Shown: piece after piece, positions 1-64,000 of the stretch
Numbering within the stretch: the first letter of the stretch is position 1
How the letters are laid out: every line of letters begins with the position of its first letter
NCBI RefSeq assembly: GCF_964204865.1
Contig: NC_135261.1
Location: 8,990,001-9,054,000, forward strand
Origin: Styela clava
Taxonomy: Eukaryota
DNA: 64,000 nt
Direction: 5' to 3'
The notes under the pieces: model-generated
What the model was told of the DNA's origin: nothing
Seen by the model: only the letters and a program-made list of their open reading frames with translations
Database searches by the model: none
Made by a program: the position numbers and the translations under genes

Positions 1-432
1 CGGCAAAATGAACCAATCACAGAACAGGGATGGCCAAAACCGATTTTTTAACCATTTTGAATACATTCTGAGAAAATATTCTCCAATGTAAAATATATTT
101 GAGTCACGTTCACGTGGAAAATTACATTCATTACTATATCACTATGTTGATCTACATCAATCTGAACCATCTAAAACGACGCAAGTACAGAAGTATGAAA
201 GATCATTCAGTAGGGTCGCTTAACAAAACAAATACTCAATTAGTCGCTGAAACTACAATGTCTGGAGCAACGTGAGATCGCACCACGGTATGTCTCAATA
301 TTAATCTGAATTAATCACGTTGCTTTTCGGCCACCTCATGATAAAAATGTTTTTTTATTTTCTGCCGAGAAATCTAGGCTATTGGTGATGATACCATAGC
401 TGGTAGCTGTTGTGACTTTCAGACAGACTTAC

Positions 433-670
433 CGTACCGGCTACCAGTATTTCCTGTCTAATACCGGTACTGTTTGTTGTTGTATTGCTGTACCGCACGG
501 GTTACTAGGATAGGGTAACAAATTGCCCGTTCCAAAATAAAGAAGCCCCAAATCTAAGCAATATTCAGAACAAATATCCCCTTCGCAGTTCCGCCTTTTG
601 CTTCCGTCACTTTTGTTTGTTCCGAATTGTCCGCAATAAAATAAGTAAAGTTTAGTGACGTCACAGATCA
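433..670 (-). other. Possible non-coding first exon/promoter of a minus-strand gene lying left of the window
   Basis: Strong minus-strand donor CG|GTAAGT at ~432, CpG-rich sequence, and a TGACGTCA (CRE) palindrome at 656-663. Confidence 0.3.
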
Positions 671-2627
671 ATACACCACCTAGTGTTGAAAATAGCGTTT
701 TTCAAATTTATCCCGAGGGAGTAAAAAGTTGATAAAAAGACAAAATACAGGAAGAAAAGTAATGTTTATGTATCCTTTATACAAAAAAAAAATCAACTGT
801 GTAACCAATCCCATGAAATTTGTATGAAAATATCCACGAGGATATCATAAAAATTGTTCATGTCTGAATAGGTACCGGTAGTCAATCAATTAAAATCGTT
901 CTTCAACTCATTAGAAAACTTGCACTTTGTTTTCGGCATTTTGATGAATTAACGACAGTAAAGTTAAGTGTTAAATGAATGCAAAAATATTCATGACTGT
1001 CATACTGCATAACTAAAACGTTTAGGTCTACCGACTGAAAGACGGAGAAACTTGTTAAAATCTGCACTGACCCGGCTAAGCCAGGACGTACGGTAAGCCT
1101 ATGTCGGAACCGGTATGCTGGTCGTTGGTCAGAACATACCTAACAGCTTCCACATCCGCATTTCAACAAAATTATGTCTTGAATAATCTCGATTAAAATC
1201 TGATTGTGTATGTGAATTCAGAAATGGCAATCTTGCTGAAAAACTCAGTAACAATCCCATAAAATATTACTAATGTAAATGTATGTTATTTTTGTCCAGT
1301 AAATAAATAACAGCGATTGTGACCCTTGAATATCAAATGTGATTCGGCGTTGTCTAAAACTAAATAAGCAGTTTTAGTATTCATTACTGTTTGGCTTACA
1401 GAAGGCCAAATTATGAATAATTTACAAAATAGCTTTTGGAAATAGTTTTCATGCCTACAAACATTTATAGAGGTTTAAGATGGTACCTGAAAAAGAAATT
1501 AAGCAAAAGTTATTTTAACCGGGACAATATTGAGGTCTGAGTTGTCAGACCAACTCGAATCATTTTATTAAACACTGAGAAATTCGACTGTAAAAATTTC
1601 TGTGATGCCGCCTTTACCTTAGTTCCCTTTAGGCACTTGCTTATTTTGACTAATCCAGCCCTGCCGTCGGGGCAAATTCAAAAATATTTTTAAATGATCA
1701 ACAAATCAGAAATGACGTTGTTGACACCGTGAGCACTGTTAGATAAAATTGTTTAAAATGAAGACAATCGTGATAACATAGAGATTCTTGGCAATAGCTC
1801 GGCAAGGTATTAGTCGGCGTTAATTTCCAACTATTTTGCTCACGAAAACATATCTTAAATCTTTTTTGTTTTAACATTCATATCATTTCCCGATCAGATG
1901 GTGTACTTTTAGCAAATATTGACTGGTGATAATTTTATCATCGACGGCAATAATTGGATTTAACATGAATTTCAAATTAATTAAGCTTTGTATTTGCCCG
2001 GGGTATGACAGGTTCTAGGCGCAATGCAAAGTTTTCTTTCGTGATTTAATAGAGCAAAATATGGCCTACTTTATGAATTTTCTGTAAATTGCTCAATTCG
2101 AAATATCCAAAATGAACTGCAGTGGATAATTCCATAATACCAAGGCAAATTAGGCTGTGTATCTATATTCAACACCTTGGCACAATCCAAAATGACTGTT
2201 TATCTACAAGACTGCCAAAACATAACTTAACTGCCAAGTGCAGAATTCGAAAATAATTCTCAAATCAATCAATCAGTTAATTAATGCTCACATATTTGAA
2301 TTCCAAAATAAATTTACAATTAACAAATGTTCAAGTTCTTATGCTGGACTAAATTTAGCATTCGAATATAGCACTGCAAGTGCATCAGGTGGATAAACGT
2401 GCTAACTTCTTCAGGTATTAGTCATAACGTCGAAACAATGAAAGCACTTTCACTTCCACTCGCATTTCGTACTTTATTACCGCGAAGATTACCACATTAT
2501 AAACAAGAACACAAATGAACATCAGATATACCTTTATTCAGCTCTGCTAGAATGCTATTTTATTGTAAATGTCACTAACCAACATGACTATGACAGAAAT
2601 TTATAAGTCATTTATTGTTATGCATGC

Positions 2628-2880
2628 TACTCGGTGGGTCTTCAGGCATTCCTTGGATTGCAATCCTCTTCAAATTTGCGTGTATGTCGTTGTGGCCAAT
2701 CGAAGCAGTTCTTCCACGTGGGTGTCAGTCAGAACAGATCAATGCTTTGATTTCCCGTGTTTTAGGATAGAAAACACAGATTTGCAGACGTATGTTGACT
2801 CAAACATGGACAACATTCTAAGCACAGCTCGTTTGACATTGGGGTATTTTCCCATTGGCATGCTTTTCCATAACTCAATG
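2628..2880 (-). pseudogene. Decayed hAT transposase C-terminus (GTF2IRD2/SPIN/Buster-like dimerisation region)
   Basis: Minus frame reads IELWKSMPMGKYPNVKRAVLRMLSMFESTYVCKSVFSILKHGKSKH*SVLTDTHVEELLRLATTTYTQI*RGLQSKECLKTH. This matches the hAT motif FW...YP...A...LSMFGSTY.CE..FS.MK..KSK.RS.LTD, with two stops. A hAT-like end (TAGGCGTGTGCAAC...CGGGCC) lies at ~3000. Confidence 0.85.
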
Positions 2881-3020
2881 ATACCTCACCTTAATCACAT
2901 TTTATGCTTGACATGGAGAAATCTGAGTGTTGACAAGGGCCAAAAGAAATGCGTAGGCTGGTCAGGTTTGGGCCCGCTGGCTGCCTGTTGCACACGCCTA
3001 CTCTAAGCCCTTAAGACTCT

Positions 3021-3275
3021 AAACGTTTAACGACTGGCGCATTTTGACAGTATTGAAGTTACAGTGAATTGCTATTTAAACGTTTAACGACTGGCACTTT
3101 TCAACAGTATGGAGTTACGGTGAAATGATGTTTAAACGTTTAACGACTGTCGCGTTTTGACAGTATAGAAGTTACGTTGAAATGTTATTTAAACGTTCGA
3201 CGACTGACGCTTTTCCACAGCATTGAAGTTACGGTGAATTGAATTGAAGTTACGGTGAACGGTGTTGAACGTTTA
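3021..3275. repeat. Degenerate ~56-bp tandem repeat, ~4.5 copies
   Basis: Unit approximately AAACGTTTAACGACTGGCGCATTTTGACAGTATTGAAGTTACGGTGAAATGCTATTT. A further partial copy lies at ~3450-3520. Confidence 0.85.
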
Positions 3276-4077
3276 TTAAAAAAATCTACAATATGAATCT
3301 AAAAGATGAAAAAATTATTCTACAGAAAATAACAATGTGTTTAAGTGGATGTAACGCTCACAAAAACTAACTTTTTCCCAAGAGTTCATGCTTAGCATTA
3401 CGATAATACTTAAACGTTGTATTGGAGGTACTCAAGATCGGCGTAGCGACGTTGAACGACTGAGAATTTTTAAAAAAATTGATGTTACGGTGAAATGCTG
3501 TTTATACGTCCAACGGCTGGCGAAGAGTATAATCTCAAACGATCTCAATAACCCGCTCAGTCCAAGAAGAATTGATAACAACAATATCAAGATATGGCCA
3601 CAGAAAATCTCATTCTAAATAGTCGAAATGGTTTGTTATTCAGATTACGTCAATTTCATATAAAAATTGCTTTCGAACCTATATGACCTTGAAGGATTTA
3701 GCATAATTTAAGAATAATGATGGATACACTTATGGCCTCAAAAGTCATTTGAACACAATATTATACAAAATAAGCCCTGGTGATATTTAATGAAAGAAAA
3801 TTGAAATTTTTGGGGAAACACGGTATGCGTGGTACTGAGACAACATATAATCCATATATTATCCGATATTGATTATCGAAGTTCATTTGTAATTCCTAAT
3901 TTGAATAGAGGAAGCGACATGCAGCGACACTTTTGGCACATATTAAGATGTGATTCTGACGACTGAAATGCAGGTTAAGAGTTTAAAAGTCGTCAACTGT
4001 GGTTTTTATGTGTTTTAGCATCTGGAAACTAAACCTTATATACAAAGATTTTTTTTTCTTTTAAATACCTTATTGTA

Positions 4078-4392
4078 GTTTTTACTTATCGATCTCGATC
4101 AGTAAGTATGTTGATAGACAATTGTCTGTCTGTCTTTCATATGTTACGCGATTTCTCGCGAAAGTGAGCTTGAAGCTGCTCTAAATTTTGCATGTGCATT
4201 CATCATATCTCGAACCAGAAGCGGAATTTGGATGAATTATGTCGTATAATTAGCGAGTTATTAATTAATTGGTGGGACACGCGGTGTCGCTATTGAGTCG
4301 GAGCGAAGAAATCGAAACCGCAATTTCTGTTTTGTGGGATCCCCACATGCGGAAGATCGATAAGCCGGCGATCACCGATAGCTATCTCGTTT
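4078..4392 (+). mobile_element. Helentron/DINE-like non-autonomous element (tentative)
   Basis: T-rich boundaries, a CTGT microsatellite near the 5' end and a short hairpin-like 3' end. Confidence 0.35.
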
Positions 4393-5938
4393 ATATATTT
4401 TAAATTTTATGTTTCTGCTCGAAACCAAACACACCTACTAAATTTTCAAAAATGAGCGTTGAGGCAACAAGGCAATACGATTTCAATTATTCTATTCTTG
4501 AACGAGGTGTTATCTTTGCTACATTGTTAGGCAATTTTATAATTTCGGCAGCCAAAATGACTAGCACAAAATATTTTACATTTAATATGGTAAGTCTACA
4601 TATAATAAATTACATACAGTATTTTAAAACAAATCTTCAATTCAAATCTACTCAAGAAGTTTATATACTATTATATGATTTTTTGTTGTTTTTACGATAA
4701 TTTATCTCTTCAGTATAAAACATTTGATTTCATTTCACAATATTATGCCATACGATTTCATTTTATTTGGTAACTCAGCAAATATTTGCTAACACACCAT
4801 TGTTAAGTTCCATTTTCTGTACGAGGGCGCTGATGAGCTTGAGATAGCGTTCAAGCATACATTTTAAGTACAGTCCAAGATATAAATACAGCTGCAAACT
4901 AAAAATCGATTGATTTAAGTCTGGTAATGGAGTTGAGTTTAGAAATAAAATGGGAATCCAAGTACAGCGATAAGAATTTTAATATTAAACAAGATTTCAA
5001 TTAAAGTGTAATAAGTCGAAAAAGTGATCAAGTGAAGGTATATTTATTAAATGTGCATTTTTGCGCGTGGATTATTTAAATTTGTTTACACGAAAGCATG
5101 GAGCAAGTTGGTACCTGGAGCGATGCATCTGCAAGTGTTTATTTATCGGCTTGATATTACCCAAAGATAGAATTTAATTAGAAGGGTACTGACGCATGTT
5201 AATAATTGCATTGGCATGCGTTTTATCTACAAACTGATCGCATGTATCACGTTTAAAATTAACGCTTTGGTTTCCATTAATATAAACATAGGCCATGACT
5301 CACTTACGACAAAGTTGTTTCGCGGGTAACATAGATGAAGTGCTAATTTTGTATATAGCTTATATGTGGCAGTACTGGGATATTATAGTTCAAATTGAAT
5401 TTTTTAATACGCTATAATATGATAAAAGCTATATTTTCCTTTCCTTGTAATTGCCGACGCTGAGTATTATAATTTGTCTATTTTACGTTGTAGTATTATG
5501 TAATAGTCCGAGGTAATTTGTAGCAATAACAGTAATTTAAACCAGTTATTTATTATTTCATTAAACAAGTTTCAGCGTGAAAATAATATAGCCAACAGGT
5601 TTTCGATACTTTTGTTCTGGATATATACTATTGTTTCTAGTTCAGGGCCAGGCAGCCATTTAGGATCACAAAAAATATTTTGCGACATATTTATTTAAGC
5701 TGCGTAATTGAGTGATTCCGATCACCAGATTTGTATATAGTGTCAGGTATAGATATTTCCACAGATAACCTATCTGCAATATCTGTATTAGTACTTAACA
5801 AATTGTATTTTGGGGCCAAAGGCACGCCCAGCCAGCTGTATGTAGCTATAACCCGATTAAACTAAACAAATTGAATGGTTGTAGGCAGTAACGTTAGCTA
5901 AAGTTTTTGTGCAATCCGAATATCAATACTAACAGAAA

Positions 5939-8900
5939 ATGAACACGTGGAAAGTTGCAATTCCTATTCTCTTATGGGTATTATACGTAGAAGGTAAGTC
6001 AGTGGTGAGTTGTTAAAACTTCAATTTGCTTACTTGATGCCAATTAGTCCAGACTTTATTGTCACGATCGAGGCATAAAGCACTTTTCGTGGAAAGAAAA
6101 GTCGAAATTGTTGATAATTATCGAAAATTAGCCTAAACATTAGCACGACTAATAGAAAAGCTCATCATGATAAAATTGCGTCACTTTTAATTTCAAATAA
6201 CAAAGTCATTAAAAATAACATATTTTTAACAGTCATATGTCTATGGAAATATTTTATTACTGATGTCAAATTCGAATAACGACTAAGAAAAAATGACGCA
6301 TTATGACAGGTTTCACTCACTGGATTTGTATTGCAATAACGCGACAGTATTTAACAGTACTACTTTATTATGTATTGGAAGAATTTTGCGATATTATTGT
6401 TTTTTTTCATTTAATTTGGCTAATAAATGAAACATATTTTATCAGGTGTTTTTATATGGAACCTCGCACTAGAAACATTTTTATTTGATTGACCTATTTT
6501 CATGTTTCCTACATTCATATTGGCTGAACCTTTATAAAAAATAAACAAATTGTTTGAAATTTCTGAATATCTTTGAAGCTAATAAAACTCAAAATTGCTT
6601 TTAATTATGCTTTCAACACAAAGATTGATATAGAAACGTAATGAAACGAAACGTGATAGAAACGTAAAAATAAATAGCAAAATACCATGCTTTGATGATA
6701 TTTGTCGCTTTTTTCAAGTTTGCCAAATATATTATTTAACATGAAAAATATAGTATACAGTAACACAGATATTGGAATTTGTTCGAAATTTTTCGAAAAA
6801 TCGAGTTTTTGGTGGTCCTGCATCCGCTATTGCGACTGTCTGTGATTTTAAAACTCTGTATATTGCCAGAAAAAACGCATATCGCACCGAAACTTTTGGT
6901 TTTGAAGTGTTTTTCGTTTAAAGTACCTTTTCGTAATTATTGAAAGCTCTTATTACTATAATAATGAAAAGCAAACAAAATGCAATGAAAAACTGCGTGA
7001 ATTTTGATCGCAGAAATTCTTTTAGAAAGTGATTCTATGATACATTTTGGCAAGCATTAACGATGCATAGTAACGGACAGTCATAGATCATTATATAAAG
7101 ATCTATATATAACACAGCATCGATCGAAACTCTGAACAGACATAACTCATAAATAATGCCAGATTATTTAGTTAGATTTATACAGCGGATCAATAAACAA
7201 ATAGAGGATTAATAATAATAATATAATAGAACATTCTACCCATAATTGATACAAAATACATTTCACGCGGCATTGTGCATCAAGGTTTGAATCAGATCTT
7301 TCAAGCTCTGAAAAAGATGCGAATAAATCAGCAAATGTCACCACCACGTGGCCCCGTACATCAATCAGGTCCTGTGCATACCCAAACTCCTCATCGACAA
7401 CAAATATTGCGGATATACCGAGTTTCTCTACATTTAAACACTTATATGTTCTACATATTCCACTGATGCTTTTTTTTTTATTATCACTAAAATATTTCGT
7501 TAACTTAGATTATACCGTATTTGTTGAAACCCGCCGAACTTAAAGAACCGATTGATTTTTAATTATAGGATGCCGCTACAGGAAAACTGGCAACTCATTA
7601 CTCGACAATAGAAAACAAACATCTGCGGACAATGACGTAGACCAAGAACTCAGCAATTTCTTTTCAAGCTGTATGTTTCAGAAAACTGGGAGCGTTTTTC
7701 CTTCTTGGATAAGTGTAGTTGACTTTGTTCTACGGGACACGAGATGGTTTTCTGCATCTGATGAGCAGTTTTGCAAGTATGTTCACATATTTTACACACG
7801 TTCACCGCTGGTCGGTTACGACTTTTTCCACCATCAAGTCGTGAATCTGAAACGAATAACTGACTTACTAATCCCATACTCGACATGTAGCCTACTGATA
7901 ACTGGAAGAAGACCCTGGTTCGCCATATGATTAAGCCGTCTTATCGACTTCCCTTTTTCCTGGCTCATTTTTCTAGCCTAACGGGATATATATTATGATC
8001 CATACCTACATGTGATGTTGAGGAATATTTCAAAATCTAACATCAAATAATATAGCTAATTAATTACCTTAAAGATGAAAAAATTTAAAAATTTGGTAAC
8101 GATGGGGGTTTAATCTAATGAGTTTTGTACTTTTTAAATCTGAAAATTCTTTAACGAGGTTTCTAAGAGGTATTGCACTAAATATAGTAATTGAATTAAC
8201 AGAGAAAAAATGAGCGAAGAAATCAATTCAGTGGAATGCTGGCAACATCGTATGGATCGACTTGTTCGCAATGGATCCGAGCTATTGTCTCCCGCTAAAG
8301 ATTGTGTTGCTGAATATTTATTTGAATACGGTATGCTTCAGCCCCCTTTCTCTTCCACAGTACATTATTTATTCTATTATTATTTATTGTATATATTATT
8401 TTTACGTACTTAGATTTTGTTAATGGCCGAGCGAAATTTACAACTCCTTCAACAACGAGAATAGAATATTGCTTGGACGGGACTGAAGAGGAATACAATC
8501 AGTGCGTGTTCAATAAGTTGTTGACTACAAGTAATAAGAAAAAGTATTCGTCTTTAAGAGATTACCATCAAGGATCTGTAGAGCAGTTTGTAAAGAACCA
8601 TATTTCTAACTGCAGGTAAGAGATAATAAAATTTATGCAAGGTTGACGTCACAATGATTGAAGGTGGAACGTGATTTCTCCCACCTTTGACCTTATATAC
8701 ATCGTTCTCTGTTGGTGACAAGCACGAGATTTTGAATACTTATTTTGAGACGGATTTCGCGAATTTCTACTGCTGGTTTGTCTCCATTAAGCAATCGCAC
8801 CTATGAAGTATTGCAAGGTTTAAAATATGGTAGGCTACAGGCACTTTTAAAAAATGCTGAATAAATGATACCATTGGTGACTTTCGAGTTACCAAACATG

Positions 8901-11900
8901 GTTTGTATTGTATGTATGGGATTTTGAAGATCATTTGCTCAAACCAGGGTCACAAGCGCGTACTCGAAGGTGAAGGATATTCATCTCCATAAGTACGGGT
9001 GACCATCAAAATGCCGCGGACTGGTGGAACTATATGAAATTGTGGTGATGCGTTATGCGCAAATAAGTTCCGATCAACGCGACTACACAACTAAAGATTC
9101 AGGAAAAAGGCTTTTGGCGGCATAATGCTTTTTCTATCTAGAGGTACTCTGATGCATTATATACGCAATGAAGCCAAATTCCATTTGTTACAGAATCAAG
9201 AATGCTCAAATTCTTGGAAGTCACGTTTACACAGAAGACTGTACAATACATTCTTCTGAAAATTCTCGACTGTGCATATCAACGGTATTTCAGGAAATAG
9301 TAAAAACATCTTCTCCACTCTACGAAGCAACGACAAAATGTATTGTACAGTTGTCTCAAAAGTCGGGTACGAATATAATAGTTTGCATGAATCTAATGAC
9401 CACGACGACACCATATGAAATACTTACAAAATGACTTATACCTAAAAATACTTACAAATTTCCAATATATCATTTAAGGATTAGAAAATCGTAATTATTT
9501 TTTCTATGAAATGTGCTATTTTCACCAGGCAGTAGCGGCACATTATTACACATTACATGTTATACATGGCCAGCCATATTAAATGCATGTTATGATAATC
9601 GCAGTTTTATACAATTTACAGCAGAAAAACCTCCCGAGAAAATGGCATCAAACAAAAGATGTGATCTGATAATCTGCACCCAAGATCATCAACACTGCGA
9701 TGAGAACAAAGGTGTATGTATATGTGATTCTGGATATAAATATAATTTAGGAAAATGCAGGCTCATTTCTAATAAAACTACAGAGAATGCAAATAGCAAA
9801 TGCAATGATGTTTCTTGCGAAGGAGTACACCAACATTGCGACGAAGATAATGGAAATTGTGTGTGCAATGATGGTTATGAGGAAGTATCTGGGCAATGCC
9901 AAACCGCCATATTTCCATCTAGCGCTGATAAACTTGATTCTGAAAATAAATGCTGCGGTGTGACTTGTAAAGAACCGCACCAGCGCTGTGATGCAGAAGT
10001 GGGTGCGTGCGTTTGCGACGTCGGTTTTAAAACCGTTTCAGGAAAGTGTATAGCATAAATGGTTGTTAGATGAATGTTATGTTACCATATATTGCTAATT
10101 TGTAGATTGGCTCTGACTTGCAAGTCACCCGTTCACCCTTCAGCTTCAACGCCCACGTGAATGAAGGAAACTTTAGAAAACTCTGTTTGATTTTATTCTC
10201 AGATTTCCACGATACACAGAATATAAATCTTATAACATTTATCCAGACTAGCTTAGAATGGTTTACATCGTCTTCTCTCTCTATCGAAAGATATCGGAGT
10301 CGTATTTATACGTTGATCATAAATCCAATTAAAAGCTGTAAACGTGAGCTCGTGATTTACGTTATTAACAGAAACTCCTGTTATCTTCATAAGGGTAATT
10401 ATGTACATCGTACGGATGGGAACTTAGATATAATTATTTCAATCAGTGCCAAAGGTCTTGAGAATATAAATTTTAATTTGATAATGACTGGGTGGAACAT
10501 GTTATGTTTCTTAAACTGGTGTAATTTGATTCCTACGAAAGTCTTTGTTCGAATTTTGGGAAAAAATAACTTTGTCATGATGATTTCAACATGAAATGGG
10601 GTAGATTTGGGGGTTAGTTGCTATATTATCTCCCCATCTTACTAACTGGAAGTTTAAAGATTTGGCACCCTCTAATAAATTGAAAATATATAGTAAAATA
10701 CAATACACAATGCTAAAATTAATGATATATATATATAGGTCAAAAAAATATTTACATGTATATGATCTACAATGAGACAAGAAATTGAAGTAAAGAAAGT
10801 TTATAGAAAGGGTAAAGGTTGTAAAGTAGAATTACAGAAGGATGGCGTATTTTTATTTGAAAAATTTTGGTTTGGACGGTTAAAACATATTTTCAATTCA
10901 ATGTTTTTCGCTAAGTTAAAATACTTATACTCGCTTTATCGCATTGTTACGATTTTGTAGACCTAGTTGGTCAATATATGCTTGTCCCATGTCGGGAAGA
11001 AAAAACGCGTTGCGACCTAGTTGGTCAATATATGCTTGTCCCATGTCGGGAAGAAAAAACGCGTTGCGACCTAGTTGGTCTATATATTTGTCCCATGTCG
11101 GGATGAAAAAAACGCGTTGCGACCTAGTTGGTCTATATATGCTTGTCCCATGTCGGGAAGAAAAAACGCATTTTTAAGTTTATGCCATCTCAGGGCTTTT
11201 TTGAAAAAATAACGCTTTTGGATACAATTTTTGTTAAACGAGCTTATTATTTCACCGTTCTATATGACGGCTTTGTAAATAATTAAAAGTATGACTCGCT
11301 CGAATCTACTTTTAGAGAGTATTTTAATGATAACGAAATCTATTTAATCGAAAAGGAATGTTAACCACAAATATTTAATAATATAAATCTTTTTAAAGGT
11401 ATTTGAAATTACAATATTCAAAGTTGTTACCATTAATTAATTTATAAAAATTGAAAGTCGAATGAAACGCCATGTGTATATATAAGAAGAAAAAGAAGTA
11501 CTTTACCTTAGTAATAGTGGAAGAATGAAAAATGTCTGTCTCAATGAGGAGAAAAACCTGCAAATCATGAAACAAATTGTGGAATTACATGCTCCTGATC
11601 TGTATATCCATTAGGTAAGCGCGACAATTTCTCTATTGTTCGGAATAGAGCGCGTAATTTACAGTAAAACAGTCCATATAGTTCATTGTTTTCAACAGTT
11701 CGTTTTTGATTAGGTTTTTCACCTCGAACATATATCATGTTCTAAAAGAGTTCATTTCGATCGATGTTCAATACAGTCCATATTCATGATTTTAACGTTT
11801 CCAGAGTCCGTTACCATAGTTCAACTGTTTTCAATTGAGATTATTGTCTTTTCATAATGTTTTTGATTATTTCGGCTTGTCAGCAATTTGCTACTTCAAT

Positions 11901-14900
11901 CGTTGTTCCAGGCAATTTGAATCTCCCCGACGTTCGTAAGTTCGCACGTTTTGTGGAGACGGTTTCTCGGCACTTATTGAAAGCTTTCGCTTGGTCAGCT
12001 TTTTGGTTGATTCCGTCAAATTGTTGCCAGTCCTGATTGTTGTCCGTTGATCTGGTCCGTTTCAGAAGGTTAATTCAAGTCGGTTTTGTCACCATTTATA
12101 GCATATATGTTGAGAAAACTCTGTTTGATTTTATTCTCAGATTTCCACGATACACAGAATATAAATCTTATAACATTTATCCAGACTAGCTTAGAATGGT
12201 TTACATCGTCTTCTCTCTCTATCGAAAGATATCGGAGTCGTATTTATACGTTGATCATAAATCCAATTAAAAGCTGTAAACGTGAGCTCGTGATTTACGT
12301 TATTAACAGAAACTCCTGTTATCTTCATAAGGGTAATTATGTACATCGTACGGATGGGAACTTAGATATAATTATTTCAATCAGTGCCAAAGGTCTTGAG
12401 AATATAAATTTTAATTTGATAATGACTGGATGGAACATGTTATGTTTCTTAAACTGGTGTAATTTGATTCCTACGAAAGTCTTTGTTCGAATTTTGGGAA
12501 AAAATAACTTTGTCATGATGATTTCAACATGAAATGGGGTAGATTTGGGGGTTAGTTGCTATAAGTGCACAGAGGATATTAAAGAAACAAAACCTAACCA
12601 AAACAAAACGGTTGGGAGATGTCGCCTGATAACATGCATTGGACTGCATCAGCACTGTGATGAAGAAATGGGGGCGTGCGTTTGTGATGAGGGGTACAAA
12701 TACATTTCTGAGAAATGTCAGAAAGTAAAGCACAATTATTCAAAAGATCATAATATGGCAACATACAAATGCCAACGCACAATTTGTGGAAAACAACATG
12801 AACATTGTAATGAGATGGATGGTACATGCATATGTGATGATGGATATAAAAATGTTACAGGACAGTGTGTACTGGCACAGCAGATGTTGAATGAAGATGA
12901 GACTATGAAGGATGTCCAAAGTAAAAAGTTTAGACTTTTTCTCATTCAATTCAAGTTTAATGTATGCAATGAACCAACAACGTGACATTCCAATTATATA
13001 AGTAACGTTTCTGAGGTGTTCATTAACTACTAACCTTGCTTCGTATAAGAAATATTTGTGAAGATATATTAGGGGCAATTACCATACGTCCTTTGGGTTA
13101 AGGCCGTTTATTGAAATGTATTCTAGAAAATATTTTTCAAGTAACATTACGGTAATATTTTTAGGAGTAATAGTATATGCAATAGGCATAAATACCCTCT
13201 TTTACAACAGTCTCATGCAATACTTATTACGGTATTCTAGCTTCTATTGTCGAATTCGGGACAAGATGGCACATAAGTTGTCAGTCTTATCGAAAGTTAT
13301 TTCACACAAAACGTGACAACTTGCGTTTACTATGAGACCTGTGCTGTCCATAATGTAATTAATGACTGTGTGCTTTGTCTGGCCCGGGAAGATGTCAAAA
13401 GCGTCGTTCATTATTTAGCGTACTGGCCACCTGCACAAAAATATACCTCGATTTTTTTTCACTTGGACTAGGTTATGGATATCTTTTCGGAAAAATGACT
13501 ATTGAGAACTAGTCAAACCATAAGGTAGGCCTTATACACGTCGATAAAGAAGCTATGATATTTTATTTTTCAGATTCATTTCCAATTGAATCTATTTTGT
13601 TCACACTGTCCGACGAAAAAAATGAAAATGCTCGCGTCCGCTACTTATCGGTAAGGTTGCTTCATTTATATTTCATTTGTTTATTGTACAGTATATTAAT
13701 CATGTATATGATTATCCAGAAATATCTTAATTAAGGCCAATTCATCAATGACACAAGTCATCAACGGCGATCTGGCGATGGAAACTTTAATGGACATGCT
13801 TGATGGAAAAGATGCTGATTATTGGGGAATGGTTGCAAGTTATGAAACCGGGAAAATATATTTTAACGATTACAAGTAAGATTTTGTTAAAGTTGTGTAG
13901 ATAAGCATGAATTGATTTCAGGAAAATGTTCAATATCAGTCGAAATCTAGACGAATTTGTTTATTACCCACGAGGCACACAAAAGCTCGTTTTTCAAGGA
14001 TTCTTCTCGAGCCACTCTTTAAAAAGACTTAACTTGCTTTGATTTATTGACGTTTTGACTAGCACTAACTTTTGTTGAATGTCATAATGTGCGAACAATG
14101 GCGCTGGGAGACTAAAGTTGTAAATGCAAGGCCGGATTTGGGCTTAATCTGCATACTTGAACCACAGCTCGTACTTGTCTACATCACTTGACTCGATTTA
14201 ACTGCAGTAGATTTTGGACTAGATTTTGATTACTTGCTGTCAGTTGAAATTATACTTTGCATAGAATATTTACCGGACCACACATCGACTCTTTACAGGC
14301 AAGCTTGCCTCCATGAGTATGATGCACATAGCAATAAAATTGAGGCCATCGCAAATGATTTAACCGGTGGATTGGAGAACTTGGAGTATGATCGAATAAC
14401 AAACGTACTATATTGGACTGATTCAATAGATAAAACGATCATAGCAATGGAGGGCACATATCAACATTTTACGAAAATATATCAATCTGATTCAGTAGCG
14501 CCATATGGACTGGCATTACATACTACAAAGAGGTAGGTAACGTCTTTCCAATGGCCTTTAAGGGCGAAGGAAAGATGACCATGAAACCTTAATTTTGACT
14601 TTAAAATAATTTTTGGAGACATCGACTTGTCTTTACAGGCTAATATATTTCATTCGTACAGGATGCTATTTTTCTCTGTGTACAAATTGGAAAAAGGATT
14701 TATCTCAGATTCAGCTTTGGTCAAGTGTGATCTAGATGGCGGAAACCAAGAAAGTATATTGCAATTTCCATATGTGATCAGACCACGAAGTCTCGCAATT
14801 GACTATGCCACAGACAAGTAAGATTTTTAAAACCAAATCGTTCACATAGGGTTCATTGTTGAAATAGATTAAGTGGGCCCGATTCTACCCACAAGGGTCA

Positions 14901-17900
14901 AGACAGTGAAATTATATATCTTATGTAATGGAATCAAAAGCGATTGTTGATTACGTTTGGATTTATTTAATTTAAAAGCCTTTGAGTTGTCCATTTATTT
15001 TCTGTTTCGAGCCAAAATTAGCTAATTTTTAAGGTTGCTAATATATTGATTAGTATTTATTGGACCGACGTGTCAATGCACGGAGATTCTCTGGTAATGA
15101 TGAGCAAATTAGACGGAACTCAATCGAAGAGCATATTTTCAAGGGAAACAGGTTATTTCTGGGGAATAGCTATCTCACAGGTGAGTCATTTAGAATTCTT
15201 CTGCAAAAGTGCTGTTATACTTTCTTGTATAAAAATTAGAATTGCCAAATGAGGACGGAACTTCTGCGGTTCGTTCAAAAATTTCAACGTTTGCAGCTAG
15301 AGCGAACAAAAGCTAGCATCGGCAATACCACAGGACCCCCTGGATTACTTATTTATACCGGGGCAGAGGAAGGCCGATAAGGAGATTCGAACCCACGAAG
15401 GGTAACCGGAGGTGTATTCCTAATGCCTAGCATGATGCGCCACACCGCCGAGCCGACAATACGATGACAAAACTCTCATATCCGACATATCTTACATTTC
15501 TTGCGTGTGGAATTATGTACAAAAGAAATGACTATTGATATTAATTACCCTCTTCCATCTAGGAAAATATTTACGTCACCAATACGCTGAACGTCACAAC
15601 AGACAAATACGAAACATACGTCATACGTAAAGACGGAAGATCTCATTCCACCATCACGACCAATACTAAACCACGACACGTGTCGGTTTATGCTTCAAAC
15701 GAAGTATCCACGGTGCCAGGTAAATTTTTGGGCTAGAAGTATGTATATTTGTATTTTTCAATTATTTCCTGATACGTGCCAAAATGTATTTCAGTGAAAA
15801 ATGAATGCGAGTTTAACAAGTGTGATCACATATGTCTTTCGTCGTCGACCGGTGAACATAGATGCATGTGCTCTTCTGGCTTTCAGTTAAAGTTCGGTTC
15901 AATATGTGAAACAAGTAAGTATCATAAAAAGTAATTTTTGTCGTTATCTTTGACTTTCGTGCATGTGTTCTTCTGGTTTTCAGTTGAAGTTCGGTTTAAA
16001 ATGTGAAACAAGTAAGTACCATTAGGAATAAATCTTGTCGTAATGTTTGCCTTTCGTAGGAGTACTTTAAGGACAGGGGTCACGCATCACTGATGATTTA
16101 CTTTAGTTTGAATCACCCAGGAGCATGGCTGGCATTGACGCAGAGCAGTTCTCATATCCAATCTGAACTAGTAACCGTGGTTCCCGTTTTTTAATCTAGT
16201 GCCATCCAATGATAACAGTTGTAGCAAAAAATTTTTTTTAGCTGTTACTATGAAATCCGAAATGGCATACAGCAAGGTAGTGTCATGGGTCCATTCCTGT
16301 TTTTTATTTTTAATTTGACCACAACATATAAGGGGATAAAACATCAACTCCAATTCCACAGGTCCTCTCCTGAACGATTATTTACTCGTTGCCGATATCG
16401 GACAAAAGGGTTTGTTTCAAATACCATTCGACGACAAAGAAGAAAATCTAGGAAACATGACTGCAATAGATGGTTTGTTTAAATGGTGTAATATTGAATA
16501 ACGAGACAACAAATTTACTTCAAATTTGCTAATTTTCGCTTCGAACCTTCCCAGTTCACACAACGGAGAAAATATACGCGGTTGCCGTGGATCCAAGCAA
16601 CGGTGAGATGGCATGGTACGACTTAGAAAAAGAAGAAATTTTCTGGGGACATAGAATATTGTCATTTGGAGAAGCCGGTATGTTGCTGGACTAGTATTCT
16701 GATGAGCCGCGGTGATTTGCAATATGATTAAGCCATCTTGGTTCATTTCATCTCTGTTGTTTATTCCCAAAACGTCTCTTTTCTGGTAGGTGGTGGTAGC
16801 CTGATTACAATACCGCAATTCTATCGGTTTATTGAGTCGTTTAATCTGCTTTTTTTTCGGTGAATACGGTCGGCTCTTTTTTTTCAGTTTCAAGTATAGT
16901 TATACATCCTTGTGAAGAAAAGATATATTGGGCTTCAATTACGGGAATATACTCATGGGATGGAAAACGATCATTTGCAATTAAAACTTTATATACATCT
17001 TCAGTTTTCACAAACATGGAAATTCGAGAAATTGAGATCGACTTTTTACGAAGGTAATCCCTTTAGATTCGATTTGTTATTATAACTTACAAAACCAATG
17101 TGCACCATATAATTCAACCATTGTTTTACAGTCGGATTTACTGGACAGAATACGATGCTCTATTTCAGAAAGGACGTATTATGCAAAGTAATTTAGATGG
17201 AAAGAACAGAAAACGGGTGCTTGACACCAAAATTGTTAAAGGAATGACAATTGACTATGAAAGTGAGTATAAACTAATAAATATGATAAGCACTAGAATT
17301 GAAAAACTTAATTCGTCATATAACAATTAAATATAGCTACTCGTTAGTCGTTATAGAGCACACAGATTGATCTGAACCTAGACTAACAAGAAGCATTAAT
17401 CCAACCCGGAAAATACCTCAAATAAAGCTCAGATACTCTAACCCTAAATAGAGTTTATCATCTTCTTGAGTGTGTCTACGAAAATTTGAAATAGCGTCTT
17501 CAACAAACTGATTGTAAACCATGCCGGTTCAGGCTTACAAAGATGACTATAGCTTTATTAAATTAAAGCGAACCTGAAACGCGTGAAAAAAAAACTCCGA
17601 AAATATATAGGCTGTATGTTGCATTCGAAAATGTACAATCCTTTAAAAAACAATTACAAATATATTCAGCAGCTTAACAATATTTTCTATTTCAAATAAT
17701 CTATTTTATTCCTTTTGACAGCTGATACCCTTTACGTTATGTCAATGGTTGATGGCACTATGTATTCAATACAACTGGATCAAGCAAATAAACTACCACT
17801 GAATCAAAATACATACAGCGTCACTAAAATCACACCATTTTTAAAAGAGGGAACTTTCCTAATATTCGAGTAAGTGAAATAGCAATTATCGAAAATGCAA

Positions 17901-19135
17901 GATATTTAAAAGGGGTGTTACACTAATATCAAATGGGTGGTTAACGTTAGGATGATGTTTTCACTTTGTTGAGCATGAATTATTTGAAAATGATGTAATT
18001 TTGAATACACCCATCAAAATAACACTATAAATACCACTGGAATGATAAACCATGAGTGCTGGAAGCCTACGAAATGGGGCCACGAGCCATAAAAGATTGG
18101 GAACCACTGCGAGTGAAAGTATTCATATGACACGTGATACGTACAGTTGGGACAAGACATTTTCAAGACTATTTTATTTACTACTGGTAACATATCCCGA
18201 ATTTGCAGCGTTTCTGTTGTCAACGGCTGGGTGTACCTCGCCGACTCTGAAGCTTCACACATACACCGCTTTGATCTCAAAAAAGGTCCCTCATCAATGG
18301 AATCGCATGGTCCATCAGAATTGTTCTTCGTCCCAACAATGACTTTTTACAGCAAGGACTATTTTAAAAACTATATAAGTAAGTAATCATAGTTCAATTC
18401 TATATTAATTAACCATACATCAATTCATGGACATTATAGCCCATGGACACTATTCATTTTTCTATGCAAAGATTATTTTTGACCCCACAAAATTTTATGT
18501 TTTTTAAGTAGGATAGTCCCTAATGGAAATTTCGAAATATCTCAAATTCAATGTACACGTATTATAATAGAGTATATACAAAGAGATAAAGCTGCTCTCC
18601 GAGAAAAATCGTAAAAAGTTTGTATTAATAATACAAATATTATCAAAATAGTTCTGGATCTTTTTCTATATGGGCTATAGCATTTTTTCCTTCTTTTACT
18701 GTTGTTTATTAAATTGACCTTTGAGCATATGGAAAAGGATCTAATGATTTGGAAGGATTGTCTAAACAATTTGATGAACGATGATTATTTAACTTCACGA
18801 AAAATAAGTAAAGAAGTATATAAACTTCTACGTACCCTGTCAGTATTGAAATTACAGACAATTCGAAAATAGATGGGCTAAACACTAAACTATATAAAAT
18901 CAGTGACTGCCTTGTTCGGTCGAAAGGCTTGAATTCAAAATACATAAATATACCGAATTTTATAATATATATTTCAGAAGACAAATGCCCAACTGACGAG
19001 TCGTCAACGAGTCCACCAACTTCCGACAACGTAGAAGTTGAGACAGATGACGACGACTGCGAAGAAATATTATTAAACGGAAGTTTTAGTGACTATCTCG
19101 ATTGTATGTTTGGACTTCTTGAAGCAATTATGTAA
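5939..19135 (+). CDS. Secreted multi-domain protein: signal peptide, Cys-containing N-terminal region, 5 EGF-like repeats, YWTD beta-propeller, EGF, second YWTD propeller, acidic tail (LRP/nidogen/EGF-precursor-like, no TM). Interrupted in this haplotype by an LTR element
   Basis: Exons: 5939-5993 (MNTWKVAIPILLWVLYVE, signal-like); 7569-7670 (tentative, junction to next exon unresolved); ~8203/8205-8330; 8414-8615; 9194-9366; 9622-10048 + 12568-12920 (one exon split by the LTR element); 13574-13650; 13736-13875; 14299-14532 (LYWTD); 14662-14817; 15054-15180 (IYWTD); 15563-15719; 15795-15914 (EGF CEFNKCDHICLSS...CMCSSGFQL...C); 16362-16472; 16888-17053; 17132-17262 (IYWTE); 17722-17869; 18209-18378 (VYLAD); 18978-19135 (TAA). 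Phases match at all junctions from 8330 onward. AATAAA near 19276. Confidence 0.85.
7760..7965 (+). mobile_element. Interspersed SINE-family body copy
   Basis: Shares GGTTACGACTTT.TCCACCATCAAGTC and CGCCATATG.TTAAGC.GTCT with copies at ~56330-56450, 30748-31032 (rc) and 59480-59660 (rc). Confidence 0.6.
10629..10640 (-). other. Polypurine tract of the LTR element
   Basis: Minus strand AAGATGGGGAGA, 3 nt before the 3' LTR. Confidence 0.75.
10960..11169. repeat. 54-bp tandem repeat, ~4 copies, inside the LTR element
   Basis: Unit GACCTAGTTGGTCAATATATGCTTGTCCCATGTCGGGAAGAAAAAACGCGTTGC. Confidence 0.95.
12075..12094 (-). other. Primer-binding site of the LTR element (tRNA-Trp-like)
   Basis: Minus strand reads LTR-AA-TGGTGACAAAACCGACTTGA. 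TGG pairs with tRNA CCA, and TGGTGAC...CCGAC resembles the tRNA-Trp PBS TGGTGACCCCGACGTGA. Confidence 0.7.
15863..16056 (+). repeat. 97-bp tandem duplication of the EGF exon 3' end plus donor
   Basis: 15863-15959 vs 15960-16056. Both contain TGTGAAACAA|GTAAGTA. Confidence 0.85.
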
Positions 19136-21303
19136 ATCGAGCTTTCAGTTACATATCTCGTTACTGTGAGCAGAATTGTTGGGATGTATAGGTTCATATT
19201 GCATGATAACAAAAATGATCGCAATCCCGAAGTTTGTATTGTTATCAATATATTTTGTTAATTAATTTGTTGAAAATAAAGATTGATTTATTGAAAAAAG
19301 TGGTTATTGTTTAAAGTGTTCAGTACTCGATTTAATACAGCGATATTTCATATATATATGAGAATGAAAGATGTGTAGAGAGTTAATTTCAAACAAATGA
19401 ACCTTTCTCAAAAAATTGATATCAAACTGTATATTTTTGGAAATTTTCAAGAATAAAATGCCCCATTTTACGGAGTAGAATAGAATAGAGTATTAGCTGT
19501 GCCCCACAGAAATCAGGATTAGAATTGCACTGCACTCTTGTTGAATACCATACAGTTTGTAGATGGTCATTCATGAGTATAATGCAAAAAAAACTTGCTT
19601 TTATATGTCGAAAGCGTACTACATTAAAAACAAGAGAGGAATGCTTAAATATCTGGATAAAAAGTTCCAACAAATAACCGCAGCACCAGGAGAGCCTACG
19701 CAACTAACACGGGGATGTGGCTGATCACCGAGTTCGCAAAATCAAAATGAAGTACAGCTATGAGTGACGTAATCGGTTACGCTTGACAGAATAACAACAG
19801 AGCCTCCGTGAATCAACCATTGAGGTGTTATATAGGGGCTAGGCTACACCTCAATGGAATCAACATAAGAGAGCAATGCTAAAATAAATGGACACGAAAG
19901 CCAAAACGAAACATTTTACAATCTTCAACCACTGAAAACTTCAAAGTAATTAGTATAGTAGTTAAAAAGAAAAGCGTTTTTTTTTAATAACAACAGGAAC
20001 AAAAGAGCGATGCTTAAATATAACGACACGAAGTAGTACGGGTATCTAATCTTTCACATTACCGATACCATAGGCTGCCGTTGTCTTCCTGACTTCGAGT
20101 GACCACAAGCACGCAATTATCGTGAACGCTCGATTGGAATCGTCATAAGATGCGCAATTTTTAAGCTTGATAATTCATCGCACACGAAAATAACGAATTC
20201 CGCACAAGTCTTTGAAATTAATAAAAGTAAAAGCTTTCTAGAGAAAAATACAATCTTTAGCTGCAAATTTCAAAGCAATCGATTCAGTAGTCATTGAGAA
20301 AAGCGACTTTTTCACAACAAGAACGAACGAAAAAGAATTTAAACCACATAATATTGAAACGATCTATAGGATTTCGTGTCCAACAACCAAATTGATGGAT
20401 GATGATATGATGAAATATCTTGTAGAACTGAGCGAATTTTTTAAAATAGCTTTTTGGCGACTACTTTCACTTTTAAGAACTGTAGCCTAATTCCTACTCG
20501 CATTTGTTTTCTGGTCACACATACTTTTTATTGACTTTCTTGCTATGATATGTCGCATAGCGTGGTAATAATGCATTATGAGCGTATCATAAGATTTCCG
20601 GATGATACCAATCGAAAAATGTTCTTTTCCTATTGTAAAGTTGTAATAATCTGATTCGTTACGGGGAATAACGGGTTATATGCACTTTGGTGTACGCTTG
20701 ACACAGAATGAAGGAGGCACGTGGTAAAAATCATTTCATTTGTACCCTTTAAAAGTTACTGACGCAAGACATCCCGATATCTCTCTGCGTTGTAGTGGCT
20801 ATTCAGATGTCAGTTTTTCTGCTTCTAGCAAAATGGATTCACCGCTCGACGACCGCGGAAAAACGGCGACATTTTCTTTATCTCGATATTTTACGATCTT
20901 ATGTTAGTATTTTGCCAAAAGTCGTAAAAACTTGAGACAGGTCTGCTATATGTTACTCCTTTTAGTAGTATCTGTAACGTTGTAAATTTATCACACGACA
21001 TTTCTGAGAAAAGCTGCGATCAAAATTCCGCCTTAACCAACCTAACAAAACAGTGCTCTTTGACAAAAACACGTCATGGACCCGTGATACCTGTATTTTG
21101 GTAACCGTGAAAAGTAATGAATGTTAGCTTAAATATCATGACGGATAAGTTACATAAAAGTCGTGAGCAAAACATAAATTAAAATAAAAAATAAGCTACA
21201 AGAACTACATAGATTACTAAAACGTGAAATATACAGTGACATATATCTTTCCTCTTATATGGAACTTTATATAAACATCATCTATATGGCAACAAGTCCT
21301 CAA

Positions 21304-24300
21304 TTATGGACGCGCTGAGTATATGTCATTGTGATTCTGTAAATACTGCATATGATTGGCCTGCTGATAATAGTCTGGATTTGATAGAACATTATCTTCC
21401 AAATTTTGCTGATTCTCTGGAAAAGATAATTCTTCCAGATAAGACCTCTCACTGAAGCAATCTGACGACGCTCCATCAGAAAATGACGACATCAGGACTA
21501 TGTCGCTGGGAGGACGCGCACTATTTTGACCGGAGTAGACAGAGTCGGATGATGCCACATTTCCTTCGTTTTGGCGTCCGTTCGTGCCATAAAATGGCGC
21601 TTGTAGCTGCTGGTGAGTGTTTCCTTGAACGGCATTCTGATCATTATAGCGGTAAAGATTGGGTGAATTTATCCCTGTAAAAAGGTACATTAAGTTAAAC
21701 TTCATTATTTTCATAATATCCTATGACAGAGCAAAGCCGTTAAGTAAGAAAGCGTTTAGGCCGAGCGAATACCGGCCTGTCTGTGTACTGTGTACATATG
21801 CCACGTATGGCATTACTACATTTGTTTAAATCTAGTAAACATATCCAAAAAGGCAATTCATCATTTGACTAAGTGTGCCATGCCACCATTTTAAATAAAC
21901 TTGAAATTCGATACCAGCTAATCAAAAGGGCATCTGCCTGCCTGTTAATTCCCAATTCTTTATTTATGAGTATGTGTCGAGGGACCCACGAGCCTTTCAC
22001 CGCGAATCAAATGTCATGGATCAAATGCACTGGGTAGTCGACACGAACGAAAATCAATAGAATTGTCAGAGCGCGAGACTGAAAATCGAAGTTTTAGTGT
22101 TAGCTTGACCGTTCAATTTGTTCGGCGATTAAGGGAATTCAGTCTTGACTCTCAGCGAGCTCAGAGTCAAGCTCGAATCAGCATTAAACTTGACAATAAA
22201 CTGAAGTAGCATTGAGGTACCTCTATGGATTTATCTCAGCTTCATGTACGAAAATTCTAACACTAAATCATTATGGTAATTAGTATCACTAGGTTATATT
22301 TTTGCTGGGTTTTTAATAAAGTCCGTGTTTTCCTTTTTTAACATAAAAACATTAATGATAACAACAAGAGTAATACTACGAGCAGGTATATAAAAAAAAG
22401 TAATCAACATCAAAGTAAGACATACCGGGCTCCATTATGTTTATGTTGGGTGCTTGCATGTATCCACTCTGTAAATGTCTTTGTGGAAGTCGACTGTACA
22501 AATGCCTTCTTGAACTATACATGCTCACTTGTTTCATTCGCCGTTCTTTACTTCGACGATTTTGAAACCACACCTGCGACAGAAATACATGCTTCAAGTA
22601 AATTGTTTTCAAACGTAAAGGTAAGTTAAAGAAATTCTGCTAATTTGTATTTTGTTGCCGATAGCAACACGCTATTTTGGGGTCGATATTCAAAATTCGA
22701 TAAGAACACATTGAAAAAAAATGGAATGGTGGAGAAATATAAAACTTGGGTTGAAAAATGTGGAAAACAATTTCAAATATATATAGTATATTTTAACTGA
22801 TGTTTGGGGCCCCACATTCAGTTACATCGAAGAGAAGCGTATGCTATGCGGTTATTATAAATCGTAATTGTGCGTATATATATATATATTCAGCACAAAA
22901 TGAACTTTATTTGTGGAACACCAATTACGCAAATTTTGTAATGCCATGGCTATAAAGGTCTGACACAATGTAATTGTATGGATGTATCTATGTTTATTTG
23001 CCTCAAAAATATAACAGTTTCTGCGTAATATTTAAACAGTATAACAGTATAATGTTTCCTTTTATTCAGAAACAACCCAGATTTTGGGAGAAACTGTTAC
23101 TTATGCGTGTTGAAAATACTGAGTTTATACCATTTTTTTCACTCGTTAAAAATTGACATCTTTAAACATCAATCGTGTGAATTTTACCTGTATAACCCGC
23201 ATGGACAATCCCGTGTCTTTCGCCAACTGTTCCCGTATATGTCTCGTCGGCTTTGGTGTCGCTATAAAAGCAGATTTCAACATGTCTAACTGTTTTGCTT
23301 TTATAGTCGTTCGCGGTCCCCTCTTTTTTCCAGTGCCAGCCGACTGGGAGTTAACGATATCCCCGTGCTCGATGCGACAGGACGATTCGTCGCCGTGGTC
23401 AAAAGAAGCGGAGGTTTCATCAGTCTCTCCTCCTTCCTCGTAAAAATCAACGGCGGTTGTGGTTTCTCGTGATGGCTCGTCAGCCGCCATATTGTTTTGT
23501 GCACCTCTTTCCGGAGTCTGGACTATATATGCAAAAGTAAAATAATTGTACAAACACCTTTGCTACATGAATTAGCCCGATGGAATATTTGACTTTTCCG
23601 AACCGAACCGGTTCGCTGGACTGATTTTGATGGACATGTAATCAGGCCTAATTTTGCCTCTGAGACGCACTTCTCAACCTCCTATTTAATTATTATTTTC
23701 AACATTCTTTTCCAACTCTTGAAAAATTTGGAAACTTCGATTACACTGCAATCACCAATTGCTCTTCTTATACCAATTCGCAATACTGTATATCAAATTA
23801 TTGCTAAAAATGCTTAAAAATAGGATGAGAGAAGTTGTTTTGAAATTAAATCCTGTTTACATAATGTTTTAACGCCATTAGAATAAATATTGATGAACAA
23901 GGCAAAGAAAACGATGTCTTATGGCTTTAAAATGTATTTTCGTACAAAAATACTTTTCGTACAAAGATACTTTTTGGGACCTCCTGAAGTATGCGCACCA
24001 AGATGGTGCACAACCTGAACTCATGTTGTGTACTAGGTTAGGGTTCAGGTTGTGGACATCTTGGTGCGCATACTTCGGGAGTACCCTTTTTTGTTATCAA
24101 ATTATCGTGGCCAAGTTACCTGATGACTTTATAAAATTTTCTTCGTTGCACGGTGGTCCGTTTTTGTTCTCATTTTGTAAAAGATTTGATTCATTTGCGT
24201 TGTTCACTTTATCTTCAGGTTGTTCGAAATCAAGCCCGGGAATGCCGTTTTCAGGTGCAACTCCAGGTGTATTTTCAAAAAACTGAGATGAGTTAGACGA

Positions 24301-26383
24301 ATTATTTAAATCAGACACTTCTGACGAGAAAGATGATTCGTGATCGTTCTGCTTTGATTGTGTACCTGTATAAGTAATATTATAAAACGTTTATATATTT
24401 AAACATCAACATCGGCGCTCCAGAAGTGTGTTACCAATATGGAGGCAACCCAATTTTGTTCGAGTTCTTTACATCAAATTGTGTAAAGGGACTGAATCCT
24501 ATGGACATTGGACAGGGTGTATATTCACTTGGCTAACAAAGCGAGTCCCCGAACTCGTAATAGAACTAAAATAAGGAAAATCGGAACAAAATCATTGCCC
24601 AACCCTAACCTGGTACACACGATACCGGAGTACATTACGGGAATACTTTTCTTTTTTTAGAGGATATAATATTACATAACCAAAGCCCAAATATGCATAA
24701 CGTTATATGCTTTGGAAGTGTCGTTTATAAAACTACAGTTGATTATTGTAAGAAAAGAAATATTATATTTATTAATATTATACAGTTCTTTGAAACATAA
24801 ATGTATGCTTGAATATTCAGTAATGTCTGGAAAACATCAGATCGAGCAATAAATTGTTATCGTAAAATTTTATTCTATCATTAGAAAACGCGCAACCTTA
24901 TGATTCAACTTGGTCACATTCGAATAAAATACAAAAATAAATTCAGCAAATAAAATGAAATATATTTATTCAAAGAACAACAACACTAAAATATAATATT
25001 AATGGTACTTCATTTTTCAATATCATTTAGTTACCAGATTAGTGTTAGCAACAACCAACCAGAATGGTTTTTATCTAAAAATACTGAAGACTACGCCCTA
25101 TACATGACATGGTTTAGAAATTAGCATGGTATACTCTATTCAGAAACGAAACAAGTAGGTCTGAAGGTTTGGGTGATCACTGGTAATTCAAACTATCTGA
25201 TGACGTCAAGAAATATCAGTGACAAAATGGTAGTTTTTTTGAATGTTTTAAAATGAGGAAAGTATTAAGATATTTGAATTACCTAAATTTTGCAGTTGAT
25301 AATCTTTCTCGCATAAAATATTTGAATCGTACGTTTTGTAAACTCTATCTCCCGTCATAATTTTTCTCGAACAGATATTGCACCGAAGACAAGTTTCGTG
25401 AAATATAAGATCGTGTACTCTTCTTACGATTTGATCCGCCATTAATTTATCATTACAACCACGGCACTCAGGTCCAAAACGTCTGTAGAAAATAGAAGGA
25501 AATAAATTTGTAGTTGTACAGATTAGTTGTCTACTTATAGTTAGTGGTAGTAGTCGAAATTCCAAAACACAGCTAATTTGTCATCACGTATCGCACGCAT
25601 TCAGATCCATTGGAAAATACTAAATTATAACAAACAGTAATGTTAAACTATAGCTAGTCCTAATGTCTTGTTTGTCACGAAAGTCTGTCTAGTGGTTTAG
25701 AAAAGTGAGGTAAATAATTTTGAAATTTATTCTTAATTGTGAATTTATCTACAAATAAGAGTTATATGCATAAATATATTGATAATTTCCCATTTGAATA
25801 TAAATTATCAGTTCGTATTACGCTACTCCCTTGAACTCACAGTTTGAATATTAATAACAGCTTAATGATCGTTATGATATAGAAACGATTTACAGAAAGT
25901 TTGTAGTCGAATCAAAGTGCAAAAATATTATATTACGCTCTTTTTTAGAATAAAATGTTGAGACGTAATCAAATACAGATCAAGCAGGATGAATTATGGC
26001 TGGAGCTTTGTAAAAAATGCCCTAATCATCTTGTAATTATAACTGCTTTGCAGTATATATATATAACTTAGTAACATCTATATAAAAATAGAATTAGCCT
26101 GGTTTTCTTCAACTTAAATTTATTTCTTGAATATGCAATACTTAAATAAAATAACTTATAATAGAGGTAATTTTAAAACAACTCACCTAAAATAATCTTT
26201 TCTGCAATATAATAAGTCGTTTTTCGAATAACATTTCTCGTCAAGCAGTTCATCACAATCGTGACATCGGACACATTTAGCATGCCACAAAAATCCATCC
26301 ACCCGGAATATGAATCTATCTAAGATGTGGCAACCACAAGCGTGACATGGGGACGGTACAGAAGAAGAATCCGAGTTATTCAT
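21304..26383 (-). CDS. LHX1: LIM-homeobox transcription factor Lhx1/5 (Lim1)
   Basis: Exons 26383-26187 (LIM1 [12 protein letters not shown]...[11 protein letters not shown]), 25482-25283 (LIM2), 24365-24120, 23522-23188 ([36 protein letters not shown]), 22573-22426 ([15 protein letters not shown]), 21674-21304. Phases consistent. The homeodomain is diagnostic of the Lhx1/5 class. Confidence 0.95.
23976..24086. mobile_element. Short foldback MITE in an Lhx1/5 intron
   Basis: CTCCTGAAGTATGCGCACCAAGATG ... CATCTTGGTGCGCATACTTCGGGAG inverted arms. Sister copy at 39233-39343. Confidence 0.75.
24415..24633. mobile_element. ~220-bp TIR element related to the foldback MITE; inverted copy at 44073-44302
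   Basis: Shares ACCAATATGGAGG, TTCACTTGGCTAAC, CTCGTAATA.AACTAAAATAAGGAAAATCG with the reverse complement of 44073-44302. Confidence 0.7.
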
Positions 26384-28862
26384 ATCTGATGCCAGTGAAC
26401 CAGAAGGCTATGTTCTTGAATTGCAGAGACGATGCTACTGATTGACGACTGATCTGATTTTTATTCACGGTAACATCTGACTTGAAATAAAAATCGCCTT
26501 TTTCGTGACCTTTTTTTCTCAAAGTCAGAGTCACGCGTGCCAAAAAGAACCGTAAATTCGCACCCACTTCGCTGTTTTTAAAATCCTCCGATCACATTTG
26601 ACCGAACATAAGTCGTAGAAAATCTGCATCATTTTGTGCAAATTGGATGAATTCCATGCTTGATGAAGCTTGATCGCGTGTTCAATTTTTAAGCCCTCCC
26701 TTCTTCGCTCACGGTCGTTGTGTATTTCTCCCTCTCTCCCTCCGTGAAATAACAAATCCGTTATGGTTATTGCAGGCTATTTATTTATCGATTACACAAA
26801 GATTCGAAGTTTAAGTAAAGAATTAAAACTTCAAAAAAACTTTTGAATAAATTTGAATAAACAACAATTCAATTCCTCAACATTTTTAAGCTTACCATTA
26901 TTCAGTAATCATAAAATCATAAAAAAAATCACGTAGTCAATAGGCATAAAAACGGGAGTTTTTGTGTTTACACAATCAGTTTCTATTTTGTCGTCAGGTC
27001 AGCGTATGGTTCTGAAACAAAAGAACAACTTGAGTTAATTTTGTAGCAAATATGATGCTTCGCTGGTTAACTTCCCTAGTTCTCTTTTAGTTATTTGAGG
27101 TTCTTCATTAACAAGAATCTAAGTCGAATGTAACATCAAATGTCAAGCAATAATCGACATGTATAATACAAATTTAAACGTCACTCAAAACTTTCAAAAT
27201 CTCTGTGAGAATCGAGCATTGGCTCCTCCACATTGATTTTCTGATGCGTACGCCGGTCAATGATGGCTCGTGTTTTGTGTTATGAAGAGAATTAGACAGG
27301 ATTACAAGAGGATTAACGTAACCAAGGTTTGATTTACAAAAATGGTCTCTATAGTATATATAGAATATCTGGATAATCCTAATATATAGACAGACTTGGC
27401 GATTGCTCGATCGTAATGTCGATATTAGGCCAAAGTTTGACCCTAACACGTCTCAATTTCATCAATAGAACGTGGTGCTGTCGATTTGCAGAATGCGAGA
27501 AAATTTGAATCAATTTGTATACTAATTGCATCAAAATCGAACATAGATAATTTTGTTATTACCATCAGTACATTAGCTTATTCTAACGAAACAAAATAGC
27601 GTATAAACTCGAATATCTATACTTGCATCTCATGTGCTTATAGATTATCAAACATGATTTTCCACTCCCGGAAAGAAATAGCATAGGCATTCAAGTATAT
27701 TGATGCATTTGCAGCTACCAGTACAAAATTTGATTATTGTCCCGCAAAATATAAACTTTATGGGGCTCAAAATTTCTTTTATTTGTTAACAGCCTAGGAG
27801 AAGTAATCGATTTTAAAGTGAATACCAAGAACGTAGGCTACGTTAAAATAAGAAAATATCTTGGTGCTACTTCCGTATGCGAAGTCAGCGGTTGTGTGAT
27901 CTCAGTGATTTTGGTATAGTTTAATAACTGGATACTATGAGAATGTCTTTGTGAAGTCAAACGCATACCAACATGGCACGATTCTTTTTATGAAAATTTT
28001 GGATGCGCTTCTTGGGAACGTATCTTATCACTTACGTAGAACATAGAACATGAAGGGAAAATTCTCGAGGCATCTTATGCCTTAATGAATTGACATTGGA
28101 GTTCTTTGGGTTGAGTAAACAAATACGTTCAGATGCGCAAGATTTTTCTTAACCCGTGAGCCTGGTCTTTTGCAGGTTAGACCACGGTGGCGGGTGGCTA
28201 AATCTTACTACAGTACTTTATTTTCATTATATGCATACAGAGCTCATGCAACTCGAAATGTTTCTGCAATTCTTTTGTGTCCATGCACCTCCGGCTAAGA
28301 ATGGTCATGTTAAAAAAATTTCCAAACAACCTCCGTATTGTATATATGTATGTTTATTTGCATACATACAATACGGCAGTTGTTTGAACATATATTTACG
28401 GTTTGAAGAGGTTTCAATTCATGTATTATCGTATATATTACACCACCGTATATTTTGATTGCAGCCATACGCTAACCTGTAAAATACTCATAAAATTATT
28501 GGTAAAAGTTGAATTAAAAATAAAAAAATTTTAGGGTCAGAAAGATCTGCGGGACAACCACATTAAAAAGAATTTCGTGGGGTTGGAACAACGACTAACA
28601 AACCGGGCTGGAATTACGGCGATTTGAAAATTAGACGTTGCCAGATTTATCGCAGTAATCTGTTCCTAAAAAATCATAATTAGCATAGATTTCAAAATTA
28701 TAATATTTGATTTATTTATGCGTAAAATTATGTCAATAATTGGCTTTTGATAGAAATAAATACATCTACTATACGTGACTGCACCAGAATATAGACGTTG
28801 AATAAATTAAAACCCTGGCATCATTCAACTCCTCGCATGTTTTTGTGCTAGGCCAGCCCCCA

Positions 28863-28877
28863 GCTCTAGAATTTTCT
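28863..28877 (+). promoter_or_regulatory. Heat-shock element-like motif upstream of FKBP4
   Basis: gCTCt-aGAAt-tTTCt: alternating nGAAn units with one mismatch, ~150 bp upstream of the ATG of an Hsp90 co-chaperone gene. Confidence 0.45.
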
Positions 28878-29022
28878 AAGTCGTACTTCGACAGTTCTGC
28901 ATTTCTTCTGTCACCGATACCGTGGTTTTTACTCTACCAACTGATTAGCTCTAGACTAGTTGGTTTTTCATTTTCAGACTTTCCTATTCTTTTTTCGTTC
29001 GATAATTTTTTTGCAACTCAGA

Positions 29023-32000
29023 ATGGCAAATGAAGAAAGTGCAACCAATGCACCAATAGATTTGACTTTGGTGCAGAATGGAGGAGTATTGAAGGTTGGT
29101 GAAATTTGAAATTTTTTGTTGTGATTTCATTGATTTTAATATAAGACAGTAAGAATAATTATTATTGGTGCGACAATTTTCAGTGTAATTACACAATCGC
29201 GGTGACGTGAAAATTGCGGGGAATTTAGATGTTTTGTTACTGGTTTAGGATTTTGGCCAGATTGCGTGGCCCATTTTTGTTGTCTAAAATTTCGGTGGCC
29301 CATTAACTTTTTGATCCAAGGTAAAGATTAGAAGAAAAAAAAACTTGTTTTTCAAAATAATATTTTTTCTTAATAATTAGAATGAAAACCAGCATCATCA
29401 TTCATCGCTACTACAATAAAATTTAACCATAGTGACATAAATGAAACTGAATTTTTCAATGATTATAGCACTTTTAATAGGCGTGTGGCTCACCTGAAAA
29501 TGTCACCTGTTTGATAACCGGTGCATTATTCAGTCATTTAAATTAGAAATTGGGTTCCTTAGTTCCCAAGCAAATTCTAATATTCTGTGGAGCGCTATTT
29601 TCCATTTTTATTATACTTGCTTAGCTGACTTTTAGTAGAAATTAAAAATTGAGTCCCTCTCTGCCATAAACTGATAAATAGTGAAGCGCTCAGGTCGATG
29701 AAAAAGTCTTTATTTTTGTAGGAAATAATCACTCCCGGAACATGTGATGAATCTCCATCGGAAGGTTGTAACGTTTTCGTTCACTACACAGGAACTTTAC
29801 TCGATGGAACTAAATTTGATTCTTCTGTTGATCGCGGAGAAAAATTCTCTTTCAATTTGGGCAAAGGTATGGTTAACTTTGAAAATCTGAAAATATTCAC
29901 AGCACATCACCATGAGGATTCAACAAACCGAGAATATTTTCATCTCCCATAGTATTTACTGTGTGATTGTATTTTACACTTCACTGCTTTTTTCACGAAG
30001 TTATGATTATTGTATTCATCTTTTTGTCATGTTTTCTAATCTGATTTTCTAATTTTCAAAACGACTTTTTTGGTAATTTGTGAAAAAGCGAACATATCGG
30101 TTAAAAATTTTTTGCAGAAAACACCTTTTACTACTTTACGATTCTATTTTTTAGGTCAAGTTATTAAAGCTTGGGATCTCGGTGTTGCTTCCATGAAAAG
30201 AGGAGAGAAATGTAAACTGACTTGCAAGCCAGAGTTTGCATATGGAGAGAAAGGAAGCCCACCTACCATTCCAGCTAATGCTACTCTTGTATTTGAAATT
30301 GAGTTATTTGATTGGGAGGTAGGTATATAGGATTTGAAGTTTTTCAAATAATTTGATCAAGACACAATCATACATAATTACTCAAAAGTGGAGGATGCTC
30401 ATTCCTGAGCAAAGTTTTTGGTGACCCTAAGATGCCTAGAGCTATTAAACATATGAAGGAATGATAAAACACTACATGTCATTATTACAAAACTTGAAGT
30501 CTGTGTGATTGAATCCTTTTCCCAGTATACCAATTAAAATTTTAGTTTGTAATATTCAAAACAGGGTTCTTGAGAATTGTGATAAATGGAATTATAGTAT
30601 TTTAGTAGATTTTTTGTAGTATAATTATCAATCAATTAAAATACTATTTTTTCAAGTAATAGTGAAATAAAAAATCCAACAATTTGAATAGAATTATCAC
30701 TAGTCAAATTTGTGTGTACAATAGATAGAATTTACATGTTTATCTCAGGAGAGAGGAGAGAGAATAAGACTGCTCAATCATATGGTGAACCACAACCTCT
30801 TGTTGTACGGTTACCAGTCCATGGCAGGTATATGATTAGCTGGGTATTAGTTTCAGATGCATGGACTTGATAGTGGAGGGAGCTGCAACCGACCAGTGGT
30901 TATGTGAACCACCCTATGGCAGCGAGGAGTCCAGCATTCTTTTTGCACATAGTTGTCCCCAGGGGATTCGAACCTGTGAACCAACATAGGTTAATCAGAG
31001 GGGCTGTGGCGAGCGTATTTGTAACGCTTAGCAATAATTATAATAGAATAAATTGGAACAACAGTTTATTGACTTTCATTCTGTTATAGTTTGAAGATGT
31101 TTCTCCCGATAGTGACAAAAGTATAACAAGACAAGTTTTGAAAGAAGGCAAATTGTACGAAACTCCCAACGATGGAGCTAATGTATCAATTGACATCAAG
31201 GGATCATATGGAGATACAGTTTTTGATGAGAGGTCATTGAAATTCAATATCAATGAAGGTACAGACACGCAACACTGAATTTTAATCTATTGACTGATCA
31301 AAGACAAGATTAGATTGTTGGAATTGTCATAGAGTTGAAAGTTGACCTTGTTGATGGTGTGTTTGCACCTATTCAATCTGAACAATTGTATAGACAAGTA
31401 GAGCAAAGAGATGCTGCCTGTTTAGATATTACTCACAAAATTATTACCCTCGATGTGATGTTGCAGGTATAGGGTCCCAAGATCTTTTATCTTATACAGT
31501 GTTGTCCAAATTTTTTAATCCCTACCCACTTGGAACTGCCAAATTTTTGCTTTTATATAGGTTAGTGACAAAAATTTTTTTTAAAGAAAAATAAGTATGG
31601 CTTGTTTTGACAGTATTGAGTACTGCGATGTCGTGGTAACCCCAGTAAATATTCACTAACATGATGAAGTCAAATAAGCAATGTGCTAACCCCTATACAA
31701 TTTTTTGTGAGCCATAGGATATGTGAAGTTATATCTTATATATATTTGCAGTGTGCGCCACTCTATAGCAACCTCATAACATTATTTAGCTCGGACTTTT
31801 TTTTATAATAGAAGAGCTTTGGACTTGGGCTCGGTGATCGATATAACTCAAACCAATTTCAACATTTTCAAATTAAAAACTGTATTTTGTAACAGATGAA
31901 TGTGAGAATATTCCGAAACCTGTTGAAGATTCCATAAAGAAAATGAAAAAAGACGAGACTTCACTGTTTCGAGTAAATTCGAAGCATGCTTTCGGAAGCG

Positions 32001-35000
32001 AGGGACATGAGGGTTTAGGTGTGCCAAAGGATACCGATGTCAATTATGAAATTCATTTGAAAAACTTTGAAAAGGCAAAGGAATCGTGGGAAATGAGTGA
32101 TGAAGAGAAAGTGGAACAAGGAGAAATTATAAAAGCAAAAGGAACAACTTTTTTCAAGGTTTGCGATTTTCGTTAATGTATTGTTCGTCTTCACTACCAA
32201 ATCTTAACGATAGGTAATATGAATTTAAACTTATTTTTATTGTTTTTGATGAAGTTATTTGAATGAAGATGAGCCTGACTTCAACTTGACAAAATATGTT
32301 GTTTACAAATCATTAATTTTAGTTTGAATTTTGATTCTTAGAGAGAAAAAATTTCAAAGCTTCAATACCCACTTAGGAATAGCAAGTATAATATTCTCAA
32401 TTTCTACCTAGCAAGTTCAGCATTTCGGTTCTGGAGTACCAAAATTTTAACTGTAGAACTATTTTCCTGTTTGTGAGTGTTTTCAGCCTCGTTTAGAAAA
32501 TTCAGCTCTGACTTCTGATTATACGAGTCTGAAATCCTGAACTAAGAGAATTAGGATTTTTAAAACTACAGCCCTGATCTAATTACAGTGAGAAACTCCC
32601 AAAGTTGCTAAAACCTTGATTGTTATGCACTTTCATTATCAGGAAGGACAATTGAACAAGGCCATTATTCAATACAAGAAAATAAAAGATTTGCTGGACT
32701 ACAGAGAGGATGCAAAGAAATCCGAACTTGATGAGAAATGGAACTCTCTCAAACTTGCCGCTCATTTGAACTTGGCTCTGTGTTATATAAAAGTTAAAAA
32801 CTTCGAGGAGGCAACAAAATGCTGCGACACGGTATGACTTAGAGAAATGTTCTTTATGAAATGGTTTAAAATTCTGTTTTGCAAAATGCTTTTTTGGCTT
32901 GATTATTTTGATTTGGAAACTTTTGTTGATGTCATACGTTTTAATTGAACAAAATTTGAGTTGTCGAAAATATGAGTGTAATATTTGAATACATTTTGAA
33001 CTAATTTAATTATGCGAAAAATAGAATGAAATCTTATTATTTTGCATTCTTAAATATGTCTTTCGTTAATTAATACATTTGATTTTCAAATGGCACTTCA
33101 GTTTAGTGCTTGATAAACTTGACAATACTTCAGAAATTCCAATAAAAAGATCATTTATTGGAAACCATTTTGACTTCCAAGTCAAACTTGTGTGAAAATA
33201 ATAGGATTTATTTACATAAATATTTATTTTTTAGGCAATCGAAATTGACAACAATAGTGAGAAAGCGTTTTTCAGAAGAGGAGAGTCGGAATTTGCAAGA
33301 GAAAATTATGAAAACGCCAAGTCTGACTTCACGCAGGTAAAATTTTCATATGTGCTATGTTGTTATGTTTGTGTTAATTCAATAACATCTTTTGATTAAA
33401 TTGCCAAATGTTCAAGATACTTTGGTACATTCACTCCAAACAGGGCTCTTGTGCAGGCATCATCATTGGCACTGGGGAAGGCTTTCAGTTTTTTAAGTAA
33501 TGGAGTCTTCGCTGGTCTGGCATAGGCCTTTCAATGTCTTAATCCTGGGTGGGTTAGATTTTTAAAGCGTTCTACAAACTAGTGACTACCATAGGCGTAG
33601 CCAAGCGGGTCTGGGGAGTCATGGCTCCCTAAAATCGTAGAGTGATTCTTTATGATATTGTTAGACATCACTGGCTATATTTATCTGGCTTCATACCAAA
33701 AGGCACGAGCGAGCGTCCAATTACGTCATTTTACAAAAACGATTGCCCCCTTCCAAAATTTTGGGTTGTCTGTGCTATTGTGGCCTTCACATATCTGGTT
33801 TGAATCCCATGACTACCGACTCGCCCAGGGTGCAATGAATTGGGCAGGAAGATTCTCTTCCTTACAAAAAAATTCCCTACTCACTCGTAGATATCAGTGG
33901 CTGCAAGCTTCTGTGTAATAGGAAATATGTAGTTGAAACACATTGCCAGTTTTCAATACAGTTATCTTTATTTCATTGGTTCATTTCATATTTTATACAG
34001 GCTAAAAACTTGAATCCCGCTAACAAGCTGGCGATTAAACGTATCCGAGAAGCAAATGCGCAAATACAGAAGATTAAAGAAAAAGAGAAGAAATTATTTG
34101 GCGGAATGTTTGAAAAATTTGCGAGACAGGATGAGGTATTGTATGGATTCTCAATTTTTGAATAGAAATACTTGAACAATTTTGCCCAATGACCCTTTAA
34201 AACAGGGGTTCCCAAACTTTATTGGACTCTGGCTAAATTTAGAATCGGGAGAATGTTCGCGGGCCGGAAGAGTTTAGCGCCCGAAAGTTCGCGGCGGTTT
34301 AGCTGGGGTTCAGTGGATTCACTTTCATTTGACATTTTTTGCAATCTGTTTGTTTGACTCATAATGGCGTCGTATTCCTTCAGAACTGGAATATTTCATT
34401 GGCAAGGAAGACAAATCGCTGAAGTTTGATTCTTTGCAATACAGAAATATGAAAGCTACCATTTATCCCGGAAACGTCTATTTGCAAAGTCTAGTTTTGT
34501 TTGTTATTTTGACATCTGTAAGCTTTTTTATAGGGCTGATAACTTAATTACTGCTCTTTGTAATCCTACCGTGTTTCCCTGAAAATGAGACCAAGCCTGA
34601 ATTTCAAGAATGATTTTAATATAAGCCTCACCGTAAAATAAGACGTATAGTCAGTAGCACCAAGTCGATAGCAGGAAATCTCCCCTACACGTTGTAAAGG
34701 ATTAATCTAACAAGTGTGAAAGAGGAGAACGTGCCATTTAAGTAAATGGATATTGGTTTTTATATTTGAAAATCTTTGTAATTTTTTTTTGACTCATGAA
34801 AATAAAAGACACGCCCCGAAAATAAGCCCTAGTTATATTTTTCGAAAGAAAATTGAAATAATCTGTTCTATTTTTGGGGAAACCCGGTAATACCGGTACG
34901 TATTATTGAGATATCGGCATAAATGAATTGTTACGCGATAAACACGTGCTTAAACTGTGGTAATGACATAACAACATCGTTTTCCTCAAGTTCGGCGGGC

Positions 35001-35700
35001 CATTTTAAATTGTTACGCGGGCCGGAATTGACCCGCGATTTGGGAACCCCTGCTTTAAAAGGACAATGGTATTTTTTGTCAAATTTATAGTACAGCATAA
35101 CTACTGTAACTCAAAATCTGCCACCATATGACATCCTTTGTACCTGTTTTTTATTTATTTTTCACCGTCAACTTGATTGCCAGCATAGGGAGTTCCCGCT
35201 CCGGGAAATAAGAAAATATAACTCGGGCATATCAAACTCCTGACTTTACATTCATGGCCACAAGAACCGTTAAACTGTATAGAACAGTGGTTCTCAACCA
35301 CCGGCATGCGGACTGTCGTCCGTTTGTGTCAACCTTCCTGCCGGTCCGCCTAACCTCAATTGCAATATGCAAGGCACTGATGGCTGCTTATTTAAGTTGT
35401 TAGTTTAAACTCCAATTGATTAACTCCACGTTAATGTCAAAGCGTGAAGACTTGCCATTGTCACAGTTTTGGGCTGTTGTGAGCTGACAGACCTTAGATG
35501 ATTTTGTAACTTTATATTATTTTATTGCTTTTTACTTTTCACAGAAACAAGAGTTGCGTAGAAAACAAGCTGTGAAAGAAGCCAAAAAGGCGAAAGCAGA
35601 CGAAAAGCCGGACACTGAAGCATCTGGTGATGCGAAAGAGGAACAAAACGGTATCGAAGTTGACGAAACTCCGTCCGAAGTAAAAGTTAACGGAGATTAA
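29023..35700 (+). CDS. FKBP4: FK506-binding protein FKBP4/5 (two FKBP domains plus TPRs; Hsp90 co-chaperone PPIase)
   Basis: Exons 29023-29094, 29722-29866 ([25 protein letters not shown]), 30155-30318 ([16 protein letters not shown]...[17 protein letters not shown]), 31090-31258, 31896-32158, 32643-32831 ([16 protein letters not shown]), 33235-33336, 34001-34135, 35545-35700. AATAAA at 35941. Confidence 0.95.
30748..31032 (-). mobile_element. tRNA-derived SINE
   Basis: Minus strand has B-box GGTTCGAATCC in a tRNA-like head. A related head at 15355-15455 shows TGGCGCATCATG (A-box-like) and GGGTTCGAATCTC. Several diverged copies occur in the window. Confidence 0.7.
34203..35052. mobile_element. 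hAT MITE with 8-bp TSD, carrying a nested Tc1/mariner-type MITE
   Basis: TIR CAGGGGTTCCCAAA / TTTGGGAACCCCTG. TSD CTTTAAAA at 34195-34202 and 35053-35060. Confidence 0.9.
34569..34887. mobile_element. Tc1/mariner (pogo-like) MITE, TA TSD
   Basis: TA|CCGTGTTTCCCTGAAAA ... TTTTGGGGAAACCCGG|TA. Related copy at 41422-41797 and a fragment at ~3765-3825. Confidence 0.8.
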
Positions 35701-37689
35701 AATTAAAAATCAACAAACATCATCTCAAGAAATGAGGAACAGTAAGGAGAAAAGAGGCTCTCGAAAAATGTAGCTCGAAGTTTCAAAAAAGTGAAAATTG
35801 AATTGTGCATGATTCTCAAACAATTCTGTCAATGTTTATATAGAGCTAATACATGGACCAAATGTAATTATTGTGTGGCTCATGTGTAATTCTAAAATAT
35901 TTTTACCCTAATGTAGTTGTGTCTCGTTATGGAATGCTACAATAAATTGATGTTTTCTATTCACTTTTGATTTTTGCACCCGGGGAATTTGGTACCAGGA
36001 ACTATGCAGTCCTTATCTAGAGAGGGATCCGAGCGCGGATAAGACTACCTAATTATATGGCTTCAAGCCATATAATTAGGTAATGGAATTAGTTTAATTC
36101 CCTTTTTGAAACTCTTCATTCTTTTCTTACTATGCATAAAAACTATTTCATTCATGCAATCTTCATGCAATCGATCCTTACCTAGTTGTTATACACAAGT
36201 CGCACTTTGGCTTCTGTACAGTTTATAATTTGTGCGTAAATGAGTATTATAGTAATATTAATGAACTACAGAATATTAGTAAGAAATAATACTGCAGTAA
36301 ATACAAAGCGAAATTTCTTTCAAAGCGAAGGATGAAAAAATTACTAGTCATTGATACTAAGACTTCCATTCTGCTGTAAACCAACATTAATCAAGAATTG
36401 TCAAGATCGAGTATATATCATCAAGACAGTTTAATTGATATTTTCCGGTACATTAGAATTTATTTGATACTTTTGGAATCAAGCAAGCTACCATAATGGG
36501 GCGAATAAGCTAAAAAAAATCCTAAACAAACCATGGTGAAAGGATGAAGTGGCTATGTGGCACACATTCATCTTCACAAGAACAAGGCTTTGCTAACTTT
36601 TCTCATTCTTTCGAAACAATTTGTGAAAACTACTGTCTTGCCTGACTAGAACAGAGTGACAACAGGAGAAAAATAACTTTTCATTGTAAGATGTGCAGCT
36701 TCAAGCAAGGAACAGTTTGAGTGTCTTTATTCATTCAAACAATTCTGTTGGACATCTTTCCATTATTGTTAGGGGTGCTACAAAATATGTCACCAATCTT
36801 ATTTTGTTCTGAGATTTGAAACAGCTGTATTGATTTCCTGCCCCCGCAAACCAAAATGTGGAAACACAAAGAATTTTAAAATTTAATTTCGAAATAGGAA
36901 AAATACAACTAATGAAACACAATACTGACATTTGTCTTCATAGTTGTTCGGTACATGAAGAAGAAATTAGGTAAAATGCTTGTTTTTGGTCACAGTGTAG
37001 AAAGTGCACTCTGATGATATCTTTATTTCTGAAAAATAAAAAAAATTATGACCAAACCTAGAAGCTGTTAAGCAGGAGTTCGGATTATATTTAAAACATA
37101 TTTTAAAGGTTATTTCTGTTTTGTATATCATTGAGTGAACATTTGTTGTTCTAGAGTGCAAGTGTATAGGCTAAGCTATTTTAATATATTTAATATTTTT
37201 ACATAATACTGTGACTGGAACACTGTCACCGAGGGAGTAATATAGCGAAGGTTGTTATAGAGGAGAGCAGAGCTGTATAGTGGTTAACATGGTATCGCAG
37301 GAAATATACATTTCTGGAAAAATATACAATTCTGAGTCATTGAATTCGTGACCTCTGACAACAGGCTGACAAAAATTTTTACTCAGACCTTAGATCTGAG
37401 AGTAATAAATTTTGATAATGAAAACTTTGAGATATGCAAGCCTTCTTCAATTGCATGCTGAGAATGTTTTATCAACTTGATGCTTTTTGAGTTCCTATCA
37501 GAAATTTTCACTTTGATTATTTCGACTTGAAACAGAAGCCAGAATTTCAAATTCGGCTTCATGGAGCTCGAATATATGACTCTTGACTCCAAAAAAAAAC
37601 ATGACTTCATGAAATAGGAGAAATTTGAAATTTTTCAGTATTTATTGATAAGTACTAATGATGATATTATAGCTTAAAAAGGTAGAAGG

Positions 37690-40600
37690 TTATGAATGAA
37701 CCTTCTTTTTCTTTTTGCCCTTTTTCTTTTTCTTCTTCATTCCAAAAGAAAATTTAGCAATAGATTCGTAAGTTGTTTGTCCCAACTCAGCTGTTGTTCG
37801 CACTTTTACTGCAGGTAAATTACCTGGGAAATAGAAAAGTTAATATGATAGGTGTCAATCTTTGCCAGTAAACCCAATCCTTGTAGCATACCGTAAAGCA
37901 GGGTTTCCCAAACTTTTTAGGCCGCGTACCCCTATTTGTGAATCTCAGTTTTGATGGACGCCCATACTATAGCCGTATCAATTTGTGTGCCTAAGCAACG
38001 AGGAAGGATAATGTTTCGTTTACAACACAAACGACACAATAATGTGATGGATGAGATTATTTTTTACTGCACAATTTATAAATCCCCTGAATAATTTGAG
38101 ACAAGCAAACAGTGGCAGGCAAGTCTTGACCTGTATTTTTGTCATCATACCCCCCAAATGTGCAGTCATCACGGACCCCAACTAGTAGATTGAACAAAAA
38201 TTGCACCTACTAAATAGAAAAATTAATCAAATCGAAAAATATAAAAACTAGAGCATGGGAATGGTTAATAGTTACATTTAATTTTGGTTGTTAATTGCCA
38301 TCCCAGGTAGTACTCCTGTTTCTAATGTACATTCATAACAGCTGGCCATCAATGAAGGCTTTGCGTTCACGATCTTTTTTGGCGCACTAGATATAAATCC
38401 AGCTTGTCATTTTGCATCAGATTGTTATACACTAGTGACTTAATCTGATTTTCTATACTCGATACAGTAAATCATTTAATACAGAGAAACTCAATGTTCA
38501 CAGATTATCGTTTCAAAATATAAAAAGTCATTTTCAAAAAAAAAATAGATGGGTTGAGCTCTCTTTTCTGTAGTACAAAAAATGAATAGTAAAACAATGT
38601 TTACCAAGTTTTCTTGCATCCAATCCTGCTAACAGTTCTCTGGCAGCCATATCTCCAATAACATTGTCATCCATGTCCAATTCTATAAAGCATTGTGAAT
38701 ACATCAGCATCCTGAAATTTTGAAGTAAAATTTTCTTTTAAGCTATTCACCTAGTGGATTAGGGCTTCGGTGTTTAGAATGTTTTTGTTAATATTGAAGC
38801 ATTCTTCAACTCCCGGGGGAAATCGTAGTCGGTATTTCAGATTTGCAATGATAATACGCGAAGTCAATATTTTCCGACAGGAGTTTAAAATTGCATTTGC
38901 AACTGATAATCCAGGAAGGCTTTTTTATACAACGCTTAAATACACCTTTCACTTCGATTATGGCGCTATACAAGCATCCGTGGATATGTGAGGAGCATTT
39001 ATTTTGGCAACAACAGGAATCTTTTTAGTTCAGCATTGCCTACCCAATTTATTACACCCTTGGTGAGGTGGAGGCCGTAGGGCACGAGATTAGAACCCGA
39101 AATTGTAACTTGCTTTGTTAACATAGTCTATCGCTCTAACGACTAAGCAATTGGTTCTCAACTTTTGGTGAGTCCGAGAAGAGGTTGACTATTATTTACG
39201 GAGCTTGACAACAAATTTATAAAAAATAATTAGCGCTTAGGAAGTATTCGTACCAAGATGATGCACAACCTGAACAACCCTGACCCGGTACACATACTAC
39301 GTTTAGGTTGTGCGCCATTTTGGTACGAATACTTCGGAAGCACAAATTAATTTGTAACTTGTAGATAATTTCATGTTTGGCCTTGTTGCCACATTTCGAC
39401 ACTATACAGTTGTCATTTTCGTTAATGTCGTTATTGCTTCTTTTGACAGCCAACCCCTAGGTTTCTCTCACAAGCCCTGAAAATTCATATGGAGCCCTCC
39501 GAGAACCTATGCACGAGACCATTACACCCGCAATCACATGATGGAATCAATCAACAAGTTGTCAATGCCCAATTTTCTTTGAGTTTGGAACTGAAGCAAG
39601 AGTCAGAATTTTTTTAAATTGAGAGTCCGGAGTCGAAGTCATTTATTGTGAAGCTATAATAATATTGCATTATTGAATTAACCTTTTGAGGACTTCAATG
39701 CACAGAAATAATTTATCTTCTCTCCCTGGACCATAACTATCAATCCCATTATCACCAATATGAAGAACATGAACATATGGTCCAACTACAGGTGGGAGTG
39801 CTTCAGCTTTTTTCTTCTTTTTGCCTTCAAGTTAAAATAATAAATTTGATTTATTTGTACGCTTTTGCTATATACTAATAGATGAGTGCTCAAAAAATCA
39901 ACTGGGTTGAATTACAAAAATAGAGATATGTGTATTGAGATGGGACATGACATAAATTACTGTAATACATCTTTGAGAAAACCTAATATGAGCACTCAAA
40001 AAGAATTTACTCAACCATGTATAAATATTGACAAAATGAATTTAATGTTTCTTTATAATTAGTGTTAATCCAAGTTTCATGCCCATGATATTTCCATTAC
40101 TGATGTACCAAAATCAGACTAATCTATTGCAGCTTTCTCTGGACTAATATTTGAATATTGCAACTAAACTAAAGCCTCAGAATAACGAATAACAATTACC
40201 TTATTTGATTTACAACTAATTTTTGTACGTACAACTGAAAACTATAACATAACACCCAATACTACAAAACAATGCAATGTTTATAACCAAGCTTAAATAT
40301 CTGTCTAAACGAAAGAGGTGTTTGAGCGTCTATACAAATTGCAATTGTTACATCATTGTTAACTTAATGCTGATTGGTCATATTTATGAAAAATAAATTA
40401 TTGCTCAGGTAAACATCTACCCTAGCCAATTTATCACAAACCCTGGATGAATTTCTGTGGTTGTGCAGCTAGGCCTTTTTGTGTCACATTTCACAATTAA
40501 TATTCTCTGTATTAAAAATCATAACACTCAAACCTTTTTTCTTCTTCTTTTTTTTCTTTTTCCCACTCCCTGGTTTTGAACCAGCAGAATCAGCTCCACC

Positions 40601-43600
40601 TTCTGTTGTTACTCCTCCATCGGTGGTGACTTGAGAAGTCAACATTTTATCAGATGCTGAGCAAAAAAAAGCAATGCTATTAGTTAATATTTAGAGCAAT
40701 ACACTAGTGCGGGGGTGCACAACAGGCGGCTCGTGGGGTCACAGCCCGCCAAGCAATTTAGTGTGGCATTTGTCAACACTCAGATTTTTCCTCATCAAGC
40801 ATAAAATCCCAATCCGACAGTTTACTTTGAAAAAAAACCCAGTCACATGGGTAAAAATACATGTTTTGTTGCTTCTGTCGCTGCATTAAATCCTTCGCTG
40901 TTTGCCCGTTGCATCTATCACTGTAGTTTGTTCTTGTATTACTGTAGTTGTAGTTTGCATAAAAAAAGCCTTTTTTTGTGTGGCCCAGCTACATGTTTGA
41001 AGTTGGTTATATGGCCCACCGACAAAAAATGTTGCCTACCCCTGCACTAGCGTATGTTGCAGCTATGATATTATAATGCATTTGACAAATTTGATATAAT
41101 GTCACAGTGGTCATCATTTTATGACGTTGAATAAAAACAATTCAATTATATTCACAGTCAACAATTATCACAGTTCCAATCTCGATGGTCAGGCATAAAA
41201 AGAAAATAGCTCGAAGATCAATAAATAGGTTATTGACTTGAGATGGTTAAAGATCTAACAATCACAATAACAGGGTGTTAATGTGCAGAAAGATATCTGA
41301 ATTACATGAAATAGCAGCCAATTAAATATTATAAATTAACTAATAAAGCTAATAAAGAAAGGTGGTAACATTCACAGGCATTCATTAAAAATGTCTCCTC
41401 TATGAATATTCGAAGTGTATGCCATGTTTCCCCCAAAATAACACTGGGTTTTATTTCAATTTTCTTCCAAAAAATAACACTAGGGCTTATTTTCGGGGTA
41501 TGTATTATATTTTCATTTACCGAAAACAAACTTACAAAGTAGAGAATTGCGAGATTTTGAAATATACAAAATATGAAAACCGATATAATAACACTTTTTT
41601 ATTCAAAATAACTGCAAAACATAGACTATCAATCATTTAAAATGAGTAGAAGAGATTGCTTGCAATCGACTAGGTTAAAAAAAATTTTGCGTTATTGACT
41701 AGGTTTTATTTTAAGGGGAGGGCTTATATTGAAATCATTTTTAAAATTCAGGCTAAGTTTTATTTTCGGAGTAGGTCTTATTTTTGGGAAAACACGGTTA
41801 TCAACAGTGAAAATATCATCATCACAAAATCTTACTTTCTAATGCTCCTTCAGCAATCATCAATGCTTTCATTTTTTCTTCTTCTATTCGTTGACTATTT
41901 TCATGTTCAGCGTTAGCAGCAGCGTATCGTAACATTTCAATAACACCATCACATTGTAGTTGGTTGCCGTCAAGAAAAAATTCTCGTACTGTTGTTTTGC
42001 ACAATACTTCACCTAGTGGTTCACCACTCTTTGGCGTTAACCCACAATAACAGAGGCTGATAGAGAGCATGATCTATCAAATAAAAATGAAGAAATAAAG
42101 GAAGATAGATTGTTTATAGTTCTAATGAAGAGGGGAGAGGAAGGTCAATATTACAGCTTGATCATATTCTGAACCACAGCAACTCCTCTTGTTACCAGTC
42201 CATATTTGGTATAGATTAGATGGCCCAGTTGTTTGTTGATATTGGAGGAAGCCATAACCGCTATGGCGATTCGGAGTCTCGCAATTTTCTCGCACATATT
42301 TAACCCTTTCCATGCGATTTTTATCTTTTATTAAATAATCGTATTTGCTACACCGACTTTATGCATTTGTACCCCCACAACTAATCGATCGACTAACGAA
42401 AAAGTAATGATCCTCTGCTGCCCACTGACGGCTCGTTGGAAAGCTTATTTAAAGAGCTTGCAATTGGCGATTGAAAATTTTATTTTTTCAAAAGGGGTGG
42501 TCTGAGTCACAAACCGGATAGAAAAAAGGCATTTTTTTTCTTGGGTGTTGAAACTTCAAACCGTGAAAAAAAATAGAAATATTCGCTAAATCCTTTACTG
42601 TTACCGCTTCTTGGTTGGCAAACAATAGCATAATATTGCTGTAGCAATTTCGTTATCTAACTCAAAATACTTTGGTAGATGGAAGGAATAATATGTCTTC
42701 TATTACCACCCAAAAAACACCGAAATTTGCATAAATTTCAAAAATACTCCCTCGTTCCGCCGCAAATAAAATTCCCATGGTAAACGAAAGCGAGATTTAC
42801 CGTCGCTTATGTTAATCTCGAAGAAGACTTCTTATCAATAAACTAAAACCCGGAAAAACTAGACCAACAGTTTGCGACCGATTGCTAAATAAAACAGTGG
42901 AGTACATCAACGTACCCGCCGCAAACTAGCGAGTTTTGTCGTGGGTACGTATACGTGCCCACCGCACAGAAAGGGTTAATAACCCCACAAGATTAGAACA
43001 TGCGAACCAATGCAGGGTAATCAGAGGTGCGGTGGCAAGCGTATTCCTAGCGCTTGAAACGATTTACCAAACCGCCGAGCCGGCAATGTGGACATAAGAT
43101 ATAAATTACCACGTCAAATCTTCAAACACTGAATGGTATAACTTTGTATTTAATATAGAATAATTTTTCAGTGTAAAATTACACTTTTGCATTAGCATTG
43201 GTGGGCATTTTCACATCTTATAATCGATATTGGAGGATGTTTCAAACTCCCAAGGGTGGAAGTAGAAATTTCAGACCTAAAAGAGTCCTAATCTGTGACA
43301 ACTTGAAAATGCAAGTCAATGTATCCCTTTGTTTATATATATATCTGCAGTCAAGCGATGATTGCTGTAGCATTTTAAATCAGACACCAATCATTGCTGT
43401 ACTGTAGATGTAGTGTGTTAATTCTTTCAACTTTATTCATTTAACTATTGAGCCGCTTACTGTTAGCATCAGCAATTCGATACGTATTTGTTTTCTTGTT
43501 TAATAACATTTACTTGTGTTATATTTTACTTTAGATTCATTCTAATTTCTGAGTGGGCTTTAAATTTAAGTTGAATAAAGCCTTATATCAAGGTACTATA

Positions 43601-45299
43601 TTTCTCATTCATTACTTAATCAAAGTCAAAATTTTGGCCAAAACTGAAAATAAGGAATTATGTTGACAAAGCATGATCAACACACCACAAAAGAGTCAAA
43701 AGTTCTTCGCAAACTAAAGTTGGAGTCATAGTTTTTAAATTGCTCAGAGTTTGGAGTCAGGTTCAAATTACTATTACTAAACATCCCAGTACATCAATGA
43801 TAACAGTTACCTTGTTATTCTTGAGTCCATTGCATAAACCAACACATCCTGCATCACCAAATTCATTGTAATCTAAGTTGATTTCAACAAGATTTGAAAC
43901 CCTGAATGCTTTAGAAAATCTGGCAACAGTGAAATGTTGAATGTCACAATCCATGAGCTCAATTCTTCTTACTGGATAAAAACCTTTTTCCAGAAGTAGT
44001 GCCTGTTATGAAATATTTAATATTATCATTAATTTAGAAAGCAAATATTTTTTCACTTTCATACACATTTTTGGTACTTCCGTAATGTGTATACCAGGCC
44101 ATAATTTTATTTCGATTTTCCTTATTTTAGTTTTATTACGAGTTCAGGAAGTGTCTGCCTAATACCATTTCAGGGACTGTCTGCGTTAGCCAAGTGAATA
44201 TACTCCCTGCCCATAGGTTACAGTCTCTCTACACAACTTGATGTAAAGTAGGTGGACAAAATTAATTACCTCCATATTGGTATAGATACTTCTGAAATGC
44301 CCATTTTTTTCCCTGAAGACCATTTTTAAATATGATATTATAATTGTTATCTATTGTGATATATTATGAAAAACAGCTCAGTGTTTGGCGCATCGTGCTA
44401 AGTGTTAGGATCATGTTTGATCCTAATAAATAAAATATGAGTCGACGAATAAAATAAAATTACCAAGTCAGCAACTTCATCATGTTCTGTTTCTAAATCC
44501 CAGCAACATATTTCATGAACATGAGTGAATCTTTCGTTACGAATTGATCGGACGACAGGTCGCAACCTTACCGGAGGAGTATTAGGATCTTTCATTCCTA
44601 CATCAACTTCTTCAATAATGAACTAAAATGGAAGCGTAGAATTTTATTTAAAATCAAATATTTTTTAAACAAATTATTACTCTGATGAATAGAAGATCTT
44701 CTACCTTACAATGACTGGTAACAATACAATGGTTTATCATTTGAATGAGGCCTCGTATCGGCTTTTTCCCACATTAATTTATAAAATCATATACATATTA
44801 TACTTTTACCGAAGTGTTTATTCATGGGATAGGGTAGCAGACGAACTAGAAATTGAATTAAAATATTCAGCCCTTGACTGACATTCTAAACCTAGCATTG
44901 ACCATTTTGTTGAGAAAAACCTTTTTGGCCCATTTCAATTTTTATATTACACTAAACCGGATAGAAAGAAATATTAGACAAAAATCTGAATACTGGCCAT
45001 AAATATAGCTGCCGAATTTTGGCAAACGAGTTCATAAAACACGAAGAAATAAAAAAAATAAAAAATCGCTAATGTTATTGCAAAAATTTTCGACCAATCA
45101 CCTTTCTCGCATACATTCTATCTTCAATTCCTTTCTTCAATGCTTTTTGTAACCAAACACAGGGTATGGATTTATCAAGCGTGCATTGCATTTCATACGT
45201 TCCTAAAAATTTCTTCTGATAAATATCTGAATCTTCATCCCATTTCACTCTTTTTGATTTCTTTTTCCCTCCCTTTCCTTTTTTGCCCTTTTTCGCCAT
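37690..45299 (-). CDS. RNI-like leucine-rich-repeat protein with poly-Lys tracts (probably ciliary)
   Basis: Exons 45299-45102, 44622-44464, 44002-43811 (LVEINLDYNEFGDAGCVGLCNGLKNNK), 42073-41836 (ISLCYCGL...FFLDGNQLQCDG), 40656-40534, 39824-39683 (LHIGDNGID), 38711-38605 (LDMDDNVIGD), 37823-37690. All phases compatible. Confidence 0.85.
39233..39343. mobile_element. Short foldback MITE (same family as 23976-24086)
   Basis: GAAGTATTCGTACCAAGATG ... CATTTTGGTACGAATACTTC inverted arms. Confidence 0.75.
41422..41797. mobile_element. Tc1/mariner (pogo-like) MITE
   Basis: CCATGTTTCCCCCAAAATAA ... TTATTTTTGGGAAAACACGG, with internal GGCTTATTTTCGGG motifs. Confidence 0.75.
42304..42975. mobile_element. 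piggyBac-type MITE nested in a SINE copy
   Basis: TTAA|CCCTTTCCATGCG ... CGCACAGAAAGGG|TTAA. The flanks 42130-42299 and 42980-43060 join into one SINE colinear with 30748-31032. Confidence 0.85.
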
Positions 45300-45893
45300 T
45301 CGATTGTTTATTTGCTTTTATGAAATTTAACTTGGAAATCTATGACATAATGTGAATCTATGAAAAAGAAATGCAGGATTGACTGTAGCTTATTATATTC
45401 ATTACCATGTTCCGAGCTTTTATACTTATCCTAGGATGAGAAAAACCAACCATTTCTATAAAAAAATTTAAACCTTATTCCTATTCTTTGATCTGATTTT
45501 ATCATTTATTTTACTCCCTATTTTGCAGATTAATATACCTTTTTTACCGATTAATAGAATGAACAAACTACTGTAACCGATTTTGACTCATGATTCAGAT
45601 TAGGTAGTTATATGAAGTGACTGAAAATTTCTATTCATGAATATTAATTCGTACGGGCAGTTATAATAGTATAATTTTTTTTGTAAGTTTATATATAACT
45701 TATATTTATAAATTTATTTATAAGTTTATTAAGTTGAAAGTTAAAACTTTGACATTGGATTGTAATCAGAAATATCCATCCCCCTTCGTGTTTAGTTTAA
45801 AAAGGGTAACTGTTCTCCCCAATGATAAAATCTAATGCATACCTAAATTTACTGAAATATTTACGAAGCTGAACCTCGTAAGGGTTGTGAGTT

Positions 45894-45907
45894 GTAACCA
45901 TGACAAA
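45894..45907. promoter_or_regulatory. RFX X-box-like motif in the head-to-head LRR/EXOSC1 promoter
   Basis: GTAACCATGACAAA vs consensus GTTGCCATGGCAAC. It lies just upstream of a minus-strand donor (GTATG at ~45842), a probable 5'UTR exon of the LRR gene. Confidence 0.45.
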
Positions 45908-46563
45908 GGGTACTTCAGCGTAGGGGAATCCCGTTACATTTTCGCATTTTTCTTGTGCCGTGTTGTCATCTTAAAACCAAAAGTATTTTGCATTCCTCAT
46001 CTAAAATAACATGATTGTTTTTGAAATATGTAAATACAAATATTCAAAATACAAATTATCTGTAAACAACGACTTTTCCCAATATTCATATTTCTTATCG
46101 CTATATGTCGCTCGTGTAGCACGTTGGATCTTGTGAAAAAGCCATGCCTCCCTCGCTGGCAATGTGGATGCATTGGAATTTTGGGGGATTTCCCATGTTC
46201 CTGTCAAATTTGATGTCAGGCTGACTTTTATTATTTATATATACCGACGAAATGATAAAATTTAAGACTTAAAATGAGCATTTAATGATTGATTCATAGC
46301 ATGTAGATCAGCATATTTTTTTTTATGTAGGCAGGTTTAGATGAAATTCAATATGACACATTCCTGCATTCTGAAACCCCCATGCTCTTCTATGACTGTA
46401 TGACCATTTCTGCATGTTTGTTCATTTACTGATTTAAATTAAAAATTGAATTGAAAACGCTTATTCCCGTATTTGGCCATTATACAGTTATATCAGTATA
46501 TTAAGTTACCTATATATTTTCATGGCTCATTATTTTTTTAGTTCCAGACAGTTCTAAATAAAA

Positions 46564-47157
46564 ATGGCAGAACTATTGAAAAGCAGTCAAATATGTGTGC
46601 CGGGGGAACGTCTCGCAAGTGCTGAACACCATCGGGCAGGATTTGGAACTTATGTAAAACGAGGATATATATTTGCATCATTAGCTGGCATGGTTCGGAG
46701 CGAACAAAATGACAAGGATATAATTACTGTATCTGTGCGATCCAAGCACCATCAACAACTTCTCCCACAAATCGATTCCATAGTCACTTGTAAAGTCACA
46801 GGAATCAGCGGTCGCTTTGCAAAATGTTTAATTACAGCCGTTAATAACGCGAGGTTGTCCGAGCCATTGCGAGGCATCATAAGACGTGAGGACGTACGTG
46901 CAAAGGACATTGAAAAAGTTGAAATTCCGAAATGTTTTCGTCCCGGTGATGTAGTTTTAGCAAAAGTTTTGTCACTAGGTGATGCATCATCTTATTTGTT
47001 AACTACAGCGGAAAATGGACTCGGTGTTGTTCTTGCACGTAGTGAAGCCGGAGAACTGATGTTGCCTATCAGTTGGCAAGAAATGCAATGTCCTGTTTCG
47101 TATGTAAAAGAATCGCGTAAAGTTGCAAGACCACAGGAACATTATTTAAAACAATAA
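46564..47157 (+). CDS. EXOSC1: Exosome complex component CSL4
   Basis: 197-aa ORF: CVPGERL...GFGTY...IFASLAG, S1-like domain (GIIRREDVRA...FRPGDVVLAKVLSLGD), C-terminal MLPISWQEMQCP...ESRKVARP. Single coding exon. Confidence 0.96.
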   Translation: MAELLKSSQICVPGERLASAEHHRAGFGTYVKRGYIFASLAGMVRSEQNDKDIITVSVRSKHHQQLLPQIDSIVTCKVTGISGRFAKCLITAVNNARLSEPLRGIIRREDVRAKDIEKVEIPKCFRPGDVVLAKVLSLGDASSYLLTTAENGLGVVLARSEAGELMLPISWQEMQCPVSYVKESRKVARPQEHYLKQ

Positions 47158-48126
47158 GATGTAGATTCTGGTAAAACATCATTGTTTCCCTGTCTTCTCA
47201 GTAAAAATCGGTGATGTTTCATCCTTCTCATTTGAAAATATTGCTCTCTGCGAAGTCAACTATTCCAATCATGTCGGTTACTAGCATTTCAATATAAATT
47301 CTCTCCTTATTAGAACATTCTTTGTTATTGCGTATTCTATCGTATCGTTTGATAGAAAGTGCTGCAGCTATTTACTTGGTTGGTTTTGAATATTGGAACT
47401 ATAATTTTGCAGTTAAATTCATCAAACTTCGTTTAGATGTGTAATTTTCAAACTTGCCTATTCTACTAAGTATAAAATCTTAGTTTAAGTTACAAATAAC
47501 ATAATAAAAATGTGTGTATTTATTTTCCATGGATATTCACATGTTGCTCCGAAATTTATTATTTTTTGTGCCATTCCCAGTAACACACTATTTTTGGTTG
47601 TCCTTATTATCACTATTTTTAATTTTTATTAAAATTTTGGCATCTGATTATCAAAACAAATTAATGAGGAAATGTTAATTAAAATGGGTGGTCTTAATTA
47701 AAACAATATTTATAAATGAGTAAAGAAAAACAGTTCCACAAAAAAACTTCTGATTAAGCTTGAAATGTTATCGAAGAAATTCTAAGTTTCGCTCATGGAA
47801 AATAAAAATGAGTATTAAACAATATTTATTATCAACATTCGAAATTGGAAAGATAACAAAACGATTTGTTTGTAAATTTTTTTTTATAAAAGAATTGTTT
47901 CTCTCTGCATTCATGTCAATATTGACAAACTTATTTGTAAATTTGAATATAGAAAATTCAACTTCTGAAACTGAAAAATCTGTCCTTGTTAAAAATAGTT
48001 TCAAAGTCATGACGATTTATTTCAAATTGAATTTCCATTTTGTATGAATTGTCTTACATTTACAATCATATCTTTTTTTCCAGGTCAAATGATTGTTAGA
48101 TAGGGAATACTTTCTTTATTTCCAAT

Positions 48127-49275
48127 ATGTTAATTTTCAAAAAGCTGTCGTTGCGGCCGTTTCCATATCTTTCAGTTCGATTCAAATCTTTAAAACCATA
48201 CTCTAAGCACGCATTTTTATCAGGTGATTATGACATCACAAAGACATTTCCTAAAGACTCTTATGAATTTAATTACATACGAAACCTTGCTAATGGAATT
48301 AAGAATAAAGATCGGGCCACACTCGCTCGTGCTATAACTTTAGTTGAATCAACAAATAAACAGAAAAAATTGATGGGACAGATTTTGCTACAATTGGTAA
48401 TATCGGAAACATCAAGATCTTCGCAAAAATCTTTTCGAATCGGACTTTCTGGACCCCCAGGTGCAGGGAAGTCTACATTCATTGAAACAATGGGAAGCTA
48501 CCTTACTGAAAAACATGATTTAAAAGTCGCAATTCTAGCTGTAGACCCCTCTTCAAGTCGAACAGGGGGGTCACTTCTCGGAGATAAAACAAGAATGACA
48601 AACTTGTCTCGTAATCCGAAAGCATACATTCGTCCTTCACCTGCTCAGGGTACACTAGGTGGTGTAACACGAAACACTACTGAAGCTATGATATTATGTG
48701 AAAGCGCTGGTTATGATGTCATAATAGTAGAAACCGTCGGTGTCGGTCAAAGTGAAGTCGCGGTTGCAGACATGACTGATTTATTTGTATTGCTCATACC
48801 ACCAGCTAGTGGTGACGAACTTCAGGGCATCAAAAGAGGGATTATAGAGATGACAGATCTAGTAGTAATAAATAAAGCTGATGGCGATTTACTTCCAGCT
48901 GCTAGAAGACTACAATCAGAATACACGAGCGCTTTGAAATTTATACCACGTAAACATAATTTTTGGAGACAACGGGTACGCAGAGTGTCATCTATAACAG
49001 AAGAAGGTATCTCTGAACTGTGGTCCGTGATGCAAATATTTCACGAGGAAATGATTAAAAGTGGGACTTTTGAATCATTGCGTAGAAATCAAAGAGCCAT
49101 TTGGATGTGGAATCATATAAAAGATAATATTTTGGAAGATTTTGCGAGTGATTATGATGTATCGAAAGCGCTTCCAAGTTTGGAAGAACAAGTTAAAAAT
49201 TGTAAAATGACTCCTGGCCTTGCAGCAGATTTATTATTAAACTGTTTATTTAAAAAAGATGATAAAAATAGATAA
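48127..49275 (+). CDS. MMAA: Methylmalonic aciduria type A protein (MeaB/ArgK-family GTPase), mitochondrial
   Basis: 382-aa ORF with basic N-terminal presequence, LARAITLVES, GLSGPPGAGKST P-loop, AVDPSS...GGSLLGDKTRM, ETVGVGQSE, GDELQGIKRG, NKADGD. Single coding exon. Confidence 0.97.
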   Translation: MLIFKKLSLRPFPYLSVRFKSLKPYSKHAFLSGDYDITKTFPKDSYEFNYIRNLANGIKNKDRATLARAITLVESTNKQKKLMGQILLQLVISETSRSSQKSFRIGLSGPPGAGKSTFIETMGSYLTEKHDLKVAILAVDPSSSRTGGSLLGDKTRMTNLSRNPKAYIRPSPAQGTLGGVTRNTTEAMILCESAGYDVIIVETVGVGQSEVAVADMTDLFVLLIPPASGDELQGIKRGIIEMTDLVVINKADGDLLPAARRLQSEYTSALKFIPRKHNFWRQRVRRVSSITEEGISELWSVMQIFHEEMIKSGTFESLRRNQRAIWMWNHIKDNILEDFASDYDVSKALPSLEEQVKNCKMTPGLAADLLLNCLFKKDDKNR

Positions 49276-49953
49276 CATGAATGCAGTTCATTTTGCCGTT
49301 TTTCTTCATTCTTTAGTACTTTCCTATTATTTTGTTTCCATGATGTATGCTGCAAAAAGGCCCTGTCCATTCTTAAGTAGTGAAGTACAATATTTTCTAA
49401 AGTGGGGGGTGTGGTACACATTTTTATAATGAATTCTAATTACCTCCGTGAGATTTTAAATAGTACAGACCAGAATTACTAAAAACCTGTGGCAGTTGAC
49501 CAATTATAGACAAACTGATTCGATAATGAGGTTTCAATATGTATTAATTTAAAGATTTTTATGCATGAAGGACATAAAGTAATCGAGGCATATGATATGG
49601 CTCATTAGGGTAGAAAATTTCAATCAGAATTGCATTGATTGCAATTAATAATTGATTAACTGACTATGGATACATTTTTCAAATTTAGGAATATTAGTTA
49701 AGGAGAAATGCTATTAAACATGGGACGCAAATCTAGAAAAAAAATAGTTGATGTACATTTGATTTCTTCGTTAATTTACCATTATTCATATCAATTTATA
49801 TCTGAGGAAATTTAATGCATGGCATGATAATTGAAATGAAATATATCCGGAAGCATGCCAGCATTGTAAACTGGATGTATATTTCCTGTTGTAAGCTATT
49901 CAGGAAATGCTGCACTTGTGCTGCCACTCCCTGCTTCAAACTCTTAGTAATAT

Positions 49954-50556
49954 CGACGCATGAAATCCAAATTGGGCTAAGTCCATTTTTCTAGTTTTGA
50001 GAAAAACGCAAAAAACATTTTTTTTTTTGTTTCTTTTTTTTATTTCTCTAATACCTTACATCAAGGATGTCTAGTTTTTATGGTCCACCAAAGTTACAAT
50101 GAAGGCCATATTTAGATGGTATAAAAAAATTTGTGCTCCGCCCCAATTTTTTTTGGGGGGTTTTTTTTTGGACTTAACCCTTTTTGGCTCTCAATTTTCT
50201 GGACCAGAAACAATTTTATTGGACTTAGGGCCCCTTTATTATGTTATTATAGAGGCTGGTATGGACTTAACGCTTTGTATTATATTTTTTGAGAGGAGCT
50301 ATGTCCAAAAAATGGACTTAGCCCCAACTTACAATGCAGTTATCAAGAGCTAAGTCCACTATAGTAGACACAGCTCTGTTTAGTTCTCAAATGCCCTAAA
50401 AAAAGCAGGGTTTTGTCCATAGCTGTCTTGAGATCTAGAGCACCTCGAGATAAGGCAAATAGACCAAAATGTAGAGCTAAGTCCAGGAAAATCAGCAATT
50501 GAAAAATGTCATTTTTTGGAAAAGTGGACTTAGCACTGTTTGGTTTTGAGGTGTCG
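49954..50556. mobile_element. Non-autonomous DNA transposon with 4-bp ATAT TSD (Sola1-like)
   Basis: ATAT|CGACGCATGAAATCCAAATTGGGCTAAGTCCA ... TGGACTTAGCACTGTTTGGTTTTGAGGTGTCG|ATAT, with multiple internal GGACTTA(G)/CTAAGTCC motifs. Confidence 0.7.
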
Positions 50557-52303
50557 ATATAAACTATTAAGATTCAATAGGCTTAGTCTAGTTTTGTAGG
50601 ATAGGTATTTCTTGTGTTTACTTTGAACAATACTCCGAACGAGAAGGTATTATCCTATTAAGGAATTAAGTTTGGCTCCTATTACTTGATGGAGTTTGGA
50701 TCAAAGATCTGAAACCACCGATGCAATTTACTAAAGTCTGTTGCATATAGGCAGGGCATTCTGGTTAGGCTCTGGAATTCTTCTAAGAAGAGTTGAGTGT
50801 GACTGGTGGTAATATTCTGAACATATGTATATGTAACATGCGGTCAGATCTTGCTAAAGAATACTAGTTTGCTTATAGCGGAACTTTATTTAATGCATGT
50901 CCGACACAGAATGTAACTTATTCTTGCAATTTTGATGCCTGTGAAAGCGAAAGCATTTATTGTTTCATTATTGTTTTCTAAATTGAATATCCTTATATAA
51001 ATGCCGGTACTATATAACTTATATTATGCAAAGTATGCTAATAAAAATCCCATTATATTGTGGTAATTTTTACCTGGCATTTACATGGTTTTTCAAGGTT
51101 GGACAGGGCTTAAAAATAAGTTGTGTATTGAATTACATGTAATAGCTGGGTAATTTTACAGCTTATATCTAACAAAGATGGCTCAAACTTGCGAATATTA
51201 AATATAGTTTCACGTGTGACTTGACCTATTGTTTGCCTTTTTTATTTTTGCTTCAATAAATTATGGTCTGATCATGCATGGATCATACTAATAATATACA
51301 AAACAAATATTTTAACTAGGTTTGATAATGATAATGTTTTTATTTGTTAAACTTCAGGTTTACTATAGTACTTTACAAATGAGAGACTCCTTAAACTTGA
51401 TTCCACAAAAATAAAAAAAGATAAAAAGAAAGGGTATCCATCCGTGTATTTATATTAAATCAATGATTGAAGGTTTGGTGATATTGATCGTACATACCAG
51501 TATTCTCTGTGGAACAGTTAGATCGTGATATATAAATCGTTATATTGCGCTATGAAGGTCAGTAGACTTCAGATGGATTGGAATAGTCGCTAGAAGATTT
51601 TATAGAATGATTTTCCAAAATTGTTATGTCTACTTGCTAGAAATGCAGTATAATAACTAAACTTAGAAATCAGATTATGCCTCAATTATTGAGGTTATAT
51701 TAAATCGATTTTTTATTGGTCATTTGCACAAAGTAATCTCATGCGCAATCAGAAATAAATAAGATTTATCACTGAGCAAAGTTATGTCTTTCGTGTAATA
51801 ATGGACATTTAAGCATTTTAGTTAACATCATTGTGTGTTTAATTGTCTCATTAGATATCAAAATGAATAAATAAGAGGTTATAAGACAGGTCTCACATGT
51901 ATATTCTTTGAAAATATAACAGTTTAGAAAAACTAGTGAATTTATGTATGTGTACTGAGAGAACACGATTTATTCAAGAGTCATAAATTTTTAATAAGTC
52001 TGTATTTTCATATTTTGAAGCCTGTAATTTTCTAAATAAGCTTATTGTCGTGGAAACATAACATTGTCCCATGACACTCATAATAGTGTAAAATGTATTC
52101 CCCATTGACTCAATGTGACTTCTTGTTTACTTAGAGAAGTTTACTCTTTATAGAGAATCTCACTATTTCAATACGATTATTACAAATAACCTTACCTGCT
52201 TTTGTTTGCTAGGTACGTCAAATTTTTATGTCATCTCTCTCTCGTGCGGACAAATAAAACGATCTTTAAATAATAGAGAGTTGCCGTATTCACTTCAAAT
52301 AGG

Positions 52304-55300
52304 ATGGCAAACAATAGGGAAGGTGTTACGGCAGGCACGAATGAAGATAGCTTGTATTTATTAGAAAATACGACAGGAACATCGTCACTAACACCTGTTG
52401 AAACTACTGCGTCCGGTATGTAATTTTTTTTCAAATAGGCTTGTTATTTGAACTGTTCTGATGAATTTTAAAGTAGAATCTTTATCATGGAAGTCTGAAA
52501 ATAAGAGATGATATTCAAGTGTATTAAAAAATTTTGATTAATTCCTGATTTTGAATAGATCTTAGATTATACATTAAAAAATTTGTCATCTTGAGCATTT
52601 AGGACAAAAAATGAAGTTTGAATCAAACGTATGTTCTTGTTTAAAAGAGAACATGACACATTGTTTACACCTTATCATTTTATTAATTATTATGTAATAA
52701 CCATTTCAGATTTGTATATATATTTGATATTCCATATTTGAAATTATTATTTCGGAAATTATTTGGAACAGTGATTTACATGCTTGTGTGTTATTAAATA
52801 TTGTTCTACTATGTGACATAATCAGGGCTTATTTTGAATTCTGAGGGGTATTTGAGTGTCGAAATGATTGTTATATAACCTCTTGTTTATTAACGAGCTG
52901 CAAAATAAGGATAATACTTATAAATTAATAATATATATGATAAATAAGTGTAGATTAGCAGTAATAATCTGTGAAGAATAATTTCAAGCCTCCTAATTCT
53001 ATTTCTGATCTAACTGAATCTTAAGGTCGATCTGCTCTTCATATTCGTAGGCATACATTGGATTTAGAAAGTGGATACTCTGATATAAATATATAGGCCT
53101 ATTATCACAAGGCACACTTTAAATATTTTTTTTCTCTGAAATCGAATTGAATACTATCTGAAGCAACTGGATTAAATCGTTAAATAATTAATATATGATT
53201 TTGTTCATTTGTACGTATTTTTTCAATTATTCGTGTACTTAACACATGACAATATGTAAATAATTCTTATTGAATTTTTCTCATGGTGCATGGGTCATTT
53301 ACCGAAAGAATGTCGCTCATAAGAAACACACTTATATTTATGATATAATAGTTTGTTTTATCAGTATTTTGTGTATTTTACTGTTTAATTTTTGTTTATG
53401 AGATGCTTTTATTTTATAGATGGTACCAGTTCTACATCGACAATAAATCACGAATTGGTCCCAATTAGAGTTGAGTCGGCGTCAGGTAGAGACAACCAAT
53501 CAGATACCTCACAAGAAAATTTAGCACAGGTAAAGAAACATTGTATGTTTTGAAATCGCCTTTTAAAGGTGGTTTTGCGTAAATTCAATCCAAAGAAGGC
53601 AGATTAAACACAGATTTTAAAAGAATTAGAATCGTTTCGGTTTCGCTTTGCCTCTTCAATTTCTGATCTCGGCGTCAGGTAGAGACAACCAGTCAGATAC
53701 TTCACAAGACAATTTAGCACAGGTAAAGAAACATTGTATGTTTTGAAACCGCCTTTTAAAGGGGGTTTTGCGTAAATTCAATCCAAAAAAGGCAGATTAA
53801 ACACAGATTTTAAAAGAATTAGAATCGTTTCGGTTTCGCTTTGCCTCTTCAATTTCTGATCTCCGAATAGAGGTGTGGGTTGGAATCCCGCTTCTGACAC
53901 CATGCTTGGTTATCTATCTAGTCTTACGAGTTCGACATCACCAACTTATGTTACCAAAAACATAAAGTGCACAATAGAACGATTACAAAATGACTAGCAC
54001 GTTTTACAAGAACATTAACACATGTGGCACTATAGAGTAATATTACGTCATATCGTAACGACACCCTGGATTTGGCCAATTTTGAATCCCATCGAATGAT
54101 TATATTCTCCTAGTCGCCATATGTGTTCAATTTAACCTATAGTAATATACCCCTTCACTATCCTAAACTTCCAATCACAGTATATCAGGGCCTTCAGGGG
54201 CATAAGTTCACCATATGATTATCTCTTTCAATCCAATTTTTTTCTCTGTTATCAATCTGTAACAACTAAGAACGATTTTGATTTTGGTTTTTACAGAACA
54301 AGTTAAATATGGAGACTACGTCATTTTCAAATCCTGCAATGAATGTTGAGGGGTAAGATTTGAGCTCTTGTTAATTAAGACATTTTGACGAATTGGTTAA
54401 TTTTTTGATTTCAAAATATTTTGGTCATATCATCAGTTTTCATTACTTTAAAATTCTGTAAAATAAAACTTTTTTATGAGTTATCTTATGGTGGATGGAA
54501 CTAGTGTGTACTAATTACTATTCCTTTCTCTTTGCTTTTATGTTTTACGTTAGGGGATCCTTAGGCAATTTTTGCAAGGGTTTTATAGCAAAAGCTAAAA
54601 TGACTACGTTAAATGCTTCAAAAGTGTCATATCACAGTTGGCATAGTCAATTTTACTCATTTTTTTACTGAAAATCAAAGCTTAATTATAAAACGTTATG
54701 TAAGATTAATTCATATCAGGTATATCCAAAATAAATATGGTTATTGTAATTGATTTAAAATTAATCATTTTTAAATTCTAATTTTTCAGTTTTAGATTTA
54801 GAATAGTTTCATTTGGACATTTATCATATTATGCATTTAAACAACAGTCAGACAATATGACCAAAAAGTCCTTCATTTTATTTCTAAAAACTTTAGTAAA
54901 TGGAAAACCTGTCAAGTGTCAAAACATTGTTTATCTGCAATTTATTTATATTTTCAATGCAAATTCATTAAATATACATTGGCTTTTATGTGTTCTTTGT
55001 TGAGCATATCCCAATTTAGATATTCCATATTCAAAAATATTATTTTAAAATGATTTTGGTGAAGTGGATTACTCGGATTAGACTTTCCCTGCTTGTTACT
55101 GATTATAATACACCAGAATATTTTTTCATTTCGAAAAAAATTGTCACTAGTAGTATGTAACTAATAATTGAGCAGTCTAGTTTTACTATTTCAGTTATTT
55201 GACTGATATATATCGTCTCCATAAAATCTTGAAGTTCTTTAAAATTGCAAAGTGGAGTTATCGATACCATGTAATATTGTGACCCTCACAAATGTATTAA

Positions 55301-58300
55301 ATGTAAAAAAAGTAAAATTACTGATTGAAAAATAATAAATTTGGTTTAAATATAATGAGAAGTGACTTAAAAAAATTCAGATTGCAAAGGGACTTTATTG
55401 ACACTCTGTATAGTAGTACTATTATGTACTTTTATGGAATCCACTTCTCTCAGCCCCCAGGGTATTACATTCTTAGCAAGGATTTATTGCCAGATAGCAA
55501 GGATGGGTGCTCAAAACTGACAATGTAGGTTATGTTTACCTTGTAATAGGATTACTGTTTCTCTGCTAGGGATTATCCTCTCGTTGAATCAGTATTATTA
55601 AGGGTTGATTCGGTTGTAGGAAGGATGGTTGTATACTGAAGTAACATTGAACCAGTGGCATATATAAGGGAAAGGAGGGTAGCCATGGATCATGCCATGG
55701 CCTGTTTGGATCGGACGTAAAAAGGGTGAAAAGTTTTATTAATCGTATAATGTTTCAATAAAACAATTGAATAATTTTTACTTGGATAACAACTTACAAG
55801 AATTTCAATTTAACAACTGCCGTTATTAATAATTGTCGGTCATTAATCAAGGGGGGACCATTTTTAAACTTTGCCATGGGCTCCATTTTACGTAGATGCG
55901 CCACAGCATTGAACTAAAAAAATTTGTGATGTTGAACTGGTAAGAATGAGAATGGAAATGTGTATATCACTATATTTTCATAGTTTTTTGTTATTAAGTC
56001 TGTTTACATTATATTTTGGAATTGTAACAGGACTTTATGAACGCCATGTAGTTATGTTTTCTTTCTGTAGTCTATTTGGTGATATTGTTAATATTTCATA
56101 ATTTTGAATAATCTAGGTATGCAAGTTCAGTTTAAAAAGCATTTGGCGGTTTGGGATAAGTGTTAGCAACATTCTCTGATTACCTTCGTTCGTCCTCAGA
56201 TATGAGTTTAATGAAGAATAATTATGTGCGAGATTCGCAATCTTAGGGTGCTCCACACAACTTCTTGTATTTAATGTAGATTTGAATTTGATTAAGGATA
56301 ATTATTTGTGTCAGGATTTGTAGTCATTGTCTGGTTCACATAATCACTAGTACGGTAGGTTACGACTTTCTCCACCATCAAGTCCATAATGTCTATAAAT
56401 ATTGTTTGCCATATGCTTAAGCTGTCTATCCAGCTTTCTTTTCTTCATTGATAAATATCAAAAATCCTATTCTCATCCAAGTAATAATTTCATACAAGAT
56501 GCCGTATGTTAAATGCAGAAAAGCAAGTCATTGTTTCTTACCCTATCATAATTAAGAAACTTCCTCTAAAGACAATAGAATGAAGAATAGATGATACACA
56601 TAGTCACTGGCTTCCTGAATTCTATGGTATCTCAATCACCCATTGTGTTGTTTTCTTTTCTCTGAAACTTGATCTCAGAATAATAGTTGATATATTGTCT
56701 CACTCTATATCAATAGTAAACTAGGAACAAGGAATCAGTTCTTATACAGACCTTTTAGTATAGACACAGGATGTGTGGTGCTTGTATAAGTAAAATCATA
56801 GATCATTAAAAAGTTTAATTTGAGATTTGAGTTGAGTGGTCCGACACGGGTTGATTTTTTGAATACATTCTGAATTGGTGATATTTGATATATTACCGTA
56901 AATAGATTTATCAAAATATATTTTGATTATTCGATATACAACTGATTTGAGATTGATTTCGTAAATCTTGTTCAGGGTCGGGCAATTCCTCTGTAGGGTG
57001 GTCCAGTTACACATAATAGACTTGGTTACTGGGCCAGAGACTCAATACGAAAAACTGAAAGAAAAAAAAAACGATTTATTTACAACAGCTAGTCTAATGT
57101 TTAAATAATAATAAGAAGCACACTGTAACAATCGGGTTCATTATGACGTTATTTTCGTCAATATTTTCGATGAAAATTTATATTACGAAAAACGATAGTC
57201 ATAATTTCTGCAGGTATATTTTGGCCAGATGAATCACTTCTGTGGGCTCAATTAAATACTTCGGTGAGCTGGATACTAATCTTCCTACCCCTGAACTTGT
57301 TGTTTTGCATTAGGGTATTAGTGTCTTTAAATTTGTGATGATTCACTACCCGACTTAATTTAAAATACATTGATATTTTATGTTCAAGAATATTATTTTA
57401 AAATAGAAGGATGTATTATGTGAATTTGGCTATCTCTGGAAGACTTGTGTGTCAATGTCTATTACAACAACAAAATATTGATTTTTTCAATTTTTTCATT
57501 GACTGAGTTTTACATAAAAGTAGGTCAGAATATGTCTTAAATAGAAAATTTGCACAATTTTACAATTTGAAATAAAAAGGATTTTATCGCCATGGCAACA
57601 ACCAATTCTGCTAACAACAGGTAAAGTATACATATCATCATCTTTTGAACAAGACTGTTGACAAGTAGCTATTTAGATATACAGAGCAACTCGATTAAAC
57701 ATATAGCGTTTGAATCTTTCAAATTTCGCACATTGTGACCTTTAACCCGAAGGGAAGAAACTTGAACAACTCTTTTGATATAATGAGAAGAAAATATATT
57801 TTTGACTTGTATAATCTTTAACTTTTTATTGAAATAAAAGGTGAATATGGTTCAAACATGATTAAAAAACCATCCCATAAAGCAGCTTTTTAGATGTAAT
57901 TATTTCTATTAGAATTTTTTAGAATTTTCTGCATTCCCTTCTTTTTTTAGTAAGTGTGTAAATAAATCAATTTGAATTGATTAGAAAATTATTTTAGTGC
58001 AGGAATATTCCCCAATCCAAACATTTATAACAAATGACTATATTGATTTCAGTAGTAGTTTCTTCACATAAATGACAGATTAATAGTTAAAAATGTTCTG
58101 GTTCCTGGTTTGGTACCGATTTCAAGCAGTACTAGATTCATACCAATTCAAATCAAACTTTTTATAATTAATAATTTTTTCCACATATATTCTCAAAATC
58201 TCACAAGATAAAAGGTTGATTAGAGAGTATATCATGTCTAAATCTACTGATAACATTTTGTTGTTTCATTGTTGACTCATCTGTTTATCTGCTTGTTTAA

Positions 58301-61300
58301 AGCTTCATTTGGAGCAATTATCTGACAAAGCAATACATTTTACTGACTTTTTTAACAGCCCTGCCTCGTACATCTCCCCTAATAATGACTCGATCATTAA
58401 TAGAGAAACTGCTCAGGGAAGAATAGACCAAGAGGAAATCGATCAAGCTACTTTTCATCAGGTATGAAGAATGCTCTTATACTAATTTTTAGGAGTTAGA
58501 AAGCGATTTTTGATATTTTTACTGGAGGGAAAGAAATTATGATAAGATGACATATGTTATGTTTACCACTCTATAACAATGAGGAGACCATCAAAAAATT
58601 TCCTGCTTCAGGCGCAGGCCACAATAAAGGGATGTTTGTTTAGTTGAAATCTCGTATGATGAACTGCCTGTACCTAGTTCCATATTTCTCTTACTGCTGG
58701 ACCGTATGTGACCTGGGTATAGGATTTTCATATTTATCTTGTAAGAGAGGAAAGCCATAAAACGTCTTAATTGTCTGGCGAACTACAGCCGATCGTCCAG
58801 TTACCAGTCTCAGTTGGTTATGGAAATAGTAGCCTAAACCAGTAATTTGATTTCACACATGAACTTAATGGCAATTTATACAACGCTATCTTGGTATAAT
58901 TGTGTTAATTAATAGAAACATAGACAATAAATTCCTGATTCTATATTATTCTAACGATTCTAGCTTGCCAGAGATGGAGACATTGAAATCATGCAGAACA
59001 AACTAAAGAAATTTAACGTGACACAGTTGAGAAAAAAGTTGGCTCGAAAAGATGCAGAAAAACTGACTCCACTTCATTATGCAGCCAAATATAATCACCT
59101 GGATATGTGCAAACTATTAGTGGAATATGGTGCAGGTAATATATATCCGTGGGTTCTAAATAATTTTTATATTCTTTCATTCACACATTTACTCAACAAG
59201 GCTCTAAGCAAGTAGCCACTGGTATCTCACAATATGTAAGAAGTTACCTTTATTTTTTAGGGCCGCAAGGCGCGAGGTAAGATGTGGGGGCATGGGGATG
59301 AAACCTGCGGTTTTGATCTTTAGTGCCAACACAGTTATGCCTGATGCATTTATTGCTGGGCCATTACGCCACCCCCACTTTGATACATTCCCCCTTTGCA
59401 CAATTTGACATTCTTCATTTTGAATAAAATAACATTGAAGTCTGAAAATATTTAAATTCTTACATAGAGTTAGATTAGGATAGAAAAGAAAAGTTGATGA
59501 GACGACTCAACCATATTCTGAACAGTTACCAGTTCATGTTGGGTATGGGAATGGTTAACCCGGTATTTGTTTCGCTTGCATGGACTTGATGGTAGAGGTC
59601 GCTGTAACTGACTAGTGGTTATGTGAATGACTCAACATCAGTATTGAGTTCAGCAATCTTCGTGTGCATATATATCGGACACAATGTTCAAATCTGCGGC
59701 TTGTGGCACTACGGTTACTAACGCACAATGTGCCAGTCATCAACTTTGAGCTCACAATCAATCAGTATTAAATTATTTTTCAAGTGAGATAGAGATATTG
59801 GAAAATTATTTTTACAGATATTCATGTGAAAGGAGAGGATGATATGACGCCGTTACATCTTGTTGCAAAATATAAAAGAAGAACGAAGTCTGTTGCTTTA
59901 TCAGATCAGGTTAATTTATATTCATATATAAACTAATAATATAACATCCATACAGTTCAGTGCCACGAAGTTGGCAAAATTTATCATTGACTACAACTCT
60001 GGCTTGAAATTTGACTCTGACTCCTTGGCTTGAAATTTGGCTCTGACTCCCTGGCTTGAAATTTGGCTCCGACTCCCTGGCTTGAAATTTGGCTCCGACT
60101 TCCTGGATTGAAATTTGGCTCCAACTCACTGGCTTGAAATTTGGCTCCGACTCCCTGGCTTGAAATTTGGCTCCAACTCCCCAGCTTGAAATTTGGCTCT
60201 GACTCCCTGGATTGAAATTTGGCTCCAACACACTGGCTTGAAATTTGGCTCCAACTCCCTGCATTTTTCAGCAGACTGCTAAGAACGTTTGGTGGACTCA
60301 ATGCGCCCGGTGTTTATTGGGAAACTTCTGACTTTTTTTAACCATCGAAAGTTGACTCTGACTCTGAAAAATCCAAATTTTGATTCAGACTTAGCCAAAC
60401 TTTGATTTCTGACTCTAACTCTAGACCCCTTATATAGTTGAACCTAATAATGGAAATAATTTAATCACTTCACCTATTTTTTAAGAATTACTTTTACTTA
60501 ATTATTTTCAGTAGTTTTTTTTTTTTTTAACGATAGATATTTTTGTATCTTTAGTACAGTAGTTGTGATTCAAATGACGCGTCGGTAAGACATTGCAAAT
60601 TTCATGTTTAAATATTTTTATTTTTCGGTATGCGTTATTTTATTTTTATCTGCTTTGCATGTTTTGTTGATATTTTTTGGCATCCTAAAATTTTATTTAT
60701 AAATTTATTTTCGATATTTTGTTGTTATGTCACTTGTTCAGAAGATTGGGATATTTAGCATTCTGAGTTTTGTTACAAAATGCTTCAATTCGAATTTTCT
60801 TCGTCAAATAAAATTATTGTTGTTTTTTTTTTGATGGTTTTTAATTTTTATTGTCAGGATTGTAAACTAACCAACATTTGTGATAAAAATTTTGCCATTT
60901 TTGTTTTTTGTTCCATTTTTGTTGACGATCAGCCATTTTTTTCATCTAAAATTATGTGTATATATCTAAAAAAATAAGTCGAAATATAACACACCATTTG
61001 AGTCCATTCATTTATTTCATAAGAATAATTTTTCCTATTCTCCAATATTTTTGGATATTTTGTGTCATGCATATCCTCCAATAAAAAATCTATTTGACAT
61101 AATTTTTCTAACTTTTTATTCATATGATTTAGGACGATGAGCAAGATGACGGAAGTCCAACAAAAGCAGAAATAGACAATATTAATATTCTCAAGTTTTT
61201 GCTCAGCGAAGGAGCGTCTGTAAATGAAAAAGATTTTTATGGACTCACACCACTACATCAAGCTTGTCTGAGGGGAAATACTTTAGTTGTACGAGTTTTG

Positions 61301-64000
61301 TTGGAACGCCCAGGCATTTTGGTTGAGGTAAAATATTAAAATATTTTCACGCAAAGTTGGAAAAGATGATTTCCAGTCCAATCCTCTAATCCTCTAGCTC
61401 CCAAACTGGAGTCTGTGATGGCCGCACAGGGGGTCCGCAACGATATGAGGAGTCTGAAGTTTTCGGTTGAGCGTTTCGGACAAATATGAATTTCTGTCAG
61501 AAAAGGCAATCCAAATTTTGTTGACTTTTGTAACGATTTACATGTGTAACTACTTACATATGTGATGCTCAATTTACAGCTCTTACCAATAGGATGACAA
61601 AATACAGGTCGAGACTTGTCGTAGAGTCGGACCTGCAAGTTTTCTAGCCACAAATTGCGCCCAAGAATCACATTAATGTCGTTTTTAGTATAAATGAAAC
61701 ATTATCCTCCTATGTTGGTTAAGCACAGAAATTGATACGACATATGATGGGTGTTCGTTAAAACTAAGATTCACAAATAAGGGTCCGTGGCTCAAAAAGT
61801 TTGGGAAACTCTGCTCTAACTTACATTTATTTACCACTTGATTTCAACCTCAGAATCCTCAGCTGGGTAATCAGTGGGACGATTGAGTGCAAATTCTTTT
61901 GACTAACTGTAATCTAACTTGGGGACCTTGGTGGTTATTTATGTCTTTTTTACATTGAAGTGTGTGGGGGTGTAGTATGTCACAAATATTGATCCTTATG
62001 CCATAATAAATCCTGAATTCCGGCTTTACTAGCTCACACCTTACTATAATTTCAGGCAATGGATAAACAGCAGATGACACCATTACATATAGCAGCTGTG
62101 TATGGTCACAATGACATTGCAGAATTACTGATGCATATGGGAGCCAACATTAGATGCAAAGATGAAGAAAATGGAACTCCATTACATCTCGCATCAGGAG
62201 AGGGACACCTGGAGGTTAGCATTGAAATTTATGCTGTTTTTGTTTTTTTTAAGTGTGAAATATCGAAAAAAATTGGTGATAAAATGGTGTTATCATATGT
62301 TAAACCACGGTTACCGGTCCATGTCTGGTTTTGTGATAGTCAACCAGCTATTCGTTTAAGATTCATGGATTTGATGACAGTATTTGAGACAGTATTGAGT
62401 CATTGACTCATCTTGAGTTGGACTCGAGTCCTCAAGGACTGGAATGACTCAAGGCACATCAGCAACTAAAATGTAGTGATACTTAACTCTGTGATTGTCT
62501 CCACTTATAACTCCGATGGTCTGTGACTCACTGGTATTAACTAAACACTCAAGTCACCATTTTTCTGAGATTCAAAGTTACTCGAGTCCTCTAAATGGAA
62601 TGACTCAAGACTGTGAGATTTACTCGACTTGAGACTCTGTCACTAACAGGCATTAACTGACCACTCGAGTCACCATTTCTCTGAGATTCAAAGTTACTCA
62701 AGTTCACAGAATGGAATCACTCAAGACTCGTCAGCAACTAATATACAGTGAGATTTAACTGTTTGAATAACTCGTCTTAAAACTCTGATGGTCTGTTGAC
62801 TGACCAGCGGTTTTCAGAACCACTCTGTGATGGCGATGAGTCCAGCAATTCTCTTGTACATAATTATCCAACAGGGAATTTTAACTTGCTAACTCTGGTA
62901 GAATAATCAGAGTTATGTTGGCAAACTTTTTCTCACCGTTTAGCATGTTATGATATTCACCAAGCCATTCTAAAAAACTCATCTCTAAGCAAAATTGTTG
63001 CAACTGCTGAATTGCCAAGAGGTACTGCAACTGAATAACTCAAACCTTGTATTGCTATTATCTTTTTAGATCGTTGAGCTTCTTATCTCAAAAGCACAAC
63101 AAGATTTTGGTGATAAATTTGTTATCACTATGCTGAAAGATAAAGATAATGATGGGAACACAGCATTGCATCTTGCTGTGGACAGTGGTCATCTTGACAT
63201 CACAAGATATATGGTTGAAAAGGCAAAAAGTTTAGGTAATAGTTAGATTCTAACATGGGCAAACTATGACCTGCCGCCCAAATCCGGCCTGTCGGATAAT
63301 TCAAGCTGACGCGCCTGATGCTGCCACAATCAGACTAAAACCAAATTTTGATATATTAGCTAAAAAATTTCGCTAATTTTGGCACGAGGCCTAATGTTTT
63401 CCACTTTTGCTTTTGTAATATTTCAAATATTGTTCATAAATTGTTACTCTTTGTTGTTGATGTTACTACCTCTGAATTATTTAGTCTCTATAGCGATGTT
63501 GGGTAGAGATGACTTCATCATCCATGGGGTAATAAAATGGGTAGGTAATGCAGAACCAGAAAAGTTTCAGTCTTACAAAAATAGTATCTACTTACGTATT
63601 GTTAGTTATCAGTGTAAGCTTGTTCGGTCCAAAAGACTTAAACGATCGTCACATTAAAAAATTCCCAAATTTCTTAATGTTTGCGCTTAATTCACTAATA
63701 TAAATTTGTAAAAAAAATTCAGATGTCATGATACAAAATGAAAAGTTGAAGGGCTATGTAAAAAACCTTTTTCAGATACTTGAAAATTTAAATTGATTGC
63801 CTTCTCAAGTTGAAATTGAAATTTCTAATAGTAGTCTATACAGATTTTAATGTCAAAATCAACTTTGGTCAAAAAAAATTTTCTTTCTACCAGAAAAAAG
63901 TTTGCTCAATTCGAAAAGAAGGAATAGAGAAACCCCATTGCATCTTGCCGCAAACAACGGACATTTGCAAATTGTGAAACTACTCGCCATTCACGGAGCT
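52304..64000 (+). CDS. TRPA1: TRPA1-like ankyrin-repeat channel, N-terminal part (continues beyond the window)
   Basis: Exons 52304-52415, 53420-53529, 54297-54352, 58359-58461, 58964-59135 (LARDGD...TPLHYAAKYNH), 59818-59909 (GEDDMTPLHL), 60555-60584 (microexon), 61133-61327 (DFYGLTPLHQACLRGN), 62056-62214, 63070-63235, 63894-end. The ankyrin order and motifs resemble invertebrate TRPA1-like proteins. The channel domain is not in the window, so the TRPA call is inferred. Confidence 0.75.
53476..53861 (+). repeat. 193-bp tandem duplication spanning the 3' end of TRPA1-like exon 2 and its donor
   Basis: Copies 53476-53668 and 53669-53861, with about 6 substitutions seen. Confidence 0.95.
55653..55906. 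mobile_element. hAT MITE with 8-bp TSD
   Basis: CATTGAAC|CAGTGGCATAT ... ATGCGCCACAG|CATTGAAC. Confidence 0.8.
57592..57620 (+). CDS. Candidate alternative first coding exon of the TRPA1-like gene (MATTNSANN-S)
   Basis: CGCC-ATG-G Kozak context, 29 nt ending AG|GTAAAG. Phase 2 matches the acceptor at 58359. Confidence 0.55.
60001..60260. repeat. 26-bp minisatellite, 10 copies
   Basis: Unit GGCTTGAAATTTGGCTCCGACTCCCT. It explains the repetitive minus-strand ORFs. Confidence 0.95.
62400..62800. repeat. Degenerate GACTCGAGTC-rich repeat with an internal duplication
   Basis: Recurring GACTC/GAGTC words. The segment GTCACCATTT.TCTGAGATTCAAAGTTACTC occurs twice. Confidence 0.6.

What the first reader, a model, noticed from the sequence alone, without database searches (positions are those of the whole stretch)
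10045..12567. Recent LTR-element insertion splits an EGF-repeat exon; excision restores the frame exactly
The EGF ORF 9513-10058 stops (TAA 10056-58) 7 nt inside the element and resumes in ORF 12545-12985. Deleting 10049-12567 (element plus one AGTG) gives gga aag tg|c aca gag = ...SGKC-TEDIKETK..., one exon with five EGF-like repeats. Downstream exons have intact frames and splice sites, and the LTRs differ by 1 nt in 451, so the insertion is very young. It is probably a segregating null allele, or it gives a truncated secreted protein lacking both propellers.
Basis: seen in the sequence. Interest (0 to 1): 0.85.

Follow-up and report, generated by a model that had tools for sequence, protein, structure and literature searches.

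The report
Young retrotransposon splits sea-squirt gene exon
In this sea-squirt (Styela clava) reference genome, a recently inserted 2.5-kb non-coding retrotransposon cuts a coding exon of a secreted LRP-like protein in two; other animals carry and express the uninterrupted gene, so this is an ordinary but well-documented presence/absence mutation that also truncated the public gene model.

Summary
A 2515-bp non-coding LTR element lies at 10049-12563, antisense to the gene, flanked by a 4-bp duplication (AGTG). It sits in the last Cys codon of the third EGF-like repeat of a 780-nt exon. Removing the element plus one AGTG restores the frame.

The predicted empty site exists. It is found in genomic contigs of another animal at full flank depth, in a spliced 3.5-kb RNA contig, and in the older RefSeq proteins XP_039253080/81 (1186-1187 aa). 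RefSeq's model on this assembly (XP_077974700, 756 aa) starts only downstream of the insertion.

The filled allele was seen only in the assembly. Raw Hi-C reads gave no junction coverage, so its frequency and its effect on RNA are untested.

The family has about 60-70 copies, nearly all with identical U3 regions and their own 4-bp duplications. No parent copy or autonomous partner was found.

One correction: the two LTRs also differ by a 110-nt indel at the U5 end. Across 30 copies such U5-end differences are present from birth. This departs from textbook reverse transcription.

First-stage notes of this scan cover the same stretch. Another unchecked note reports a transposon-split exon elsewhere in this genome.

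The parts
9622..10048 (+). Left part (427 nt) of the EGF-like-repeat exon: three six-Cys modules, ending in TG of the last Cys codon of module 3
   Evidence: Intron 9367-9621 with GT..AG in the spliced X5 contig. ORF. Matches residues 255-397 of P0001.
10045..10048 (.). Target-site duplication, copy 1 (AGTG)
   Evidence: 28 of 30 other family copies have their own perfect 4-bp duplication.
10056..10058 (+). Premature stop TAA, 7 nt inside the element; the ORF ends …SGKC-IA*
10049..10625 (-). 3' LTR, long form (577 nt)
10626..10640 (-). Polypurine tract (AAGATGGGGAGATAA in element sense), next to the 3' LTR
   Evidence: Identical in nearly all copies; 68 exact PPT/LTR junctions in the genome.
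10626..12096 (-). Internal region (1471 nt), with no coding capacity detected
   Evidence: Longest internal ORF is 77 aa. No Pfam match.
10946..11172 (.). Four tandem copies of a 53-54-nt unit inside the element
   Evidence: A one-unit length variant appears in reads from other copies (joint 11106->11161).
12079..12094 (-). Primer-binding-site-like TGGTGACAAAACCGAC, 2 nt after the 5' LTR
   Evidence: 58 exact LTR-end/PBS junctions in the genome. No matching tRNA gene found.
12097..12563 (-). 5' LTR, short form (467 nt); lacks 110 nt near its U5 end
12564..12567 (.). Target-site duplication, copy 2 (AGTG)
12568..12920 (+). Right part (353 nt) of the same exon: two more EGF-like modules; donor GT at 12921
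12668..12670 (+). ATG at which RefSeq's truncated model on this assembly (P0013, 756 aa) begins

Best explanation
A member of an active, non-autonomous LTR-retrotransposon family integrated recently into the coding exon 9622-12920 of a single-copy Styela clava gene. Integration was integrase-type and duplicated 4 bp of target.

The gene encodes a secreted 1186-aa protein: signal peptide, Cys-containing N-terminal region, five EGF-like repeats, YWTD propeller, EGF, YWTD propeller, and no transmembrane segment.

The reference haplotype carries the filled allele. Other animals carry and express the empty, intact allele.

On the filled allele the reading frame stops 3 codons after the insertion point. 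The inferred outcome is nonsense-mediated decay, or a 399-residue secreted fragment without propellers.

Shown here: the anatomy of the insertion, the frame restoration, the existence and expression of the empty allele, and the youth and activity of the family. Inferred: loss of function, and that the filled allele segregates beyond the sequenced animal.
For: Structure:
- Element structure, TSD and stop codon.
- Sense orientation from PBS and PPT.
- About 60-70 family copies: 58 PBS junctions and 68 PPT junctions.
- Each of 30 complete copies has its own 4-bp TSD, and 23 of 30 have no difference in the first ~400 nt of their LTRs.
- The exon halves are single-copy in the assembly, so the empty site cannot be a paralogue.

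Empty allele:
- The joint 10043->12563 has 5 ambiguous bases, so it equals 10048|12568. It occurs in X1 at depth 528, against flanks of 400-565. X1 covers the introns too, so it is DNA.
- The same joint occurs in a 3553-nt X5 contig that also skips GT..AG introns, so it is RNA.
- Full-length P0001/P0014 (XP_039253081/80, S. clava) read through the site.
- P0013 (XP_077974700) lies on a contig of 21,360,319 bases, which is the length of this window's contig C16. It starts at Met431.

Protein features: no 19-residue window is hydrophobic enough for a membrane span apart from the signal peptide, and there are three YWTD/E motifs.
Against: - The filled junctions were not confirmed by reads. The only raw-read run (X23, Hi-C) had about zero depth on the unique flanks.
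- No run other than the assembly was shown to hold the filled allele.
- No RNA from a carrier was available, so decay or truncation is inference.
- No near-identical parent copy is in the assembly; the closest is 93% identical.
- No matching tRNA gene and no autonomous partner were found.
Confidence: 0.85

Rival explanations
1. The insertion is private to the sequenced animal (a de novo or very rare germline event), not an allele that segregates in populations.
For: The filled allele was seen only in the assembly. X1, X5 and the older RefSeq annotation all show the empty site. The family is very active, with most copies having identical U3 regions.
Against: There is one LTR difference in U3 (position 134), where 23 of 30 copies have none. 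This hints at some age, but it could also be a reverse-transcription or assembly error. Only a few animals were sampled.
Confidence: 0.3
2. Carriers are not null. The enlarged exon is skipped, or cryptic sites splice the element out in frame. Skipping is possible because the exon is 780 nt, a multiple of 3. Either route would give a protein that keeps both propellers.
For: The exon is 427+353 = 780 nt. Several in-frame, stop-free GT/GC..AG pairs lie around the element, for example 10046..12555. Introners have been reported in S. clava (PMC12130899).
Against: No GT..AG pair restores the exact sequence. The candidate acceptors sit in purine-rich LTR sequence without a pyrimidine tract. No such transcript was seen, but no carrier RNA was examined. 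RefSeq could not join the halves.
Confidence: 0.12
3. The insertion is an assembly artefact, such as a chimeric read or mis-join that placed a repeat copy in the exon.
For: There is no read-level confirmation of the junctions. The element belongs to a repeated family.
Against: The 4-bp duplication of the exact target is perfect. The element is complete, with family-typical ends, PBS and PPT. The flanks are colinear and in frame. Mis-assembly does not create target duplications.
Confidence: 0.03

Closest known systems
Transposable-element insertion polymorphisms that disrupt coding exons (classical LTR-element null alleles)
   Same: Presence/absence alleles, a target-site duplication, a premature stop, and near-identical LTRs.
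   Different: The carrier is the reference assembly itself. The effect on the transcript was not measured.
Non-autonomous LTR retrotransposons (LARD/TRIM-type)
   Same: LTRs, a PBS-like and a PPT motif, no ORFs, many copies each with its own TSD.
   Different: Size is 2.2-2.6 kb with 0.47-0.58-kb LTRs, which lies between TRIM and LARD. The ends are TA…TA (TATAGCA/TGCTATA) rather than TG…CA. The U5 ends of the two LTRs differ from birth. No autonomous partner was identified.
Introners: transposons that become introns on insertion (Gozashti et al. 2025, PMC12130899, which lists S. clava among validated taxa)
   Same: A transposon sits inside a coding exon of S. clava.
   Different: No splice-site pair gives exact removal. 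The empty allele is what is expressed. There is no evidence that this element is spliced.
Ty3/Gypsy-type family with a herpesvirus-gB-like third ORF in the same genome (seen at C17:10786373-10793607)
   Same: 4-bp TSD, an LTR ending …CTATA, a TGG-type PBS 2 nt after the LTR, and a similar PPT (GGGGGAGTTA versus GGGGAGATAA).
   Different: No nucleotide similarity to the element in the window. Its LTR starts TGTAGCC. Whether it mobilises the non-coding family is untested.
LDL-receptor/LRP family (RefSeq names: 'prolow-density lipoprotein receptor-related protein 1-like', 'vitellogenin receptor-like')
   Same: YWTD (Ldl_recept_b) repeats and an EGF module between the two propeller regions.
   Different: No LDL-A repeats by Pfam and no transmembrane segment. 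There are five unusual EGF-like modules and a 250-residue N-terminal region without a Pfam match.

Membership tests
LTR retrotransposon | Two direct long terminal repeats | tested here: met
   454 nt shared at 99.8% identity; full LTRs are 577 and 467 nt.
LTR retrotransposon | Short target-site duplication (4-6 bp), different at each copy | tested here: met
   AGTG in the window; 28 of 30 copies have a perfect 4-bp duplication of their own.
LTR retrotransposon | Polypurine tract directly upstream of the 3' LTR | tested here: met
   AAGATGGGGAGATAA|TATAGCA.
LTR retrotransposon | Primer-binding site complementary to a host tRNA 3' end | tested here: inconclusive
   TGGTGACAAAACCGAC lies 2 nt after the 5' LTR. 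A pattern for a tRNA gene with that 3' end found nothing in the genome.
LTR retrotransposon | Canonical TG…CA termini | tested here: not met
   The ends are TATAGCA…TGCTATA in all copies examined. This is a common feature of the class rather than a strict requirement.
LTR retrotransposon | LTRs identical at the time of insertion | tested here: not met
   In L/L copies, positions 1-535 are identical but the last 42 nt differ by 7.2%. S and L forms occur in all four combinations.
Non-autonomous element (LARD/TRIM-like) | No gag/pol coding capacity | tested here: met
   The longer PBS-PPT spacings in the genome are nested foreign inserts.
Segregating insertion polymorphism | Both the filled and the empty allele exist in the species | tested here: met
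   Filled in the assembly. Empty in X1, in X5 and in XP_039253080/81. The frequency of the filled allele is unknown.
Introner | The element is removed by the spliceosome so that the reading frame is kept | tested here: inconclusive
   No exact GT..AG pair and only poor cryptic pairs. No carrier RNA was available.
LDLR/LRP family (host gene) | YWTD beta-propeller repeats with a flanking EGF | tested here: met
   Ldl_recept_b scores 24.2 bits against a cut-off of 21 on P0001. There are LYWTD, IYWTD and IYWTE motifs and an EGF at 15773-15931.
LDLR/LRP family (host gene) | LDL-receptor class A repeats and a membrane anchor | tested here: not met
   No Ldl_recept_a hit. The highest 19-residue hydropathy outside the signal peptide is 1.17.

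The most novel reading that the evidence does not exclude
In this family the PBS-proximal 40-170 nt of the 5' LTR and the matching end of the 3' LTR come from different parental RNAs at nearly every transposition. A possible route: minus-strand DNA runs past the PBS into the intact U5 of a second packaged RNA before it switches to plus-strand strong-stop DNA. The insertion in the window, with a short 5' LTR and a long 3' LTR, would be one such product. It would be a natural record of a non-textbook step of reverse transcription, and it would bias LTR-based dating.
Probability: 0.4. Interest if true: 0.6.

Novelty: new member of a known kind. Interest (0 to 1): 0.35.

Why it matters
- The reference haplotype of S. 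clava carries a disrupted allele of a secreted LRP-like gene. RefSeq's model on this assembly is therefore an N-terminally truncated artefact (756 instead of 1186-1187 aa, with no signal peptide). Users of the annotation should know this.
- The locus gives a ready presence/absence marker. It also gives a natural loss-of-function candidate for a gene of unknown role.
- It shows that a non-coding LTR family is currently mobile in this invasive ascidian.
- The family's unequal LTR ends mean that LTR-divergence dating must be restricted to the U3-R part.

Tried and rejected
Reads and fetch limits:
- Raw-read check of the filled junctions: run X23 gave almost no depth on the unique flanks, so there is no verdict. 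Read laying and the look-up of sequencing runs are each capped at one call.

Searches that found nothing:
- A word-index protein search with the left ORF found nothing.
- A tRNA gene matching the PBS was not found.

Autonomous partner: not found. The two long PBS-PPT spacings are nested foreign inserts:
- an APE/RT LINE nested in a copy (L023);
- a 3' fragment of a Gypsy-like, gB-env element (L024).

Readings rejected:
- A paralogue as the source of the empty site, because the exon halves are single-copy.
- A later deletion as the cause of the 110-nt LTR difference, because the same short/long pattern recurs in independent insertions.
- Clonal inheritance of the short form, because it shows no clustering on a tree of internal regions.

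The frame was checked by arithmetic. In one search a script counted stops in hypothetical splice products without printing or saving them. No consensus of the element was built or used.
Full report
**1. What is in the sequence**

AGTG occurs at 10045-10048 and again at 12564-12567. Between the two lies a 2515-bp element (10049-12563) that starts TATAGCA and ends TGCTATA.

A direct repeat of 454 nt with a single mismatch (10492 G versus 12430 A) forms the body of two LTRs. The full LTRs are unequal:
- The left LTR is 577 nt (10049-10625).
- The right LTR is 467 nt (12097-12563).
- The difference is a 110-nt indel plus two mismatches at one end.

The element reads in sense on the minus strand. 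On that strand the right LTR is followed after 2 nt by TGGTGACAAAACCGAC, a TGG-type primer-binding-site motif (12079-12094). The left LTR is preceded by the purine run AAGATGGGGAGATAA (10626-10640). So the right LTR is the 5' LTR (short) and the left LTR is the 3' LTR (long), and the element is antisense to the host gene.

The 1471-nt interior has no ORF above 77 aa and no Pfam match. The 148-158-aa ORFs inside the LTRs have none either. The interior holds four copies of a 53-54-nt tandem unit.

**2. The exon and the frame**

- The left ORF has codons starting at positions 0 mod 3 and stops at TAA 10056-58, after …SGKC-IA.
- The right ORF runs in frame 2 mod 3.
- Removing 2519 nt (2 mod 3) joins TG+C into Cys and continues with ACA GAG, which is Thr-Glu.
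- The spliced RNA contig, together with the sequence, sets the exon at 9622-12920. That is 427 + 353 = 780 nt without the insert.
- The exon encodes five six-Cys EGF-like modules. The insertion sits in the last Cys codon of module 3.
- Pfam gives only weak EGF/EB-type hits for these modules.
- Each exon half occurs only once in the 377-Mb assembly.

**3. The empty allele exists and is expressed**

Runs were laid on 8800-13800.

Run X1 covers exons and introns evenly, so it is genomic DNA.
- It has a contig with the joint 10043->12563. Five bases are ambiguous, so this equals 10048|12568.
- The contig's depth is 528, against 400-565 for the flanks. That sample is therefore mostly or wholly empty.
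- Its flanks differ from the window at 1 of 563 positions, so the same haplotype background exists without the element.

Run X5 has a 3553-nt contig that skips the GT..AG introns 9367-9621 and 13652-13734 and carries the same joint. This is mRNA of the intact allele.

A HMMER search with the left exon half found one strong hit, P0001 (1186 aa, E = 3.6e-103).
- It reads …GFKNVSGKCTEDNKETK… through the site.
- Its cluster names it XP_039253081.1, 'prolow-density lipoprotein receptor-related protein 1-like isoform X2 [Styela clava]'.
- Isoform X1 (1187 aa) differs by one Ala at the 9621/9624 tandem acceptor.
- A third member, XP_077974700.1 'vitellogenin receptor-like' (756 aa), lies on a contig of 21,360,319 bases. 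That is the length of this window's contig C16.
- This third member equals residues 431-1186 and starts at ATG 12668.

So the annotation of this very assembly lost the signal peptide and 430 residues because of the insertion.

**4. What was not obtained**

- The only raw-read run (X23, Hi-C) had almost no depth on the unique flanks. The filled junctions therefore rest on the assembly and on their anatomy.
- No run was shown to hold the filled allele, and no carrier RNA was examined.

**5. The family**

- The genome holds 58 exact LTR-end/PBS junctions and 68 exact PPT/LTR-start junctions.
- PBS-to-PPT spacing is 1.3-1.5 kb everywhere except at two loci with nested foreign DNA: an APE/RT LINE (L023), and the 3' part of a Ty3/Gypsy-like element with a herpesvirus-gB-like ORF (L024).
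- No autonomous partner with these ends was found.
- That Gypsy-like family shares the 4-bp duplication, a …CTATA end, a TGG-type PBS and a similar PPT. This is a lead only.
- Of 30 complete copies, 28 have a perfect 4-bp duplication of their own, and 23 have no difference in the first ~400 nt of their LTRs. The family is therefore active now.
- The copy in the window has one such difference (LTR position 134).
- Its closest relative in the assembly is 93% identical overall, and interiors are up to 97% identical. Its parent is therefore not in this assembly.
- The tree of interiors is star-like. This fits the recombining 'clan' behaviour reviewed for LTR elements in PMC6894440.

**6. Unequal LTR ends are a birth feature**

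Short (S, ~467 nt) and long (L, ~577 nt) LTRs occur in all four combinations among the 30 complete copies, each an independent insertion:

| 5' LTR / 3' LTR | Copies |
|---|---|
| L/L | 17 |
| S/L | 8 |
| L/S | 2 |
| S/S | 3 |

In the 16 L/L copies compared, the two LTRs of one copy behave very differently along their length:

| LTR positions | Divergence within a copy | Divergence between copies |
|---|---|---|
| 1-535 | 0-0.1% | 4-7% |
| 536-577 (last 42 nt) | 7.2% | 9.9% |

- The divergent tract begins at a PBS-like TGGTAACATAAC.
- The S state at the 5' LTR shows no clustering on the interior tree: 11 changes for 11 S copies.
- The textbook scheme yields identical LTRs (PMC6894440).
- My inference, untested: minus-strand DNA copied from a second packaged RNA runs past the PBS into that RNA's intact U5 before the second template switch.
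- For the finding, this means the 110-nt indel says nothing about age. Only one change does.

**7. Consequence for the gene**

Inferred only. The stop lies in a large internal exon, with at least a dozen introns downstream. That predicts NMD, or a 399-residue secreted fragment with three EGF-like modules and no propeller.

There are two alternatives:
- The 780-nt exon could be skipped in frame.
- A few in-frame cryptic GT/GC..AG pairs exist, but their acceptors lie in purine-rich LTR sequence, and none restores the exact sequence.

The full-length protein has a signal peptide, three YWTD/E motifs, an Ldl_recept_b hit just above cut-off, no LDL-A repeat and no membrane span.

**8. Verdict**

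The finding is a clean but ordinary transposon insertion polymorphism. Its practical value is for annotation and as a natural mutant. The unusual property lies in the family's LTR ends.

Noticed in passing
window 10049-10197 and 12097-12112; loci L002-L052: The two LTRs of a copy are identical over positions 1-535 but differ in the last ~40 nt almost as much as unrelated copies do. Alternatively they differ by a 110-nt indel. Short and long U5 forms occur in all four 5'/3' combinations across independent insertions.
   Followed up: partly
window 12668 onward (RefSeq XP_077974700.1): The public gene model on this assembly starts at an internal Met in EGF-like module 4 and is named 'vitellogenin receptor-like'. 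The older annotation has 1186-1187 aa and is named LRP1-like. The truncation is an artefact of the insertion.
   Followed up: yes
window 9620-9624: A tandem acceptor (AGCAG) explains RefSeq isoforms X1 and X2, which differ by one alanine at the start of the EGF exon.
   Followed up: partly
window 9621-10048 and 12568-12920: Alleles of the EGF-like exon differ a lot. P0001 differs from the window at 8 of 143 residues in the left half, including a Ser/Cys change (KCSGVTC versus KCCGVTC). X5 differs at 11 of 423 nt. X1's empty allele is identical there, so this is standing variation and not decay after the insertion.
   Followed up: partly
L023 (G000:C13:6553300-6563299): A family copy carries a nested non-LTR retrotransposon with an 854-aa endonuclease-RT ORF and an upstream ORF with a PHD finger.
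   Followed up: partly
L031+L033 (G000:C17:10786373-10793607); L024: A 7.2-kb Ty3/Gypsy-type element has identical 728-bp LTRs (TGTAGCC…CACTATA), TSD GTCC, a 1080-codon RT-RNaseH-integrase frame and a 699-aa ORF with weak similarity to the herpesvirus glycoprotein B ectodomain. At least 12 copies of that ORF are 98-100% identical.
   Followed up: partly
5' flanks of family copies: Many insertion sites show an R-G-T-W-like motif just upstream of the 4-bp duplication (…CAGTA|gaac, …CAGTT|atct, …CAGTG|gatt). This may be a weak target preference.
   Followed up: no
window 8800-13800, run X23: The raw Hi-C reads of the same species label gave near-zero depth on about 2 kb of unique flank, although about 5x was expected. 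The reason is unknown.
   Followed up: no
window 46564-47157 and 48127-49275: There are long single-exon ORFs for a CSL4/EXOSC1-like protein (197 aa) and a MeaB/ArgK-type GTPase-like protein (382 aa). They were named by eye and not searched.
   Followed up: no
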